64,000 bases of DNA from Microthyrium microscopicum. Taxonomy: Eukaryota. This document shows, in pieces, positions 1 through 64,000 of this stretch. Made by a program: the position numbers and the translations under genes. Each line of letters opens with the position of its first letter. The stretch's first letter is position 1. The DNA lies in assembly GCA_010405405.1 (NCBI GenBank), contig MU004235.1, positions 386,538 through 450,537 of the forward strand, in the 5' to 3' direction. The notes beneath the pieces are model-generated. The model made no database searches and was not told the DNA's origin. It saw nothing but the letters and a program-made list of their open reading frames with translations.

Positions 1-648
1 CGATGGCTTCTGTTTATTTTGCGGCACGCCGAAAGGATCCTCTGGTGCCGTACTTGTAACAAGATGGCCATTGACAAGACCATTCGGTACGCGTCGAAGC
101 TGCCGCAGTGGCTGTCGCTTTCGAGGAGAGCGGCCGATGGGAGCAACTATTGGCGAGTGGTCGACGGCGCGGACGGTTCTATGTCGCTTTGCGAATCTTA
201 GAACGAGGTCGTATGGAGAGGCGGGCTCCCGGGCTTCTTTTACAGGGCTCAATTGATGAGCGACAGCAGTCTCTGGGAGCTGGCCAAGATTTCTTATTCT
301 CTGGCGAGTGAGCTGGGAGAATATTGGTGCTCGGGCTGCGGGTGCCTCTGGCTCCACCTTGGCCTCTTGCTTGGGTTGGGACTCTTTGCGAGAGACCTTG
401 CGCACACCAGACGAGATTCGTTTGCCGAGTCTATCAATAAGACTCGCTTTCTTTGGCTTGGCATCGACCACCTTTGTGGTCTCAAGATTGCGCTCATTCG
501 CGCGTCTTCGAATCTTTCTTGTTTCTGCCCGAAGATCTTCGAACTTTTGCGCCTTTTTTTGGCTCTGAAGGGAGTTAGAATTGTTTACTTCCAAGGTGTT
601 GCAGAGATGACTTACCCAGACTGGAGCAGAAGGGGGAACATATGTCAT
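1..648 (-). CDS. Hypothetical basic protein, 5' part (runs off window start); exons 648-616 and 564-<1
   Basis: ATG at 648 (MTYVPPSAPVW), intron 615-565 (GTAAGT..CTAAC..CAG), then a stop-free frame SQKKAQKFEDLRAETRKIRRRANERN... to position 1. No recognisable domain. Confidence 0.6.
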   Translation of the reverse strand, partial: MTYVPPSAPVWVSHLCNTLEVNNSNSLQSQKKAQKFEDLRAETRKIRRRANERNLETTKVVDAKPKKASLIDRLGKRISSGVRKVSRKESQPKQEAKVEPEAPAARAPIFSQLTRQRIRNLGQLPETAVAHQLSPVKEAREPASPYDLVLRFAKRHRTVRAVDHSPIVAPIGRSPRKRQPLRQLRRVPNGLVNGHLVTSTAPEDPFGVPQNKQKPS

Positions 649-3600
649 GCCTGGAAATCCAAAGAATCCAAACATATTGAAAGACTTTTGTTAAGGAACT
701 GTAAGAAAGTTTGAGTTAGAACAGTGATAGTAAAAGACTGCTTTCAAGAGTAATCTTAATAATGATCTTGAAAGATCAATGGAGAAGAGTGATGTTATAT
801 AGAAAGAGGAAGATCTCCAACTGGAGTCTTGAACAGGTGGGAAGGAGATGGTTTTGTTTACTTACTTGGTGACAGTGAATGGGTTGCTATGGGTGTCTCG
901 TGGAGGTTGCTCTTAGGCAAGTTGTTTGTGTTTGTGTGTTGGTCGTTCTTGGTGAAGTCAGATGATCTGACCTGAACAACACAAAGACACGGCGATGAGA
1001 AGGGTGTTGAGAGCGTAGATGCAGATGATTCGTGGTGTCAAAGTGCTTTGAGAATGATATGGAACGAAAGCAGGATGCTCTGGGAGTAGAAAGTGTCAGT
1101 GATGGTTGAGTGGACGGGATGATGGTTGGGAAGAGTTGAAGGTTAGGAAGAGTTGGAGGTCAGGACAAGTTGGAGGTCAAGACAAGTTGGAGGAAGTAAG
1201 TGAAGGCGAAGAGGAGAATGGTACTAACCTGAAAAGAACCGTCTGCTTTTTCGCGATTGTGGCGTCGTCAAGCTTCAGTGACTGTCTGCCACTTTGCTAT
1301 GGGACTCGCTGACGCAAGACGACTCGGCGTTTCAAGACAAGATGGTGGGCGCGAAGCTGAGGATACTGACCGTTGGTTTTGTTGAGAGGAATGTGATAAG
1401 GGGCTTGTGATAAGGAGTTTGATATGATAGGAGAGACTTGTAAAATTGGAGTTTTGAAATCTGAAGGGTGGTAAGAGAGGGAAATGGTGAGAGGAAGAAG
1501 AGGAGACTGAGGAGCAGCAAAGATTGTCATCAACAGATATGGACGGCACCGAGTGCAAGATACAGTGACTTCATGTTGTCGCGACAACAGGCAGATGTTG
1601 CAGAGGTGGACTTCTCGCAGACTTGTGCAGTGACTTGACCGCGCCATGGCAACAACAGAGGAAGTCGTTCTACCATACTATTGATCAACCGGAGAGAGTT
1701 GCAACCTTCTTTCTTGACACGCAGTGAACATCAGTGCGGTTAATTTCGAGGGTACATATATAAAAGCGCCGAGATAGGTTGCAGTTGCAGATTTCAAAGC
1801 ATCGTACATCGAGGAATGTAGACTCTAGAGCCAGCCTGTGCCAAAGAACATCGTAAGAGCTATCGCCCATTTCATGCCGTACATTCACCCCGACACTGTC
1901 TTTGACAGACGTGGGCTCGGCTTTGTGGACGCAGACTTTGGCTGTTTAATCAGCGCAATCGCAAGAGAGGCTGTAGTGAGGATGGGAGTCTTCCAAGTCG
2001 TTGTTGCTGTACTTTGTGGTCTCAAAGCTAGGCCCCTTATCAGCTCGTTCCTCTGCTCTCTAACTCTCTTGCCGCCGGTTTGCCTCAAAGTCCTTTCGAA
2101 CTGGACTGCGAAAGGCTGGATGCTACGCTGCTGGCTCTAATGGCGGCCTTTGCCCTGGTAAGATCCATGTTTGTGCACAATCAACAAGCAGGTCAATATA
2201 CAATTTGGTGGCTCACTATGGTTATGTTAGCAACTCCGATTACGGGACATCATGGTGGTTAAGACCTTGTGCTTACCGCGTTGGTGGAGTTAAGGCTGAT
2301 ACTCAATGGGAATTTCTTTATACGTAGTAGTTATATCAGAAGACGTCGCTTAGGATCTCTGAGCCTGCTGGTCAGCAATTGTATTTCCAGTCGGCAAGTT
2401 CTGGCTGATTTTCATGGATGTTTAGCCCCTTTTTGTCCCATCAGCTCACCGTGACTGTAAGAAACAACAGCCTAGCACGATCTTGTAGGGGCCTTATTCA
2501 GCTGGACAGTAAACATGAAGTCATGGACTACTTGTCCAACTAGGCCATCGAACTTCATCCGGCGCTTGCGTGGCTATTACTGGACCCGATTCACTGGTGT
2601 TGAGCACTGCTATGAGGCATAATTTTTGTAGCGGTAAAGGATGATAGCACCTCTAAAGCGACCAGTTCGCTTTGGTAGAACATCTGTGCCTCGGCGTATC
2701 TAGAGATAAGTGTATATGCTCTTCTTCGAGAGAGAAAAGGTGTGATAGTCGTGATAATGATGTGGTAAATGATATTGTTGTCCTATGGATATCAGAATCT
2801 AATGGATTGCATGCTGTCAACCTTTCAGCCAAAAGCGAATAAAAAATCTATTCCAGTTACTAGACTTCGAGATTAATTCCTGGCGGAGATAATGAATTCC
2901 TGCGATACAGCATCAGAAAATACTACTGTAAGAAGCTTTGTGAACAAGTTTAGCAATATAAAAGTTCTACTGTAAGGATTATCTGCGTTGTTCCTTCAAA
3001 GATTGATCAATCTAAAGTCAGCACTAACGGTATACATCAATGTTAGCAGGTATCTTACCAAAGTGTGTTGAAACCTAGCAATGACTACCGTTATATAGGG
3101 AGGTTTGATTGAAATCCAAACCCAGATAATAACTTGGGACGGCCTGAATAGAGACCCAATGTTCGATAAGGCTAAAAAGTAAATCAGGTTACTCGCGTAC
3201 CTGCATGTCGCCCGACAAGAATGATAGACGATAATAGCATCGGAGACCTAGGGTCGATCTCATGGGGCGGTATATTGTTCGCCCAATGCCCAACTTCACT
3301 TCATTTAAAACACGCTGCTTCCGCGCAAGAACCAGAGGAAAGATTGCTGCTCATGAGCTACCAATTGGTTCATATGGAGCTTTGGGCATGTGCAAATCGA
3401 CGGGTGGGCCCATTGCAGTGGATTCCTGTTGGGCTCCCCTGCTCTCTTGCTTGTATGATTGGCATGGTGGGCAGAGTTGAGGAGGGGATAAGTTGATTGA
3501 TGGTCGAGTATGACGACGGGTTTTAGAACACGCGAGCCCGGGAGGCACGATACCGAGCCGGCGGAACCTTTGGAAAGGTGGAGAGGGCAATTGAATTAAT

Positions 3601-4200
3601 TCAATGTAAGATGGCATGATGGAATTGGGTCTGTTGGGGCAATCGGTGCAGGTAGGCTTGTCTGGATACATGATACATGAGCTTATCTACCTATCCATGA
3701 CCAATGATAAGCGGTGCCACAGTGATGGGATGCAGAGTTTTTCTGCTTCGGACAACGTCGAGGTTAACAGCGAATACATAATCAGATGAATTGGTATAGA
3801 AAGTGATGGAGATGGGAGGATTGAGAAGGATCTTATGGATTCAAAAGATGGTGTGGTGGTGATGAACAAGCCCAATTAGACACGGCTCTAAGAATCTTGA
3901 ATTGCGGAGTCCGCAAGGAATACGAATGGTCTTGGAACCAAGCAGCTGGAGTTTATATAGCAAGCATTTGCAAGCATTAATAGCTCTTTTACAGGCATAA
4001 AGAAAGAATAGCAAGCATACCTTTGTAATGATTGCATATCTTGCCTGTAATTGCCTGTTGCTTTGGGTTGTTGGCTATCTGCGCCGCCCTCTTCATCTCT
4101 AAATTATTCCCAGCTCCTCTTCCATCCTTCTTTCCTGAAATACATAGAAAAAGGAGTTTTGGTTCTTTATATCCCAATCGAGTGGCTTCAATATCGCAAG

Positions 4201-5970
4201 ATGGGCAATTCGCCCAGTACTCAGGCAAAGGCAGGCGGGCAGCCTAGCCCAAGGCCTTCAACGGGTAGTGCGAACCCGCCACCTTCAGCTCACCACATCC
4301 ACCACACTCATTCAGCATCACAACCTACAACCTCTACATCTCTAAGCTCTGTCGTTTCCTCATCTGCTGCTCAGCCATCTGAGAGCTTCGAAATCGCTGA
4401 AGGTCAATCTGTCTCTAATTATCGCGAACGCTCAGCAAGCGCCATCCTTAGGAGCCAAACTGCTGGTCACGGTCACAACCCCACTAGCGCTCCGACCCTC
4501 AGACATATAGATTCTGGTACGAACTCTTCGCGGCTCTCCTCGACGTCTACCTTGGCCATGGGTAATGCCGAGTCCAAGAGCAAGAAAGGCCACGATGCCA
4601 ACCGATTCAGTCCTCCTGCCGCAAAACCCATAGCCGCACCTGCTGTCTCCAATATACATTCCAAACCGAGCGATCCAATATTAGATAACGACTCCTACTT
4701 TGCCACGGCATCAGATCTGAGTCGCCCGCCACGATTGCCTCTGCCTATTCAGGATGAAGTCAGATCGCCAGGCTCTCCAATAATATCACCAACTGACGTG
4801 GCGGACGATCCAATCGATGCAAGTACACAAGAAGCGGCTTTATTGAGTACAACTTCAGTATTGAGTAACACAACGCTTGATGAAGAAGATGTTGGAGATA
4901 ATGTGGATACTGTTCGAGGGGGTGTTCTACCCTCTGTGCCTACCGTGGTAGAATGGAGAGAAGGAGGTAATAAAGTATACGTGACTGGTACTTTTGCCGA
5001 CTGGGATCGGAAATATCGCCTATCAAGAGAGTAAGTCCACCATTACATTGGTTGGTGATACAGCTCTTGGATCAGGGTCAAGCTCGCGGGCTCAATCAGA
5101 CATAATTGACTCGTTGGGTTTGATCTGTTCCTTTGTCAGGAAAACAATGGGCCTTCATACCCATCTCACTTGGACTTAGCACGTCTGAGGATCAAATACT
5201 AACAACATGTAGGGGCCCTGCAGGACCAGGAGTGCTATCAACAACCATCCATTTGCAACCTGGGACTTACCATCTGAGATTCATTGTGGAGGGCGAAATG
5301 CTGCTTTCGAAACATTTGCCAACGGCCGTGGACTTTACAAATTCTCTTGTCAACTACATCGAAGTTGTATCACAAGATACTACACCTACTGCAGCTCTAG
5401 AAAACCTGCAATTACAAAACGATGCTAGTCAGCCAATAAATATTGGTGTTCCAGTCGAAGAAGCAGACCCAGTCCATCCTCCTCAAACTCTTCCCCCAAC
5501 ACCAGAACTCGGACCTACGACTGGGCCTTCGTCGGTTCCTCCTGAGCCAGGTTCTAGTGCAGATCAACAAGGCATCCTATCAGGACTTCAATTCCCATCG
5601 ACACGATACAGCAAGAAAATCCCTCAATTCTTCATTGACACCGATGCAGACGAATCCAGTGAGGAATATTCAAGGGTAATAGAGCTGAGTAATGTTCTAC
5701 CTACACCACCATCATTGCCATCATTCTTATCAAAGAGTATCCTTAACATGGCAACTCCGATGAAGGACGATGCCAGTGTGCTTGTCAACCCAAATCATAC
5801 AGTGCTCAATCATTTGGCTACCAGCTCGATTAAAGGTGGAGTAATTGCCACCAGCATGACCACTCGATATGGCCGAAAGGTAAGTGAAACGAATCGTTTG
5901 ACGTTACATAGCTAATCAAGAACAGTTTGAGACCACGATAATGTACAAACCAACGCACCCAGGAGCGTAG
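4201..5970 (+). CDS. GAL83: SNF1/AMPK complex beta subunit (Gal83/Sip2-like); exons 4201-5030, 5213-5879, 5926-5970
   Basis: MGNSPS start; CBM48 motif VEWREGGNKVYVTGTFADW...LQPGTYHLRFIVEGEM; AMPKBI tail PPSLPSFL..LVNPNHTVLNHLATSSIKGGVIATSMTTRYGRK|FETTIMYKP. Canonical introns keep the frame. Confidence 0.93.
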
Positions 5971-6696
5971 TCGTAGTAATTGCGCACCATTTTTCTCCAA
6001 CGGCATATTTGCCAACGCTGCATCAAACACGACTCCCAACGCCACCATCCATACCAAATTTCGGTTATTGACGAATGATTACGAGAAAAACCATAAGCTT
6101 GATGTTTATGTTCTCGTGATACCCTTCTCCTTGGGACCAGCTTTCGGACTTTTGAGTGGTCCTTGACAAGAAGATACTGGATGATGGCATGAGGCCTCGA
6201 GAGCCCACAAAAAATGATTTGGATACCGTAGGGTTCTAGTCACTAAATAGTAAATCTTGCCAAACTCTGGGATTGAATATATTGATGTAGAAAAATCAAT
6301 TCCATAACTCAATTGAGTTGATGGACTGTGACTTGCACATGTCAATTCTATATATAGCGCGCTTAGTGTGGAGTTTAGCGCGAAAGCTCGCGTCGCGCTT
6401 ATCGCCTTCTTTCCAACAACCTACTGGACCAAGTAGAACGACATCAAAATGTCGGAAGCATTTTTTCTTTCGGAACTCGAGACCAGCGAGACGATACAGT
6501 GGTTCTCCCATCAAACACGATGCTTGTCATCACACTGTTTGAAGCAAAACCGTTGACAGTTTGTAGTCGAAGTAGCGTGGGTTTGAAAATGGATCTCAAA
6601 CGACAGGACGAACGCGCCTGATTGTACACTTTATGCCTATATCTCTGCCATGTGTGAAGATGAACTGCCTATTTTCTACTCGCCACTACACCCTCA

Positions 6697-8967
6697 ATGG
6701 CTGACTTCAGGATCGCAAAACGGAAATGCCGGCCGGGCATTACGGTCGAAGAGGCGCTGGACGATGATCGCAACATGATTCCGGCGCTCTCAGTCCTTCA
6801 GCATACCACTCAATTCGAGAACGAACTATGGGACCGCCGGTCACAAATTGAGGAAGTCGTGTCTCGCCATCTCGGAATACCTACTTCCGGATTTGAGCTG
6901 ACCTCACCCGATGAGTGGCTCACCGGAAGCTTCAACTTATGTATTTTCATACACTCAATCAAGGGCCCGAACCTTCCCGGACGAGCCATACTTCGAATCC
7001 CGCTGCCCTTTAATGCGGGTGAGACCTTCAGTCTTGGTAGTTGCGAAGAAAAACTCCGTTGCGAGGCAGCAACATATATCTGGCTGTCTCGTCACTGCCC
7101 TGCTATTCCAATTCCTCGCCTTCTTGGCATAGGATTCCCGGGTACTCATTCCTTCTCGGCTATCACAAATGAAACCTTGTGGAACCGACTAGTATGGCAG
7201 CTACGACACGGCTGGGCGTGGTAAGTTCCTTTCCCACACTGACAAAGCTCTTCTAAAACATCTGATGACGCCCAGCGCACCAGGTAGCTCCCATAGCATT
7301 CGATGGCTTGCCGAGTGTGTTATGGGTTTTACAAAGACAGTTCAAATGATGCTTTCGGCGTGTGGGATCCTGAACTAACCGATTGCAGGCTATGGGGAAG
7401 AGCGGTAAGATTCCATGCCAACTCACTATTCTAGATCATATCTGATCAAACTCAACCCATCATATCTCCCATCGCAGTGCGATGCCTTCCATAGTATGCG
7501 TTGCTGCACAAGTGCTACGGGGTCCATCGAGTGCGGTGGGTGTATTACGACTTTTACCACGAAAGAACCTCATGACCGTTTCCAAAGTTTACTGGCTCTG
7601 TTTGTTTTCTGATTCCAAGCCATTGCAGGATACTCTTGCTCCATTCTCCATTCACCATAGACACAGCCTACACGATGTCGGCTATCTACTCATCGAATAC
7701 GTGGAGGAAGGGAAAATGCTGTCATGCAGCTGGAAACAGCATTGCCAAGACCCAATTCGACGAGCGAACCTCTATCACGTAAGATTTTCGCCTGTGAAAC
7801 AATTCTCGATCGTAAGGTTACACTAACAAGTCCAGGGGCTTGCCAAAATCATGCTCAGTCTCGGAAAAGTACCGCTTCCTCGAATAGGCTCATGGATCTT
7901 AGGACATGATGCTACCATTAGACTCACGAATCGACCTTTCTTCGATCTCACCGCCCTGTGGAATCAACACAAGATCCCAGCTATAGTGCCAAGAGAAAGA
8001 ACTTACACGTCAGCTAAGGCCTTCGTTCATGATGTGCTACGCTACCAAGACAATCGAATGCGCCATCAGCCCAACTCCATTCTGTCCGAGAAAGACGGCA
8101 TCTACCAACTCGCAGCGTTAGTGGGCCTGCGTGATCTACTTTCACTGTTTTATGGCAGCTCAAGTGGGACATTTGTTCTCAACTTAGTGGACATGCACCA
8201 AAGTAACATATTCGTCGACGAAAACTGGAATATTACCCGCCTGATCGACTTCGAGTTTGCGCCAGTCTGTCCCATTGAAATGGTCGGTATTCCGGTGAGA
8301 TTTCCCCGTGTCAAATCACATTCCCTGACCGCAACCGATGAAAGCAAAAGCATTGGATTTCCCATCGCGCTCGATGGTTACCATAAGATGCGTCTCTTAT
8401 CGAGTGCTATGATGCCATATGATGCGATGGGAGATGATGCTTGATGGTTTGATCCTGAACAGATCAAGTGGCCTTTTCAGAGCGTGTTAACTTTGATCTC
8501 AATCTTACACTTATCAATTCCAGCCTTGGCTCAGCTCTATGGGCGTTGATCAACTAGAAGGATCCAATCGAGACGAGTACAAAGTACTGTATGACGAGTT
8601 CGCCGACATCGTTGAGCAGGAAGAAGAAGCCGGTCAGATGAGCAACTCGTACAGTCAAGGTTTACGTGAGAGCTGGGCTAGTGGACAGTTCTTTTTCAAC
8701 CTGGCTTTGCGTAGCATCAACGCGTTTCCAGCCATATTTGAAGAGCATCTTCAATCGAGGTACTTTGAGAAGTTCGATTTTGATATGGATGGCCTGCAAT
8801 GGGCGGAGCGTTGGGATGAAGGCGAAGATCTAATGGATTTCATAGCCAGGAAGAACAAGGATCGCGAGAGATATGAAGTCCAAATTCGCGAAATTTTCAG
8901 TGCGGCTAAGGCGGCGGAAGGGATGAAAAGCACTGACGATGAGCTATCAAGTATCGGAGGCATCTGA
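6697..8967 (+). CDS. Fungal aminoglycoside-phosphotransferase/protein-kinase-like protein; exons 6697-7220, 7389-7404, 7629-7778, 7836-8294, 8524-8967
   Basis: Motifs WLTGSFNLCI, EEKLRCEAATYIWL, GYLLIEYVEEGKMLS, FVLNLVDMHQSNIFVDENWNITRLIDFEFA, PPWLSSMGVDQL. Four GT-AG introns, with a 16-nt micro-exon, join the ORF pieces in frame. Confidence 0.82.
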
Positions 8968-9447
8968 ATCTGCAATGCTCTATCTAATACCTAAACTAAC
9001 TTGCTCAAGCTGACTTGCTCATCTCTCTTGTACCCTTTCATCGTTTTTTCCGCCACCTGTTTTGGGCGGCGGTCGCCGAGCTGAATTTGTTAGTGTGAAT
9101 CGGTATGACTAGAGGATTGTAGATACCTTGTGAGAATAGCAATTGCTTCATCAGTCAAGCCCGGGTTTCTGGTCTTGGCAGAGTTGCCAGCTTTGCCACG
9201 CTTGTCTGGCTCGTTTTGTGGCGATATTGGTGGTATTTCCTTTCTATACATCCCCGTTGGTCGATGTTTTGGTGACAGGGTAAGCAGCTATAATTTTCTG
9301 ACGCTCTTTGTATCTAAGAATGATATTAGAGGAGTCAGGACTGAGAAGGATCCGCGAGGCTCCACGCACTGTAACGACTAGTAGGAGGACATCGAAACAA
9401 ACGTTAACCATATGGAATTATTAGGTATATTTCTATTGCTCATGCCA

Positions 9448-10958
9448 TCAGACTCTTTTCAGTAGTTTCGGGTTGAGTCTCAACCTCGCAATAAGCACAA
9501 AAGCCGTCGACAAGAGCGCCACGCCACCAGCATAAAAGATGGCCGGGCGATAGGAGCTAATACTGCCCTCAGTGACGCCGCCAGCCGCCTGGAGCAGATA
9601 GCTGGCTATAGGCGCCCCCAAGAAGTACCCAAAGCTCCATCCAGTAATCGTCATCCCCATGGCCACTCCAGTCCTAGCCGGTCCGTAGATTTGCGTGACA
9701 ACAGTAGGTAATGTAACGAAAAAGGCACCGTTCGCTATGCCATTGATGACGGCAAATATCGATAGCGTCGGGAGCATATTGCTGAATGGCCATATGGCGA
9801 ACATACTGAGCGCATTCAAAAATGATGCGAGCAGAAAGGTGTTGACTGCACCAATTCGGTCACATAGGATCCCGCTTCCTAGTCGGCCGAAGGCTGCACA
9901 TAGGTTGAAGCCTGCCGCGAGATATGCCCCAGTTGTTGAAGAGAGTCGAAGTGATTGTGCAAACAATGGTAGGAAGTATGGTGGCACATATAGCGCGAAA
10001 ACACCTATTGATGCCGCCAGACTGGTTGTTCAATTAGAAATAATATCAAAGATCAACACAAGACTTGGCACTCCAGGTACACCCTTGGAATGCTACATTG
10101 CAGAATTCCATCATTGTAATATTCCAGTGGAGCACCATCTTGCTAGAATACGTTGAATGATTTTGCTCAGGAAGATACTTACAAGATGAAGATAAACTCC
10201 CAGTTTCGAAAGAGGGAAAAGTCGAAGAAGGAAGCGTTTCCTCGTGGAGGGTTGAGTTCTTTTACTAAGAAAGCCACCGGGATGCCTGTTACGAGGCATG
10301 ATATTCCAAGGATGCGAAAGGTCCACGCTGTTCCAACGTTGATAATGGACTTGTTCAGAGCAATGCTCAAGACAAATCCACCGATACCACCGGCGAATTT
10401 GATCAGTCCGTTTGCAAGGCCAAGTTTACTGCTGAAGAACTGTGAAGGAAGTATGCTCGCTACCATGAAACACAAGCTACTTCCAGTGCCGTAAAGAAGA
10501 CCTGCCGTTCCAAAGAGACCGGCGATGTTATTGGTTGTATACCCAGCTGTTAACTGGCCAACACCAAGCATAGTGATGCCGAGTAGTGCTGCGTTTCGAG
10601 CACCGGCAAAGCGCATGAAACGTACTGCGAGCAAGCTGAAGATGACAGTGCATGCCATAGCTAGGGAGCCAACGAAAGAAAGTGTTGATGTTGAAGTCAG
10701 GCCTTCATTGAGAAGAGCGGCCTGCATCACACCCCATGAGTTGTTAATGCCGTTGAACCAGAAGGTGAATATGGAGCTAGCGATGAGCGTGTTCCAAGCT
10801 GAAAGCCCACCATCGGGTATGGAACTGACGGCTTCAGCTGGAGGAGAAGCTTCGTTGTCTCTTGCTCTCTGGGTACTGATGCCATCCCATTCTTGTTCGG
10901 AGGAGTTGGTTTGTGGTGTGCGTGTGAGACGTTGAAGCTCGAGTGTAGTTGTGGACAT
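9448..10958 (-). CDS. MFS transporter, monocarboxylate-porter (MCT/Mch-like) family; one intron 10182-10022
   Basis: PDGGLSAWNTL, GINNSWGVMQ, PSQFFSSKLGLANGL, GRLGSGILCDRIG; many hydrophobic segments; the intron restores the frame (FIF-LAASIGVFALYVPPYF). Confidence 0.88.
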
Positions 10959-11150
10959 CTTGTAGCTCGCTCGATACAGTATTCCAGTTGCAGGCCAAAT
11001 GTTAAGAGTACTATGCAAAGTTAAAGTCGTGTGCTGATTTATGAGGGGCCAGTGGCCTATACTTATAGGCAGAGCTCTGGAGTTGCTTGAGGTCAGGAGT
11101 CATCAGCTCCACTACTCTGCGAAGCTGTATCTCACGAGAACTCGCGCTTG

Positions 11151-11231
11151 CAGGGGAAAATTTTCCCCAGTTTGAGAATTTTCCCCAGTTCTTTACCTAA
11201 TTGCAGTGGTACCAGGGGAGAATTTTCCCAG
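11151..11231. promoter_or_regulatory. Three copies of AATTTTCCC(C)AG, including the palindrome GGGGAAAATTTTCCCC, upstream of the MFS gene
   Basis: Copies at about 11158, 11176 and 11219, 200-270 bp upstream of the ATG. They contain CTGGGG (SYGGRG, CreA-type) on the minus strand and AGGGG (STRE-type). Confidence 0.35.
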
Positions 11232-11542
11232 CTTCGTGAGAACCATATCAAGATAAAACAAGTATTTTGTCGATGTGGTGATGATGTTATTGTTTTCTAC
11301 ACTTGTCTCATGGAATCAATCGGCGATCACTGCTCAAGGGTGCTTGCTAGCACAATACTGCAATTGTGTAATGCATATGCAAAAGTAACATGGTAGATTG
11401 AAATGCCATACGATATACGGTGATCTCCGATCGAAAATAAGACCTCGCGCAGATATAAAAAATGTGCGGGTCGTTTCTGATTTCCAGAGACTTGGAGAAC
11501 TAAACTTCGGTTGTGGAGAGGAACAATTATCATACCAATTAC

Positions 11543-12766
11543 TTACATGTCCATTGCATCTTCGGAGTGAAGACTAGTCTCTGGGGCTCCAGACGCATCT
11601 TCACTGACAGGAAAGTTCAAGTGTTTCCAGTCTTCGATCTATCCAGAGTCAGTAACCAAAAATAAGAGCTTGAACAGTCTTACTTCTTCAATGATGCACC
11701 TTAAGCGATCGCGTATGCTCTCCACAGCATAAGCACCCAGCAACAGCCTTAGCGGTGGATAACTACAATGCGCTAATTGCCATACCAGCTCAGCACTTCT
11801 TACTGTGCTTACTGGCTGGCGATCTACCAACCATCGAACCATTCGTTGAGCATGTCCTGCTGGTGCATTTGCATGGGCATATGGCTCACTTGGTGCTTTA
11901 ACTTTGAATGCACTGTAGTTTTTGATGCCCATCGACGCTGTATCAGGCTCGTCGAGGCGCATGTGGCCAGGCTCGACCAGTGTTGCTTTAATGTTGAACA
12001 CGTCTACTTCATAAAGCATACTTTCGAGCAGGCCCTCAACCGCAAATTTGGCAGCACAGTATGGGCCGAGGCCTGGCACACCAAGAGCACCGGCGGTAGA
12101 TGAGAATATCAGATAGCGGCCGGCTTGTTGGGCGCGGAAATGTGGCAATGAAACGGCCAAGACATTCAGCGTGCCGAAGAAGTTGGTATCGAATTGAGAA
12201 CGAAGCTCTTGTTCGTCCTGGTCTTCGCAAGCACCAATAACGCCTGCAGAGAGTTAGATAATGACAAGGTTGAAATTGCAACTCTTACCAAAGCCGACAC
12301 AACTGTTGAATGGCTGTTAGTCAATGAACAGTCTTGGGGAACATTAGAATCAGATCAAGTACCTTGCTATGACATCAACTCTTCCCCAATGCTCAATAGA
12401 CTTCTTGGTGACTCTGTCTACCGTCTCACGTATCCTGACATCACATAGCATGCCAATGGAGTTGGGACCTTGCCAGCTTTGAAGCTCCTGAAAGTCATCT
12501 TCTTGCGTCCAACCTACTGCGGTGACTTTGTCTCCATGCGAGGTTGCAGCTCGTACTAGAGATCTTCCTAGATGACCGGTGGCTCCAAAGATCTACGAGA
12601 GTCAGTATGTGGGCTCCTATGAGACTGGGAATCATACAAGCCAAACAGCTTCTCTTGCAGGATTGGAGTCACTTGGTGGATGGCATGTTGCAGGCAGCTT
12701 TATGTTGAATGGCTGCGTTGCAGAAGTGTTGGGCGAACCCTCTATTCCTGAGGATGATTCCGGCAT
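11543..12766 (-). CDS. Short-chain dehydrogenase/reductase (multi-exon, including a 14-nt micro-exon)
   Basis: Spliced VWL|IFGATGHLG Rossmann motif, QFDTNFFG, catalytic YCAAK, ATLVEPG, C-terminal IIEE|IEDWKHLNFP. Four canonical introns. Confidence 0.87.
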
Positions 12767-13017
12767 ATCTACCTATGTCCTTACTACACCAGTTAAGATG
12801 AAAAGAGATGTGGTTGGTAAATGCGGAGAAGGTCCGAAACGCCGCCAAAGTTTAGAGGTGACCTCAACACCACCTCAAAGGGTCAAAACCTCAACACCAA
12901 AGCTACATCACCACTTGCAGCAACACAACAATCTGTTCTGCAACTTCCACCGTCTTTACAATGGTTCAAATTAAACCCCACCGATAATAATTCTCAAGGT
13001 CCCTATATACACCAAAA

Positions 13018-14312
13018 ATGAACGCTCTAACCGCTTTCTTCCTTGGCCAACTCTCCCTCGCCATCCTAATCTTCGCCTTCATCAAGTTCTTCATCTTCGG
13101 CGACCCTCCAACATCACCACGACCACGCCGTCATTCTCACACCCTCCTCCGCCCGCCGCGCTCCCTACGAAACAAACGCTCCGCAATCCTGCGCTCCAAT
13201 GCCGCCGCTCTCCACCTCCCCCCAAGCACCATCCTCAGCAAAACTTTCTACAATGTATCTGGCCACCAACCCGAGTCACTCGACTGGTTCAACGTACTCG
13301 TCGCCCAAACGCTCGCCCAACTACGCGCCGACGCCCTCCACGATGACGCGATGCTGAACTCGCTGAGCGCAGTTCTCAACGGCCCAACTAAGCCAGATTT
13401 CCTCGGCGCCATCAACGTCACCGAACTCTCCCTCGGCGATGAATTCCCCATCTTCTCAAACTGCCGAATAATCCCCGTCGACGACGCCGGCGCCCAAGTC
13501 CAGCGCGTCGGAGACGGTACGCGACTTCTCGCGCGTCTAGACGTCGATCTCTCCGACGCGCTCACACTAGGCATCGAAACAAAAATGCTACTCAACTACC
13601 CTCTCGCCCTCGCCGCCGTCCTCCCCGTCGCACTCGCCGTCAGTGTCGTCCGATTCTCTGCCACAGTAAGCCTCACTATATTCCGTACCATACACTCGAT
13701 TCCCCTGCTTATGCAACGTAGCTATCCCTCTCCTTTATCCCCACCGCAAACCCAACGCCCGCCGCCCCAAAAACAACCCTCGCTTTCTCCTTCCTGCCCG
13801 ACTACCGTCTAGACCTCTCCGTCCGCTCCCTCCTCGGCTCCCGCGCCCGTCTCCAAGACGTGCCCAAACTAGCCCAACTAGTCGAATCGCGTATCCACGC
13901 GTGGCTGCACGAGCGCTGCGTGGAGCCGCGGTTCCAACAAATCGTCCTGCCAAGTCTGTGGCCGCGCAAGCAGAACACGCGCGGCGGAGACGATGAAGAT
14001 GAGGAGGGTGCTAGTGAGACTGGTGGAGAGGACACAGAGCGGGAGGATGGCCGACAGGAAGGAAAGCAGACGAGTGCAGGTGCTCAGCGAGAGCGGCCTG
14101 TGACTGGGAGTGAATTGGAGCAGCGGATGGCAGAGGAGGGACGGAAACTGAGACAGGCGGAAGCGCGGATGCGTGGACAGACGAATGTGGCGGGTGAGGT
14201 GGGAAGTGCGCATTCGACGAGTGCGAGCGCGATGGCGACGGCACGGCGACGACCGCAGGCGAAGACTGTGGAGAGTACAGATAATTTGCGGATGCCGGGA
14301 CATTTCGAGTAG
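13018..14312 (+). CDS. MMM1: ERMES subunit Mmm1 (SMP domain); intron 13666-13721
   Basis: [102 protein letters not shown]. Confidence 0.95.
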
Positions 14313-14687
14313 CGCGACTGCATAGTCTGGGGAGAAGACCGACTTGTACATATACCTGTATATTTGAAGACCAGAGAAGAGTATAAACGGAGCCAACAAC
14401 ACATCTCCTGGCATATATAGACGCATCACGAATGATTTACGAAGAAGACTGGTTCTGGTCATTATGGACATGCATTAATTAGATCTAATTACCAATATAA
14501 TAACCCGTCACAAGACGCTATGCAAATGCAATGCAAGAGAAAAGAAAAACAGCCTTGCAATGAAGGTGGCCCAGAACACCATGTCCACGCCAAGTAAAGT
14601 AGACCCTCCATCATGTCAATGGAATGGACTACTACGGGTTATCATTCATTCTTATGCAAATTCGTATCTCATGCTGTGCTCATTAAG

Positions 14688-17600
14688 TTAGTGCGCACGA
14701 TCTTCATCAATGCTTTCCCCGCGTTTTCCTTGTCTGGATGACGTCGAGCGGAAACGACGAGACGGGCTCGACGGGGAGTGTGGTGGTGTGGAAGGGCTAC
14801 TTCGGGTGCTCATGTTCGCTAATGGCGACTTGATCCGGCCAACGGGTGTCTGGGGTCGCGGTAGAAGGTTGGTAGTGTCTAGGGGAGGAGTAGACACATT
14901 TGAGTCGGGTGTTGCTACCGCACTCGTGGAGAATTCTGCCGGTGCATAGTCCGCAGATGGCGGAGGGCCGGCCAGCGCTGATGCTGGAAAGGAGGTGGCC
15001 AATGGAGAAGACGGCTTGGAGTTGGGAAGGCTGTTATGTGGGAATGACCCATGGACTGGTGACGATGGCGCAGAAGTTCGAGAGCCCGTCGGTGGAATGT
15101 CAATGAGTGAGTTGTCTTTCAGAGAGCGAGCCCGTATACTCTCCCGCGAAGAATGACGACTTATTGGAACGGAAGGACTCTTGACATATGCCGTTTCCAA
15201 GCCAGGAGCATATCCACCACGCGAATAACGCTCATACCGAACATCAGTCGAAGACTCGTTTTGATACTGTTGGAAATCGCGAGTGGACCAACTGCCGCGA
15301 TGCACGACTGCGCCGTAAGGTAGACTAGACCCTGACATGCGAGACATGTTCGATCGCATACTATTTGCAATTGACCCAGTCCGTTTGAGTCCCGTGCTAG
15401 GACCTGCTGGCAAGACAGAACCTTCCAGCAAGTCAATATCGGAGGCTTCATTCCGAGGATCATTCAGAATGTCTTTCTGAAACTCCGCGTCTTCATCCTC
15501 AATCTTGGCCATACGTTTGACCGAGTTCACCGAGAAGTAAGGCTCCTTGGGAATCTGAGGTAACTCCATGACAGGCTCGAGTGGAGGCGGAGTCTTTGGT
15601 CTGTCTGTAGCTGCTTGCTGGATATGAGCAAAATACCGTTCTCGATATGGCATCCAGCGACGGGGTCTGATTTGCTCCCGATTTCTTGTAATAGAGAAGT
15701 AACTCGAGATGGCGCTCAATACAATGCATATAAGCAAGGCAATGGTTAATAGACCTTGTATGACAATTATAATGATTCCAATGGCAGTTGCTGGAATCCG
15801 AGCAATGTTGAAATCGATATCAAATGCTGCGGAAAGGGCGACAGTGGTAACTTTGCTGAATCCAAGTAGGTAGACCATGACTATGTTGAGACGTTGTCCT
15901 TCGTATGGCTTGAGCTTAACAATAACCATGAAAGCCACGAATTCGATGATTAGAAGGCAGAAGACTTGTACAAGTGCATGCCCAGAGGCTCCGCCTAAGA
16001 AACAAGCTCGAACAAATTCGTAAACTGCCCATAGTGCAAAGAACCACCATCTCGAACGACGAAATCTTGATGCCAGCCAGCCAAACTTGAGAATGTAATC
16101 TTCGTCATCATGGACTGGCGTTTCGCTTTCTTCGGGATTTCGACTAATTCTCCAGGATGGAAATTGTTGAGAAAAGACCTTGTCCGAGTCTTGGACTTTG
16201 CTTCCGCGATAGAAATGGTACCATGGGATATATTTCAGGCTCTTTGATCGCTCGGCAAAGATGACATCTTTTTCAGATACCCAAGTGCCTTTTCGCATGC
16301 GATAGTAGCAAGCGTAGCCAACAATTCCAAAGATTCCAAGGAGAAAGAGGACAAATATAATGGCTCCGATGGCAATTGCGCCTGGAGCTCCATCATAGGT
16401 GAATTGAAAGATTGTTAGGAAGGTCATCATGAAAAAAGCAATGTAGCAGATTCGAAGCACTGCTGCAGTAACATATCTCATCCAGTGTGCTCGGAAGAAG
16501 TTCAATCGTTCTGTTTTCAGGACCTTGAACCGACTGAGCCCGTCTACCACGAATTTGAAAATGGTTATCGATCCAGCTACGATCAAAATGCAGATCAAAA
16601 GCCATATAAGTCCGGTGAGTAGAGCATTGGCTGCTGGAATATCCTGCTGAGACAATGTCCCAGCGAATCCAGAGAAGTTTCCAGGAAGAGGTAATCCTGT
16701 TCGAGCCTTGCTTCCGTAATATTTGTATCCACTTGTTGAGTTGATCAGCGACCGTTTGACAAGATTTAATCCAGATTTCAATTGAACAGGAGCAAGCTCT
16801 CGCTTCATCAACGTGGCGTTCATGGCTCGCTTATAAATCTTGTGAATGTCATAGCCGCCTCCCACATTCGGTGCATAAGCTCCAGTAGCTGCTGCTCCGA
16901 CAGCTAGAGTATCGCCGCTGTATTTTCCCATGAACTTGCTCAGTGAGTCTTGCATACCTGAGGTATATATCATTCCAGCACTCCAAGCATAATTGGACCA
17001 GAATGCGACCAAGACGCTAGGCCAGTTCATGGAAAGGGCTCCAGTGAAGTAGATGTGGTGGTATACGGCAAATACGACCAACACGGAAAGTGAATGAGCG
17101 TAGTGGGTACGCATTTCGGGGACATTCTGGCCATATACTGATGTTGCAATGGAGGCGACAATGGCAATAAGTGCAAATATCCCGAGAATTGAGCCTACTG
17201 ACTCTGGTTGCCTGAATGTCGCTCCATTGGTAACCACGGCACTGTAGCAAGCTATTTGGCTCTGGGTTGAATTTGCAAATATACGCAGAATTGCCTGTCC
17301 TTCAAAATCGGGTATGCTGTATGCAATATCTGAAAATATTAGTCTCGCTATATACTCTTGTCGAAGAGGTAGTTACTTGGAATTCCAACGACGTCTGCTG
17401 GACCCAGTGGAATTTGCGCGCTAATTTCAATAGGAACCGTTGATTTCACCGGACACAGACTGGAGCACTAGGTCAGTATGTGTTGTCAACAATCAATGTT
17501 TGGTGTAGCAATTACCTGGTTTGGTCGGTACCGCACGGATTCCATGCAATGTCAAACCGGCTTTCTCCATACGCGTAAACCCCGAGATAGACTGCAAAAA

Positions 17601-17934
17601 GTTAGCAACTTTCGGGCATATTGAGGTGTTACGTACGCATAACCGCCTCGGAAGTCAGATTGCTGTCTCCAGAGATATGGAAAGTGATGGTCATGTTATC
17701 AATGTAGAGAGCAGCATCGAACCTGTCGAGGTTGAGAGAGCTCTTCTGGGTGCCCAAACAGTCGCCAAAGTCGCCAGTATAGAGCGCGGGCTTTCGATTA
17801 TTTTCCAGATAGATAAGTTCATTGTCGTTGGTAGTGTATGGAATGAGTCCGGCGGTATCTTCAGTTTTGGCAAAGATGGGTAGTGTTATCAAAGATATGA
17901 GGGCGATTGCCAGGGCAGTCCAGAAACGCGCCAT
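14688..17934 (-). CDS. TRP-like/FLC (flavin carrier, Pkd2-like) membrane protein with N-terminal ML-like domain; three 5' introns
   Basis: Signal peptide, RKPALYTGDFGDCLG, RFDAALY, IAYSIPDFEGQAILRIFANSTQSQIACYSAVVTNG, LVAFWSNYAWSAGMI, KFGWLASRFRRSRWWF; S/P-rich tail. Confidence 0.88.
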
Positions 17935-19173
17935 GGCGGAACGAATGATGGGCGCAGATTGTGTTTAGATCGACATCAGTGGGCCAGTAAATCGAAGAGA
18001 GCGGGCTTCATAGCTCAGGGCCATTTGACAGGGAAATTGAAGCAGGATTGAGTGAATGGTGGGTAGTAGAGTGAAGTTGTTTGGTGGTTGGTGGTTGGTG
18101 AATTGACGGAAGCACCGGGATGTGTCGCTAGGATGGATGGCAGTCACGACCAGACTGAGGGAAGGAACGAGGGAGGAAGGTTTGTATTAATTGGGAAAGC
18201 GCACACGCGAGAGAATATGCAGGTTAGAAATATGCCCACCTGCTTTCGATAAAGTGTGGAGTAATAGAAATCAACGACAGCAACACTTTGCCAGCAAAAA
18301 GTTGGCAAAGTCAAAGTGATCTTAGATCTGATTAGCGTGGGAATTGTTGTCAGTTATCGTCTCGCTACCGTATCGTGGAGCCAAGTTGGCCTTGCCTTGC
18401 AGCATGACTGGGGCGAAAGCGACCCAAACAGCTAAAATAATAATGCCGAGCTTCGCCTAGACAGGAATTGACTTGTAATTTGGCTCTTTGAGCAACACAG
18501 ACGTTGCCCAAATGTCAATAGTTTGCCGTCTCTTTGTGCATGTAAAATGCACTCTAGTCTCTTGCAAACACCGATTTGTTTGGAACTCGTGGCTTGCAGC
18601 TTGCTGCATATCTTAGACAACACTTTCCTGGTATCCACACTCCTACCAGAAGCATTATAACCGTTACAACTCATTGCCTAGAGCCATGAGTTATTTGTGT
18701 CTCGTCGTTTTTACCTCATCCTCAGAAACTGTTGTGTTGACTCTGTACCACAGTCCAAGCAATATCCGAGTCGTAGTTGAACAAGGAATGCTTAGCTATC
18801 AACACTAACCAGCCAGCCAGCCAATTATCCCCACCAATTCTTCATTCGAGTGCAGGAAAGCTTCATGCATGCATCCGAGGCCTGCAACATGCACACTTCG
18901 TTCAATTCGTCATCCAATCCTGTCCCAGCCTCGACATCGTCCAAAGATCGGTTCAACGAAAGAATCCCTGTGGCGGGCTGCCGAAAACCTGGTTACTTCT
19001 TATTGCGGTGAATCTGGTTAAATAAGAGTAACCGGGGCATAATATGTCCCGTTTGATTCTTCTAGATGCGAGATCCGATCGGATCGCTTGACATCCAGCG
19101 ATATGAAGGCAAGGGAGGTTGGAAGAAGAATAGAGATTTTATTGTGGCTTTTCTCTTGTGGGATTGACAACGG

Positions 19174-19320
19174 TGATGGCAAGGGCGACGAAAGGGGCTG
19201 TTTCAGTAATAAACAGGTGCTATTTAACACCAGTTGGTGACGGATCCTCCGTAGCTTCGACAACATCTTTTAGCAATCCAATATCCATCAAAATCCTCTG
19301 CTCCGTTGAACACCTTCACA
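19174..19320 (+). repeat. 5' LTR (147 bp)
   Basis: Base-for-base identical to 19878-20024; contains AATAAA and TATTTAA. Confidence 0.85.
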
Positions 19321-19877
19321 ATTTGGCGCCCAGCGTGAGGCCGGAGCATGATTCCTTTTCCTCAAATTCTTATCAAAACGAGCCATGTTGTTGAATAGAC
19401 GGACGACGACGAGAACTAGACCTTTCGTTTGCTTTACCATTCTCAACGAATTATCAACAACTACGAGGCTACATTACGCTGCCATCAAATAAACTCATAA
19501 CCATGTCGTTGAACCTACGGAGACCATTTCACGAAGCAATTTCAGCCAATTTTTGGCTTTCTGAGAGACGATTGAGCACGACGGATTGGCTACAAATACA
19601 TGGCGGCGAACACACGGATGACAACGATGAGATCATGCTGGCGGCTGTTGCGACCGTTGATTGGAAAGCAGCGATTACGAGAAGACGTTTTTGACGGGGA
19701 AGGACTATTCTTGTTGGCAACGGAAAGATCAACAAGTCTGAGTGAACCTGGCGGCTTCATGTGTTTTTGACAAACGAAGAGAGGCGACGACTGGCTGTCG
19801 TTGAAGCGACGGACAACAAGCGAATTTTATCATGAAAGATCAAGGGCAAGCTTGATCTTAATTGTCTTTGGGATGGT

Positions 19878-20024
19878 TGATGGCAAGGGCGACGAAAGGG
19901 GCTGTTTCAGTAATAAACAGGTGCTATTTAACACCAGTTGGTGACGGATCCTCCGTAGCTTCGACAACATCTTTTAGCAATCCAATATCCATCAAAATCC
20001 TCTGCTCCGTTGAACACCTTCACA
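19878..20024 (+). repeat. 3' LTR (147 bp)
   Basis: Base-for-base identical to 19174-19320. Confidence 0.85.
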
Positions 20025-21002
20025 ACGGCTGTGGCTTCGGGAACAGAGTCAATCCATACATGACATAGGAGGCTTGCTTGGGCTGCTCGTAACCAATCAT
20101 ATAGCTCCAGGCTATCTTCAGCCTCGGCATCAGCCTTGTTCTTCATACCCGCGGCGACCATTGGGCATAGACAGTGAATTTGGATATTTGGACACTCGTG
20201 CTAGTTCTTCAACAGAATACTGGTGATATTATGCTCCTAACTTCGATGAGGTACTTAAGATTTGGGCTTGTGGAATCAAAGACGATTGGTTGGGTGCATT
20301 ACACAGATGTCATGATAGATGTATAAAATCGAGCGATGGCCCAGTGCTAATATTCTCGAGCCAACAATTGCTGCATCTGCCACAAGTCAATTCGTCTACA
20401 CTGTCGTAAACGGTTTCTTTTATAATTATTGACAGCAATCGAATGTGGGGAAGATACTTTGATACTTATTTGCCCTGTTATAGCCTAGGTACAGTCATGA
20501 ACCGTGCTGTTACTGGACCCACTATTCTATAATACGGTTATCTGAAACCATGACAGATAGATGCCTTTGCTTGAATACAAGAAGTAATTGGTTGTGGCTA
20601 TCCAGCCGCAATCACCCAATTCTACCAGTGCTTCGCGAATAAATAGAGATAGAGACCATCATTTTGAGTGATTCTGCGTTTTCTCTTCCCAATCGTAGAG
20701 TACTCGCGGAATCAAATGTGGCCATCCTCTTTTTGCCGTCTTCTTCAACGCCCATATTGAGTGCTCCGCCGTATACTTTGTTACGTCCAAGCACTTATCT
20801 TTGATATCCAATCTTGAAGCAAAAGATGAGAAGGGAATGAATGTTCTTGTTTGCATCAACTCGCGTTGTCTAGAACACCTTGATCTATATGCTAGTCTAT
20901 TACCACCAATGTTATGATTATAACCCTCAAAATGTAATCCAGCTCCATCCCATTCCAAAATCCCGCCGTAAACTTCGCGCCCAAGACCCTCGTTTCGACC
21001 CA

Positions 21003-22856
21003 TCAAGCCACCTGCAATCCTTGCGGCAACATCTGATCAAACTGCTGCTCAAACTGCTCCTCCGGCACAACCTTCTCCCATCCCCACTGAATCATCTCCA
21101 GATTATTCACATTTATATACTCCGTCCTTATCTGCCATCTCCCCATAACGCCCTCCGGTTTCTGCATAAAGTTCACCGCCCGTCCGTGTCTTGTGCTCGC
21201 GAGCGGCGGCACATCCATCCTCCACACGCGATCTTTCTCCAGCGGCACGGTATTCTCGTTTGGATCACCATCCGGTCCTTTAGGAAGATTCTCTTCTTCG
21301 ATCTTCATAATATGCTGGCACAAAATTCTGCTATAGCGCGCTTGGAACATTGCTTCGCGCTCGGGACAGGTGCAGAGGAGGTCAATTGCGCGTCGCCTTA
21401 GCAAAGGCCAGCGGCATTTCAGCGCGACCATGTGGAGGATTGGGATGATGGGCATTTCGAAGGCGAAACTTTTGCTGGCGGCGTCGGGGAAGCGTTGGCG
21501 GTCGCTTATTGTGTTGGCGACTAGATCTAGCATGTGCGCGAAATCAGAGCGGTAGGTGTCCCAGAGAAGTTCGGATGGCATGATGGACACTTCTGTCCAG
21601 ATTCGTAGGGCGTACCAGGCTGCGTGCACGAGACCGACGCCTATTGGGCTACAGCCGCCGGGGAAATTTGCGAGCGAGGAGTTGGTTGAAGCGACGAGGG
21701 CGTCGTATTCGAGGCGCCATTGGTCTAGGTCTACGATGATACGGAGCTGTTCGACAAGACATTCTTGCGGGCGTTCAGGGAGGTAGCGCGTGTGGATGTG
21801 AGTGCGAGAGAAGGTTATGTAGATGCCTGCGATTTCGACGAATTGGGATATACTTTGCTCCATGTTTACGGCTGGTTGGCGCGCGGGCTTGAGATTATCG
21901 GGGATGGTTGAGAGGTGGCTGACACTGAAGACTTCGGTGCCAAAGATGGAGAAGCCCATATTGAGCCAAGTGATGGTCGGTACTATGACATCTTCCAGTA
22001 GCTCCAGTTCGGAGGATGGGAAGAGTTTGGGGTTTTTGCGAATTGCGTCGAGAAGTTGGAGACCGCCGCGGATATTTTTGCGCGCGGCCATTACATCGTG
22101 TCGGACGAAGTCTATGCAGACAAACAAGATGCATGTCATGAGTGCTACGAGAACATTTGTCTCTGGGTCTTCGAGATATGCCATGAGATGTCGGATGGCT
22201 TGGTTATGCGACTCTAGTGCAAATGATCGATCCAGTTCGCGACCAGAGTCGGCCTTTGCTATGATGCACTCATTTTCGAAAATGGAGGACAGCGTGATCA
22301 TTGCAGTCCGAAGTGCAGGGTCATTGATACCAAAGTGAAAGATTGCCTGCTTCCAGAATTTGCCATAGAAATACCCGGAGAATATCGGAGCTGCCTGAAC
22401 ATGAAAGAATTCCAGAGCGCGATTGTTCTTTTGGCCTCCTATGTCAAAAAGGCTCAATTCAAGTGGCGAGCCCACCTGTGCTTCCATTGGTGAATTGTCG
22501 TTGGACTCACCAGCGCTGATTTGGAGACGATTGCGCCGATTTGTTGTTTGATAACCTGGACATTGGATTTCCGATGCCATGCACCTGGACTTTAGTTAGT
22601 GATGAACTCCAGCGGTGGCAAGATACGACTACCTGAGACATGACGGCCTCACTTCATCACACTTTACATGTTTTGCTCTATCATTTGTTAGAAAAACTGC
22701 TTGGTCAAGGAAATGTTCCCATGAACAAGCCAAGACCACCTACTTGCAAGCAGCACAACCGGCTCGTGACTTTGGTTTGCTGGCTCGTTTTCTGATGGGG
22801 CCTCTTTTTTGACGTTCCTCGCTCGGATTTCGAGTGCGAGATGATGTTGTCGACAT
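21003..22856 (-). CDS. Zn(II)2Cys6 transcription factor with fungal-specific C-terminal domain; two introns split the zinc cluster
   Basis: Spliced KSRAGCAACK|AKHVKCDEVRPSCLR|CMASEIQCPGY gives a complete C6 cluster. Also RALEFF, ALMTCILFVCIDF, VALKCRWPLLRRRAIDLL. Confidence 0.9.
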
Positions 22857-23879
22857 GGCTATACGAAGCCAGGTATTAGAGTCGCGGTTGTGTACTTGTC
22901 TAGCCTTTTGTGTCAATGGTTGAGAACACAATATAAGAACAGGCAAGTAGTAGACCTAGCCCATTCGAACTTCTTGTCTATTAGAGATAAAGTGTACGGT
23001 CAAACTCGAAGCATTGATTCTATTCGAAACGATAGTCTAACTAGACCAAAAGAAGTAGCGTTGAACCTCACAAACAAGTGGGTTGGCCCTAAAGAATAAC
23101 GCAAGCAGGTTCACGTTTGGCTATTCCTTGGTAGAACAGTCAGTCCAATTGAACACTGTTGATTGAATCTTGAGCTAGGATTCAGTTCGGTATGTGCCGA
23201 CTGAGCCAAACTACGTCGATTAGTCTGTTCAGTTCCTGATTGTTACAACTCGACTGAAATAACATGACTCAACATGGCCCTGACTCAGTAATAGTTGCCC
23301 TCGTCAAGTCTCTATCTTCGACTTGCACCTTCACCGTGCTGCCCTAGACACAGCAAGCCATTGTTCGATTAACCTAAGCTAGCTTCATCACTAAGTGGCT
23401 ACGAAAGACAGCTGTGTCCAATTGCAAAGTTGATACACACTCTTAAAAGGTCAAATGAACAAGCTTGAATTACCTCAGAGCATTCAAAGGTAGCCCGGAT
23501 TTTGGTTGATAACATACTTTCATCTCGACAAGATTCAGCATTGAATGAACCTTGCTTGTTTACTGCATACAGGGACTCCCTAGAACATTTGATATTCATT
23601 CTCCAGTGGTGCTTTGTAGGAGATATCCCACGACACATGTCAATCGACTCACAGATCTCATCTTGATCGGCAAACAAAGCTGTCATACCCATTGGTATAT
23701 TTGAAAGTATCCATAATCATTATGTTTATGGACCTCGAAAATTCCCACCTAGGTGTATAGTAGAGATATTAGCCTCTAGCTTCTGGATATCTAGTTTTTA
23801 AGAATTAAGCAAATGGACTTTTGTGGGGTAAGAGTTGATTCGTGCTAGGATCTATCTAGGAGTACATTCTAGTCATACA

Positions 23880-25889
23880 TTATGGTACAGTGTCGCGTGG
23901 CATTTTATCACAATAGCGTATAATAAGCCTCCTGTAAGATTGAGTCTCTGGTATTATATCGCCACTATGAGGCATCCAGCCAGGGATGAACAGTCGAGAA
24001 CTCCAGTACAGTTCCTGCTCATAGATTTGGTCTTCGTGCAGGGCTCTTAGATACTCATCCTGTGAGCTAAAGAGAGCCCTTATTTCGCGGAGAAACACCA
24101 CTTGACTATCTGACAGGCCAATGTCCTTTCTTTTCAATTTTGAAGTACTTTTGAATGAGGGGTCGAGTGGAGAGCCTTTATGCCGCCAAAGAAAATGTGA
24201 CATTAGGATGTTGTGGCCTTCAATGTACTCCTGAGCAAGCCCAGTCGAGCCGTACCGTTCTTTGGAATCATAACGAATCGCGTTTCGTCTTGAATGTCTC
24301 AGGCACCACTCTAAATTGGTGTTCAGAACGTAAACTGTCAGGAAGATCTCAAAAGAGTGCTCCTTGTTCTGGCCGGACATTTTCTCCTGAAGCTCGCTCA
24401 GAAGACGACGGCGTAGTGGTTCTAAGAAATCTCCAATCACGATTTGATCAAGCTGTTGGTCCATTGTTGGTGTAATTGGTCGCATGTTGAAAAATGGACT
24501 GTCAAATTGATAACTTTTATCGATGCCAAGTGTTTGAGTACCGGTCATGTGCCAATCGCGCTCTATCATTCGATTTATTGCAAGCAGTTGAAGAGCATTC
24601 ATAATCAAAGATGAAGGAGACTCGGATGCAAATTGTAAAGCATAGCGAAGAACCTGCTGTGTAATATTGCCAGATTGATTAACGACGTGTTCCAGATATT
24701 GCAATTGTGATCGAGAGATGTAATCACATATGCTTTGGCGTGCCTCGACCAGCGAAGCAAGACAGTATGATGGCATTTCGATCAACATCTGTTCTCCATT
24801 TCGGTACCATACATGATGAAGTTTATCCCCAGGGCCAGGTTGGAACGGAGCGGCCAAGAGATCAAGTGTTGAGCCTATTGATTGGCTGATTTGTACTTGA
24901 ACATAGCCAGGTCTGACGCCAACAATTTCACGGAGTTGATATAATTCTTTTCTGTTACTCTCAAGTGCGTGGCCAGAGTGTGGTCTTTGACGAAATAGTC
25001 GGATCGACTCGACCTTTGGACCAAAAGTGGGTAGTTTTGATGTCATGCACCGAATGTACGGCCAATACGTTGGATCACATGGTTTCTTGCACTTCTGGTG
25101 ATACAAACATGCTCCCAGTTTTCTGTTGAGAGCGGTTTTTTCTCTTGCTGCAGGATCTTTGGCTTTGCTGTACTTGTTATTGAGCTTGAACACCTGAAAC
25201 ATGCCATCTTCTTCCTTTGTGATATATCGGCCCTGTGCTCTTTGAGCTGTCCAGTCAGATGTTGAGGCCTTTCGTTTTCGGTTCGCAGGCTTGTGGAGAG
25301 GTGGCTCCACTACAGCATTGGTCGCATTGATCGCTTCGTTTGGGTCAAGATGTGTCTGCTGGAGCAAAGCAAGCGCATTTTGCTGCAACTTCCATGAAGG
25401 AGAGACCAGGGAAATCTCAGAAGGAGCTGGTTGGGATAGTGCCATAAATTCGTCAAAAGTCATGGTAGTAGCCTCGTTTTGAGAATCGATACATTGCGCA
25501 TTGTGCTCACCAAATGCGGTATCATGAACATAATTCGCAAAGATATCATCCGTAGAAAGTCCCTCGATTTGCTGTGCGCTAAAGGTATCCCAAACTCCGG
25601 GATTTGCTGCTGGAATCGATACATTTTGCGCAGATGCTAGCGTGTAGGCAAGGAGCTCATCCTGCTCATCTGGGAAAGGTGTTTTCTCTGGACTGATCAG
25701 ATTGAAGTCGGGCTCAGCAGGAATTATTCCCCAGTCGTCAACAAAGGTGTTGTAATTGGATGAGCACGCGAACATGTTCGAGATCGTTGGAATCGATGGC
25801 GAGGAAGCAAAGCGAGGCGAGCATGGCCTTGAGAACTTGGGTTGTTGAAAATAGGAACTCAACAGTGGAGACACGAGTGGAGTGGCCAT
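23880..25889 (-). CDS. Intronless 669-aa putative regulator with a degenerate Zn-cluster-like motif
   Basis: Long ORF; REKTALNRKLGACLYHQKCKKPCDP motif after an acidic N-terminus; later IEMPSYCL, PTMDQQLDQI and FEIFLTVYVL, typical of fungal Zn-cluster-like proteins. Confidence 0.7.
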   Translation of the reverse strand: MATPLVSPLLSSYFQQPKFSRPCSPRFASSPSIPTISNMFACSSNYNTFVDDWGIIPAEPDFNLISPEKTPFPDEQDELLAYTLASAQNVSIPAANPGVWDTFSAQQIEGLSTDDIFANYVHDTAFGEHNAQCIDSQNEATTMTFDEFMALSQPAPSEISLVSPSWKLQQNALALLQQTHLDPNEAINATNAVVEPPLHKPANRKRKASTSDWTAQRAQGRYITKEEDGMFQVFKLNNKYSKAKDPAAREKTALNRKLGACLYHQKCKKPCDPTYWPYIRCMTSKLPTFGPKVESIRLFRQRPHSGHALESNRKELYQLREIVGVRPGYVQVQISQSIGSTLDLLAAPFQPGPGDKLHHVWYRNGEQMLIEMPSYCLASLVEARQSICDYISRSQLQYLEHVVNQSGNITQQVLRYALQFASESPSSLIMNALQLLAINRMIERDWHMTGTQTLGIDKSYQFDSPFFNMRPITPTMDQQLDQIVIGDFLEPLRRRLLSELQEKMSGQNKEHSFEIFLTVYVLNTNLEWCLRHSRRNAIRYDSKERYGSTGLAQEYIEGHNILMSHFLWRHKGSPLDPSFKSTSKLKRKDIGLSDSQVVFLREIRALFSSQDEYLRALHEDQIYEQELYWSSRLFIPGWMPHSGDIIPETQSYRRLIIRYCDKMPRDTVP

Positions 25890-26423
25890 GTTTGAATAAT
25901 GGTAGTAAATGTTGCCGGAAATTTGGGTTAAACATGAACAAGACTATCGTGGTCACTCTGCATATTTATCAACACCAACTACATCTTTGCCAATAAGGCT
26001 GAACCTGGAGGGCGATGATGTCAGTCACGATAGATATCTACATGGTCCGAACCCATCGCAACACGAGGCCACCTGACACGAAATCTAGAGCGGTCGGAGA
26101 GGCTCAGTGCGCTTGTCAATTGGGCAATGGAGATAATTTGCCTAGAGTTGAGGTTGGTCTAGATCCCGTTGTGGAAGGCACGTCAGAGGCTCAGGGTCCA
26201 AACAGATAATGGAATGTGCGCTGATTGGTTGCGAAGATCTGGAGCCACGTTTTGTGACGTCATACATCGTGGGCGCCACGATTATCAAGGAAGGCGATGC
26301 AGGCGCAGCACATATCAAGCAGATGTTGTTACCGGTCAGACATCTAGATCTCTCCGACTTCTTCTTGTAGCCATTGCGGCCTCAGACGTCATAACTCAGT
26401 GCTTCAATTGACACTTTTCGGCT

Positions 26424-27227
26424 ATGGATCATTCCACTATACCGCGTTCGCGTTTTGTGGTGACAGAAGCATTGCTGAGTCAATTGGATGTTGTAACGGA
26501 CATTGCGCTCTCTTCTTTAGCCGTATTTGACCCAGCATGGGATTGGCGATTTCCGAATCGATTGATTCATCCTTCAGAGCACCGACTCCTGACGAGGCAG
26601 AAATTCCACAACTTCATTGCCGATAAAAACTCGAAATGGCGAGTCTTCATTGCACAGGAGACAGCGACTGGTGCCACACCGTCAAAAACTGTTGGATTTG
26701 CTGTCTGGGATGTCTCCAATATGCAGAGTCGTACGGCGGCATTGAAAACAGATCGACAAGATCGACAAACTGCTCGCCGGTCGCCAGATCTGGTTCTAGA
26801 TTCCACCGCCAAACCCCCAACTTCACCTCATCACGAAAAAGATGGGCATCCACAGCGACTTGCAGCCTGGGCCGAAACAACCAGCAAAGCGAGAAGAGAA
26901 TTGTTCGATGAAGCCTTCGGCAACAGATACTTTAGTTTGCAAATATTGGCCGTAGATCCACAGTTCTTCCGTCAAGGGGTTGCAACATTATTGTGCAATT
27001 GGGGTATCAAAATGGCCAAGCTTAAGAACATGTCCATTGCACTCTTTGCCAGCCCACAAGGTCGACTGTTTTATCCCACCTTGGGTTTCGAAGCTATCTC
27101 CACCGTGGAAGTCCAGGCGTCAAACGATGAAGCAATCCAGCTCATTGCGATGGCTTATGACTCCAGATCCAGGATTAGCGCTCAAACCACGAGAGAAAAC
27201 ATGTCTCTTCCTACGCAGCAGCATTGA
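26424..27227 (+). CDS. GNAT-family N-acetyltransferase
   Basis: DPAWDWRFP, VGFAVW, YFSLQILAVDPQFFRQGVATLLCNWG (motif A), ASPQGRLFYPTLGF (motif B). Confidence 0.85.
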   Translation: MDHSTIPRSRFVVTEALLSQLDVVTDIALSSLAVFDPAWDWRFPNRLIHPSEHRLLTRQKFHNFIADKNSKWRVFIAQETATGATPSKTVGFAVWDVSNMQSRTAALKTDRQDRQTARRSPDLVLDSTAKPPTSPHHEKDGHPQRLAAWAETTSKARRELFDEAFGNRYFSLQILAVDPQFFRQGVATLLCNWGIKMAKLKNMSIALFASPQGRLFYPTLGFEAISTVEVQASNDEAIQLIAMAYDSRSRISAQTTRENMSLPTQQH

Positions 27228-28521
27228 ATCATCTGAAGATGACGTCAAAAGCAGAAACATTTGGAGGCCTGTTGGCTGGCTTATCATCAGTGTCCATCGT
27301 CGTGCTGCGCCACAGTCACCAACACCAGCTCTCTGACATCAAATAACGGCGTCGTGTTCGACGGATTTCGCCCTACGAAGGCGGAAGTCTACAACATACT
27401 CTACAAACTATTAAGTGCGTTGTTTACCATCGAGTGCGATAGTTATCAACGCCGCCACTGCTTGAGAAGTCTCATCGCTTTCTCGACGTGCCAAAGGCCA
27501 GCCAGATTAGGTTGGCTCGTCAAAGCTGGATTCAAAAGTATGTGATGCGACAAGAGATATGTTGGTTCGGATGTTCCGGTAATATAATACGTTCTAGCTC
27601 CTGGGATTTCTGATGAGGCTCTATGCTAATGCCAATGAAGTTATTTGGCAAAATGCAATGCCTACAACTGGGTCGTTGATTGAGCTGTAATGCTACCCTG
27701 CCAAATGCTACACTACAGATACATCTATCATGCTCTGTTATAGGTCGTGGAATTGTATCATAGGCTACCTCTGACATATTATGATGAAGGGAAGCAATAT
27801 TCAAACACCTCTCTCCAGATTGGCTGAATGCTTTTTGAAAGCTATCTGAATTTCAATCGGGTAATTGAGCAATATTCTGGCCTTATTTACAACGTTTGAG
27901 TCTGTCGTCAACGATGGAACTGCGAGGGTTCAGATGTCCAAGCGATTGATGTGCAGAGTGCCAATAATCCTTAATGAGAGCAGCGAAGTGGAAATACGGA
28001 AGACGTGTGTCGGCAACCTCCCAGAACTGCCTTGTGAATGGCCGCGTTTTTTGAGCTGTAAGGCAGCATTCGATATAAAGGCAATTTGATGAGTGAAATA
28101 GGGCTTGAATAACATGAGTGGCTTCATGCCAATATGGCCAGACAACAAAAAAGTGTCAGTAGATGTCGACGATCCTTTGCCTAAATAAGAGTTCGGGGAA
28201 GTATTTGGGGGTGTGATCGCTGGCGACGGTGAAGGTAACATGCGAGGAACTGCCGCTCACTCTTGTTGCTTGATGGTTTGAGCTTGATCAAAGATGATAT
28301 ATAAAATCGTCGCTGTTTTCCGAATCAAGGACCGATTTCCAGTCCAGGATTCATCATCTCCAGTGTAGGACACTGGCTCAACCTCTTTACATTATAAAAC
28401 CTATCACACTTCACGTTCTATCAGCATGTGTAGGAGCACTAGAGCTTGCACTGAAGCTGACCTGTCTTTTCTCTTTTCCCACCCGCGAGCACGTTGGTTG
28501 ATATCCTCTTTGCCTGGGTTG

Positions 28522-28933
28522 ATGCATACGTCCGGACGACTCGCACAACAATACCACGCTCCAGATCCCACTTTGACTAGGTATGTCATAATTTAGATTT
28601 ATTTTATTCGGGCTAACATCCTACTTTAGCTCCATTGCTGCGGCTGCGGCTTCGTATTCAATTCCATTGCATGATTGTCCACAACGCGATCGCGTTGAAC
28701 ACCAGAATGGCGCTGGTCAAACCCAGGACGCAACGCCTACTAATGAAAGCCAAGACCTCCTTGGACTTGGAATGTGGTCCATCAATATCACGAGTCACGA
28801 TACCAGATGCGCCGTCGATATGGAACCAAGGACGAAAGAAAAGCAGGACTTTCTCCCACGTCAGACACCAATGGAACGCTTCCTAATGGACAGAGAAAGC
28901 TCTTGGAGCGTCTACAATCCACATGCCAAATGA
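28522..28933 (+). CDS. Small orphan protein (~120 aa); exons 28522-28580 and 28630-28933
   Basis: Textbook intron 28581-28629 (GTATGT..GCTAAC..TAG) joins MHTSGRLAQQYHAPDPTLTS to SIAAAAASYSIPLHDCPQRD...; TATAAAA near 28393. Confidence 0.5.
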
Positions 28934-28967
28934 ACCATTCAATTGCCCATTTTCAATATAGTTCGAA

Positions 28968-30482
28968 CTAGCTGCAACTGTCACTTCGAAACAGCACACG
29001 TTCTCTTAGTGCTCCAGGCAAAATATTCCAAGTAGCAATCTTCCGCCTTTCGGAGTCACCATACTTTTCGAACCACGTCTTCTTCAGGCCCTCGGGTGTC
29101 TCCCAGGCCATGTCCTCATTTCGTAACCATAGGCGGATAATTTGCCGTCTTTGTAGCGGTTTATCGACAAAGTTTTCCCTCGCATGTTGGCATGCTAGAT
29201 TGTTGATGAGCTGGATGTCGCCTCTTCGTAACTTTATTGTCACCTTGTTCTTCCAAGCTGTGAAGTGCACCATATCGATGGCTTCGGCTTGCACTTCGCT
29301 CATGGGCGGGACTCCTGGGCTCCTCGGGGAGGTTGGAGAGCCGGTAATTGGTCTTCTAGAAAAGCAAAAGGCAGGACCTCTGGCTCCGAAGTTGAACAGA
29401 AGGGCGCGAGTGTTATAGAAGGCTGGTACCCGATGTCTGTGTTGGTCAGCCTGATTTTCTATCATACCTCACAGTCGACCACATACTTATCGAATATCCA
29501 GTTTGGTTGGGAGAGTGTATGAATCGCGTCGGGGCGGTTGGCGGCAATCTCGTTGTATACTTTCGCAGAACTTGCTAGATGGCTCTCTCCACCTTCTGCT
29601 GCCTCTTCTTGTACATACATTGCAAGTACGTCACAAACATCATTATGAAATGGCTTCACATGTCAGTCAAATTTTACTGACCTCGATATCACTATTACCT
29701 GAGCATTGCTTGCGTATGGGGACTGGCGCATATCGCTGTTCGCAATTTTGTAGCCAAGGTCCTTGATATGGACTACAAATCATCAGCTCCACTGCGGCTT
29801 CTTCGCGGGAAAACTCACTGAGCATGTTTCCACTCGAATCTTGCACTGCTCTTTTGTCAGCCACATAGCTGGTGATTCCTAGATATATCACAATATTCTC
29901 CCACGCCGTATACCGCCGCGGCTCCAGCCCACGAATGATCTGAAATCCTAGGCCTTCATGTACCTGACCAGCCACATCTCGTAATCGCGGCTCCAACAAT
30001 GGCAACGGAAAAGTTGATGGCTGCACCGTATCGAGCTCGGTCGATGGTAGTCCTAAGGTCTTGTAATGCGCCAGCGCGGCGTCGACTTCAGTCACCTCAG
30101 CGTCACTTAGTCGGAGCACGTAGTCTTCTTCGCGAGTATCATTACCAGTCCATGCCCATGGCTCGATCACGACATCAGGGAAGCCTGCGGGGACACGAGT
30201 AGGGCGATGAATGGCGAGCTTGGCGAGTGCTTTGGCGCGCGCGACGTACGTCTCATGCGATGGCATCCATTGAATGTCCGGACCAGGCCATACGGTGTCT
30301 TCGTCTCGATCGATTTTGTCATAGAAGGGCCCATCCGTTGACAATGTCGAGTCGAGTGACAGAGGAACGGCGGCGTCGGCTCGCAAACGGGCTTCATATG
30401 AAGAGGGTACCGTGTGCTCGTGAGTAAGGAACAAATTGTGCAGACCGGTTGGCGAAGAAGCGAAGGTCGTTGCTGGAGGCAT
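28968..30482 (-). CDS. TauD/TfdA (clavaminate-synthase-like) Fe(II)/2-oxoglutarate dioxygenase; three introns
   Basis: TFPLPLLEPRL, GLGFQIIRGL, spliced Q|PFHNDVCDV (H-x-D), EGGESHLASS, GDIQLINNLACQHARENF, RQIIRLWLR. Confidence 0.9.
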
Positions 30483-31083
30483 TGTCGTGAATGGCAGTTT
30501 GGCCCTCAACTATGCAGGAAAGGTATACGGCTAATGGTAAGAACGAAATTGCGCAATTCGTATCAATCCACCATGAGAGCTTAGAGTCTTATACACTGCT
30601 TTCGAGCCAAGAAGAGTTCAGCTTTGTTTCGTTCCACAAGCTATTCACGAATAGTTTTGATCGTTCATTGGTGTTTAGCCGGGTAGGGCAGGGTCTGTTG
30701 CATTTCCTAGTCCATGGGTGGATAGCTTAATGTATGAGTGGATGAATTCGGATCTAGAATTGAGGGGCTTGCATCTCTCTAGTTGTTCGGTTTGATTGGA
30801 GGTTCACGTTGAAACTTAGTGTATTGGGATCTCAGTAGCTCCTAGAATAATATCGAAAATGTTAGATATATCAAAACAAACAAGATGATGATGTATGTCA
30901 TGGAAATCATTGGTAGACGTGAACAAGGAAGAAGCTCCAATTCTGACATATTAGATTCGGAAATCAACATCCACGCAGCTAGTTGTAACAGTTAATATTC
31001 GATGGATGCTCTATTTCACAAGGCCCGGGTACTGTAACCACAGATATTTTGTAGGAAACAATTGTATGATAGAAGGAACGCAT

Positions 31084-31915
31084 CTATAGAACGGACAGGT
31101 TGCCAAACTTCTCCTGTTCAGGAGTTAGCAATTGCATCAGAATCGGACTTTTCTCACTTACGTCGTATTTTGGCACTTCGAAACGACCTTTTGAGACAAG
31201 TTGTTCTGTACGTTGGTCGATCTCTGGTTGTGCCTCTGCTACATCGTCCTTTGAAAATTGCGAATTAGCATGAGTAGTCAATTGGCGCGTGTCCCAGAAC
31301 ATACCACGGTGAGCTGATCGAATGGTCTGGCCTCCTCGATATTTTTCAGAGTTTTGTCGAGATCCTTGAGCTCCTGATCCACAACGACCTTTGTCTCCTC
31401 GGCGCTCTTCACGGCTTGTGCTTCGAAGGCCTCAATGGCCTTGATTTGTCGACCGACATCGTACGTAGCGGGCTTGAAGTTCTTGAATTGCTGCTCGATC
31501 TCGTTGATGACGGCGGAGTTCTTGAGGAGCCCTCGGTATTGTGCGAAGTCGACGTTCTGGGGTTGCTCCTTTAGATGCCGGACTTATGCTCTCGTTAGCG
31601 AATCAAGGTATCGGTGGTGCGAATGTTTTGAGACCAGAACTCACCCTTTCTTAGCGCATCATCATGTCGCTTCTTGAAGGCACTCAACGAGTTCGCAGTG
31701 TTTCCCTTGAGGCCTAGCTGCGTCCCCAAACGAGTCCAGTCCAGCTTGAGTGCACTGTTGGTAGATCGCTGTGCTGGTCAGCGAAAATCTTCATTGAGCC
31801 GGTAATGAATCAATTGGCACGATAGGTTGGCAGCGCTTATCAGCGGGGCCTTCTCTAGGCCGGTATTGAATCAATTGGTACGATAGGATGATGATTAACT
31901 CACCTGAGCAGCCAT
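31084..31915 (-). CDS. ATP7: Mitochondrial ATP synthase subunit d (multi-exon)
   Basis: [42 protein letters not shown]..., [58 protein letters not shown]. Confidence 0.93.
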
Positions 31916-32549
31916 TGTGTGAGTTGTGGGAGTATTGAGGCCGAATACCTTGAAGTGGTGTTGGTCGATAGTGGAAGCTTCAGATTTGAAGATGTTGAAC
32001 GCAAAGCGCTGGTCCAAGCGTCTGTACGCTTATTGGATGAACTACAAATTATGTAAGCAAGCTCTCTCGTCGATTTCGACATTTTCCGAGTCGAGACTCA
32101 TTTCAGCTTCCTCCGCAAATTTTGACGCAGTCAACTCATTTACAACCTTCGGGACCCTGTATGCCGTAGAGTGCGCTCCTATCTGGATATTGGCAGTGGA
32201 CCACAGTCGAGGCTGACCGACCTCTCCTATGTCTGATATGTCAGCTGGCCCAGAAGGAATGGCTGATCACGTCGCGTTTGCAGCGAGAGAATTCGGTGGT
32301 ATCAAAACATTTCAATTCATTGAGTCATGATACAAACAATAGGAAACTCTCTGGCTGGGATTCTGTACAATAGTGATGAGGTTAATGATTGATCTATCTC
32401 GCGCCTCAGCCCATCCAACATTTCAACAAGTATCCAATCCTCTCGCCATGGAGTCTTGCTTTTGGCATCGCCTTCGCCATCGCCCTTTGCAGGCACCTTG
32501 GTCCGATATCTTGAATCGAAGTTTAAGCTCGCTCATAGTAGGTCTTCTG

Positions 32550-33257
32550 CTAGGAGTCCCCGGCTCCTCTATTGCCATTCTGGCTTCGGTTCATCACAGA
32601 ACGCTTGACTGCACGTGCACGATTTGAGTGCTTCTGCTTCGAAGCCTTGGCAGGATCAAGTTGAGCTTGTTCTGGTGATGGAGGGCTTGCGACTCGCGAT
32701 GGAGTATTAGAAGGTTTGAAGGTCATGCTCTCTGTAAGAAATGGTGTCTCAGCTTCAGTATTGTTCGCGTCCTCGATGTAACGGTTTCCGGTAGGAAGCT
32801 GGGTGAATGTCTCCAAGGTTTGACCTTTTGGACTCTCTGATGGCGACATGGCGACTGAGTCTTGCTTCTTCTTCTCCGGCTCTGCTTCAACCTCTGCCAG
32901 GTATTCCAGATTCATGTATGCCTCCAAGTCCACGTCCATCCCATCCTCCTTTTCAGCCATCTCCGTGTCCTCTCCAGGAAGCTCGTTCACTGTGTCAGAT
33001 GACGCACCCGCGGAATCCGAATCATGCGAATCATCTCCACCTTCATACACCTCGTCTCGCATCTCAGACAGCCAGCCTAGGGTTTTCTCAAGACGGGCTA
33101 CAAAAGGATCCACTTCGTCTGTTGCGGCTGTCAGTAAGACTTCGCAGTTACAGTGGTGATTACTTGCCATCTCGCGGCGGCATATTTTTCTGGATATACG
33201 CGGCGTATTGAGACACGGTAGACTGAGCCTCTTGAAACCAGGACTCGCACTCCTCAT
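32550..33257 (-). CDS. Hypothetical acidic/low-complexity protein; 5' exon structure uncertain (may extend to ~33520)
   Basis: Long stop-free frame (DEVDPFVARLEKTLGWLSEMRDEVYEG...). A probable GC-AG intron 33167-33119 links it to DEECESWFQEAQSTVSQY; further intron-like signals lie upstream. Confidence 0.55.
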   Translation of the reverse strand: MRSASPGFKRLSLPCLNTPRISRKICRREMASNHHCNCEVLLTAATDEVDPFVARLEKTLGWLSEMRDEVYEGGDDSHDSDSAGASSDTVNELPGEDTEMAEKEDGMDVDLEAYMNLEYLAEVEAEPEKKKQDSVAMSPSESPKGQTLETFTQLPTGNRYIEDANNTEAETPFLTESMTFKPSNTPSRVASPPSPEQAQLDPAKASKQKHSNRARAVKRSVMNRSQNGNRGAGDS

Positions 33258-34077
33258 CCTAAGTGAGCTTACAGTCTACGCCGAGGATTAGGTTTACGCC
33301 GAGCCACCACAGACCTAGCGACGGCTCCATCAAGTTGGCGCGTACTGTCAAACGTTAGAATAAAACAATCAGTGGTTGCGTGGTTGACTGGCTTTGTTCC
33401 AGTGCGGCATATTGACTACCGTGTAGATACAAATTCTGAGCTTTTGACAATTGAAGGTTCCATCGACTCGCCGACGTCCTCAACTCAAGAATGCTTCGTT
33501 CTTTATTTATCCAAGACATGTTGACAGACTGATCATAGAAATATGGATTGAGGCGAAGCCTGACACGTCGCGGAGGTGAAGTTACCAGGCAAATGACAAG
33601 ACTGGCAGAAGCGGCTGGGTGCTCTTATCTTTTCGTTGTGTTAGACCTGAGAGCTCTCAATATCTCCTTCGCCTCGCTTCGCATATTGCTTCCCCATTGT
33701 CATAAAGCCTTGCCAGAAACGGTAATGATAACGCAAGTAGGTTCGTTTCTCCTGCTTCAACTAGTCCTTGAATTTTGCTGCCAATCTGACAGCACAAGTT
33801 TGTGGGCCAAGGGATGGGTGATCATTTGCGCAGAAGTGGAAGCCGCAATCAACAAAACCCAAGACCAAATCGACCTGGCCCGAAAGCGACCTTCATATGC
33901 GTAGAAACGCATGCTTTGGTGATTGGAGAAATATTGCTCAACCTGACAAGAATTGCGCATCCAGGCCCTTCGAGAAATGGCTAGACCACGATATTAAGTA
34001 TACGATAATACAGGAATTACACTATTAGTGTCGTTGGAAGTATGTCTTGGTGACAAGGATAACCGATTGATTGAGTT

Positions 34078-35606
34078 TTAAGCCTTTGACTTTCCAGAAT
34101 CTCTCTTCCGATCCCATTCCTGATTTCCACGACCTTGATCATATCCCTTCTTAATGCCCAGCTGCGCGGCTTTTTCTCTGGGATCCACTACCATGAGTTC
34201 TTCTTCGTTCTTTCGCTTCCATTCCAAGTCTTTGCCAAGTCGGTCTTTCGCGAAACTAAGTTTGTGACCAAGCCAGCCATCACCAGTATCGTCGTCTTCC
34301 TCTTGGGCTGTCCAGTCAGTACATGATTGACAATCTGCAACAAAATGCAAGTCGCACAACTCTGCTTCGTCGTCGTCTTCACCGGAATCCGTAGTCTTAG
34401 TGATTGCCCTAGCTTTCCCGTTCCCCTCGACGTCTTCTTGGGCCATGGGAGCATCTTCGTCATCAACGTCGTCCAGTTTGTTTTTGAAAGCATTGAACAT
34501 GGCTAGAATGCTCGATTCATCGACTGGTGCAGCTCCTCGTTTTCGACCTCGCGTCGATGTCTCTGGTATCATTGCCTCCAGTGCCGATTTTGGCTTCTCC
34601 TTTTGTGATTTCTTTTCTGGTCCATCTCTTCGTAGTGATGCTTTTAGAGCAGCGATTTCCGCCTGGTTCTTTTCTAATTCCGTGTCTCGCTTTAGTGGTG
34701 GTGGAGATCTCTCTTCTTCCGACGGTAAGGAAGGCAGTCGACGAGACTTCTTCTGTGCTTTGGGACTTGGCGATCTCTCCTTGGCAGGCTCAGGTGTAGG
34801 CTCTCTCTTCGGTTTTGACATCTTCTTCTCCTTTGGCTTGGACGTCTTCTCCGGCAGCGTTACATCTGCATCAGCCAGAAATTTTGTGTTGTATTTGGCT
34901 TTCTTAATCACCGGCCCAGTCTCCTCAGCATCATCCCCAAAACTTAACAAATTCTTTCCCGCCTTTCTTTTAGCTTTCTTCACCACCTTCTTCTCCGCTG
35001 GGGCAGTCGCCCTCATCACATCCCGCTTGACCATATCCTCAAATGGATTGACCAGAATCTCCGCGCCTGTCACTTTGGCTGGGTATAGTGGGCGTTCAGT
35101 CCCCTCGGCAAGTTCTGCATCTCCCATCTTAACAACATTGTATATCGTATCGCCAACGACCCGGCCGAATAAAGTATTCTTTCCTGTCAGCTCTGGCGTC
35201 GGCCCCAGGGTGATAAAGAACTGCGATCCGTTGTCATTCGGCGCATTATTCGCCATGCCCAGCAACCCTCGGCGGTTGAACTTCAATCTGGAATTGAATT
35301 CGTCTTGAAAGGGCTGGCCATCAATCGCAGATGCACCGCCATGGCCTGTGCCTGTTGGGTCGCCTCCTTGAATGATGAAAGTAGGAACCACTCTGTGGAA
35401 AATGGTATTGTTGTAGTAGCCATCGAGGCAGTGTTGTAGAAAGGAACGGCTGGCGAGGGGAGTCTGCTTTGCGAACAGTTCAAGCTCGATATCTATCAGG
35501 TTAGCATCTACGAGCTTTACGTGAAAGAAGTGAACTCACCTCCAAAAGTGGTTTGGAGCAACACCTTCCCGGTCGGATTTGGCTCGAGATTGTAAAGCGT
35601 AGACAT
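34078..35606 (-). CDS. CWC27: Cyclophilin-type peptidyl-prolyl isomerase Cwc27 (spliceosome); one 5' intron
   Basis: MSTLYNLEPNPTGKVLLQTTFG|DIELELFAKQTPLASRSFLQHCLDGYYNNTIFHRVV, RRGLLGMAN, CDLHFVADCQSC, WLGHKLSFAKDRLGKDL. Confidence 0.95.
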
Positions 35607-35805
35607 GATGCTGGGGAGATCTCGAGCTGGTTATCTAAGGATTTGCATGTTAAGAAAATGGGGGTTTTGGGATTCGAAATAAAATTATTGAGGCATGGAG
35701 TTGGAGATGCGATGGGGCTAGCTACAGTGAACGAGGGGCTGACAAACTCTTGACTATTCTGGGCTCCAGGACTTCCAGCTCTTTGACTTATTCCATTTAT
35801 CTGTT

Positions 35806-37513
35806 ATGTTTTGCGTTAAACCCAGGCTAAGGCCTTGTACAAGGTGGAAGATTCCAAGAGCTAGGGGATATCGTCGTTTTGGGTCGTTTGGGTCACAAAG
35901 CGCATCTTCGAGCTCATCCAGTCAGGGGCAAACGGGCTGGTCCGCGTTGGGTGGATTGATATCAGAACTTGATCATCTATCGCCTCGATTCGAAGTCAAA
36001 CCAAATCAAATAGAGATAATTCGAGGACCCGTGGAGTTCTACGAGGTACTCAAGGTTAGTTCTGTCATACGATATGGTCCGAGTAGAGTTAATGATTTGT
36101 AGGCCAAAATTTCTACAGCGAAAAGACGGATATATCTTTCTACCCTATACATTGGTAAAACAGAACATGAGCTAGTGAGCAACCCGAATCAGACTTTTAG
36201 AGAAGAACCTAATGCAGTCCAGATCGAAACTATCATCAAAGCATTGAGATCGAATTCTGAACTAAAACTCTCGATTCTGACAGATGCGCTACGAGGTACT
36301 AGGGAAACACCAAATCCATCGTGTGCTTCTCTATTAGCTCCTTTGATCGCCGAGTTTGGATCTGATCGTGTAGAGATACGCATGTTTCACACTCCAAACC
36401 TCACAGGCCTTCGAAAAGCTGCTGTACCAAAGAGAATCAATGAAGGATGGGGCCTTCAACATATGAAGCTCTACGGAATAGATGATGAAGTTATTCTATC
36501 CGGGTAGGTATTCGAAGGCCTTAGTAAAGTCCGCAGCTAACCCATGTAGTGCTAATTTATCGGAAGACTATTTTACGAATCGACAAGATCGATATCATAT
36601 CTTCAAGTCGTCTGCTATCACAGACTACTTCTCCAATATACATGGAGCGATATGTTCTCTCAGTTTTAACATATTACCCACCAAAGACGACCAACAGTAT
36701 TCCATGACCTGGCCATCTACCAATCCAGCTCCATCTCCACTAGAAAGCCCGCGTGAATTTCGCAAAGCATCAACAACTCTCCTATCCCCGCTGCTCAACC
36801 CAAAGTCTACTCCATCGCCACTAGCCGCCTCCTCAACGGCCATATATCCACTTCTCCAATTCACACCCCTTTTGACCCCCGACTCTTCCACCGAACTCCC
36901 AGCGCTCACAGCAATTCTTCAATCCCTCGCTACATCTCAACTCGCCGGCGCCTCCTGGACCTTCACAGCCGGCTACTTCAACATGACACCACCCATCCGT
37001 CGTCTTCTCCTCGCCACCAACCCATCCCACGGCACCGTGATCGCCGCCAGCCCATTTGCCAACGGCTTCTACCAGTCTCGCGGAGTATCCGGCATGCTCC
37101 CTGACGCCTACACCCTCCTATCCGCCCGCTTCGTAGCCGCCGTCCGCCGCGCAAACCTCGCATCCCGCATCACTCTCAAAGAGTGGCGACGCGGCACAGT
37201 CAACGCACCTGGTGGCTGGAGCTACCACGCCAAAGGCCTCTGGGTAACGCTGGCAGGCGAAGACGCACCGAGCGTCAGTCTAGTAGGCAGCTCAAACTAC
37301 ACGCGGCGCAGCTATGAGCTAGACCTAGAAGCGAACGTGCTAGTAGTGACGCGCGATGCGGCGCTCATGCGTAAGCTAGCGGCCGAGGAGGCGTGGCTGC
37401 AGGAGGATGCAAAGGCAGTAGGGAGTGAGGAGTTTGAACGACCGGAGAGGGCAGTGGGGATTAAGGTTCGATTGGCGATGTGGTTGGTGCGAGTACTCGG
37501 GGGAGCGCTGTAA
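35806..37513 (+). CDS. PGS1: CDP-diacylglycerol--glycerol-3-phosphate 3-phosphatidyltransferase (PLD superfamily); three introns
   Basis: AKRRIYLSTLYIGKTE, ILTDALRGTRE, RINEGWGLQHMKLYGIDD, ANLSEDYFTNRQDRY, GWSYHAKGLW, VGSSNYTRRSYELDLE. Confidence 0.94.
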
Positions 37514-38303
37514 TGGGGTACTTGGCCGATGAAGGCGAAGTGATGATGTGGGACTTTTGGTGATGATGGTGCAACTTTCGAACGTTCTCAGTAATGCGGT
37601 GGGTCCTTGTTGATATAAACTGTATTATTAGCTATAATTGCATACTGAGATGCAAATTCGGATCTTCTTGGCTTATGCGGTGAAGAGACTGGACGGAAAT
37701 GTAAAATTGCCCGGAGACTACAAGATTTGCTTCACTCGCAATCGATATGTGCGACTATAAGGCCAATCTAGTCACTTAGTAGCCACATCTATAGCACTTA
37801 TGCATATCATCTCTAGTAAGCTCGGAAACATCTTATTTGGGAATATTTTGTTTTAGCAATTCCAACGCAGAGATCGACGCCACTCATGCAGCATATGTTT
37901 CGCTAACGGCAGCGGTGAGATCTCGCTTCCAGAATAGTGAATATGATTAGCTGAACACATCACTTCAGGCCATATAATTATAGTTCGTTTTGACAGAAAA
38001 CTGGCTTTGAAACATCCCATCAGAGAAGCACCTCATAGCTCCTAATCTGTGAAAAGAAAGATTCCGCAAATAGCGTTTAATAGTGCGATATAATCGAAGA
38101 GAGCTATGCAAGTAATGTTTCACGGTAGATCATCAGTACTCTTTAAATGTTATGCTTCAAATTAAGCACTATTAATTATCTCCCTTAAGTACCAGCACCC
38201 AAAAATAAACGAAAGAACATTATTGCCGACCATGCAAATGCTGGGGTATTTTGTATTGCATCCTCTAATCATAAACGCCTCGAACAGAGTCTATTGACAT
38301 CTG

Positions 38304-39810
38304 TTATATCAGTGCATTAACTTTGCGGGTATAAACCTCGATTGGAAGTCCGCCGAACTCGTTACTTGATGGTAAGAGACAGTGGGAATAGGCCTCTTGG
38401 ACCATGTTTCGAACACGGTCACCGTTGGGATCCGTGAAGCTATCGTTCGCATAAGTTATTGCTTTTAAAGTTGAGGAAGGGTACATACTAGGCATCTCGT
38501 CGCTTGTACATCTTCGCTTCATGCTCTGCTGAATAGATCTTATTGCAGATCAATGCGGCTGGCCAGAAATCTCTATCGTCTGCGATGATTTGTTTCACTG
38601 GAACGTTGGGGCTTACGGTGATCTGAAAATTCGTTAGTCTTGTGTCGATATCGATTATTTCCTTCGTCAATGCGTCTTTCCATGAAGTTGAGCAGCCACA
38701 CGGGACGATTCCGTAGCACAAAGCGCCTGGAAAAGCAAACATGACTGAGGCATTGCCGACAGGCCCAACATAAGCGATGGTGCTTAGGGAGCCTATGGAA
38801 TGGGCGTCAGGGCTCTGATGGCAATACGCCAGTCATAGTGTGCGTCCTCCTAACTGAAGATTGTGGTGGAAGGGGCGTGTGAGAGTGAGTAATTACCACG
38901 ACTGAAGACTGGTCTACCTCGAGAAAACCCATAGGGGATTCGATCGTCATGATACCATTTGACTCCAGCAGCTCTTTGTCATTTTCAGTGTACGCTGGAT
39001 CTTGGCAAAGCACGACTGGAGCTTTCCCATTTTTCTGCTTCAAAATCTCTGCTATCATCACGACAGCTGCGTGCTGAGCGAAAATACCACAGACTGGTGC
39101 ATCATCTTTTGTTCCATCATCGTAGAGCATCGAATGACTTGGCGATCCAAGTCCGAATCCCACGATTTTGGTTGGCAGAGTGGACATCGCTTGTAGCTGA
39201 GATCTGAGTTTGTGGGCCATGGCCGTTTCGCGCCAAGCGCTCGCTCTCATCTTGAAGGTTTCTTTGAGCTCTTCGATTGTGGCTGTTGGCTCAGGAGTAC
39301 CATGCGGCGAATCTGAATGATAACAGATTTTGAGTGGTCGAGGTGTGTGTCCCATCAATAAGCACTCCTTGACCATGTTCTGAAATGGTTCCCAGTATAA
39401 TATCGGGCGCCAGCGTCTGTGGGGTCAGTTGTTTGGCAGTGTTGATGAAACTGGGCGACTTACTGTCTCGAGTCTTTCCTCTCATGTGGCATGAGGTATT
39501 CGTACTCTTGGACATCGTCGTCCCATCCTCGAATTGTGATTTTGGGAGATCCTAATTTGATCTGTCGCGCCGCATCTAGCATCGCACTTCGAGGGTACAT
39601 GGGTTTTCCGGTCGCATAGAGTTTGCGAATGCGCTCGACTTGTTTTTGCGCCTCTGCTTCCCGACACTTGACATGTTCAAGTGCTTTTCGATGCTTAGTT
39701 GTGAGTTTGCTGGATTCTAGAATCGCATCGTTATCGACCAAGAGGTTTCCTACGAGAATGAGTATTGTCAATTAGGCATTGACACTGAGCGTGTACTCAC
39801 CAGCGGCCAT
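38304..39810 (-). CDS. SRR1-domain protein; four introns, including a 274-nt intron 38896-38623
   Basis: KIVGFGLGS, AQHAAVVMIAEIL, VLCQDPAYTENDKELL, GFLEVDQSSVV|ITVSPNVPVKQIIAD, WPAALIC, FTDPNGDRVRNMV. All pieces join via canonical introns. Confidence 0.8.
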
Positions 39811-41372
39811 TGCTTCGAAACCCCAACCAGGGAGAGTAGATGAAGTCTGGGGAAATGTTGTGGGGTAGACACTGGGGTCCTGGGATACAAGTAAAGGCTT
39901 TTGATAGATAACCCCCCGTATAAGGGCAAAGTTAAGGTCTTGAAGAATTGAAAGTATAACAAGGACGCGGGGTTAGCGGTCGCAAAAGTAAGGCGAAAGG
40001 TTTAAATACTAAATACTAGTGAACAAGCCAAAGGTCGCTAAAGCATCAACAACGTTGGCGCTTTGAGTAACCCACACTACCCAGAACAATGAGGATTTCC
40101 GGAAACTACGATTGCACTGGCGCCTTGGTCAGCTGTTAGTAGATCTCTATAGGAAGCAAATCGTCAATCCAAGCATTCAAGCCTCATATGGGCAAGTACA
40201 AATCGGGTGATATATTGCCGTTGAACTATAAGTGCCTTCCCTCCTAGTGCCATTCCTTCCAAATTCGCTTGCTCCGCGCGTAACTTAGTTCTCCTCACAA
40301 GAAAGCCATTGCCTATTTTAAATTCGCGGGGAAAGCTCTCAAATACCTGATAGTCGGGTCAACGGTAGAGTTGGATGGATCGATTGAGGGCTGCTAGGTT
40401 TGTTTCGCTGCGAATAACCGCCAGAAAACTGCGGTAGGGTTTGTGTGGACCTTAGTAGGAGTGATATAGGCTATTTTCAACAGGTCTTGGTAATCCTTTC
40501 AATGATCCACAACAATTTCGGTAAACAAGTCTGCCAATGCTTGCCGACCGGGTCAGGTGCTGAAGTGATCTGAGCCCAGGTAATGCGAAATATCCGACTT
40601 TGTGCTTGTTATATTTGGCTTGGGATGCTTGTACTATGCTCTTGGACGACCCTTTTATCGGAAGAAAGAGAGATAACAATTAATCAAAGTTTCCGTTCCG
40701 GCGTTTAGCGCGGGAGTTGGATATTGTATAAGCCGCTCCTAGTCTAGATTAACTTTCAAAAGACTAGCGTACTAAGTAATCAGACTTGATCGCACATAAT
40801 ATGTAGTTCTTTCTGTACGTGGTACGCGTAGTAAGAACTAGTGTTTGAGTTGAAGCGGTTGATATTGAACTTAAACCCGAACAAACAAACGAAAAGTGTA
40901 TAGTATCGAGATCAGAACCTTATCTACTATCTTAATATAGTCACAAGATGGAAGCATTGACAAAATTGGTTTATAGAAAGTTGATCCACCGGGTCGGAAG
41001 CTGCGGAGAAAATACTTGTCTGTTGTCTCTCTGTTCAATATCGACAACCTTACCAGCATGGTCAGTCACTTAACAAGTTTGGGACAATTGTGATGCTCCT
41101 TATTCTAACAAAAGGACCTGACTTCTCACATCATCTTAACCATACTCAGTAAACGATTACAAAATATCAGGCGAAGTAACGACTGATGGCGCAAGTATAA
41201 CAGCAACCATGGAAAGTATAATATGCATCACGACTCGATCCACCTTTAACTTGATCATTAGCGCAAGGCGAACTTTGACAATTCTTGTCTATTCAAGCAT
41301 TTGCCTGCTATCAGTAATAGTAAAATTGGACGTTTGTCCCTTTCCCTGACCTATCCCATTCTAACAAGTCAT

Positions 41373-41840
41373 TCAATCCTGTTCCATCTCCCTCACAATA
41401 CCAACAACCTCATCACCCCAAGGCGTAGTATCCCCCTGGAACATAGCATTCGCCTTGCCCGAGTCATCCAAAACCAGCGACACCACCATCTGATGGCGTG
41501 AAAGGATATCCTCCTGCATCTCCGTACGCATGTCAGCTGGAAGACCAACGTCTTGCGCGCCAAGAATGTTAAGAAAGCCGATAGTGCGAATGACAAAGTC
41601 CCACATGAAGTAGACACGGCTTTTTTTGTTTGCTGGCACGTTGAAGTTTTGAGTCAAGTTTGGTGCCATGGCGTCATGTCGTGCGAGCGCGTTTGCAAGG
41701 CGGCGATGGAGAGTCATCTCTTTAATAAAGTCTTGGTTTGCATTGGCTGCGAGTTGTTGGGAGCAGACGGCGGCGGTGTAGTCGCGGCGGTTGGTGGTTG
41801 CTGGGTCTGGTGCCCAGTTTGGCCGAGCTTCGGAAGACAT
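41373..41840 (-). CDS. Small conserved-looking fungal hypothetical protein (155 aa)
   Basis: Intronless ORF with ATG in good context; NFNVPANKKSRVYFMWDFVIRT segment; function unknown. Confidence 0.7.
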   Translation of the reverse strand: MSSEARPNWAPDPATTNRRDYTAAVCSQQLAANANQDFIKEMTLHRRLANALARHDAMAPNLTQNFNVPANKKSRVYFMWDFVIRTIGFLNILGAQDVGLPADMRTEMQEDILSRHQMVVSLVLDDSGKANAMFQGDTTPWGDEVVGIVREMEQD

Positions 41841-42663
41841 GATTGATGTGTATGATGAGGAATTGAGTTATTGGAAGTTGAGTTTGAGCTTGATTTTTGA
41901 TGGGTGAGCAGCTTTTGAGGAACTTTCAAGCTTTGGATACTTTGATACAGGGCGTGGAGAGTATCTAGAAGGTGCTATCAGGGGCTTTGGGACTGGAGAA
42001 TTAAGTCCTTGAAACAGCTTTGATACTGTCAGGCCTATGATGGAAGTGGCGGTTAGCTTCGATGAAGATCGCGAAGGTTGGTGTGGACCCAGCAACGCGG
42101 TGGTACCTTACAGATTCCACTGCTTTAGGTACCTTGCATGTCTTGCAAGAAAGACTAGATAAATATTGAAATATGTATGGAGCTAAATTGCAGGAAAAAC
42201 TTTGCAATCAAGACCAGATAAATATGCAAATAACGATACTATTTTGCAGCAAGCTCCAATGAAGAATATGGCTGATGGCAATGCCGATACAGTACTCATC
42301 ATGTTTTTGTTTCACTGATTTGACTCTTTGATCTCAATACTATATTCAATACAGTACACCTGATTAGGTATCAAATGAACAACAACTTTGATATTGACGA
42401 CTGAAAACTGAAAACCATCACAAACAAAACAACAGAGCTCACTTCAATCATCCTCGGATTTCTCCAAGCCTCGCATTTCAAGCAATCTAAAAGAACCCCC
42501 AAACGCCAATTCTGCAGCCGCTATACTGATGCTAAGAACCGCGCAGACCATGAAACTAATATACAGAATACAATGAACGACCGCCTTTCCATAGAGTATC
42601 GAACGCTTCACACACACATAAGCATATCTATACACTTCTCCCTACTCATTCGAAGAGACATTC

Positions 42664-45600
42664 TCACCGCCATGCCCCCTTCCCAGGCGCAAAGCTCCCT
42701 CTCACTGCACCACTCGCTCCACCCACTGCAGCCGCTGTACTCATCCGCACTGGACCTTGACGTGCGGCCGCCGCAGTTCGCATAACTTCCTCTGCGACTG
42801 TCGTTCGGCGCGCGGGACCTCCTTTGCTCACGAGCGTACCTGTAGTACGAGGAGACAGCACGCCGGCCAACGAACCCCGTCCATCTGCCGCAGCGCCAAT
42901 TCGACGTGCGAGAGCAGCGCTGAAGGTTGGTGGAGACGGTGGACTGCCGGACGCAGTTGGGCTGCGTCGACGCTGAGTTCTTGATTGCGATGAGTTGCCG
43001 ATGGATGAGGAGCGTTTGATGGCAGAGCGGACGGCTTTTGCGTCGGTCGAGGAGATGGAGTAGGCTGGTTTGCTTCCAGCTGTGGTGGCTGTGGATGGTC
43101 GCTCAGGATCTGAGGAGTCCGAGCCGGTAGGCGAGGCATTGGTGACGAGATGTAGAGACGAGGAGTGGGGCATTTTGTTGGGCTCAATTTCACGAAGCGG
43201 CGAGGTATTTGTTGATGAATCGCTGCTCCATGGCTCAGAAAGGATGGTGGATGTTGGTGGTGGGCCGAGGGGTGAGCCATCGGACTTCTTGGTTAGGAAG
43301 CCGGCTTGGAAGCGGGCAAGACGTGGTTTTGAGTCTTGAGAAAGCTCTGGACTGGAAATGGGCGGCGACTCTTCGTAGTATGAGTGTGTGGGTGGTTGAG
43401 GGAGAGTGAAGATGGGTTGTGGTGGTGGGTCTTCAGAAGAGATCTCCGGGGATGAGTAGATTGGTTGGGGAGTTGGTTGGAATTCTACGAGAGTGCCATC
43501 GTCGGTGTCGTCTTTCCAGCGCACGCCGCGTTTTACTTTGATGGGTGATTTGCGGCCTGGTGTGGTTATCACTACTCCTTTTCGTGCTCCACCTAGCTTG
43601 CGGCGACGTGGTGAGTTCTTCATTGGTGAAGCTCGAGCTATGAGCGACACTGGAGATGGCTTGATGGGATCTTGGGATGCGCCGAAAACTGGAGCTGCTA
43701 ATGGAGATGGCCCAAGGATATTTGCTGCTATGCGACGATGCTTTGGAGTGCCCATTCGAGTCGGAGGAAATGCTTCTGTGACAGGTAGACCACCCTCTGG
43801 TTTGATGACTTGTGAAGTTGCTGTCGAGCATGCTGTGATTATCTGGCCCAGTAATCGTCGAGCAGCTTGAACCGCCTCCTCTTCAGACATTTGCATTATT
43901 TGACCAAGGATTGCAATAGTCTCAAAATGAGCCTGAAGAAGGACTTGTACCAACGCAGCATCTCCACCCTTTTCTTGCTCAAGCATTGACATGTAAGTCT
44001 CCCGATCTGCCATGGATCGAAGTAATTCGGCTTCACGGACAATTGTAGAGATCTCAACTGCGTCGTTACTACCATCAGCTTCTTTGAGTTGTCGAATGCC
44101 AGTCTGTAAAGCGGTTTCCAATGCTCTATCCCAGGTGCTTTTCGATAATCGCTGGTGGTAATGTTGACGACTGCTTTCCAATTCAGCTAGTATACCCTGA
44201 GCAGTTTTCCGCATGGCCACAAGATTCTTCGCTGGCTCTTCTTCTTCTCGAGTGTCGCAAATGGTATCAAATCCAGCTACCCAAGTTGAAATGAGTGATA
44301 TGCGACGTTCGATTTGACGACATTTCTTCATCATACTCGTTCGCTCATTTCGTTCTGGGGCAGAATTATCATAAGCAGTGCGTATCCGTGTGATGCCTTC
44401 GCGAGCAATAACATCTCGTTTTTCTGCTTGTTTTTTGAATTTGACAAACGAGCTGGCTTCATGATCCTTTTGCTGCTGCTTGAGCTCAGTAATGAGGGCC
44501 ATCTGCTCGTCAATCTTCTTAAGGTAGTCTTTGACGTGACGGTTGACATTGTACACATTCCGTGTAACCTTGGTTTGAATATTCTTGGCTCGATTGGCGT
44601 ATCGGAGAGTATTTTGAGTTTCATCGAAATGTGCGCTAGATGGACTGACACATACTATCATAACCGTCTTGCAGTTTCCACCAAGTGAGAACTTCAGTAA
44701 ACGAGTCAGTTTTGAGTTTCGGTATGGAATGTGATTGTGTTTTCGCATATCGCATAGCGCGTTGATACAACTTCCGAGCGCTAGAAGCGATTTGTTGATG
44801 TTGGCGCCTTCAAGTAAACGATCTCCTCGGTTTTTTGTGACACTTGCGCGCTCACTTCCTGCCAAGTCTATGATGCTCAATGTAGCCATTGTGTGAGGTT
44901 CGTTCATGTCTGCGTTTCGGTCTTTTTGTGCGACATTAATTTGAAGCACAGCGTGGGATCGTGAAGAGGTTGCATTGGCTTCAGTTGGAGACATTGTACG
45001 GAGATCGTTTCCGCGCACGATGATATCCATGACTTCCTCAACCTATATTCTATTAGTCAGATAAATGTTGATTGCAATGTGTTCTTACGCTTTTTGGGTG
45101 ATGACTCGAGAGTCCAGAAACAGAGACGGCCTGATTGGAATCCTCTCGAAGCATCAGACCTTGTTTGCTACCACCTGGCGAAAGGAGATCACGGATTGTC
45201 TCGTTATAAATCTCAAGGTAGGATAAAGATAGCTCGACAACCTTTTCTTCTTGAAGCTCATTGATACGTTCAAACAGCTCTTGCATAGTGAGAAAAATGA
45301 TGCCCGGTGCTTGGGCAGTACCCCTACATAGGTTAGCTTCCAAGTTCCCAGTACAGGTTTGAAAAGACCTACGTGATGGTATGTGTTTTTCCGCAACCTG
45401 TTGCGCCATAGGCAAAAACAGTCGCATTGTATCCGTCAAGTACGCTATCGAGTAGATTTCGAGTTGTGGCTTCGTAGACGTCGCTTTGGTTTGTGTTTTC
45501 GTCAAAGACGCGATCAAACATAAACGTCTGATCTTTGACTCGCTTTCCTTGCGGTAATACGGATCGGGAGAAATTCTGAACTGGGTTGTCTTCTGGAGGA

Positions 45601-45854
45601 TCGAAAACTCTGATAGCATGTAAGTGACTATTCTCAATCTATTTTGGAGGTTGCGCGTACAGGCATTTATCGTCCACTACCTTGATTATTGACCGTAGGC
45701 CTTTTGAGGAGAGCTTCGGTGGAGCAGCAGCGAGAGAGCCGTCTCCGAGGAATGTATGACCATCTTCAGTTTTGACTAGCTGTGCGGCTTCTCGAATGGT
45801 AAAGGGTCGCACTCTGACAGCTACGGTGATTGATGAAGCGCCGTCGGCGACCAT
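42664..45854 (-). CDS. KIP3: Kinesin-8 motor (Kip3/KipB-like); three introns
   Basis: [25 protein letters not shown] (P-loop), [73 protein letters not shown]. Confidence 0.93.
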
Positions 45855-46433
45855 GGCTGTGGCAGGAAACGGCGTAAGCAAGTGGGAAAATCGGAGATCA
45901 AAGTTTCAGGATCGTTTCTTCATGAGCTGTGGGTTAGTCCGAATCGAGTTGCGAGATTGTGGGAGCAAAGCGTGGTGTGAAATGTAAAAGGTTGAGGAGC
46001 GGAGCTTGAAGGTCAGGAAAGTTGTCGATGTTGGTAAACAATGGCCCAAGCGTTTCACCTTGCCTAAAGCGGTAAGGCGCCAGGGCCACGCATCTTCTTC
46101 CATCTCTTACCCCTGCATCCAAAACATCTAACTTTCGCGTGTCCTCATCTTCTTGACCTTCAAGTTTTTCGACTGAACTGCTTGATTTGACTTTTCAATA
46201 CTCTTTCTTGACACCAATTGCTCATATCCTCCGCCATCATCACATTTGCTCCACTAATGTCCAAAGACCTTTCCGTTCCCATTCAATGGATATTGACTCG
46301 ACATACATTTGAAAGAGCCTAGGACGAAGCATGTAGTGCTCTATCAAAGTCCTTGTGCTACCCGCGCCATCAGCCATCTTCCCTGGACTTCCGAAGTGAC
46401 GAAAAGCTGCGGTCGGCAAGGCGTTCTGTGGAA

Positions 46434-47238
46434 TTATAGCTTTTCTTGTCTTTTATTTAGGGCACCAGCTTTCGCATCCTGCGGCCTTTGAATTTCTTCG
46501 TCCCAAGGAGTCCTAACTGCAAGATGTTCTTTCTTCGCTTCGACATTGACCTTATGGTGTTCGCAAGTGGCGTATACCAACTTGCCATCTACGCTCGTCA
46601 TCTCAGAGCGGATGAGAGCCATGGTTCGTCCTGCGGAGACAACCCAGCTTCGTACTCGAATTGTTGTGCCGATTGGGATTGCTCGAAGGTAGGAGATGTT
46701 CAGTGTTCGTGTAACACCACCCATGAAGCTTCTTTATCTCAGTAAGTGACCTGATGAAGCGACGCACAACTTACAAGTAGAAGTCAGGCTTGGCCAATGG
46801 GCCCAATGCTGTGGTCGTCAACATATCAAAGACCACACCAAAAGCACCACCGTGCATTACATCTGCGACAAAGCAGTTGATATATGATCTTTGGAAAACT
46901 CTAATAAAATCAACTTACCATTAAGATTAGAATACTTGGAGTCCATCAGCAGTTCAAATAGTACAGTGCCTTCTGGTCCTGCATCTAGAAGTTTGACTTC
47001 TTTCATGAGATCTTCATCAAAGTACTACCAGATAAGTCAGAATTTACTGAGACTGACCTAACTGGGGTCATTGGAAAGTACCTTTCGACCATGTGGTCTT
47101 TGGTTAACGAGTATTTTGTATCTATTAACAGAACAATTAATGCATGATAATGTGGCTTAAACAATAAGCTTGCCTGTCAAAGATGTCTTGCACGGCTAAC
47201 AAGGCTCTTGCCCGAGAATCCGGCTTACTGCTGGCCAT
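46434..47238 (-). CDS. HotDog-fold acyl-CoA thioesterase (PaaI/ACOT13-like); first intron GC-AG
   Basis: YSNLN|DVMHGGAFGVVFDMLTTTAL, GGVTRTLNISYLRAIPIG, GRTMALIRSEM, YATCEHHKV. Confidence 0.9.
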
Positions 47239-48005
47239 TGTCCTGTACAAATTGGCGCGGGAATTAAATGCTTTTGTCAAGCAAGCTATGCGTTTCCCCC
47301 ACATGCACAAGCAGACAATGTTTCGTTTTGCTTAGAAGCGTTGAGGATTGAAACACAAAGATGTTTGAACTATTGATTGGTAGGCTTGTCGTCATCATCA
47401 TCAGCGGAGGAAGACAAGTCAAAAGTTGAGATATCCGGGGAAAGACGCTAGACGGGTCGGATGTACGGCCTCCCGACATGGGCTTTTTATTTATTGAATG
47501 TATGATGGTATTGGCCGTGCTATTATTCCTCCACGGTGTCTTTTATGATTTTCTGGCTGTGCACTTGCCATGGGTTGCTCAGACTTGATCTGTCTGTGAT
47601 TCTGTGAATAAATGCTGTCGATTCAGCCTCATGTTGCGAGTCGTGTGGAATGAAACATATTTGAATTCAACCTTCTGTACAAGTGGATCCGCTGTATCAT
47701 CGTCCTCTGTACCAATCCAGGAGCAGCTGATCTTCTATTGGAATACCGGTACATAAACCATCAACCGTCTGGCTGACAGCTGGTAACTTCTAGTTCCGCG
47801 ATCTTACTTTTCCGGTACTCTGCCGTTTTCAAGCTAGCGAATTGGAGTTGTCTAAAGTTTCCGCGCTTTGCCCTCGCCTGTGTGTCAAGTGTCAACTGCC
47901 CGAGCATTCAGCATTCAGCATTCAACGAAGACTACCATTGGCACTCCACTTAAAGCCAACTCCCTCCCTTCAATCCCCAGTTCGAACTAAGGACTTTCAT
48001 CCAAA

Positions 48006-49519
48006 ATGGCCGCTGAACCAGTTCCAGCCGCAACTCGCAAACGCGTTCTTCGCGTTCTTGTCATCTCTCTCCTTCTCGACTTGGTAAGCGCCACCATCAG
48101 CAATCCCCCCTTCCTTCCCAACTAACTGCATACCAGATTTCTTTCACTTTCATCCTACCTCTCTTTCCACAACTCATCGTATTCTACCGCGATCTAGAAG
48201 CCTCTTCATCAAATTCCCATAACACACTCCTCGCCAAAACACTCGCCACCCTCAATGCCTACAAAAACTCCTTTGCCAAACCCATCAACTCGCGCTATGA
48301 CATAGTTCTTCTCGGTGGAGCACTCGGCTCGCTCTTCAGTCTCTGCCAGGCAATTGCCTCACCCATCATTGGCCGTCTGTCCGACAAATATGGCCGTCGT
48401 CGTGCGCTGCTATGCAGCATGGTTGGCAACATTGCCTCTGTTGGACTGTGGGTAGCGGCAGTTGACTTTCGGACCTTCATCGCAAGTCGCATTGTGGGCG
48501 GCTTGAGTGAGGGTAATGTACAATTGGCGACTGCAATTGCGACGGATGTTAGCAGCGAGGAAACTCGAGGCGCAACGATGGCTTTGGTCGGCGCATGCTT
48601 CAGCATTGCATTCACAGTTGGCCCAGCACTAGGCGCATGGTTGGCCAGCATCACAAGTGTCAAGAGCAATCCTTTCGCGACAGCCGCTGGAGTCAGTCTG
48701 GCTCTGATCGTTACGGAAACACTATATCTTTACCTCTGCCTCCCCGAAACATTGCCCGCCAGCCGGACAGCCACCGAGAATGGTAGCGCAAATGGCCATG
48801 CCAATGGACATGCCAACGGACACGCAAATGGCGCGCCCAACGGCCAAAAAGCCAACACCAAAGCACCACTCAACAAGCCCAACCAGCGCACAAATCCCCG
48901 CTGGCTCCTGAACATGACCCACTTCGCCTTTATCCTCTGCTTCTCCGGCATGGAGTTCAGTCTACCATTCATGACCTACGATCTCTTCAAATACACATCC
49001 GCACAGTCCGGCCGCCTCCTAGGTTTCATGGGCCTGATCGCCTCTCTTCTTCAAGGAGGTGTCGTGCGCCGCATGCATCCACTACGCGTCGTCCAAATGG
49101 GTGTTGTTTCCGCCGCTGGCGCATTCTTCATGCTCGGCAGCCTCCAATCCACGCGCGCACTCTATGGCGCGGCCACACTTCTTGCTATCACCAGTGGATC
49201 TGTTGTCACGGGCCTTAACAGTTTATCCAGTTTTGAGGCAGCCAACAATGAGCGCGGAAGTATTTTGGGTAACCATCGTAGCTGGGGTACGTTCTTCCTT
49301 TCCCTTTATCCTTTTTGGAGTATGGCTAATCATTCCTTAGGTCAAATCGGACGCGCTCTAGGTCCATTGATCTTCTGCACGCTGTACTGGTGGGCTGGCC
49401 GACAAGCTGCCTATACATTAGGTGGTAGCGGTATGCTCGTCGTATGCGGTCTTGCATTTGGCGCGTTGAAGAAACCCGCCGGCACAGAAACCGTCGGCAA
49501 GCGCGTAAAGGCACAATAA
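48006..49519 (+). CDS. MFS transporter, tetracycline-efflux-like (MFSD10 type); two introns
   Basis: LVISLLLDL|ISFTFILPLFP, LLGGALGSLFS, GRLSDKYGRRRALL, SRIVGGLSEGNVQLA, FSGMEFSLPFMTYD, RSW|GQIGRALGP. Confidence 0.9.
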
Positions 49520-49794
49520 ACCCAAATCCAGCATATCAATCACATTCGGCGTAGGCAGCATGAGAGGCGTTAATTCTTCATCTTCTTCTGAATTCAGGCA
49601 TGGTGAAAACAAAAATTCTTGATTGTTTGGGTATCTTCTTGTAGTTGTAGTAGTAGTAGTAAATGTCTTCATGAAAATGTATAACAGTCATCCAACACCT
49701 TATCATACACCTCCCGAGCACACCGCTCTTCCATGCCAATCATCCATAGCATTCGAATTACTGACTCTGCCTGTGGCCCATAGTATCTCTGTGC

Positions 49795-50236
49795 TTAGCG
49801 TCTCCGTTTCGTCAACTTCTTACTCTCAGCCGCAGTCCTCTTCTTCGGCGTCCCCTTGCCCCGTCTCTTCCGATTCTCAATATTCGCCAACCGTTGATCT
49901 TCATGCTCATCTCCAACCTTCCAGTTCGGGAACGCCTTCCTCAACTCAACAGACGGATGTACGCGCGGCGGATAGTATTCTGCTAGGGCAGGGCCCTTGA
50001 GGCGCTGGCGCAGGATTTTGTTGCCTAGACGTTCGTGCAGGGGGTTGAAGTTTGTGCTAGAGGGTCGTTAGGACGGGGAATGGGTAGAGGAGGTTTGGGT
50101 GGTGGAGATGCGTACTTGAAGATTTGGCTGCGGAGCTGGTTGGTGGTGGTTAGCTGGTGATTTGATAGGGGATGGGGATGGGGAGTGGTGGGCTTACGCG
50201 GAGGAGGTCTAGGATGCGGGATTTTGGGGTCGCCAT
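49795..50236 (-). CDS. RSM27: Mitochondrial small-subunit ribosomal protein Rsm27/mS33 (absent from the ORF track); two introns
   Basis: MATPKSRILDLLR|LRSQIFN|TNFNPLHERLGNKILRQRLKGPALAEYYP...RKRRGKGTPKKRTA, stop TAA at 49797-49795. Confidence 0.9.
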
Positions 50237-50590
50237 GGTGGCTGGTGGTTGGTTTTGAGAGTCAATGATGGTGATGGTTAAGGTGTTGAAGAAGTTGGAG
50301 TATGGAGATATATGCTTAGTAAGATAGAATTTGGGGTTGAACTTTCTCTGTGGAGACTAGCGCAATATTTTCTCCTCTGTCTACAATTCTGATCTTATAC
50401 ACACCTTTTTATCTTGAGAGCACTGGTAACGGAAAGCTACAAAATCTACGGAGCTAAAATGGTATCATTGCTCTTCTATGAGCTTCCTCTTATTATTATT
50501 ATAATATCGTGTTCGTGGTACTAGGAGGTATATGTATGGATGCTTTCAGCATCTTCAATCGCTCAGAACGAATCTCTAGAGTCTAAAAAT

Positions 50591-52207
50591 CTAGATGGCC
50601 AAATTGGCACAACTGAAAGCAGGTCTTGTGGACCCAGCATAATCAGCAATAATCGCTTCAACGGCGGCATATAGCCCAGGACCGAGAAGGAACAGTCCAA
50701 CGGCCAACACGAACATGTGAACGACACTCATGATCGATCGTGCAGCGCCATTGAAGAGATTTCCTCGGTGTAGATGCCAGTATGCGACGGCAAAGTAGAT
50801 AAAGCCGAAGAACGAATCAAACGCAGCGCCGAGAAGAGATAGGAAATCGCCTGTTTATGGTATTAGCATGCGCTAAAAAAGTGCGGAAAGATAGGCAAAC
50901 TTACCCATGCTGGGAATGACTTCGGCGAAGATGAAGCCGATGATCCAGATGCCAACCATAATCGCGGCCCATACGCCCCATCCAAGAACAGTGTTGCTAT
51001 GTGCGTGTCTGCTCTTACCGAGAACTCGGCCATAAACGTACTTGGCGGATACATTGGCGTAAATAACACCAATGATGAGTGTTGGGACAATGACGAAAGC
51101 AAATGAAGCCTTCTTGTAAGCAACAACTCCGAGAGAACCGAAAGCTGGAGCTGTGGAATATTGTCCTAGATATCGGAAGCCGATTGCTGGCGGGACGACG
51201 AAGAGGAAGGCGGAGATTCCGGTGAGGACGGCGAGAGCCTTTGGGAAGTCTTCAGGCTTCTTCATCTCGGCGATAAAGGTTGGGAAGAGAATTTGCGGAA
51301 CCCAGAGAAATGTGATGTTGAGAACAGCGTTCATACATGCGACCCATGTGGTGCCTGGTAGAGGGAAGGCGTATGTCTTGACTGGTCCATCGGCTGGGTA
51401 GACACCATCGTATCCCGTCCCTGGTGCGTTCTCGATGCCGGCGAAGATGAGGAATAGGAGAATGGCAATTCCCATGCACACAGCTGTTCGCGGTTAGTAA
51501 AATTCGCAACCATTTACGGAATACTGACAAGAAAACATAGACATGAAAGAGACATGGTTTAGTGTTCGTGGAAGCGACATGACTATGCCCATAATCGTTA
51601 CAATGACCGAGAATACGACGGTGCATAGCGAGTGATCCGAGAGTGTGTTGAGGACTTTTGCGCCAGTCAAGACGTGAAATCCAATAAGCATAATGTTGTT
51701 GGCGAGCAACATGAATCCGGAAAACTCATAAGCTAATCGGTTCTTGCCAAAAATGGAGTATCCGAAGTCGCCTATTATTTTGGTCAGTTTTTGGAGGTTT
51801 TACCAGCGTGAAGGACTGACAAATGTCTTTGATGTGAGGATTTTTCATGATATATCTCCACATGGTCATTGAAGTTATCCAGAAGAGAATACCAGCTCCA
51901 AGCATGGTCAGGATGCCGGGCACCCATCCCAAAACACTGAGTGACCATGTTTGGGCCATGATAGCTAAACAGACTTGATCTCCACAGAGCAACCAAGCGG
52001 CCTTTTGCCATGTCATAGTTCTGAGTTGAATCTCGTGGGATTCATCTAAAAGCGCAAGTCAGTCAGCATGATCCGACAATGCGAATAGAACTGCGTCTCA
52101 CCTTCAGCGATAAGAGCTGAAAAGCTATTGTACTCGCTATCAGAGTCCAAGGCAGTCGTTCCAAGCTCGAGCTTCTTCTCGTCCGGATACGTAGGAGGAG
52201 AAGCCAT
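50591..52207 (-). CDS. Amino acid/auxin permease (AAAP, Mtr-like neutral amino acid transporter); four introns
   Basis: HEIQLRTMTWQKAAWLLCGDQVCLAIM, LGWVPGI, LANNIMLIGFHVLTGAKVLNTL, FIAEMKKPEDFPKAL, FAEVIPSMG|DFLSLLGAAFDS. Confidence 0.9.
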
Positions 52208-53146
52208 TGCGTTGCCTACAACGTCTAGTTGTTGCGACCGGTATGAAGTTCGTTCGCAAAAGAAGGTCTGATCGCGGTTTTCAGGGTTGTACCTTTGGTT
52301 GGAGGTCAGATTGGGTAAGAACACTCAACCAGTCGCCGGGAATAGTAGAAACAGACAGGGCTTCAGATTGCTGACAGTGTCGATCGATGCGAACCAGGTA
52401 CAAGGCAGTAGTACTTATACTATGAGAAAAGGTTCAGGCAATTGTAACAACAATGACTAAATTAATTTTTAGTTGAAAGTGCTGCCCCGAATGGTATGGC
52501 GTTTTCGACGCTTGAGATGGTGCTATCTTGACTAAAAAGCAAGTATTGAAGGTTTGTACCAAATAAGGCTGCAGCATGAAAGCCTGGAACGCCAGCTTCG
52601 TTATCGATGGGACCTAGACCCAGCGGGGCGCGCGAATGCTCCCACTAATGCTACGTAAAAATGCCATGAATGGCTTGAAATGGCATGGGTGCTGGTGGGA
52701 GAAACTGCATCTTCTTGCATAAGCTTAATTTTGTGTGGGATGTCTCGGAAAGCGTTCTCAGCCTTTTCACCTCGGTGGTTGGAAACTGATCTCCTTGACC
52801 AATAAGCACTGTGACCCCGGATTATTGTTTTTTATTCTGGCGCAGGTCGCGTGCCTCCAAGACTCTAAGAGCCCAAGAGAACTCTTAATTTTACTTCATA
52901 AACACTGGCAGGACAGAGAATGAAGAGATGAGCCGTGAATTCGCTGCTATATACTCCGTAGACTCGTAAAAACTACGACCAACTGTTCTTCCGATCGTTT
53001 CTCTTCGATATGAGAAACGTTTACCGTTGAGCTATATCGAGGATCAACGATCAAGGTAGAGTAGATATGGGATGCAAGATCATCTTGCCATGAGGCTGAA
53101 AGACTATCCCTTGTCACAGTCGATCCACAGTACAGTCACTCGAAAG

Positions 53147-53412
53147 ATGTCAAATGCAACTCTATTCCTCAAAGCAATTCAAGTCCAAGGTCCTCGCAAG
53201 GCCATCAGCCTTCTACACTTCTACGGTATGCGTCTGAAGAAACATTTTGTCTGAACGTTAAATTATGATTCTCTCCAGTAAAGAAGCCAACGAACAGGAG
53301 AAATAATTGATACGCTTCCACCCAGAACGATGGCTCACAAAGATGCTATCCAGAAGAGATATTAAATCTCCAATCCTATCAGCTCGGAGGTCGAAAAATC
53401 AAAACTACCTAC
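53147..53412 (+). pseudogene. Possible decayed RRM-domain gene fragment
   Basis: MSNATLFLKAI (RNP2-like), intron-like 53226-53278, then in shifted frames RSQRTGE..HKDAIQK and ILNLQSYQLGGRKIKTTY (RRM C-terminal pattern). Frameshifts are required. Confidence 0.25.
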
Positions 53413-53735
53413 CTAATGTTTGGACGCTTGATAATAGTAGGGAGCCAGTCAATCTTTCCACCCATTGAATCTGGAAGCAACCATCGGATTTCGCAATGCC
53501 CACGATACGTGCTCCTTACACATGTACAGAGCCAGGATGGGATGTAACTTCCCATAATACGGCTCACTGCAACTGCTGTCACTGTTCGAGCCCTTTTTCA
53601 ACTATACATCTATCTCCAACTCTTATGCATGACATGATACATCCACTTATTACCTTTTAACCAGTCTTATTCATTTTCATCTTTCATGGTACCCCAGTAG
53701 TACATTCACTTTGATGAGATAGGATCTCGACAATC

Positions 53736-54771
53736 ATGGCTAAACCCGAGCGTCCGCGTCTAACAGCTGCTTCTCCTTCAAACTCCCCATCAACTATAGC
53801 TTTGGACGAGCTGGAAGGTGTCCAAGAGACCGTTGAAGACCCCTGCTTCTTGCAACTGCATGGCTCCAAGAAAATAAAAAGTCAATGCTATGGTAATAAA
53901 TCCGTACCTCGACAAGATAATGACGACTTCATAACGATCCCATCAGCTCTACAAGACAGCCATGATCTCCCCGCTCGCCTTTGTGTCGGAAATTTAGCAG
54001 CAATTGTGCGACCAGCTACACTTGGACACTTCTTCATTGAAAGCGGATTCAAAATCAACAGCGTGGATATGTACATCAACCTCACCCTCAACAACTTCTG
54101 TCATGCTATAGTTGAGTTTAAATATTCCACGGAAGCCGAGCGAGCCATGAATTCCCTCCATGGCTACGTCCTAGTTGGAAGACCTATGGTTTTCCAGGTG
54201 GAAGACACTGCGAATAGCCTCGATAATAGGCGGACTGAGAATGACTGGCTCAAGGTCTAGTTTTCTGAAGACGGTCACTTCAGTAAGTTGTGCTACGGGC
54301 AAGACAGTATATTTTGCTGACAGAGTAGAAGCAAGCGAGGATGATATTCTACCGTCCAAGCATCCCAAGAAGGAAAAGAACAACAAGTGGGCCAAACATT
54401 GCTTAGGATTTGAAAGACCCGAAATAGATGATAGAGATAGATGTGTCTTAGTTGGCGACCTACCAACCTACGTGCCCAGACAATTCGTGGATGCTGGTCT
54501 AAGGTTGTTCTTCTGTGGATGCAATCTGGAGGCCATTTCCGATTGCTTGTTTCGATACGCCATCAAAGGTTCACAACCTCGTCAATCTCAAAGACGTGGA
54601 TTGTACTGCTTCGTTCGGTTCAGGACAATACAAGACGCGGGTCGAGCGGTGCTGGCACGGAATGGCGCACAAAGCATTTGGAGTGGTGCACGATTGACAG
54701 TTGACCCCATTGAGAGTTCTATATTCGGAGTGTATCCGACGATGCAGGCAAATAAATTCATTTCTCATTAA
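53736..54771 (+). CDS. Two-RRM RNA-binding protein with an in-frame TAG at 54258-54260; best intron 54283-54328
   Basis: RRM1 RLCVGNL...HAIVEFKYSTEAERAMNSLHGYVLVGRPM; RRM2 VLVGDLP...YCFVRFRTIQDAGRAV. The two frames are joined by GTAAGT..GCTGAC..TAG, which lies downstream of the TAG. Confidence 0.7.
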
Positions 54772-55159
54772 GACACGCGCCGGCACCAATCGACATAATG
54801 AATGGCATGCTACCATCTTAATACGGATGAAGCATTCAGTGGTGAAAAGTAAACAAATGGTAATTATCGCATTTCGGGGGAGCGCGCTCGGTGTTTTTCC
54901 AGCACACCAGCCATCGTGAAGCTTACAGAAACTCGTTAGTGGCCAGTATGGCAATGATAAGTCTGGGATAGGTCTCCATGCCTATCACTCGCAATTACTA
55001 AAGCGCCGACGTCGGAACATCCGGGATGATCTTCATGAACATATCTGAAAGCTGTTGTCACAAAACATAGAACTCAACTCCTAACGACTACAAGCAGGAA
55101 AGTACTTGGTCAATACATATCGCTGAATCTGGTTCATCCTCGTGGTTCTTGGTGGTGCA

Positions 55160-56126
55160 ATGTCAAATGTATTCCATTACGAGCAGAGGAAACTACAAAA
55201 TGACCTCGTTATTCTTGAGCCTTTTAATGTGAGTTTCATTTTTCCAAAAGGGAATCGTCTTTTGCATAGAGGGCAAATTCGTTGGTCGATGTTGTCATAT
55301 CCACCACCATACCTGCCAACTGTTAGGCGTCATGCTTAGGCATTGTATCTAATTTGCATGATTTGATATGCAAGAAGAGACTCGGAAATCTCTGTCTAGC
55401 GACAGCCGTTAGCAGCCATGGCCATAGATGATAGAGGACAATGGATCAAGCCTTTTCGTTACTGTACATTACTCCAACCATCACTGATCTTTTATACGTC
55501 AGCCAGACATCCACACGTCGCAATTCCTATCGATCATCAAAACAAATCCTGATGTATTCAAATATATATCCTTTCCGAATATAGAAACCGAAGAAGATTT
55601 TAAGACCAGCTTCTACGATGGTATCGCCAATTCGCCGGACGAATGCTTCTATGCCATACTCGACAAAACCAAAGACACTGGAACAGAAGATACTGCACCA
55701 GGCTATGCTGGAGTAGCCTCTCTGTCAGCTACAAATCCAAAGAACGCCACAACCGAACTAGGAATCATTGTTTCTCCAGACTTTCAGCGCACACACGTCG
55801 CTTCGAATGCCATTGGACTCATGCTCTTGTGGACTCTGGACCCTCCATCCGCTGGTGGATTGGGACTGCGGCGTGTGGCGTGGACAACACATGCAGGGAA
55901 TAATGCGTCAAGACGGATAGCGACAAGAATGGGATTTGAGTTTGAAGGTATTGCGCGGTGGGAGCGGGTTTGTGCAAAGGGAGTTGCGCTTCCAGTTGAT
56001 GCACTAGAAAAGAGGAATGGCACAAAAGGGGAGGCGTCGGGTCGACATACTGCCATATTCTCTATGGTATGGGACGAGTGGGATATCAAACGGCCGCTCG
56101 TAGTTGCACGAATGGAGAAAAGATAG
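55160..56126 (+). CDS. GNAT acetyltransferase, RimJ/RimL-like; exons 55160-55228 and 55503-56126
   Basis: LQNDLVILEPFN|PDIH, YAILDKT, TELGIIVSPDFQRTHVASNAIGLML, GGLGLRRVAWTTHAGNNASRRIATRMGFEFEGIARW. Confidence 0.88.
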
Positions 56127-56334
56127 TGAAAGCTTCATGACCGACTTTAGACTGTTGCTCACAATGAAAACGTGATTGCTGGACGGCATCTTTGCAAGTA
56201 ACTCTCTCGAGACTAAATGCAAAGCATTGACTGCGTTGATAATACTCATTGACTGCCAAGATGCCGGTTGATGGACTTTGCAACTGATTTCAGCTGGAAG
56301 ATAAGATTGAGCACCATTCTTTTCGATTGACTGA

Positions 56335-57174
56335 TCATAAAGGCTGAAAGCCATCCGGCAGAGGTTTGCTTTCAATCCAACATATCACAGCCTCCGCCAC
56401 CAATTTCGGATCTTGTCTGACCCAAGCATGACGCATCCGTTTATGTTGAACAGCCATGCTCCGAGAATTTTCTCGCTGTGCTAGCAAAGCCAGCCACTTC
56501 GCATCCGCAGTGGAATCGTTTGTAAAAGGTCCTTTGCTTGCCGCAACCACCAATGTTCGAGCCGCGAAAGGTTGATCTTTTACAGCTCCATCATCCATAA
56601 TCAAGTTCCAGACCTTTTTGAAATGCGCAAAGTCACGCGGTGTCGTGGTACTGTTATTATGCTCAATCTCATCCATCCAGCTCTTGGGTATCTTCGATCC
56701 AACGGTCTCTATAGCTGCTACTATATATGGAATATAGTTTTGAAGTGGTAGTGTATCGTATCGTTTGAATCCAGATAAGAAGCAGGTCTTGACAACATCT
56801 GGGAATTGTACTGCCAGTCTTCGTCCAATCTGGGCTCCCATGCTCATACCAACTACATGCGCTTGGCCACCTTTTGCGGCTTCCTTGATCAAGTCTCGCA
56901 AAAGCATTCCAGTTTCTAGACTGGCATTTTCCAGTTTCATGTTTTTGGAGTTGTTATGGAGTGGAAGATCCGGGACGATAAGATGATATTGCGTTGAGAA
57001 GTGAGGTATGACAAGATCCCATTCAGGGGCACCAGTCATTCCTCCGTGAAGGAGTAATATTGACTCGGTTCCCTCTGCATTGAAGATGAAATACGCCAAG
57101 CCATCCTCTTGGTTATTGAGCCTTAAAGGAGTGTCGAACTGTATCTGTATTGGACCTTTGGCTGACTCCATCAT
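56335..57174 (-). CDS. Alpha/beta hydrolase
   Basis: ILLLHGG, YHLIVPDLPLH, nucleophile elbow HVVGMSMG, catalytic His region MRHAWVRQDPKL. Start taken at MMESAKG. Confidence 0.87.
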   Translation of the reverse strand: MMESAKGPIQIQFDTPLRLNNQEDGLAYFIFNAEGTESILLLHGGMTGAPEWDLVIPHFSTQYHLIVPDLPLHNNSKNMKLENASLETGMLLRDLIKEAAKGGQAHVVGMSMGAQIGRRLAVQFPDVVKTCFLSGFKRYDTLPLQNYIPYIVAAIETVGSKIPKSWMDEIEHNNSTTTPRDFAHFKKVWNLIMDDGAVKDQPFAARTLVVAASKGPFTNDSTADAKWLALLAQRENSRSMAVQHKRMRHAWVRQDPKLVAEAVICWIESKPLPDGFQPL

Positions 57175-57704
57175 AAAGTCTGGTCTTCGACAAAGAGATC
57201 TGGTGGAAAGTACTGTGCGAACTCTTCGAGGCTTAAATCTCATCAACGACGATTCAAAGACTATTTGAGAGTTCCGCGACTGTGTTCCAAGGTTCTCAAG
57301 AGCAATACAGGAAGTAAGCTGCTGCTGCCTAAAGTGTCAGCGAAGACTTGGACTTGGTGGCTTGTCAGCTTGCATATCGTACACGTACTTGGTGGTGCAT
57401 TTTCTGGTTCTGAAGATTGAAATACATGTAAGAGGTGTATTATATAATGAGTAGTATCCGCATTGTGGTTGATTGTTCCACATTCTCATTACTAATTGAC
57501 ATGCTGCGATGGCTTACTATATTTCTCAACAATGACGCAACTTCTTCAATTTCGTCTTTTGGCGCTGTACTAATTCTATTTATGAGCGGGCACTCCTTCA
57601 GGAAGCATTTTAGTGGCTTAATCCCCCATGCGCTCTGCTGCTGAACTAGCAATCTCAACGGACATTATATTCAAAAAAAACAAAACGTAAAGTTGCTTAG
57701 AAAC

Positions 57705-57791
57705 GCCTTTGTGGCTTAGTGGTAAAGCGTCGCACTCGTATCTTTTACTATTTTAATGCGAAGATCATCGGTTCAATTCCGATCGGAGGCA
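57705..57791 (+). tRNA. tRNA-Thr(CGT) with a 15-nt intron (57741-57755)
   Basis: Acceptor GCCTTTG/CGGAGGC plus discriminator A; A-box TGGCTTAGTGG; anticodon arm TCGCA-CT CGT A^A-TGCGA; T arm ATCGG TTCAATT CCGAT; T-run terminator downstream. Confidence 0.93.
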
Positions 57792-58536
57792 CATTTCTTT
57801 TGCTACCGTGAAGTCTTATTTTTGCTCACAAAACCTCTCAATGGACTACTGGTATGAAATCCGATTTTTTGCATCTCGTTATGGTTGTTAACGAAGGGAA
57901 GGTGGTGCTATCAGGCTGGCTTGGGATAGAGTATAAATCAGTGAACCATGTACGAGACAGGTAGGCAGCCATATTTTAAATGAAGAAGGTATGAGATAAA
58001 GAGATTGTGCTCTGTCTACGGCGAGCAACTACCTGTTAGTCTTAGACCTTGCTAGGGAGGGAAGCTTGCAGCGTGCAATAATGCGGTATGGACTTCGGAT
58101 AATGGCAGCTCTGACGGCAACCAAGGGGTGTTAGTTATACTTTCTGCCGCTAGACTATTGAATCAAATGGACAGATGTTGATCATCGTAGAAGATAGTAG
58201 TAGTATGACATGGCGTGAAAACATAAGTGACCGCCATATATTAATCGACGACGAATAGACGAGAAAGAGAGTTCTGCCATACAATCGCTGGGTTTGGGCG
58301 AAGGAACACATCAATATAGAGTAACGAGATATTACAATCCGCTATCATTATACAACTTGCAGAACATTATGCGCCGCTGAGAGTCATGAACGGAAGTATT
58401 CAGTCCTGGCTTGATGCCTATGGAGACTTGTGGTACCGTAGGAGTAATCTGTAGTAATCGACATCGGCGATTGGAAAACACACTCTAGACTGCATGGACT
58501 ACCATGGATTCAACCGCAGACCGAAACTTCCATTGT

Positions 58537-60570
58537 CTATCTCCCAACAGCACTCCTCAACCGTCCCTCAGCACCACCATCGCCCTCAAGTCCCCATCCC
58601 CTCACCGCCATCTCAACATCCCCCAAAAACGCCTCGCTATTCACCGTGCCCGTCCCACCCAGCACAATCCGCACGCCCGGCGTACTCGCATTTACCCCCG
58701 CCACCATCCTCGCCTCCTCATACGTCGCGCCCCCGACCACGAACACCAACACATCCTGCGCTTTATCCCTCGTCAACCCACCTCCCTCGACAAACGGATA
58801 CACGCTGTCCCTTAGCTTGCCGCGCACCAAATCCTGGATCGTTGCTTCGAGACGTGGCGTATGTTGCGTGTAGACGTTGGCGACGCCCTTGAGACCGCGT
58901 TGGAGACGGGAGCGTGCGTCGGCGAGGAAGGAGGAGGATTGGAAGAGGGGTGGGACGAGGGTGTTTGCGGAGGGGATGGTGGAGAGGGTGGCGTGGAAGG
59001 TTAGGAGGTGGGGGATTAGTGCTAGGGAGGCAGGGGAGAGGGTTGTGTGGGTGCGGAGGGTGTCGAGGAGGGAGGGGAGGGCGGAGGTGGGGAGTTTGGA
59101 GTAGCGGAGGGCGTAGATTGCTACGAGGCGGAGTTTGTTTGTTGGTGGGATGTGGGTGGCTGTTAGGAGCATTTGGAGTTTCTGGAAACATATTAGCCAG
59201 GATGATCAGAGGAATGGGAGCAAGGGGGGATGTACTTTGAGATCTTGGTTGTGGTTGTCGTTGCAGGCGAGACTTTGTTCGAGTTCAGAGACGTCGAGGA
59301 GGTCTTCTTGGCCGACGCGGCGGCTGAGTTCGCCGACGAGGGTGATGTGTTTGGTGACGTTGGAGGAGAGTTTACGGAACTCGGGATATTCTTCGACAAA
59401 GCGCTTCATGTCGCCTATCGAGTTCATTTCCTGGGTTCCTTGGCGCTTTGAGGCGTACTGTTCGACATATTCTTTGGCGTTTTGGCCTAGATCGCCAAAA
59501 TTTAGGAACATGTTTTTGGCAAAGAATGGATCTGTATCCTGTTGAAGTACAATTTCCTGGAAAGCATTAGTGGATAGAGGAGATGGACAGAGAATAGGAA
59601 TAATACCTTCATCTCAGGCCTTATGTCTGGAACATCGCTGAGGTCTACCCGGCCATTCTTTACTCCTAAAAGTTCATGAACCATTGCTTGATATGTCCAT
59701 TGTGTAAGTAGAGGCGTCACTGGATCATCTCTTCGATCTACTATCAGTAGAATTGGAGGCGTGTCCGGTTTTCGAAAGTCGAACAGTTGTTCTTCCTGAG
59801 TCATGCGGTATCGTACTTCAGTGGCCAGTTTCTTGGCGAGCAGACTGTTTCTTGCATATCGAATCAGAGGTTTCTTTTTCAAGGATAATATCAAAGCTAA
59901 GAGTCCTTCGGTTGATCGCTGAAGAGCCTCAGGGTTCCAGAGTTCTGGACTGGATCCCCAGATGCGGTGAGTAGGATAGGTTAGCTCAAGACTCATAAAG
60001 TCCGGGTTTATGACCATGTAATCGCCGAAATATTCTTGAACACTTCGTACTACTTCGTGATCATCTGCTTCTGCCAGTCGTTCCAGTGATGATTTGAGTA
60101 CTACATTGCTAAAATCTGGACATGATTAGTGAGGAACCGAGCATGACAAGGAATACCTACATATGTAGTATTCGCCATATTTTGGCTCTCTTAGTTCGTC
60201 TATTAAGAGTTGGATGGACTCTGGAGATGGTCGAATGAAACACAAGCATCTCAGGTGACGCATCTTTTCACGGGTGGCATTTTCAAGACGACTATGCTTG
60301 GCATTAGTTGTGATGCATTAAGACCAGCATAAGGAGACAAACTCGGTAAGATAGACATCATGATTTAATAGAGCGGATTGAGTAGTGGCAGTTGATATGA
60401 TAGAGACCTTTGACCAATCAGTGATGAAGTTTGGGAATAGCAAAGAGCAAATATACAGTCTCACGATCTAGCAAGAGGATCTTCATTTTTGCCGATTGAC
60501 CAGCCGAGGGGCTGTCCCCAACGGAGACCATTTTTGTGATGTAGCCAGCAAGGGCCTGAGAGATATCCAT
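58537..60570 (-). CDS. VPS45: Sec1/Munc18-family vacuolar sorting protein Vps45; five introns
   Basis: KMKILLLDRET, TQSALLNHDVYL, REKMRHLRCLCFIRPS, ERLAEADDHEVV, DRRDDPVTPLLTQWTYQAMVHELLG, NVYTQHTPRLE, VGGATYEEA. Confidence 0.95.
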
Positions 60571-61604
60571 GACGTCGGGTGCTGCGAGTATGAGTAAGAG
60601 GGCGTGATGTCTTGGTATGGTGGTGAGAACTGAGAGCCTAAAGGGGAGTGTTGCCTAGGAATGGAGATGCGTCACGCTTGGTGAATTGGTTCAATGTTTG
60701 CTTGAAGGGAGTCAAAGACAAAGCTAGTGGTAAGACGAATTGCTTGCCCGCTCCTTCGGGATATGATAGTTTTAGAAATGAGGGCGTGATGGAGGATAGA
60801 TGTGCGTTGGAGTCTTGGAGAGGTGTCAAGTTGGCATGTACTCTAGAGTAGTTGACTGTCTTGACTTCCACTGGCATCAAGGGTCTAGAGGCGCCACCAA
60901 CAACATTGAATGCAGAGAAGTTGAGGCTCTTGCAAGTTGCTGCCAGCCTGCCACAAATGTATCAATTGCGAGCAAAATTAGGTGGGCGATTGGCCAAGAA
61001 CAGAGGTAACAGGGAGTAAAATTCACTAAATTAGGCTGAATCCTTGCCTATTTTCAGTGAGAAGTGAGAAAGAAAGAGGGCGCAAGGTTGGCCTCCGAAC
61101 CACGCCACATGCATGATACCCGTGCCCCTGAGATCAGGGTCGTCTGTGAACACGACGCGCCTGAGTCTCCTAATAACTACTAGAATGTCTAACAAGATTT
61201 CCAAGAAATATATGCAAAGGCAGAACAGAGTGAACTTAAAATGTATTGCTTTACAAGATATTACAAGATATCACACTCAGAATAGCAACAGGCAAAGATA
61301 ATAGAGGCTTACCGAAAAGACAAGCTGCGGAAATGCATGTTAAGGGAGCGGTTATACCGTCCCTGCAATATCGCCCTAGTTCTCCCATGTTCTCGCCGCC
61401 CTCCCTTCACACCACGGTCCACGACACCAACATCCAACAACTTATTAATAGTCACCGGTTTCTACAGCCTTAAAAACCTCCTCCTCCCCTCCTTCTGCCT
61501 GCCTGTCTTTTCTTTTGACTTCATTCTTTTGCTATGCCTTAGCTCTCCTCAATTATCTACTGCTTTTATATCGTTTCTACCTTGCCCTCGCTACTAGTAT
61601 TTAC

Positions 61605-63991
61605 ATGGCCCAGCTCGACTTGACTTGCTCCAAGCTCCTCACCCTCAAGGACGCTTCCAAGTCCCTCTCAACTCTGTGTATGCTATCTTTCTAGAGCCAT
61701 TGAGCTGTTCAGCTTGCTAACTTGTTCGTTCTAGGTCGATCACATCCTCTACCAGAATGTCCGACCCTGCTCTCTGATCGTAAGACTCCCATTGCAACTC
61801 AGTTCAGTCACACAAACTCCCTATACATACATTACTCCCCCGATAGCAAGCTATGCGCCGGCCTCCACACCAGTCGCATACAAAATCTATTGTTATAGTC
61901 GCCCATTCTACGCTCTTCTCATCTCCTTCCTGACTTTACACGCACCATCACTGGTCAGACTCTTTTATCTTGCCTCCTTATCCCCGCCTTGCCCACAAGC
62001 CACATTCTATTTATAGCTAACAATCAACAGTTGGTGATTTCTACAATGCGATAGTCGATATATCGATCGTTCTGTTCGGCCAGGAATATAACTCGCGTAC
62101 CGATGTCGACCATCTCACTACCCAAATCGAAGGAGCGGCGCACGATGCTCACCAAGATATCGCCCTGCTGAGTACGGACATTCAATACAATATATCTGGT
62201 CATCCAGACGACTATTCCCGGATCAAAGATTTGAGCTACCAAGTTTATAAACATACCAAAACTTTTGCGAAGCTCTTGGATAAGACAAAAGGCCGAGAAG
62301 ACTGGTCTAAGCTGTCTGTCAAGGTACCTTCTGAGTCTACCAAGAATCAAAAGGGATCATTGTCTCCAAATACAAAGTCGGTTTCATTTGACAGCTCGTC
62401 TCTGTCTGCCGGCAGCAGATCTGCTCCTACGAGCCCGTATCAACCCACCGTAGAAGAGATCCCGGACGGTGGGGAGGATGAGGAGACTCATGGGGTTCAG
62501 GAATACCATGTCGATCCACCCTTGTTCCCCCAGTCCAAGGCTGGAGCCTCAGCCACATACAACCTTGCGCGGGCGCCTGAGCGAACTACTCCGTCACCAC
62601 CGAGAGTAGTGCTTCGCACTGCAACTGATCCAAAGACATTGGAGTCGCAAGTTCACTCCTTGCACTTTGATGATGATGAGGGCGCAGCCCAGCCAACTGG
62701 CGTTGCTGAAGCATGGAGGAATATGGGCAACCCTGTTCGGGCATCGCCAAAGAACGCGGACATGGATTCTTCATTTCACAGTGTAACTGCGTCTTCGAGA
62801 CCTAGCACTCGCGAGTCAATCGAAGATGAGATATCCCGTCTTCACGAGGAAATAGAAAAGCTCAAAGCTTCCAAAGGCAAGTCATCGAGTTCAAAAGGCT
62901 CAACGCAAAGTGTCTACTCTACACCACCTACCAGAACAATTGAGGAACCACCTAGAAAAACATATATGGAACCACCCAAGACCACTGGTCGAACTCGTGC
63001 CTACACATCTACTGGTGCCGAAACACGGCCTACCATGCGAATGCCCGAGACAGAAGATTCTTCACGCTATGGCCGTCCACCACACGTCTCTCCTCGATAC
63101 TCACCAATATCACCACCTTCTCCCCGCTACAGCGACCGAGAGGCACGTCGTCCAAAACCTACTCACCTGAAGTCGGAGCCCATGTACGGTCCTGGGCCTA
63201 ACACGTCCTTGCCTACCTTCCTAGAATCAGGTCCCCGACCGGTTGGCCTGGGGGTCGACGCAAATCAGAACAAGCGAGCCTCTTGGGCTGGTCCACCCGA
63301 TAACTACGACCCGCAGCAGTTCTCCAACTACGGCCCTGACCCTCCTCTATTTGCGGAAACACCTACCTCACCCAAACCACGAACCCCACGACCAGACAGT
63401 GATGACCTACCAGCAGGTGTCACGCAGAAGAAGCTGCCCGTCACACTGGAAGATATGTGTCTCGGAGCCTCCAAAAAGGTCCGCTTCAAGCGCCGCGTCC
63501 CCGATGCTATGGGCGTACGCCTGATTGATGACGTTCGCATTCTCACAGTACAAATCTACCCTGGCCTCAAACCCGGCTCACGCATCAAGCACGCGCATGA
63601 AGGCGACTATGATCCCGCCACCGGACGACTTGGCGAAGTCTGGTTCAGCCTTGACGAACAACCACACCCTACCTATGAGCGCCGTGACCGTGATCTATAC
63701 TGCACACTTAGCATACCACTAGCAGACGCATTATGTGGCTGGAAGCGCACAGTCAAAAGCGTCTGTGGCAAAGATGTGACTGTACGACACAAAGGCGTGA
63801 CACCTAACGGTTGGAAAGAATGCTTTGCCGGCTTGGGCATGCCAAAATACGATCGTGAGAACCGGATGGTGGGCGGCGACAGAGGCGACTTGTGGGTGGA
63901 AGTTAAGGTGCAGGTGCCATCGAGAGAGTTGGAAGAGTGGCAGAAGGATATGGTGAAACGCGCTTTGGGTGCGAATCCTGGGCGGTATTAA
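61605..63991 (+). CDS. Atypical Hsp40-like protein: helical N-terminus, long S/P-rich linker, DnaJ C-terminal domain; exons 61605-61677, 61735-61779, 62031-63991
   Basis: DnaJ_C: KLPVTLEDMCLGASKKV, IYPGLKPGSRI, EQPHPTYERRDRDL, IPLADALCGW, GLGMP, RGDLWVEVKV. Two canonical introns extend the ORF to MAQLDLTCSKLL. Confidence 0.8.
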
Positions 63992-64000
63992 TGGTGTGTG

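What the first reader, a model, noticed from the sequence alone, without database searches (positions are those of the whole stretch)
7221..8523. Family of related hairpin introns (introner-like elements) inside one kinase-like gene
Seen: three introns of this gene are far longer than the ~50-nt norm (7221-7388, 168 nt; 7405-7628, 224 nt; 8295-8523, 229 nt). Each carries a related inverted repeat: I1 TCCCATAGCATTCGATGG..CCGAGTGTGTTATGGG (7289-7326), I2 TCCCATCGCAGTGCGATG..CATCGAGTGCGGTGGG (7467-7540), I4 TCCCATCGCGCTCGATGG..TATCGAGTGC..GCGATGGGA (8360-8432). I2 and I4 share 5' ends (GTAAGATTCCATGCCAACTCACTATTC vs GTGAGATTTCCCCGTGTCAAATCACATTC). I1 and I4 share ATGATGCTT...GATCCTGAAC. Known: introner-like elements in Dothideomycete fungi are long, fold-back, multicopy introns that decay into ordinary introns. 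Inference: this is a mobile intron family that hit the same gene repeatedly (local hopping), with sequence diverged but pairing retained. A less likely reading is a set of paralogous intron-hosted ncRNAs, since C/D-box-like TGATGA/CTGA words occur.
Basis: partly seen in the sequence, partly recalled or inferred. Interest (0 to 1): 0.85.

Follow-up and report, generated by a model that had tools for sequence, protein, structure and literature searches.

The report
Four related introns in one gene
One fungal kinase-like gene carries four introns that all descend from the same hairpin-bearing, introner-like intron family and sit where related genes have no intron, a known kind of intron gain seen here in an unusually dense cluster.

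Summary
The + strand gene 6697-8967 encodes an aminoglycoside-phosphotransferase-domain protein. It is 100% identical over exon 4 to a Microthyrium microscopicum protein. It has four introns, and transcript-like contigs of a public run support every junction. I1, I2 and I4 (168, 224, 229 nt) are homologous to each other (z 11, 17 and 3.7 against shuffles). Each has a stable central hairpin (z -2.4 to -3.8). The short I3 (57 nt) looks like an internally deleted I4 (z 6.1). None of the four positions holds an intron in the closest homologue loci, while the intron conserved across the family at aa 152/153 is missing here. No other copy lies in the 64 kb window. Three contigs from two runs carry I4-like pieces in other sequence contexts. 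Two published genome-wide screens list this species with zero introner families. Best reading: an old, decayed introner-like element family clustered in one gene. "Local hopping" is plausible but not shown. The C/D snoRNA reading is not supported. This is a new member of a known kind, of moderate interest.

The parts
6697..8967 (+). Host gene: CDS of an aminoglycoside-phosphotransferase-domain (APH / choline-kinase-like) protein of 530 aa. Exons are 6697-7220, 7389-7404, 7629-7778, 7836-8294 and 8524-8967.
   Evidence: The spliced frame is open. Exon 4 is 100% identical to protein P0001, named by NCBI as a Microthyrium microscopicum hypothetical protein. The model is collinear with 19 other homologues besides P0001. 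Pfam matches to APH and Choline_kinase on exon 4 are weak and below the cut-off.
7221..7388 (+). Intron I1, 168 nt, phase 2. A family member with a shortened hairpin.
   Evidence: X5 loose ends join 7220 to 7389. Homologous to I2 (0/1000 shuffles) and to I4 (9/1000). Fold z -2.77.
7290..7326 (+). I1 core hairpin, with a 10-bp outer stem.
   Evidence: -16.7 kcal/mol, z -3.34, 1/200 shuffles fold as well.
7389..7404 (+). 16-nt micro-exon between I1 and I2. Its last 6 nt encode a 2-aa insertion (RA) that all 19 other aligned homologues lack.
   Evidence: X5 loose ends contain exon 1 end + these 16 nt + exon 3. Protein alignment.
7405..7628 (+). Intron I2, 224 nt, phase 0. A family member; its 3' part has diverged.
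   Evidence: Spliced in the X5 contig that starts at 7628. A contig with I2 retained (7388-7657) has depth 90.5 against 543. Aligns to I4 over 139 columns at 64% identity. Whole-intron fold z -0.09.
7468..7540 (+). I2 core hairpin.
   Evidence: -34.0 kcal/mol for 7462-7545, z -2.44, 3/200 shuffles fold as well.
7779..7835 (+). Intron I3, 57 nt, phase 0. Probably an internally deleted family member made of the I4 termini alone.
   Evidence: Joint 7778>7836 in X5. The 5' 27 nt match I4's start at 20/27 and the 3' 30 nt match I4's end at 22/30. Split score is 27 against shuffle mean 8.3 and max 19, 0/1000. It is the highest of 23 introns compared.
8295..8523 (+). Intron I4, 229 nt, phase 0. The most complete family member.
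   Evidence: Joint 8294>8524 in X5 (depth 377). A contig with I4 retained (8265-8552) has depth 173. Fold z -2.84.
8357..8435 (+). I4 core hairpin. The minimum-energy fold of the whole intron extends the stem to about 8337-8455.
   Evidence: -34.5 kcal/mol, z -3.84, 1/200 shuffles fold as well. Extended stem.
8433..8460 (+). Post-hairpin module ATGATGCTT...GATCCTGAAC, shared with I1 (7345-7375).
   Evidence: D18 (10/10) and D19. 3'-flank I1-I4 alignment: 87/2000 shuffles score as high.

Best explanation
All four introns of this gene are members of one old, partly decayed family of introner-like elements. These are spliceosomal introns that were copied into new, previously intron-free positions. 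The full-length form (I4-like, about 230 nt) has three parts. There is a 5' segment starting GTRAGATT, a long central hairpin whose arms carry TCCCATCGC...CGATGG / ...GCGRTGGG, and a 3' segment carrying the branch site and YAG. The spliceosome removes the copies like any intron (shown). The hairpin arms are the best conserved part. They either serve the copying mechanism or shorten the effective distance between the splice sites so that a long intron is still spliced (inferred). With time, copies lose sequence and length. I2 has lost its 3' similarity, I1 has a shortened hairpin, and I3 keeps only the termini and has the size of an ordinary intron. The clustering of four copies in one gene is not random (inferred from 0 of 14 other introns in the window being members). 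Its cause is open: re-insertion in cis, or repeated targeting of this gene.
For: (1) Real introns. Joints and loose ends in the X5 contigs match all four junctions.

(2) Common descent. One search gives I2-I4 z 17, I1-I2 z 11 and I1-I4 z 3.7. One search places the signal mainly in the core (z 13, 6.2, 3.7), with weaker collinear flank similarity (60/2000, 58/2000, 87/2000). I3 against the I4 termini gives z 6.1, 0/1000, and ranks first of 23 introns.

(3) Length. These introns are 168-229 nt against 45-62 nt for 14 heuristic control introns.

(4) Stable hairpins. One search gives z -3.3, -2.4 and -3.8. The 9 outer-stem pairs are kept in all three introns. One pair changes on both sides (A-U in I1, C-G in I2 and I4) and three change on one side. 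I read this from the folds.

(5) Gained positions. Of 80 homologue loci from metagenomes, the site is read through without a break in 47 of 61 covering loci (I1), 51 of 59 (I2), 69 of 70 (I3) and 75 of 79 (I4). This includes all loci with at least 48% identity.

(6) Copies elsewhere. An X5 contig of 213 nt matches 8475-8523 with 8 differences, ends exactly at the 3' splice site and continues into a different sequence. Two X6 contigs match 8355-8402 (8 differences) and 8360-8393 (3 differences) with other flanks.

(7) No segmental duplication. The exons are collinear with the homologues.

(8) No target-site duplication. This fits what Gozashti et al. 2022 say of fungal introners (PMC9860276, passages).

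(9) The organism is a Dothideomycete. The features listed for ILEs match: longer, lower free energy, decay to ordinary introns, and several per gene (PMC3609843 parts 1-2; PMC4457414 part 1 and passages).
Against: [quoted passage not shown] Only three partial outside matches of 34-49 nt were seen, from contigs I could not read in full.
- Two published genome-wide screens list this species with 0 introner families.
- No further copy lies in the 64 kb window.
- Most of the similarity among I1, I2 and I4 sits in the hairpin core. The flank similarity is marginal (p about 0.03 each), so a palindromic repeat that landed in existing introns is not excluded.
- Full-length I2 folds no better than shuffles (z -0.09).
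- The homologue loci are at most 53% identical and orthology is not established. For I1 and I2, 14 and 8 covering loci are ambiguous.
- With three sequences, one compensatory pair is weak evidence of selection on pairing.
Confidence: 0.62

Rival explanations
1. Intragenic propagation only ('same-gene duplication' in the sense of Collemare et al. 2013). One founder intron was copied to three further sites of the same gene. This could happen by reverse splicing into its own transcript followed by reverse transcription and recombination. The family has no real life outside this gene.
For: Four of four introns of this gene are family members, against 0 of 14 short control introns and 0 of 11 long candidates elsewhere in the window. 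No exon duplication is seen. The family-wide intron at aa 152/153 is absent, as expected if a cDNA copy replaced the gene. Published screens found no dispersed family.
Against: Contigs with other flanks match I4 at 83-91%, closer than any in-gene pair (64-76%). According to PMC3609843, same-gene duplicates have ordinary length and free energy, unlike these introns.
Confidence: 0.17
2. A short palindromic repeat (MITE-like, about 40-120 nt) inserted into three pre-existing introns. The introns themselves would not be related.
For: The similarity is concentrated in the hairpin core. The X6 contigs match only the core. PMC3609843 notes that in three fungi near-identical 'introns' turned out to be repeats inserted in ordinary introns. 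A weak look-alike of the stem flank lies in a non-intronic place at 28264-28311 (E 7e-4 and 0.014; E 0.56).
Against: - The I2-I4 alignment starts at the first intron base.
- I3 matches both I4 termini without any hairpin.
- The X5 contig matches I4's last 49 nt up to the splice site.
- All four positions are lineage-specific, so the supposed 'old' introns would themselves be unexplained gains.
- No target-site duplication was found.
- No copy lies in other introns or intergenic DNA of the window.
Confidence: 0.13
3. Paralogous intron-hosted non-coding RNAs: C/D-box snoRNA-like, or hairpin precursors of small RNAs. On this reading the hairpin is conserved because it is a functional RNA.
For: There is a sub-threshold SNORD36 match at 8429-8501 (24.3 bits, E 0.78). 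The words ATGATGC and CTGA are shared by I1 and I4. The hairpin arms are the best conserved parts.
Against: The match is below Rfam's gathering score of 30. In both introns the C-like and D-like words are only about 15-20 nt apart, and ATGATGC is simply repeated three times in I4 (D3). No RNA data on small products were available.
Confidence: 0.04
4. Chance resemblance among long introns.
For: I1-I4 similarity alone is modest (9/1000).
Against: I2-I4 and I1-I2 were each reached by 0 of 1000 shuffles. The motif CCCATCGCNNNCGATGG with up to 3 mismatches occurs 17 times in the window against 4.3 expected, and 9 of the 17 matches lie in the three long introns.
Confidence: 0.01

Closest known systems
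Introner-like elements (ILEs) of Dothideomycetes (van der Burgt et al. 2012, recalled via citations; Collemare et al. 2013 PMC3609843; Collemare et al. 2015 PMC4457414)
   Same: Canonical spliceosomal introns that are two to four times longer than ordinary fungal introns. They have stable predicted hairpins with compensatory change and sit at gained positions. They decay in sequence and length towards ordinary introns. They lack target-site duplications. Several can occur in one gene (two ILEs 145-626 bp apart in four genes). The fungal class is the same.
   Different: - Classical ILE families have tens to hundreds of near-identical copies. Here the copies are 64-76% alike and only three partial outside matches were seen.
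- Published screens list the species with 0 families.
- Four members lie in one gene, and two are only 16 nt apart.
- The order (Microthyriales, my recollection of the taxonomy) is not among the species named in the papers I read.
Same-gene intron duplications (SGD) and low-copy introns (LCI) in fungi (PMC3609843)
   Same: Related introns lie within one gene without duplication of the flanking exons. [quoted passage not shown]
   Different: SGDs and LCIs have the length and free energy of ordinary introns. Here the introns are long and structured, and look-alikes exist outside the gene.
Sister stwintrons and related symmetrical introns of Hypoxylaceae (Fekete et al. 2021, PMC8469720; abstract only)
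   Same: Proliferated fungal introns with a highly symmetrical, potentially double-stranded RNA structure. They are integrated seamlessly at new positions, without flanking tandem duplications.
   Different: In those introns the inverted repeats are terminal (45-55 nt) and many copies are nested twin introns. Here the hairpin is central and I saw no nested donor.
Algal and protist Introners that are DNA transposons (Huff et al. 2016, recalled; Gozashti et al. 2022 PMC9860276; 2025 PMC12130899)
   Same: A mobile sequence that creates an intron on insertion.
   Different: Those elements show target-site duplications and/or terminal inverted repeats and also insert outside genes. No target-site duplication was found here, and the inverted repeat is internal.

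Membership tests
Introner-like elements (ILE) | Canonical spliceosomal intron (GT..AG, branch site) that is actually spliced | tested here: met
   Joints and loose ends in X5 contigs support all four junctions. GT..AG ends are seen.
Introner-like elements (ILE) | Markedly longer than regular introns of the same genome | tested here: met
   168, 224 and 229 nt against 45-62 nt for 14 heuristic control introns. I3, at 57 nt, is the exception and is read as a decayed copy.
Introner-like elements (ILE) | Stable predicted secondary structure (lower free energy than expected) | tested here: met
   Core hairpins give z -3.34, -2.44 and -3.84. Whole introns give -2.77, -0.09 and -2.84, so I2 fails as a whole intron.
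Introner-like elements (ILE) | [quoted passage not shown] | tested here: inconclusive
   Three contigs with other flanks match I4 pieces at 83-91%. There is no copy elsewhere in the window. No genome is held. Published screens report 0 families for the species.
Introner-like elements (ILE) | Occupies gained (lineage-specific) intron positions | tested here: met
   The sites are intron-free in 47/61, 51/59, 69/70 and 75/79 covering homologue loci. Orthology is not established.
Introner-like elements (ILE) | No target-site duplication or terminal inverted repeats (as stated for fungal introners in PMC9860276) | tested here: met
   Exon-end against intron-end similarity equals that of controls (2.75 against 2.57). 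The inverted repeat is central, not terminal.
Same-gene duplication by segmental duplication | Flanking exon sequence duplicated together with the intron | tested here: not met
   The protein is collinear with 19 other homologues and has no internal repeat. No exon-level direct repeat longer than 17 nt was found.
MITE / DNA-transposon Introner | Terminal inverted repeats plus target-site duplication, with copies also outside genes and in both orientations | tested here: not met
   No target-site duplication and no terminal repeats. Only one doubtful non-intronic fragment was seen, at 28264-28311. Genome-wide orientation is not testable here.
C/D-box snoRNA (SNORD36-like) | Score at or above the Rfam gathering threshold, with C and D boxes at the ends of a 70-100 nt RNA closed by a terminal stem | tested here: not met
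   24.3 bits against a gathering score of 30, E 0.78. The box-like words are about 15-20 nt apart.

The most novel reading that the evidence does not exclude
The gene records intron transposition in cis. An inefficiently spliced, hairpin-bearing intron was repeatedly reverse-spliced into its own host transcript, and a cDNA of that transcript then replaced the gene. The same event (or events) would have installed the new copies and erased the short ancestral intron at aa 152/153, which lies only 66 nt upstream of I1. I2 and I4 are still retained in a share of the transcripts. If so, this locus would be a natural footprint of the long-postulated mechanism of intron gain by reverse splicing, reverse transcription and recombination, for which direct examples are lacking.
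Probability: 0.15. Interest if true: 0.8.

Novelty: new member of a known kind. Interest (0 to 1): 0.5.

Why it matters
How fungal introner-like elements copy themselves is unresolved. The papers read here call them an outlier among introners because they lack transposon hallmarks and seem confined to genes.

This single gene holds four members of one family in four states of decay: full length, lost 3' part, shortened hairpin, and termini only. All four sit at positions that are empty in relatives. That is a compact illustration of the proposed 'birth, life and death' of fungal introns.

The case also shows that similarity-based genome screens, which list this species with no introners, miss old families.

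The clustering and the loss of the neighbouring ancestral intron make the locus a reasonable place to test re-insertion in cis.

Tried and rejected
- Whole genome: none is held for this window, so no genome-wide copy count was possible.
- Earlier findings of this scan: nothing for this genome or this sequence.
- RNA holders: no listed holder is on record as RNA. Run X5 is only guessed to be RNA, though its spliced joints show it contains cDNA-derived contigs.
- More copies in the window: blastn and two nhmmer profiles found none. The weak hits at 6497-6530 (E 0.32), 27421-27448 (E 1.2) and 28271-28311 (E 0.56) are not significant.
- The same profiles against the 80 metagenome loci (387 kb): no hit.
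- Eleven other long candidate introns of the window: unrelated to the family and to each other (no pair with z > 4).
- Base pairing between hairpin arms and the exon next to the insertion site (a group-II-like targeting idea). Complementarity at the real junctions is ordinary: 0.08-0.96 of all CDS windows score as high.
- Target-site duplication: only I4 shows one (ATTCCG before the intron, ATTCCAG at its end). The family mean equals that of controls.
- RNAalifold on the three cores: MAFFT misaligns the short I1 hairpin, so only a 6-bp mini-stem is predicted and the result is uninformative.
- Rfam: two sub-threshold snoRNA matches only.
- Literature search for intron work on this species: 7 papers, none on its introns.
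- Supplement file 13 of PMC12130899 was not searched.
Full report
**1. What is there**

The region lies in a + strand gene. Its exons are 6697-7220, 7389-7404, 7629-7778, 7836-8294 and 8524-8967. Spliced, they give an open frame of 530 codons.

Exon 4 has weak, sub-threshold Pfam matches to Choline_kinase and APH. It is 100% identical to a 526-aa protein that NCBI names as a hypothetical protein of Microthyrium microscopicum, and UniRef as an aminoglycoside phosphotransferase domain protein. The organism is therefore a Dothideomycete fungus.

The protein is collinear with 19 other full-length homologues. The deposited model differs from mine only at the I4 donor, where it lacks four residues (VGIP) that the homologues have and that the RNA contig supports.

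**2. The junctions are real**

No genome is held, and no listed run is on record as RNA. Run X5 is guessed to be RNA and its contigs are identical to the window. It behaves as a transcript assembly:
- A contig joins 7778 to 7836, skipping 57 nt (GT..AG).
- Another joins 8294 to 8524, skipping 229 nt (GT..AG).
- The contig ending at 7220/7221 continues with the 16 nt of exon 2.
- The contig starting at 7628 is preceded by the end of exon 1 plus exon 2.

Contigs that retain I2 (7388-7657, depth 90.5 against 543) and I4 (8265-8552, depth 173 against 377 for the joint) also exist. None covers I1 or I3. Contig depths are crude, so I take this only as a hint that the two longest introns are spliced less completely.

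**3. The three long introns are homologous**

Local alignment against 1000 dinucleotide shuffles gave:
- I2-I4: score 33 against a mean of 9.7 (z 17, 0/1000), aligned from the first intron base over 139 columns at 64% identity.
- I1-I2: 23 against 8.9 (z 11, 0/1000).
- I1-I4: 14 against 9.2 (z 3.7, 9/1000).

Splitting the introns into 5' flank, core and 3' flank (2000 shuffles) shows that the core carries most of the signal (z 13.0, 6.2, 3.7). The flanks contribute weakly but in collinear order: 5' I1-I2 60/2000, 5' I2-I4 58/2000 and 3' I1-I4 87/2000. The other three flank pairs show nothing.

The arm motif CCCATCGCNNNCGATGG, with up to 3 mismatches, occurs 17 times in the window against 4.3 expected. 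Nine of the 17 matches lie in the three long introns.

**4. The hairpins**

The core hairpins fold at -16.7, -34.0 and -34.5 kcal/mol, with z -3.34, -2.44 and -3.84. Whole introns give z -2.77, -0.09 and -2.84.

In the folds, the nine outer-stem pairs formed by CCCAU(A/C)GC(A/G) are kept in all three introns. One pair differs on both sides (A-U in I1, C-G in I2 and I4) and three differ on one side. With three sequences this is compatible with selection on pairing but does not prove it. RNAalifold was uninformative because MAFFT misplaces the short I1 hairpin.

**5. New: the short intron I3 belongs to the family**

The first 27 nt of I3 match the start of I4 at 20/27, and its last 30 nt match the end of I4 at 22/30. 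The split-alignment score is 27. That compares with a mean of 8.3 and a maximum of 19 in 1000 shuffles that kept the first 6 and last 3 bases fixed.

Per nucleotide the score is 0.47. The maximum is 0.29 among 14 short control introns of the window and 0.20 among 8 introns extracted from homologue loci. The 14 controls were picked by eye from the 119 rows of a heuristic scan and are not verified by RNA.

I3 therefore looks like an I4-type element that lost its whole interior. This is the end state that the ILE literature predicts.

**6. The positions are lineage-specific**

A scan of metagenome contigs with an alignment of 15 homologues returned 80 fungal loci at 27-53% identity. tblastn with the spliced protein gave these results:

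| Site | Loci read through in one frame, no break or stop, out of loci covering the site |
|---|---|
| I1 | 47 of 61 |
| I2 | 51 of 59 |
| I3 | 69 of 70 |
| I4 | 75 of 79 |

- The I3 exception has a 7-nt gap. The four I4 exceptions are one sequence family with a 14-nt gap.
- The remaining I1 and I2 loci are ambiguous. They are distant paralogues in a poorly conserved stretch, next to the common intron.
- All loci with at least 48% identity are continuous at the four sites.
- Most loci have an intron at about aa 152/153: 30 show an HSP break of 35-199 nt and 18 more are read through with stops or an insertion. 16 are continuous.
- The window's gene has no intron at aa 152/153.

Orthology is not established and no close relative was sampled. 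So the gains and the loss are lineage-specific but undated.

**7. Copies elsewhere**

The window holds no further copy, and eleven other long candidate introns are unrelated. The laid contigs, however, include pieces of I4 in other contexts:
- An X5 contig of 213 nt matches 8475-8523 with 8 differences. It ends exactly at the last intron base and continues for 30 nt unlike exon 5.
- Two X6 contigs match 8355-8402 (8 differences) and 8360-8393 (3 differences) with different flanks. The 30 loose letters behind 8393 still share a 10-mer with I4.

X6 also holds three pieces of the gene itself without any difference, so the same organism is in that run. These outside pieces are closer to I4 (83-91%) than any in-gene pair. 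I could not read the contigs in full.

**8. What it is not**

- Not a segmental duplication: the exons are not repeated.
- No general target-site duplication. Only I4 has ATTCCG before the intron and ATTCCAG at its end.
- The arms do not pair with the neighbouring exon more than with random CDS windows.
- Rfam gives only a sub-threshold SNORD36 match at 8429-8501 (24.3 bits against 30, E 0.78). The C-like and D-like words shared by I1 and I4 are about 15-20 nt apart, too close for a C/D RNA by my knowledge of that family.

**9. Comparison with what is known**

Collemare et al. 2013 (PMC3609843, parts 1-2 read) define three classes of duplicated fungal introns:
- same-gene duplications, of ordinary length and free energy;
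- low-copy introns;
- high-copy introner-like elements, which are about twice as long, have lower free energy and compensatory mutations, and decay to ordinary introns.

Collemare et al. 2015 (PMC4457414, part 1 and passages) report four genes with two ILEs 145-626 bp apart, and ordinary introns of 50-55 bp. Gozashti et al. 2022 (PMC9860276, passages) state that fungal introners lack target-site duplications and terminal repeats, are biased to genes, and have been read as RNA-based. Fekete et al. 2021 (PMC8469720, abstract) describe symmetrical proliferating introns in Hypoxylaceae, also without flanking duplications.

The present introns meet the length, structure, gained-position and no-duplication criteria. 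The copy-number criterion is open. The supplements of both Gozashti screens list this species with zero families (file 13 of the 2025 paper was not searched). My search for intron work on this species found nothing relevant. So the family is old and/or low-copy and falls below those pipelines' thresholds.

For a rough age, take 64% identity between I2 and I4. A Jukes-Cantor correction gives about 0.49 substitutions per site. With the rate of 1.3e-8 per site per year quoted in PMC12130899, that is on the order of 20 million years. This is an inference, not a measurement.

**10. Clustering**

Outside this gene, 0 of 14 control introns belong to the family. Even at the 95% upper bound of about 0.19 for the family's share of introns, four of four in one gene has a probability of about 0.001 (my calculation). 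The cluster is thus not random.

It could reflect re-insertion in cis, with the missing aa 152/153 intron as a possible mark of cDNA-mediated replacement. It could also reflect repeated targeting of this gene. The closer outside relatives of I4 argue against a simple recent hop. Only a genome-wide tree can decide.

**11. Verdict**

The introner-like interpretation is the best supported (about 0.6). 'Local hopping' is unproven, and the snoRNA reading is rejected. This is a new, decayed member of a known kind in a species scored as introner-free, with an unusually dense cluster. Interest is moderate.

Noticed in passing
window 8283-8294: The deposited protein model (P0001, 526 aa) lacks four residues (VGIP) at the I4 donor. 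The homologues have them, and the RNA-like contig joint 8294>8524 supports them. The public annotation probably uses a donor 12 nt too far upstream.
   Followed up: partly
window about 7150-7155 (codons 152/153): Most of the 80 homologue loci have an intron here (30 HSP breaks, 18 more read through with stops or an insertion, 16 continuous). This gene has none. It lies only 66 nt upstream of I1.
   Followed up: partly
window 7399-7404: The last 6 nt of the 16-nt micro-exon (AGAGCG, encoding Arg-Ala) form a 2-aa insertion relative to all 19 other aligned homologues, directly before the I2 donor. It could be a footprint of the insertion, or a donor that shifted by 6 nt.
   Followed up: no
window 7388-7657 and 8265-8552: Transcript-like contigs retain I2 and I4 (depth 90.5 and 173, against 543 and 377 for the spliced forms). 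No contig covers I1 or I3. This may mean less complete splicing of the two longest introns.
   Followed up: no
window 28264-28311: A non-intronic stretch upstream of a + strand gene shares a 15-nt exact word with I4's post-hairpin segment. In reverse it shows 82% identity over 34 nt with I2's pre-hairpin segment (blastn E 0.014 and 7e-4; nhmmer E 0.56). It is either a doubtful solo fragment of the family or chance.
   Followed up: partly
window 6497-6530: About 170 nt upstream of the start codon of the same gene there is a weak look-alike of the hairpin 5' arm (TCTCCCATC..CGATGC). The nhmmer E-value of 0.32 is not significant.
   Followed up: partly
window 5031-5212 (+), 10022-10182 (-), 22585-22743 (-), 17330-17636 (-): Other long candidate introns (182, 161, 159 and 307 nt) have good splice signals and long open flanks. 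Their fold z-scores are -2.07, -1.26, -1.43 and +0.60. They are unrelated in sequence to the family and to each other and are not verified by RNA. They may be decayed members of other families.
   Followed up: partly
window 8216-8366: A DNA contig of another coded run (X9, organism E) covers the exon 4 / I4 junction with 3 differences in 151 nt. I4 is therefore also present in a slightly divergent lineage.
   Followed up: no
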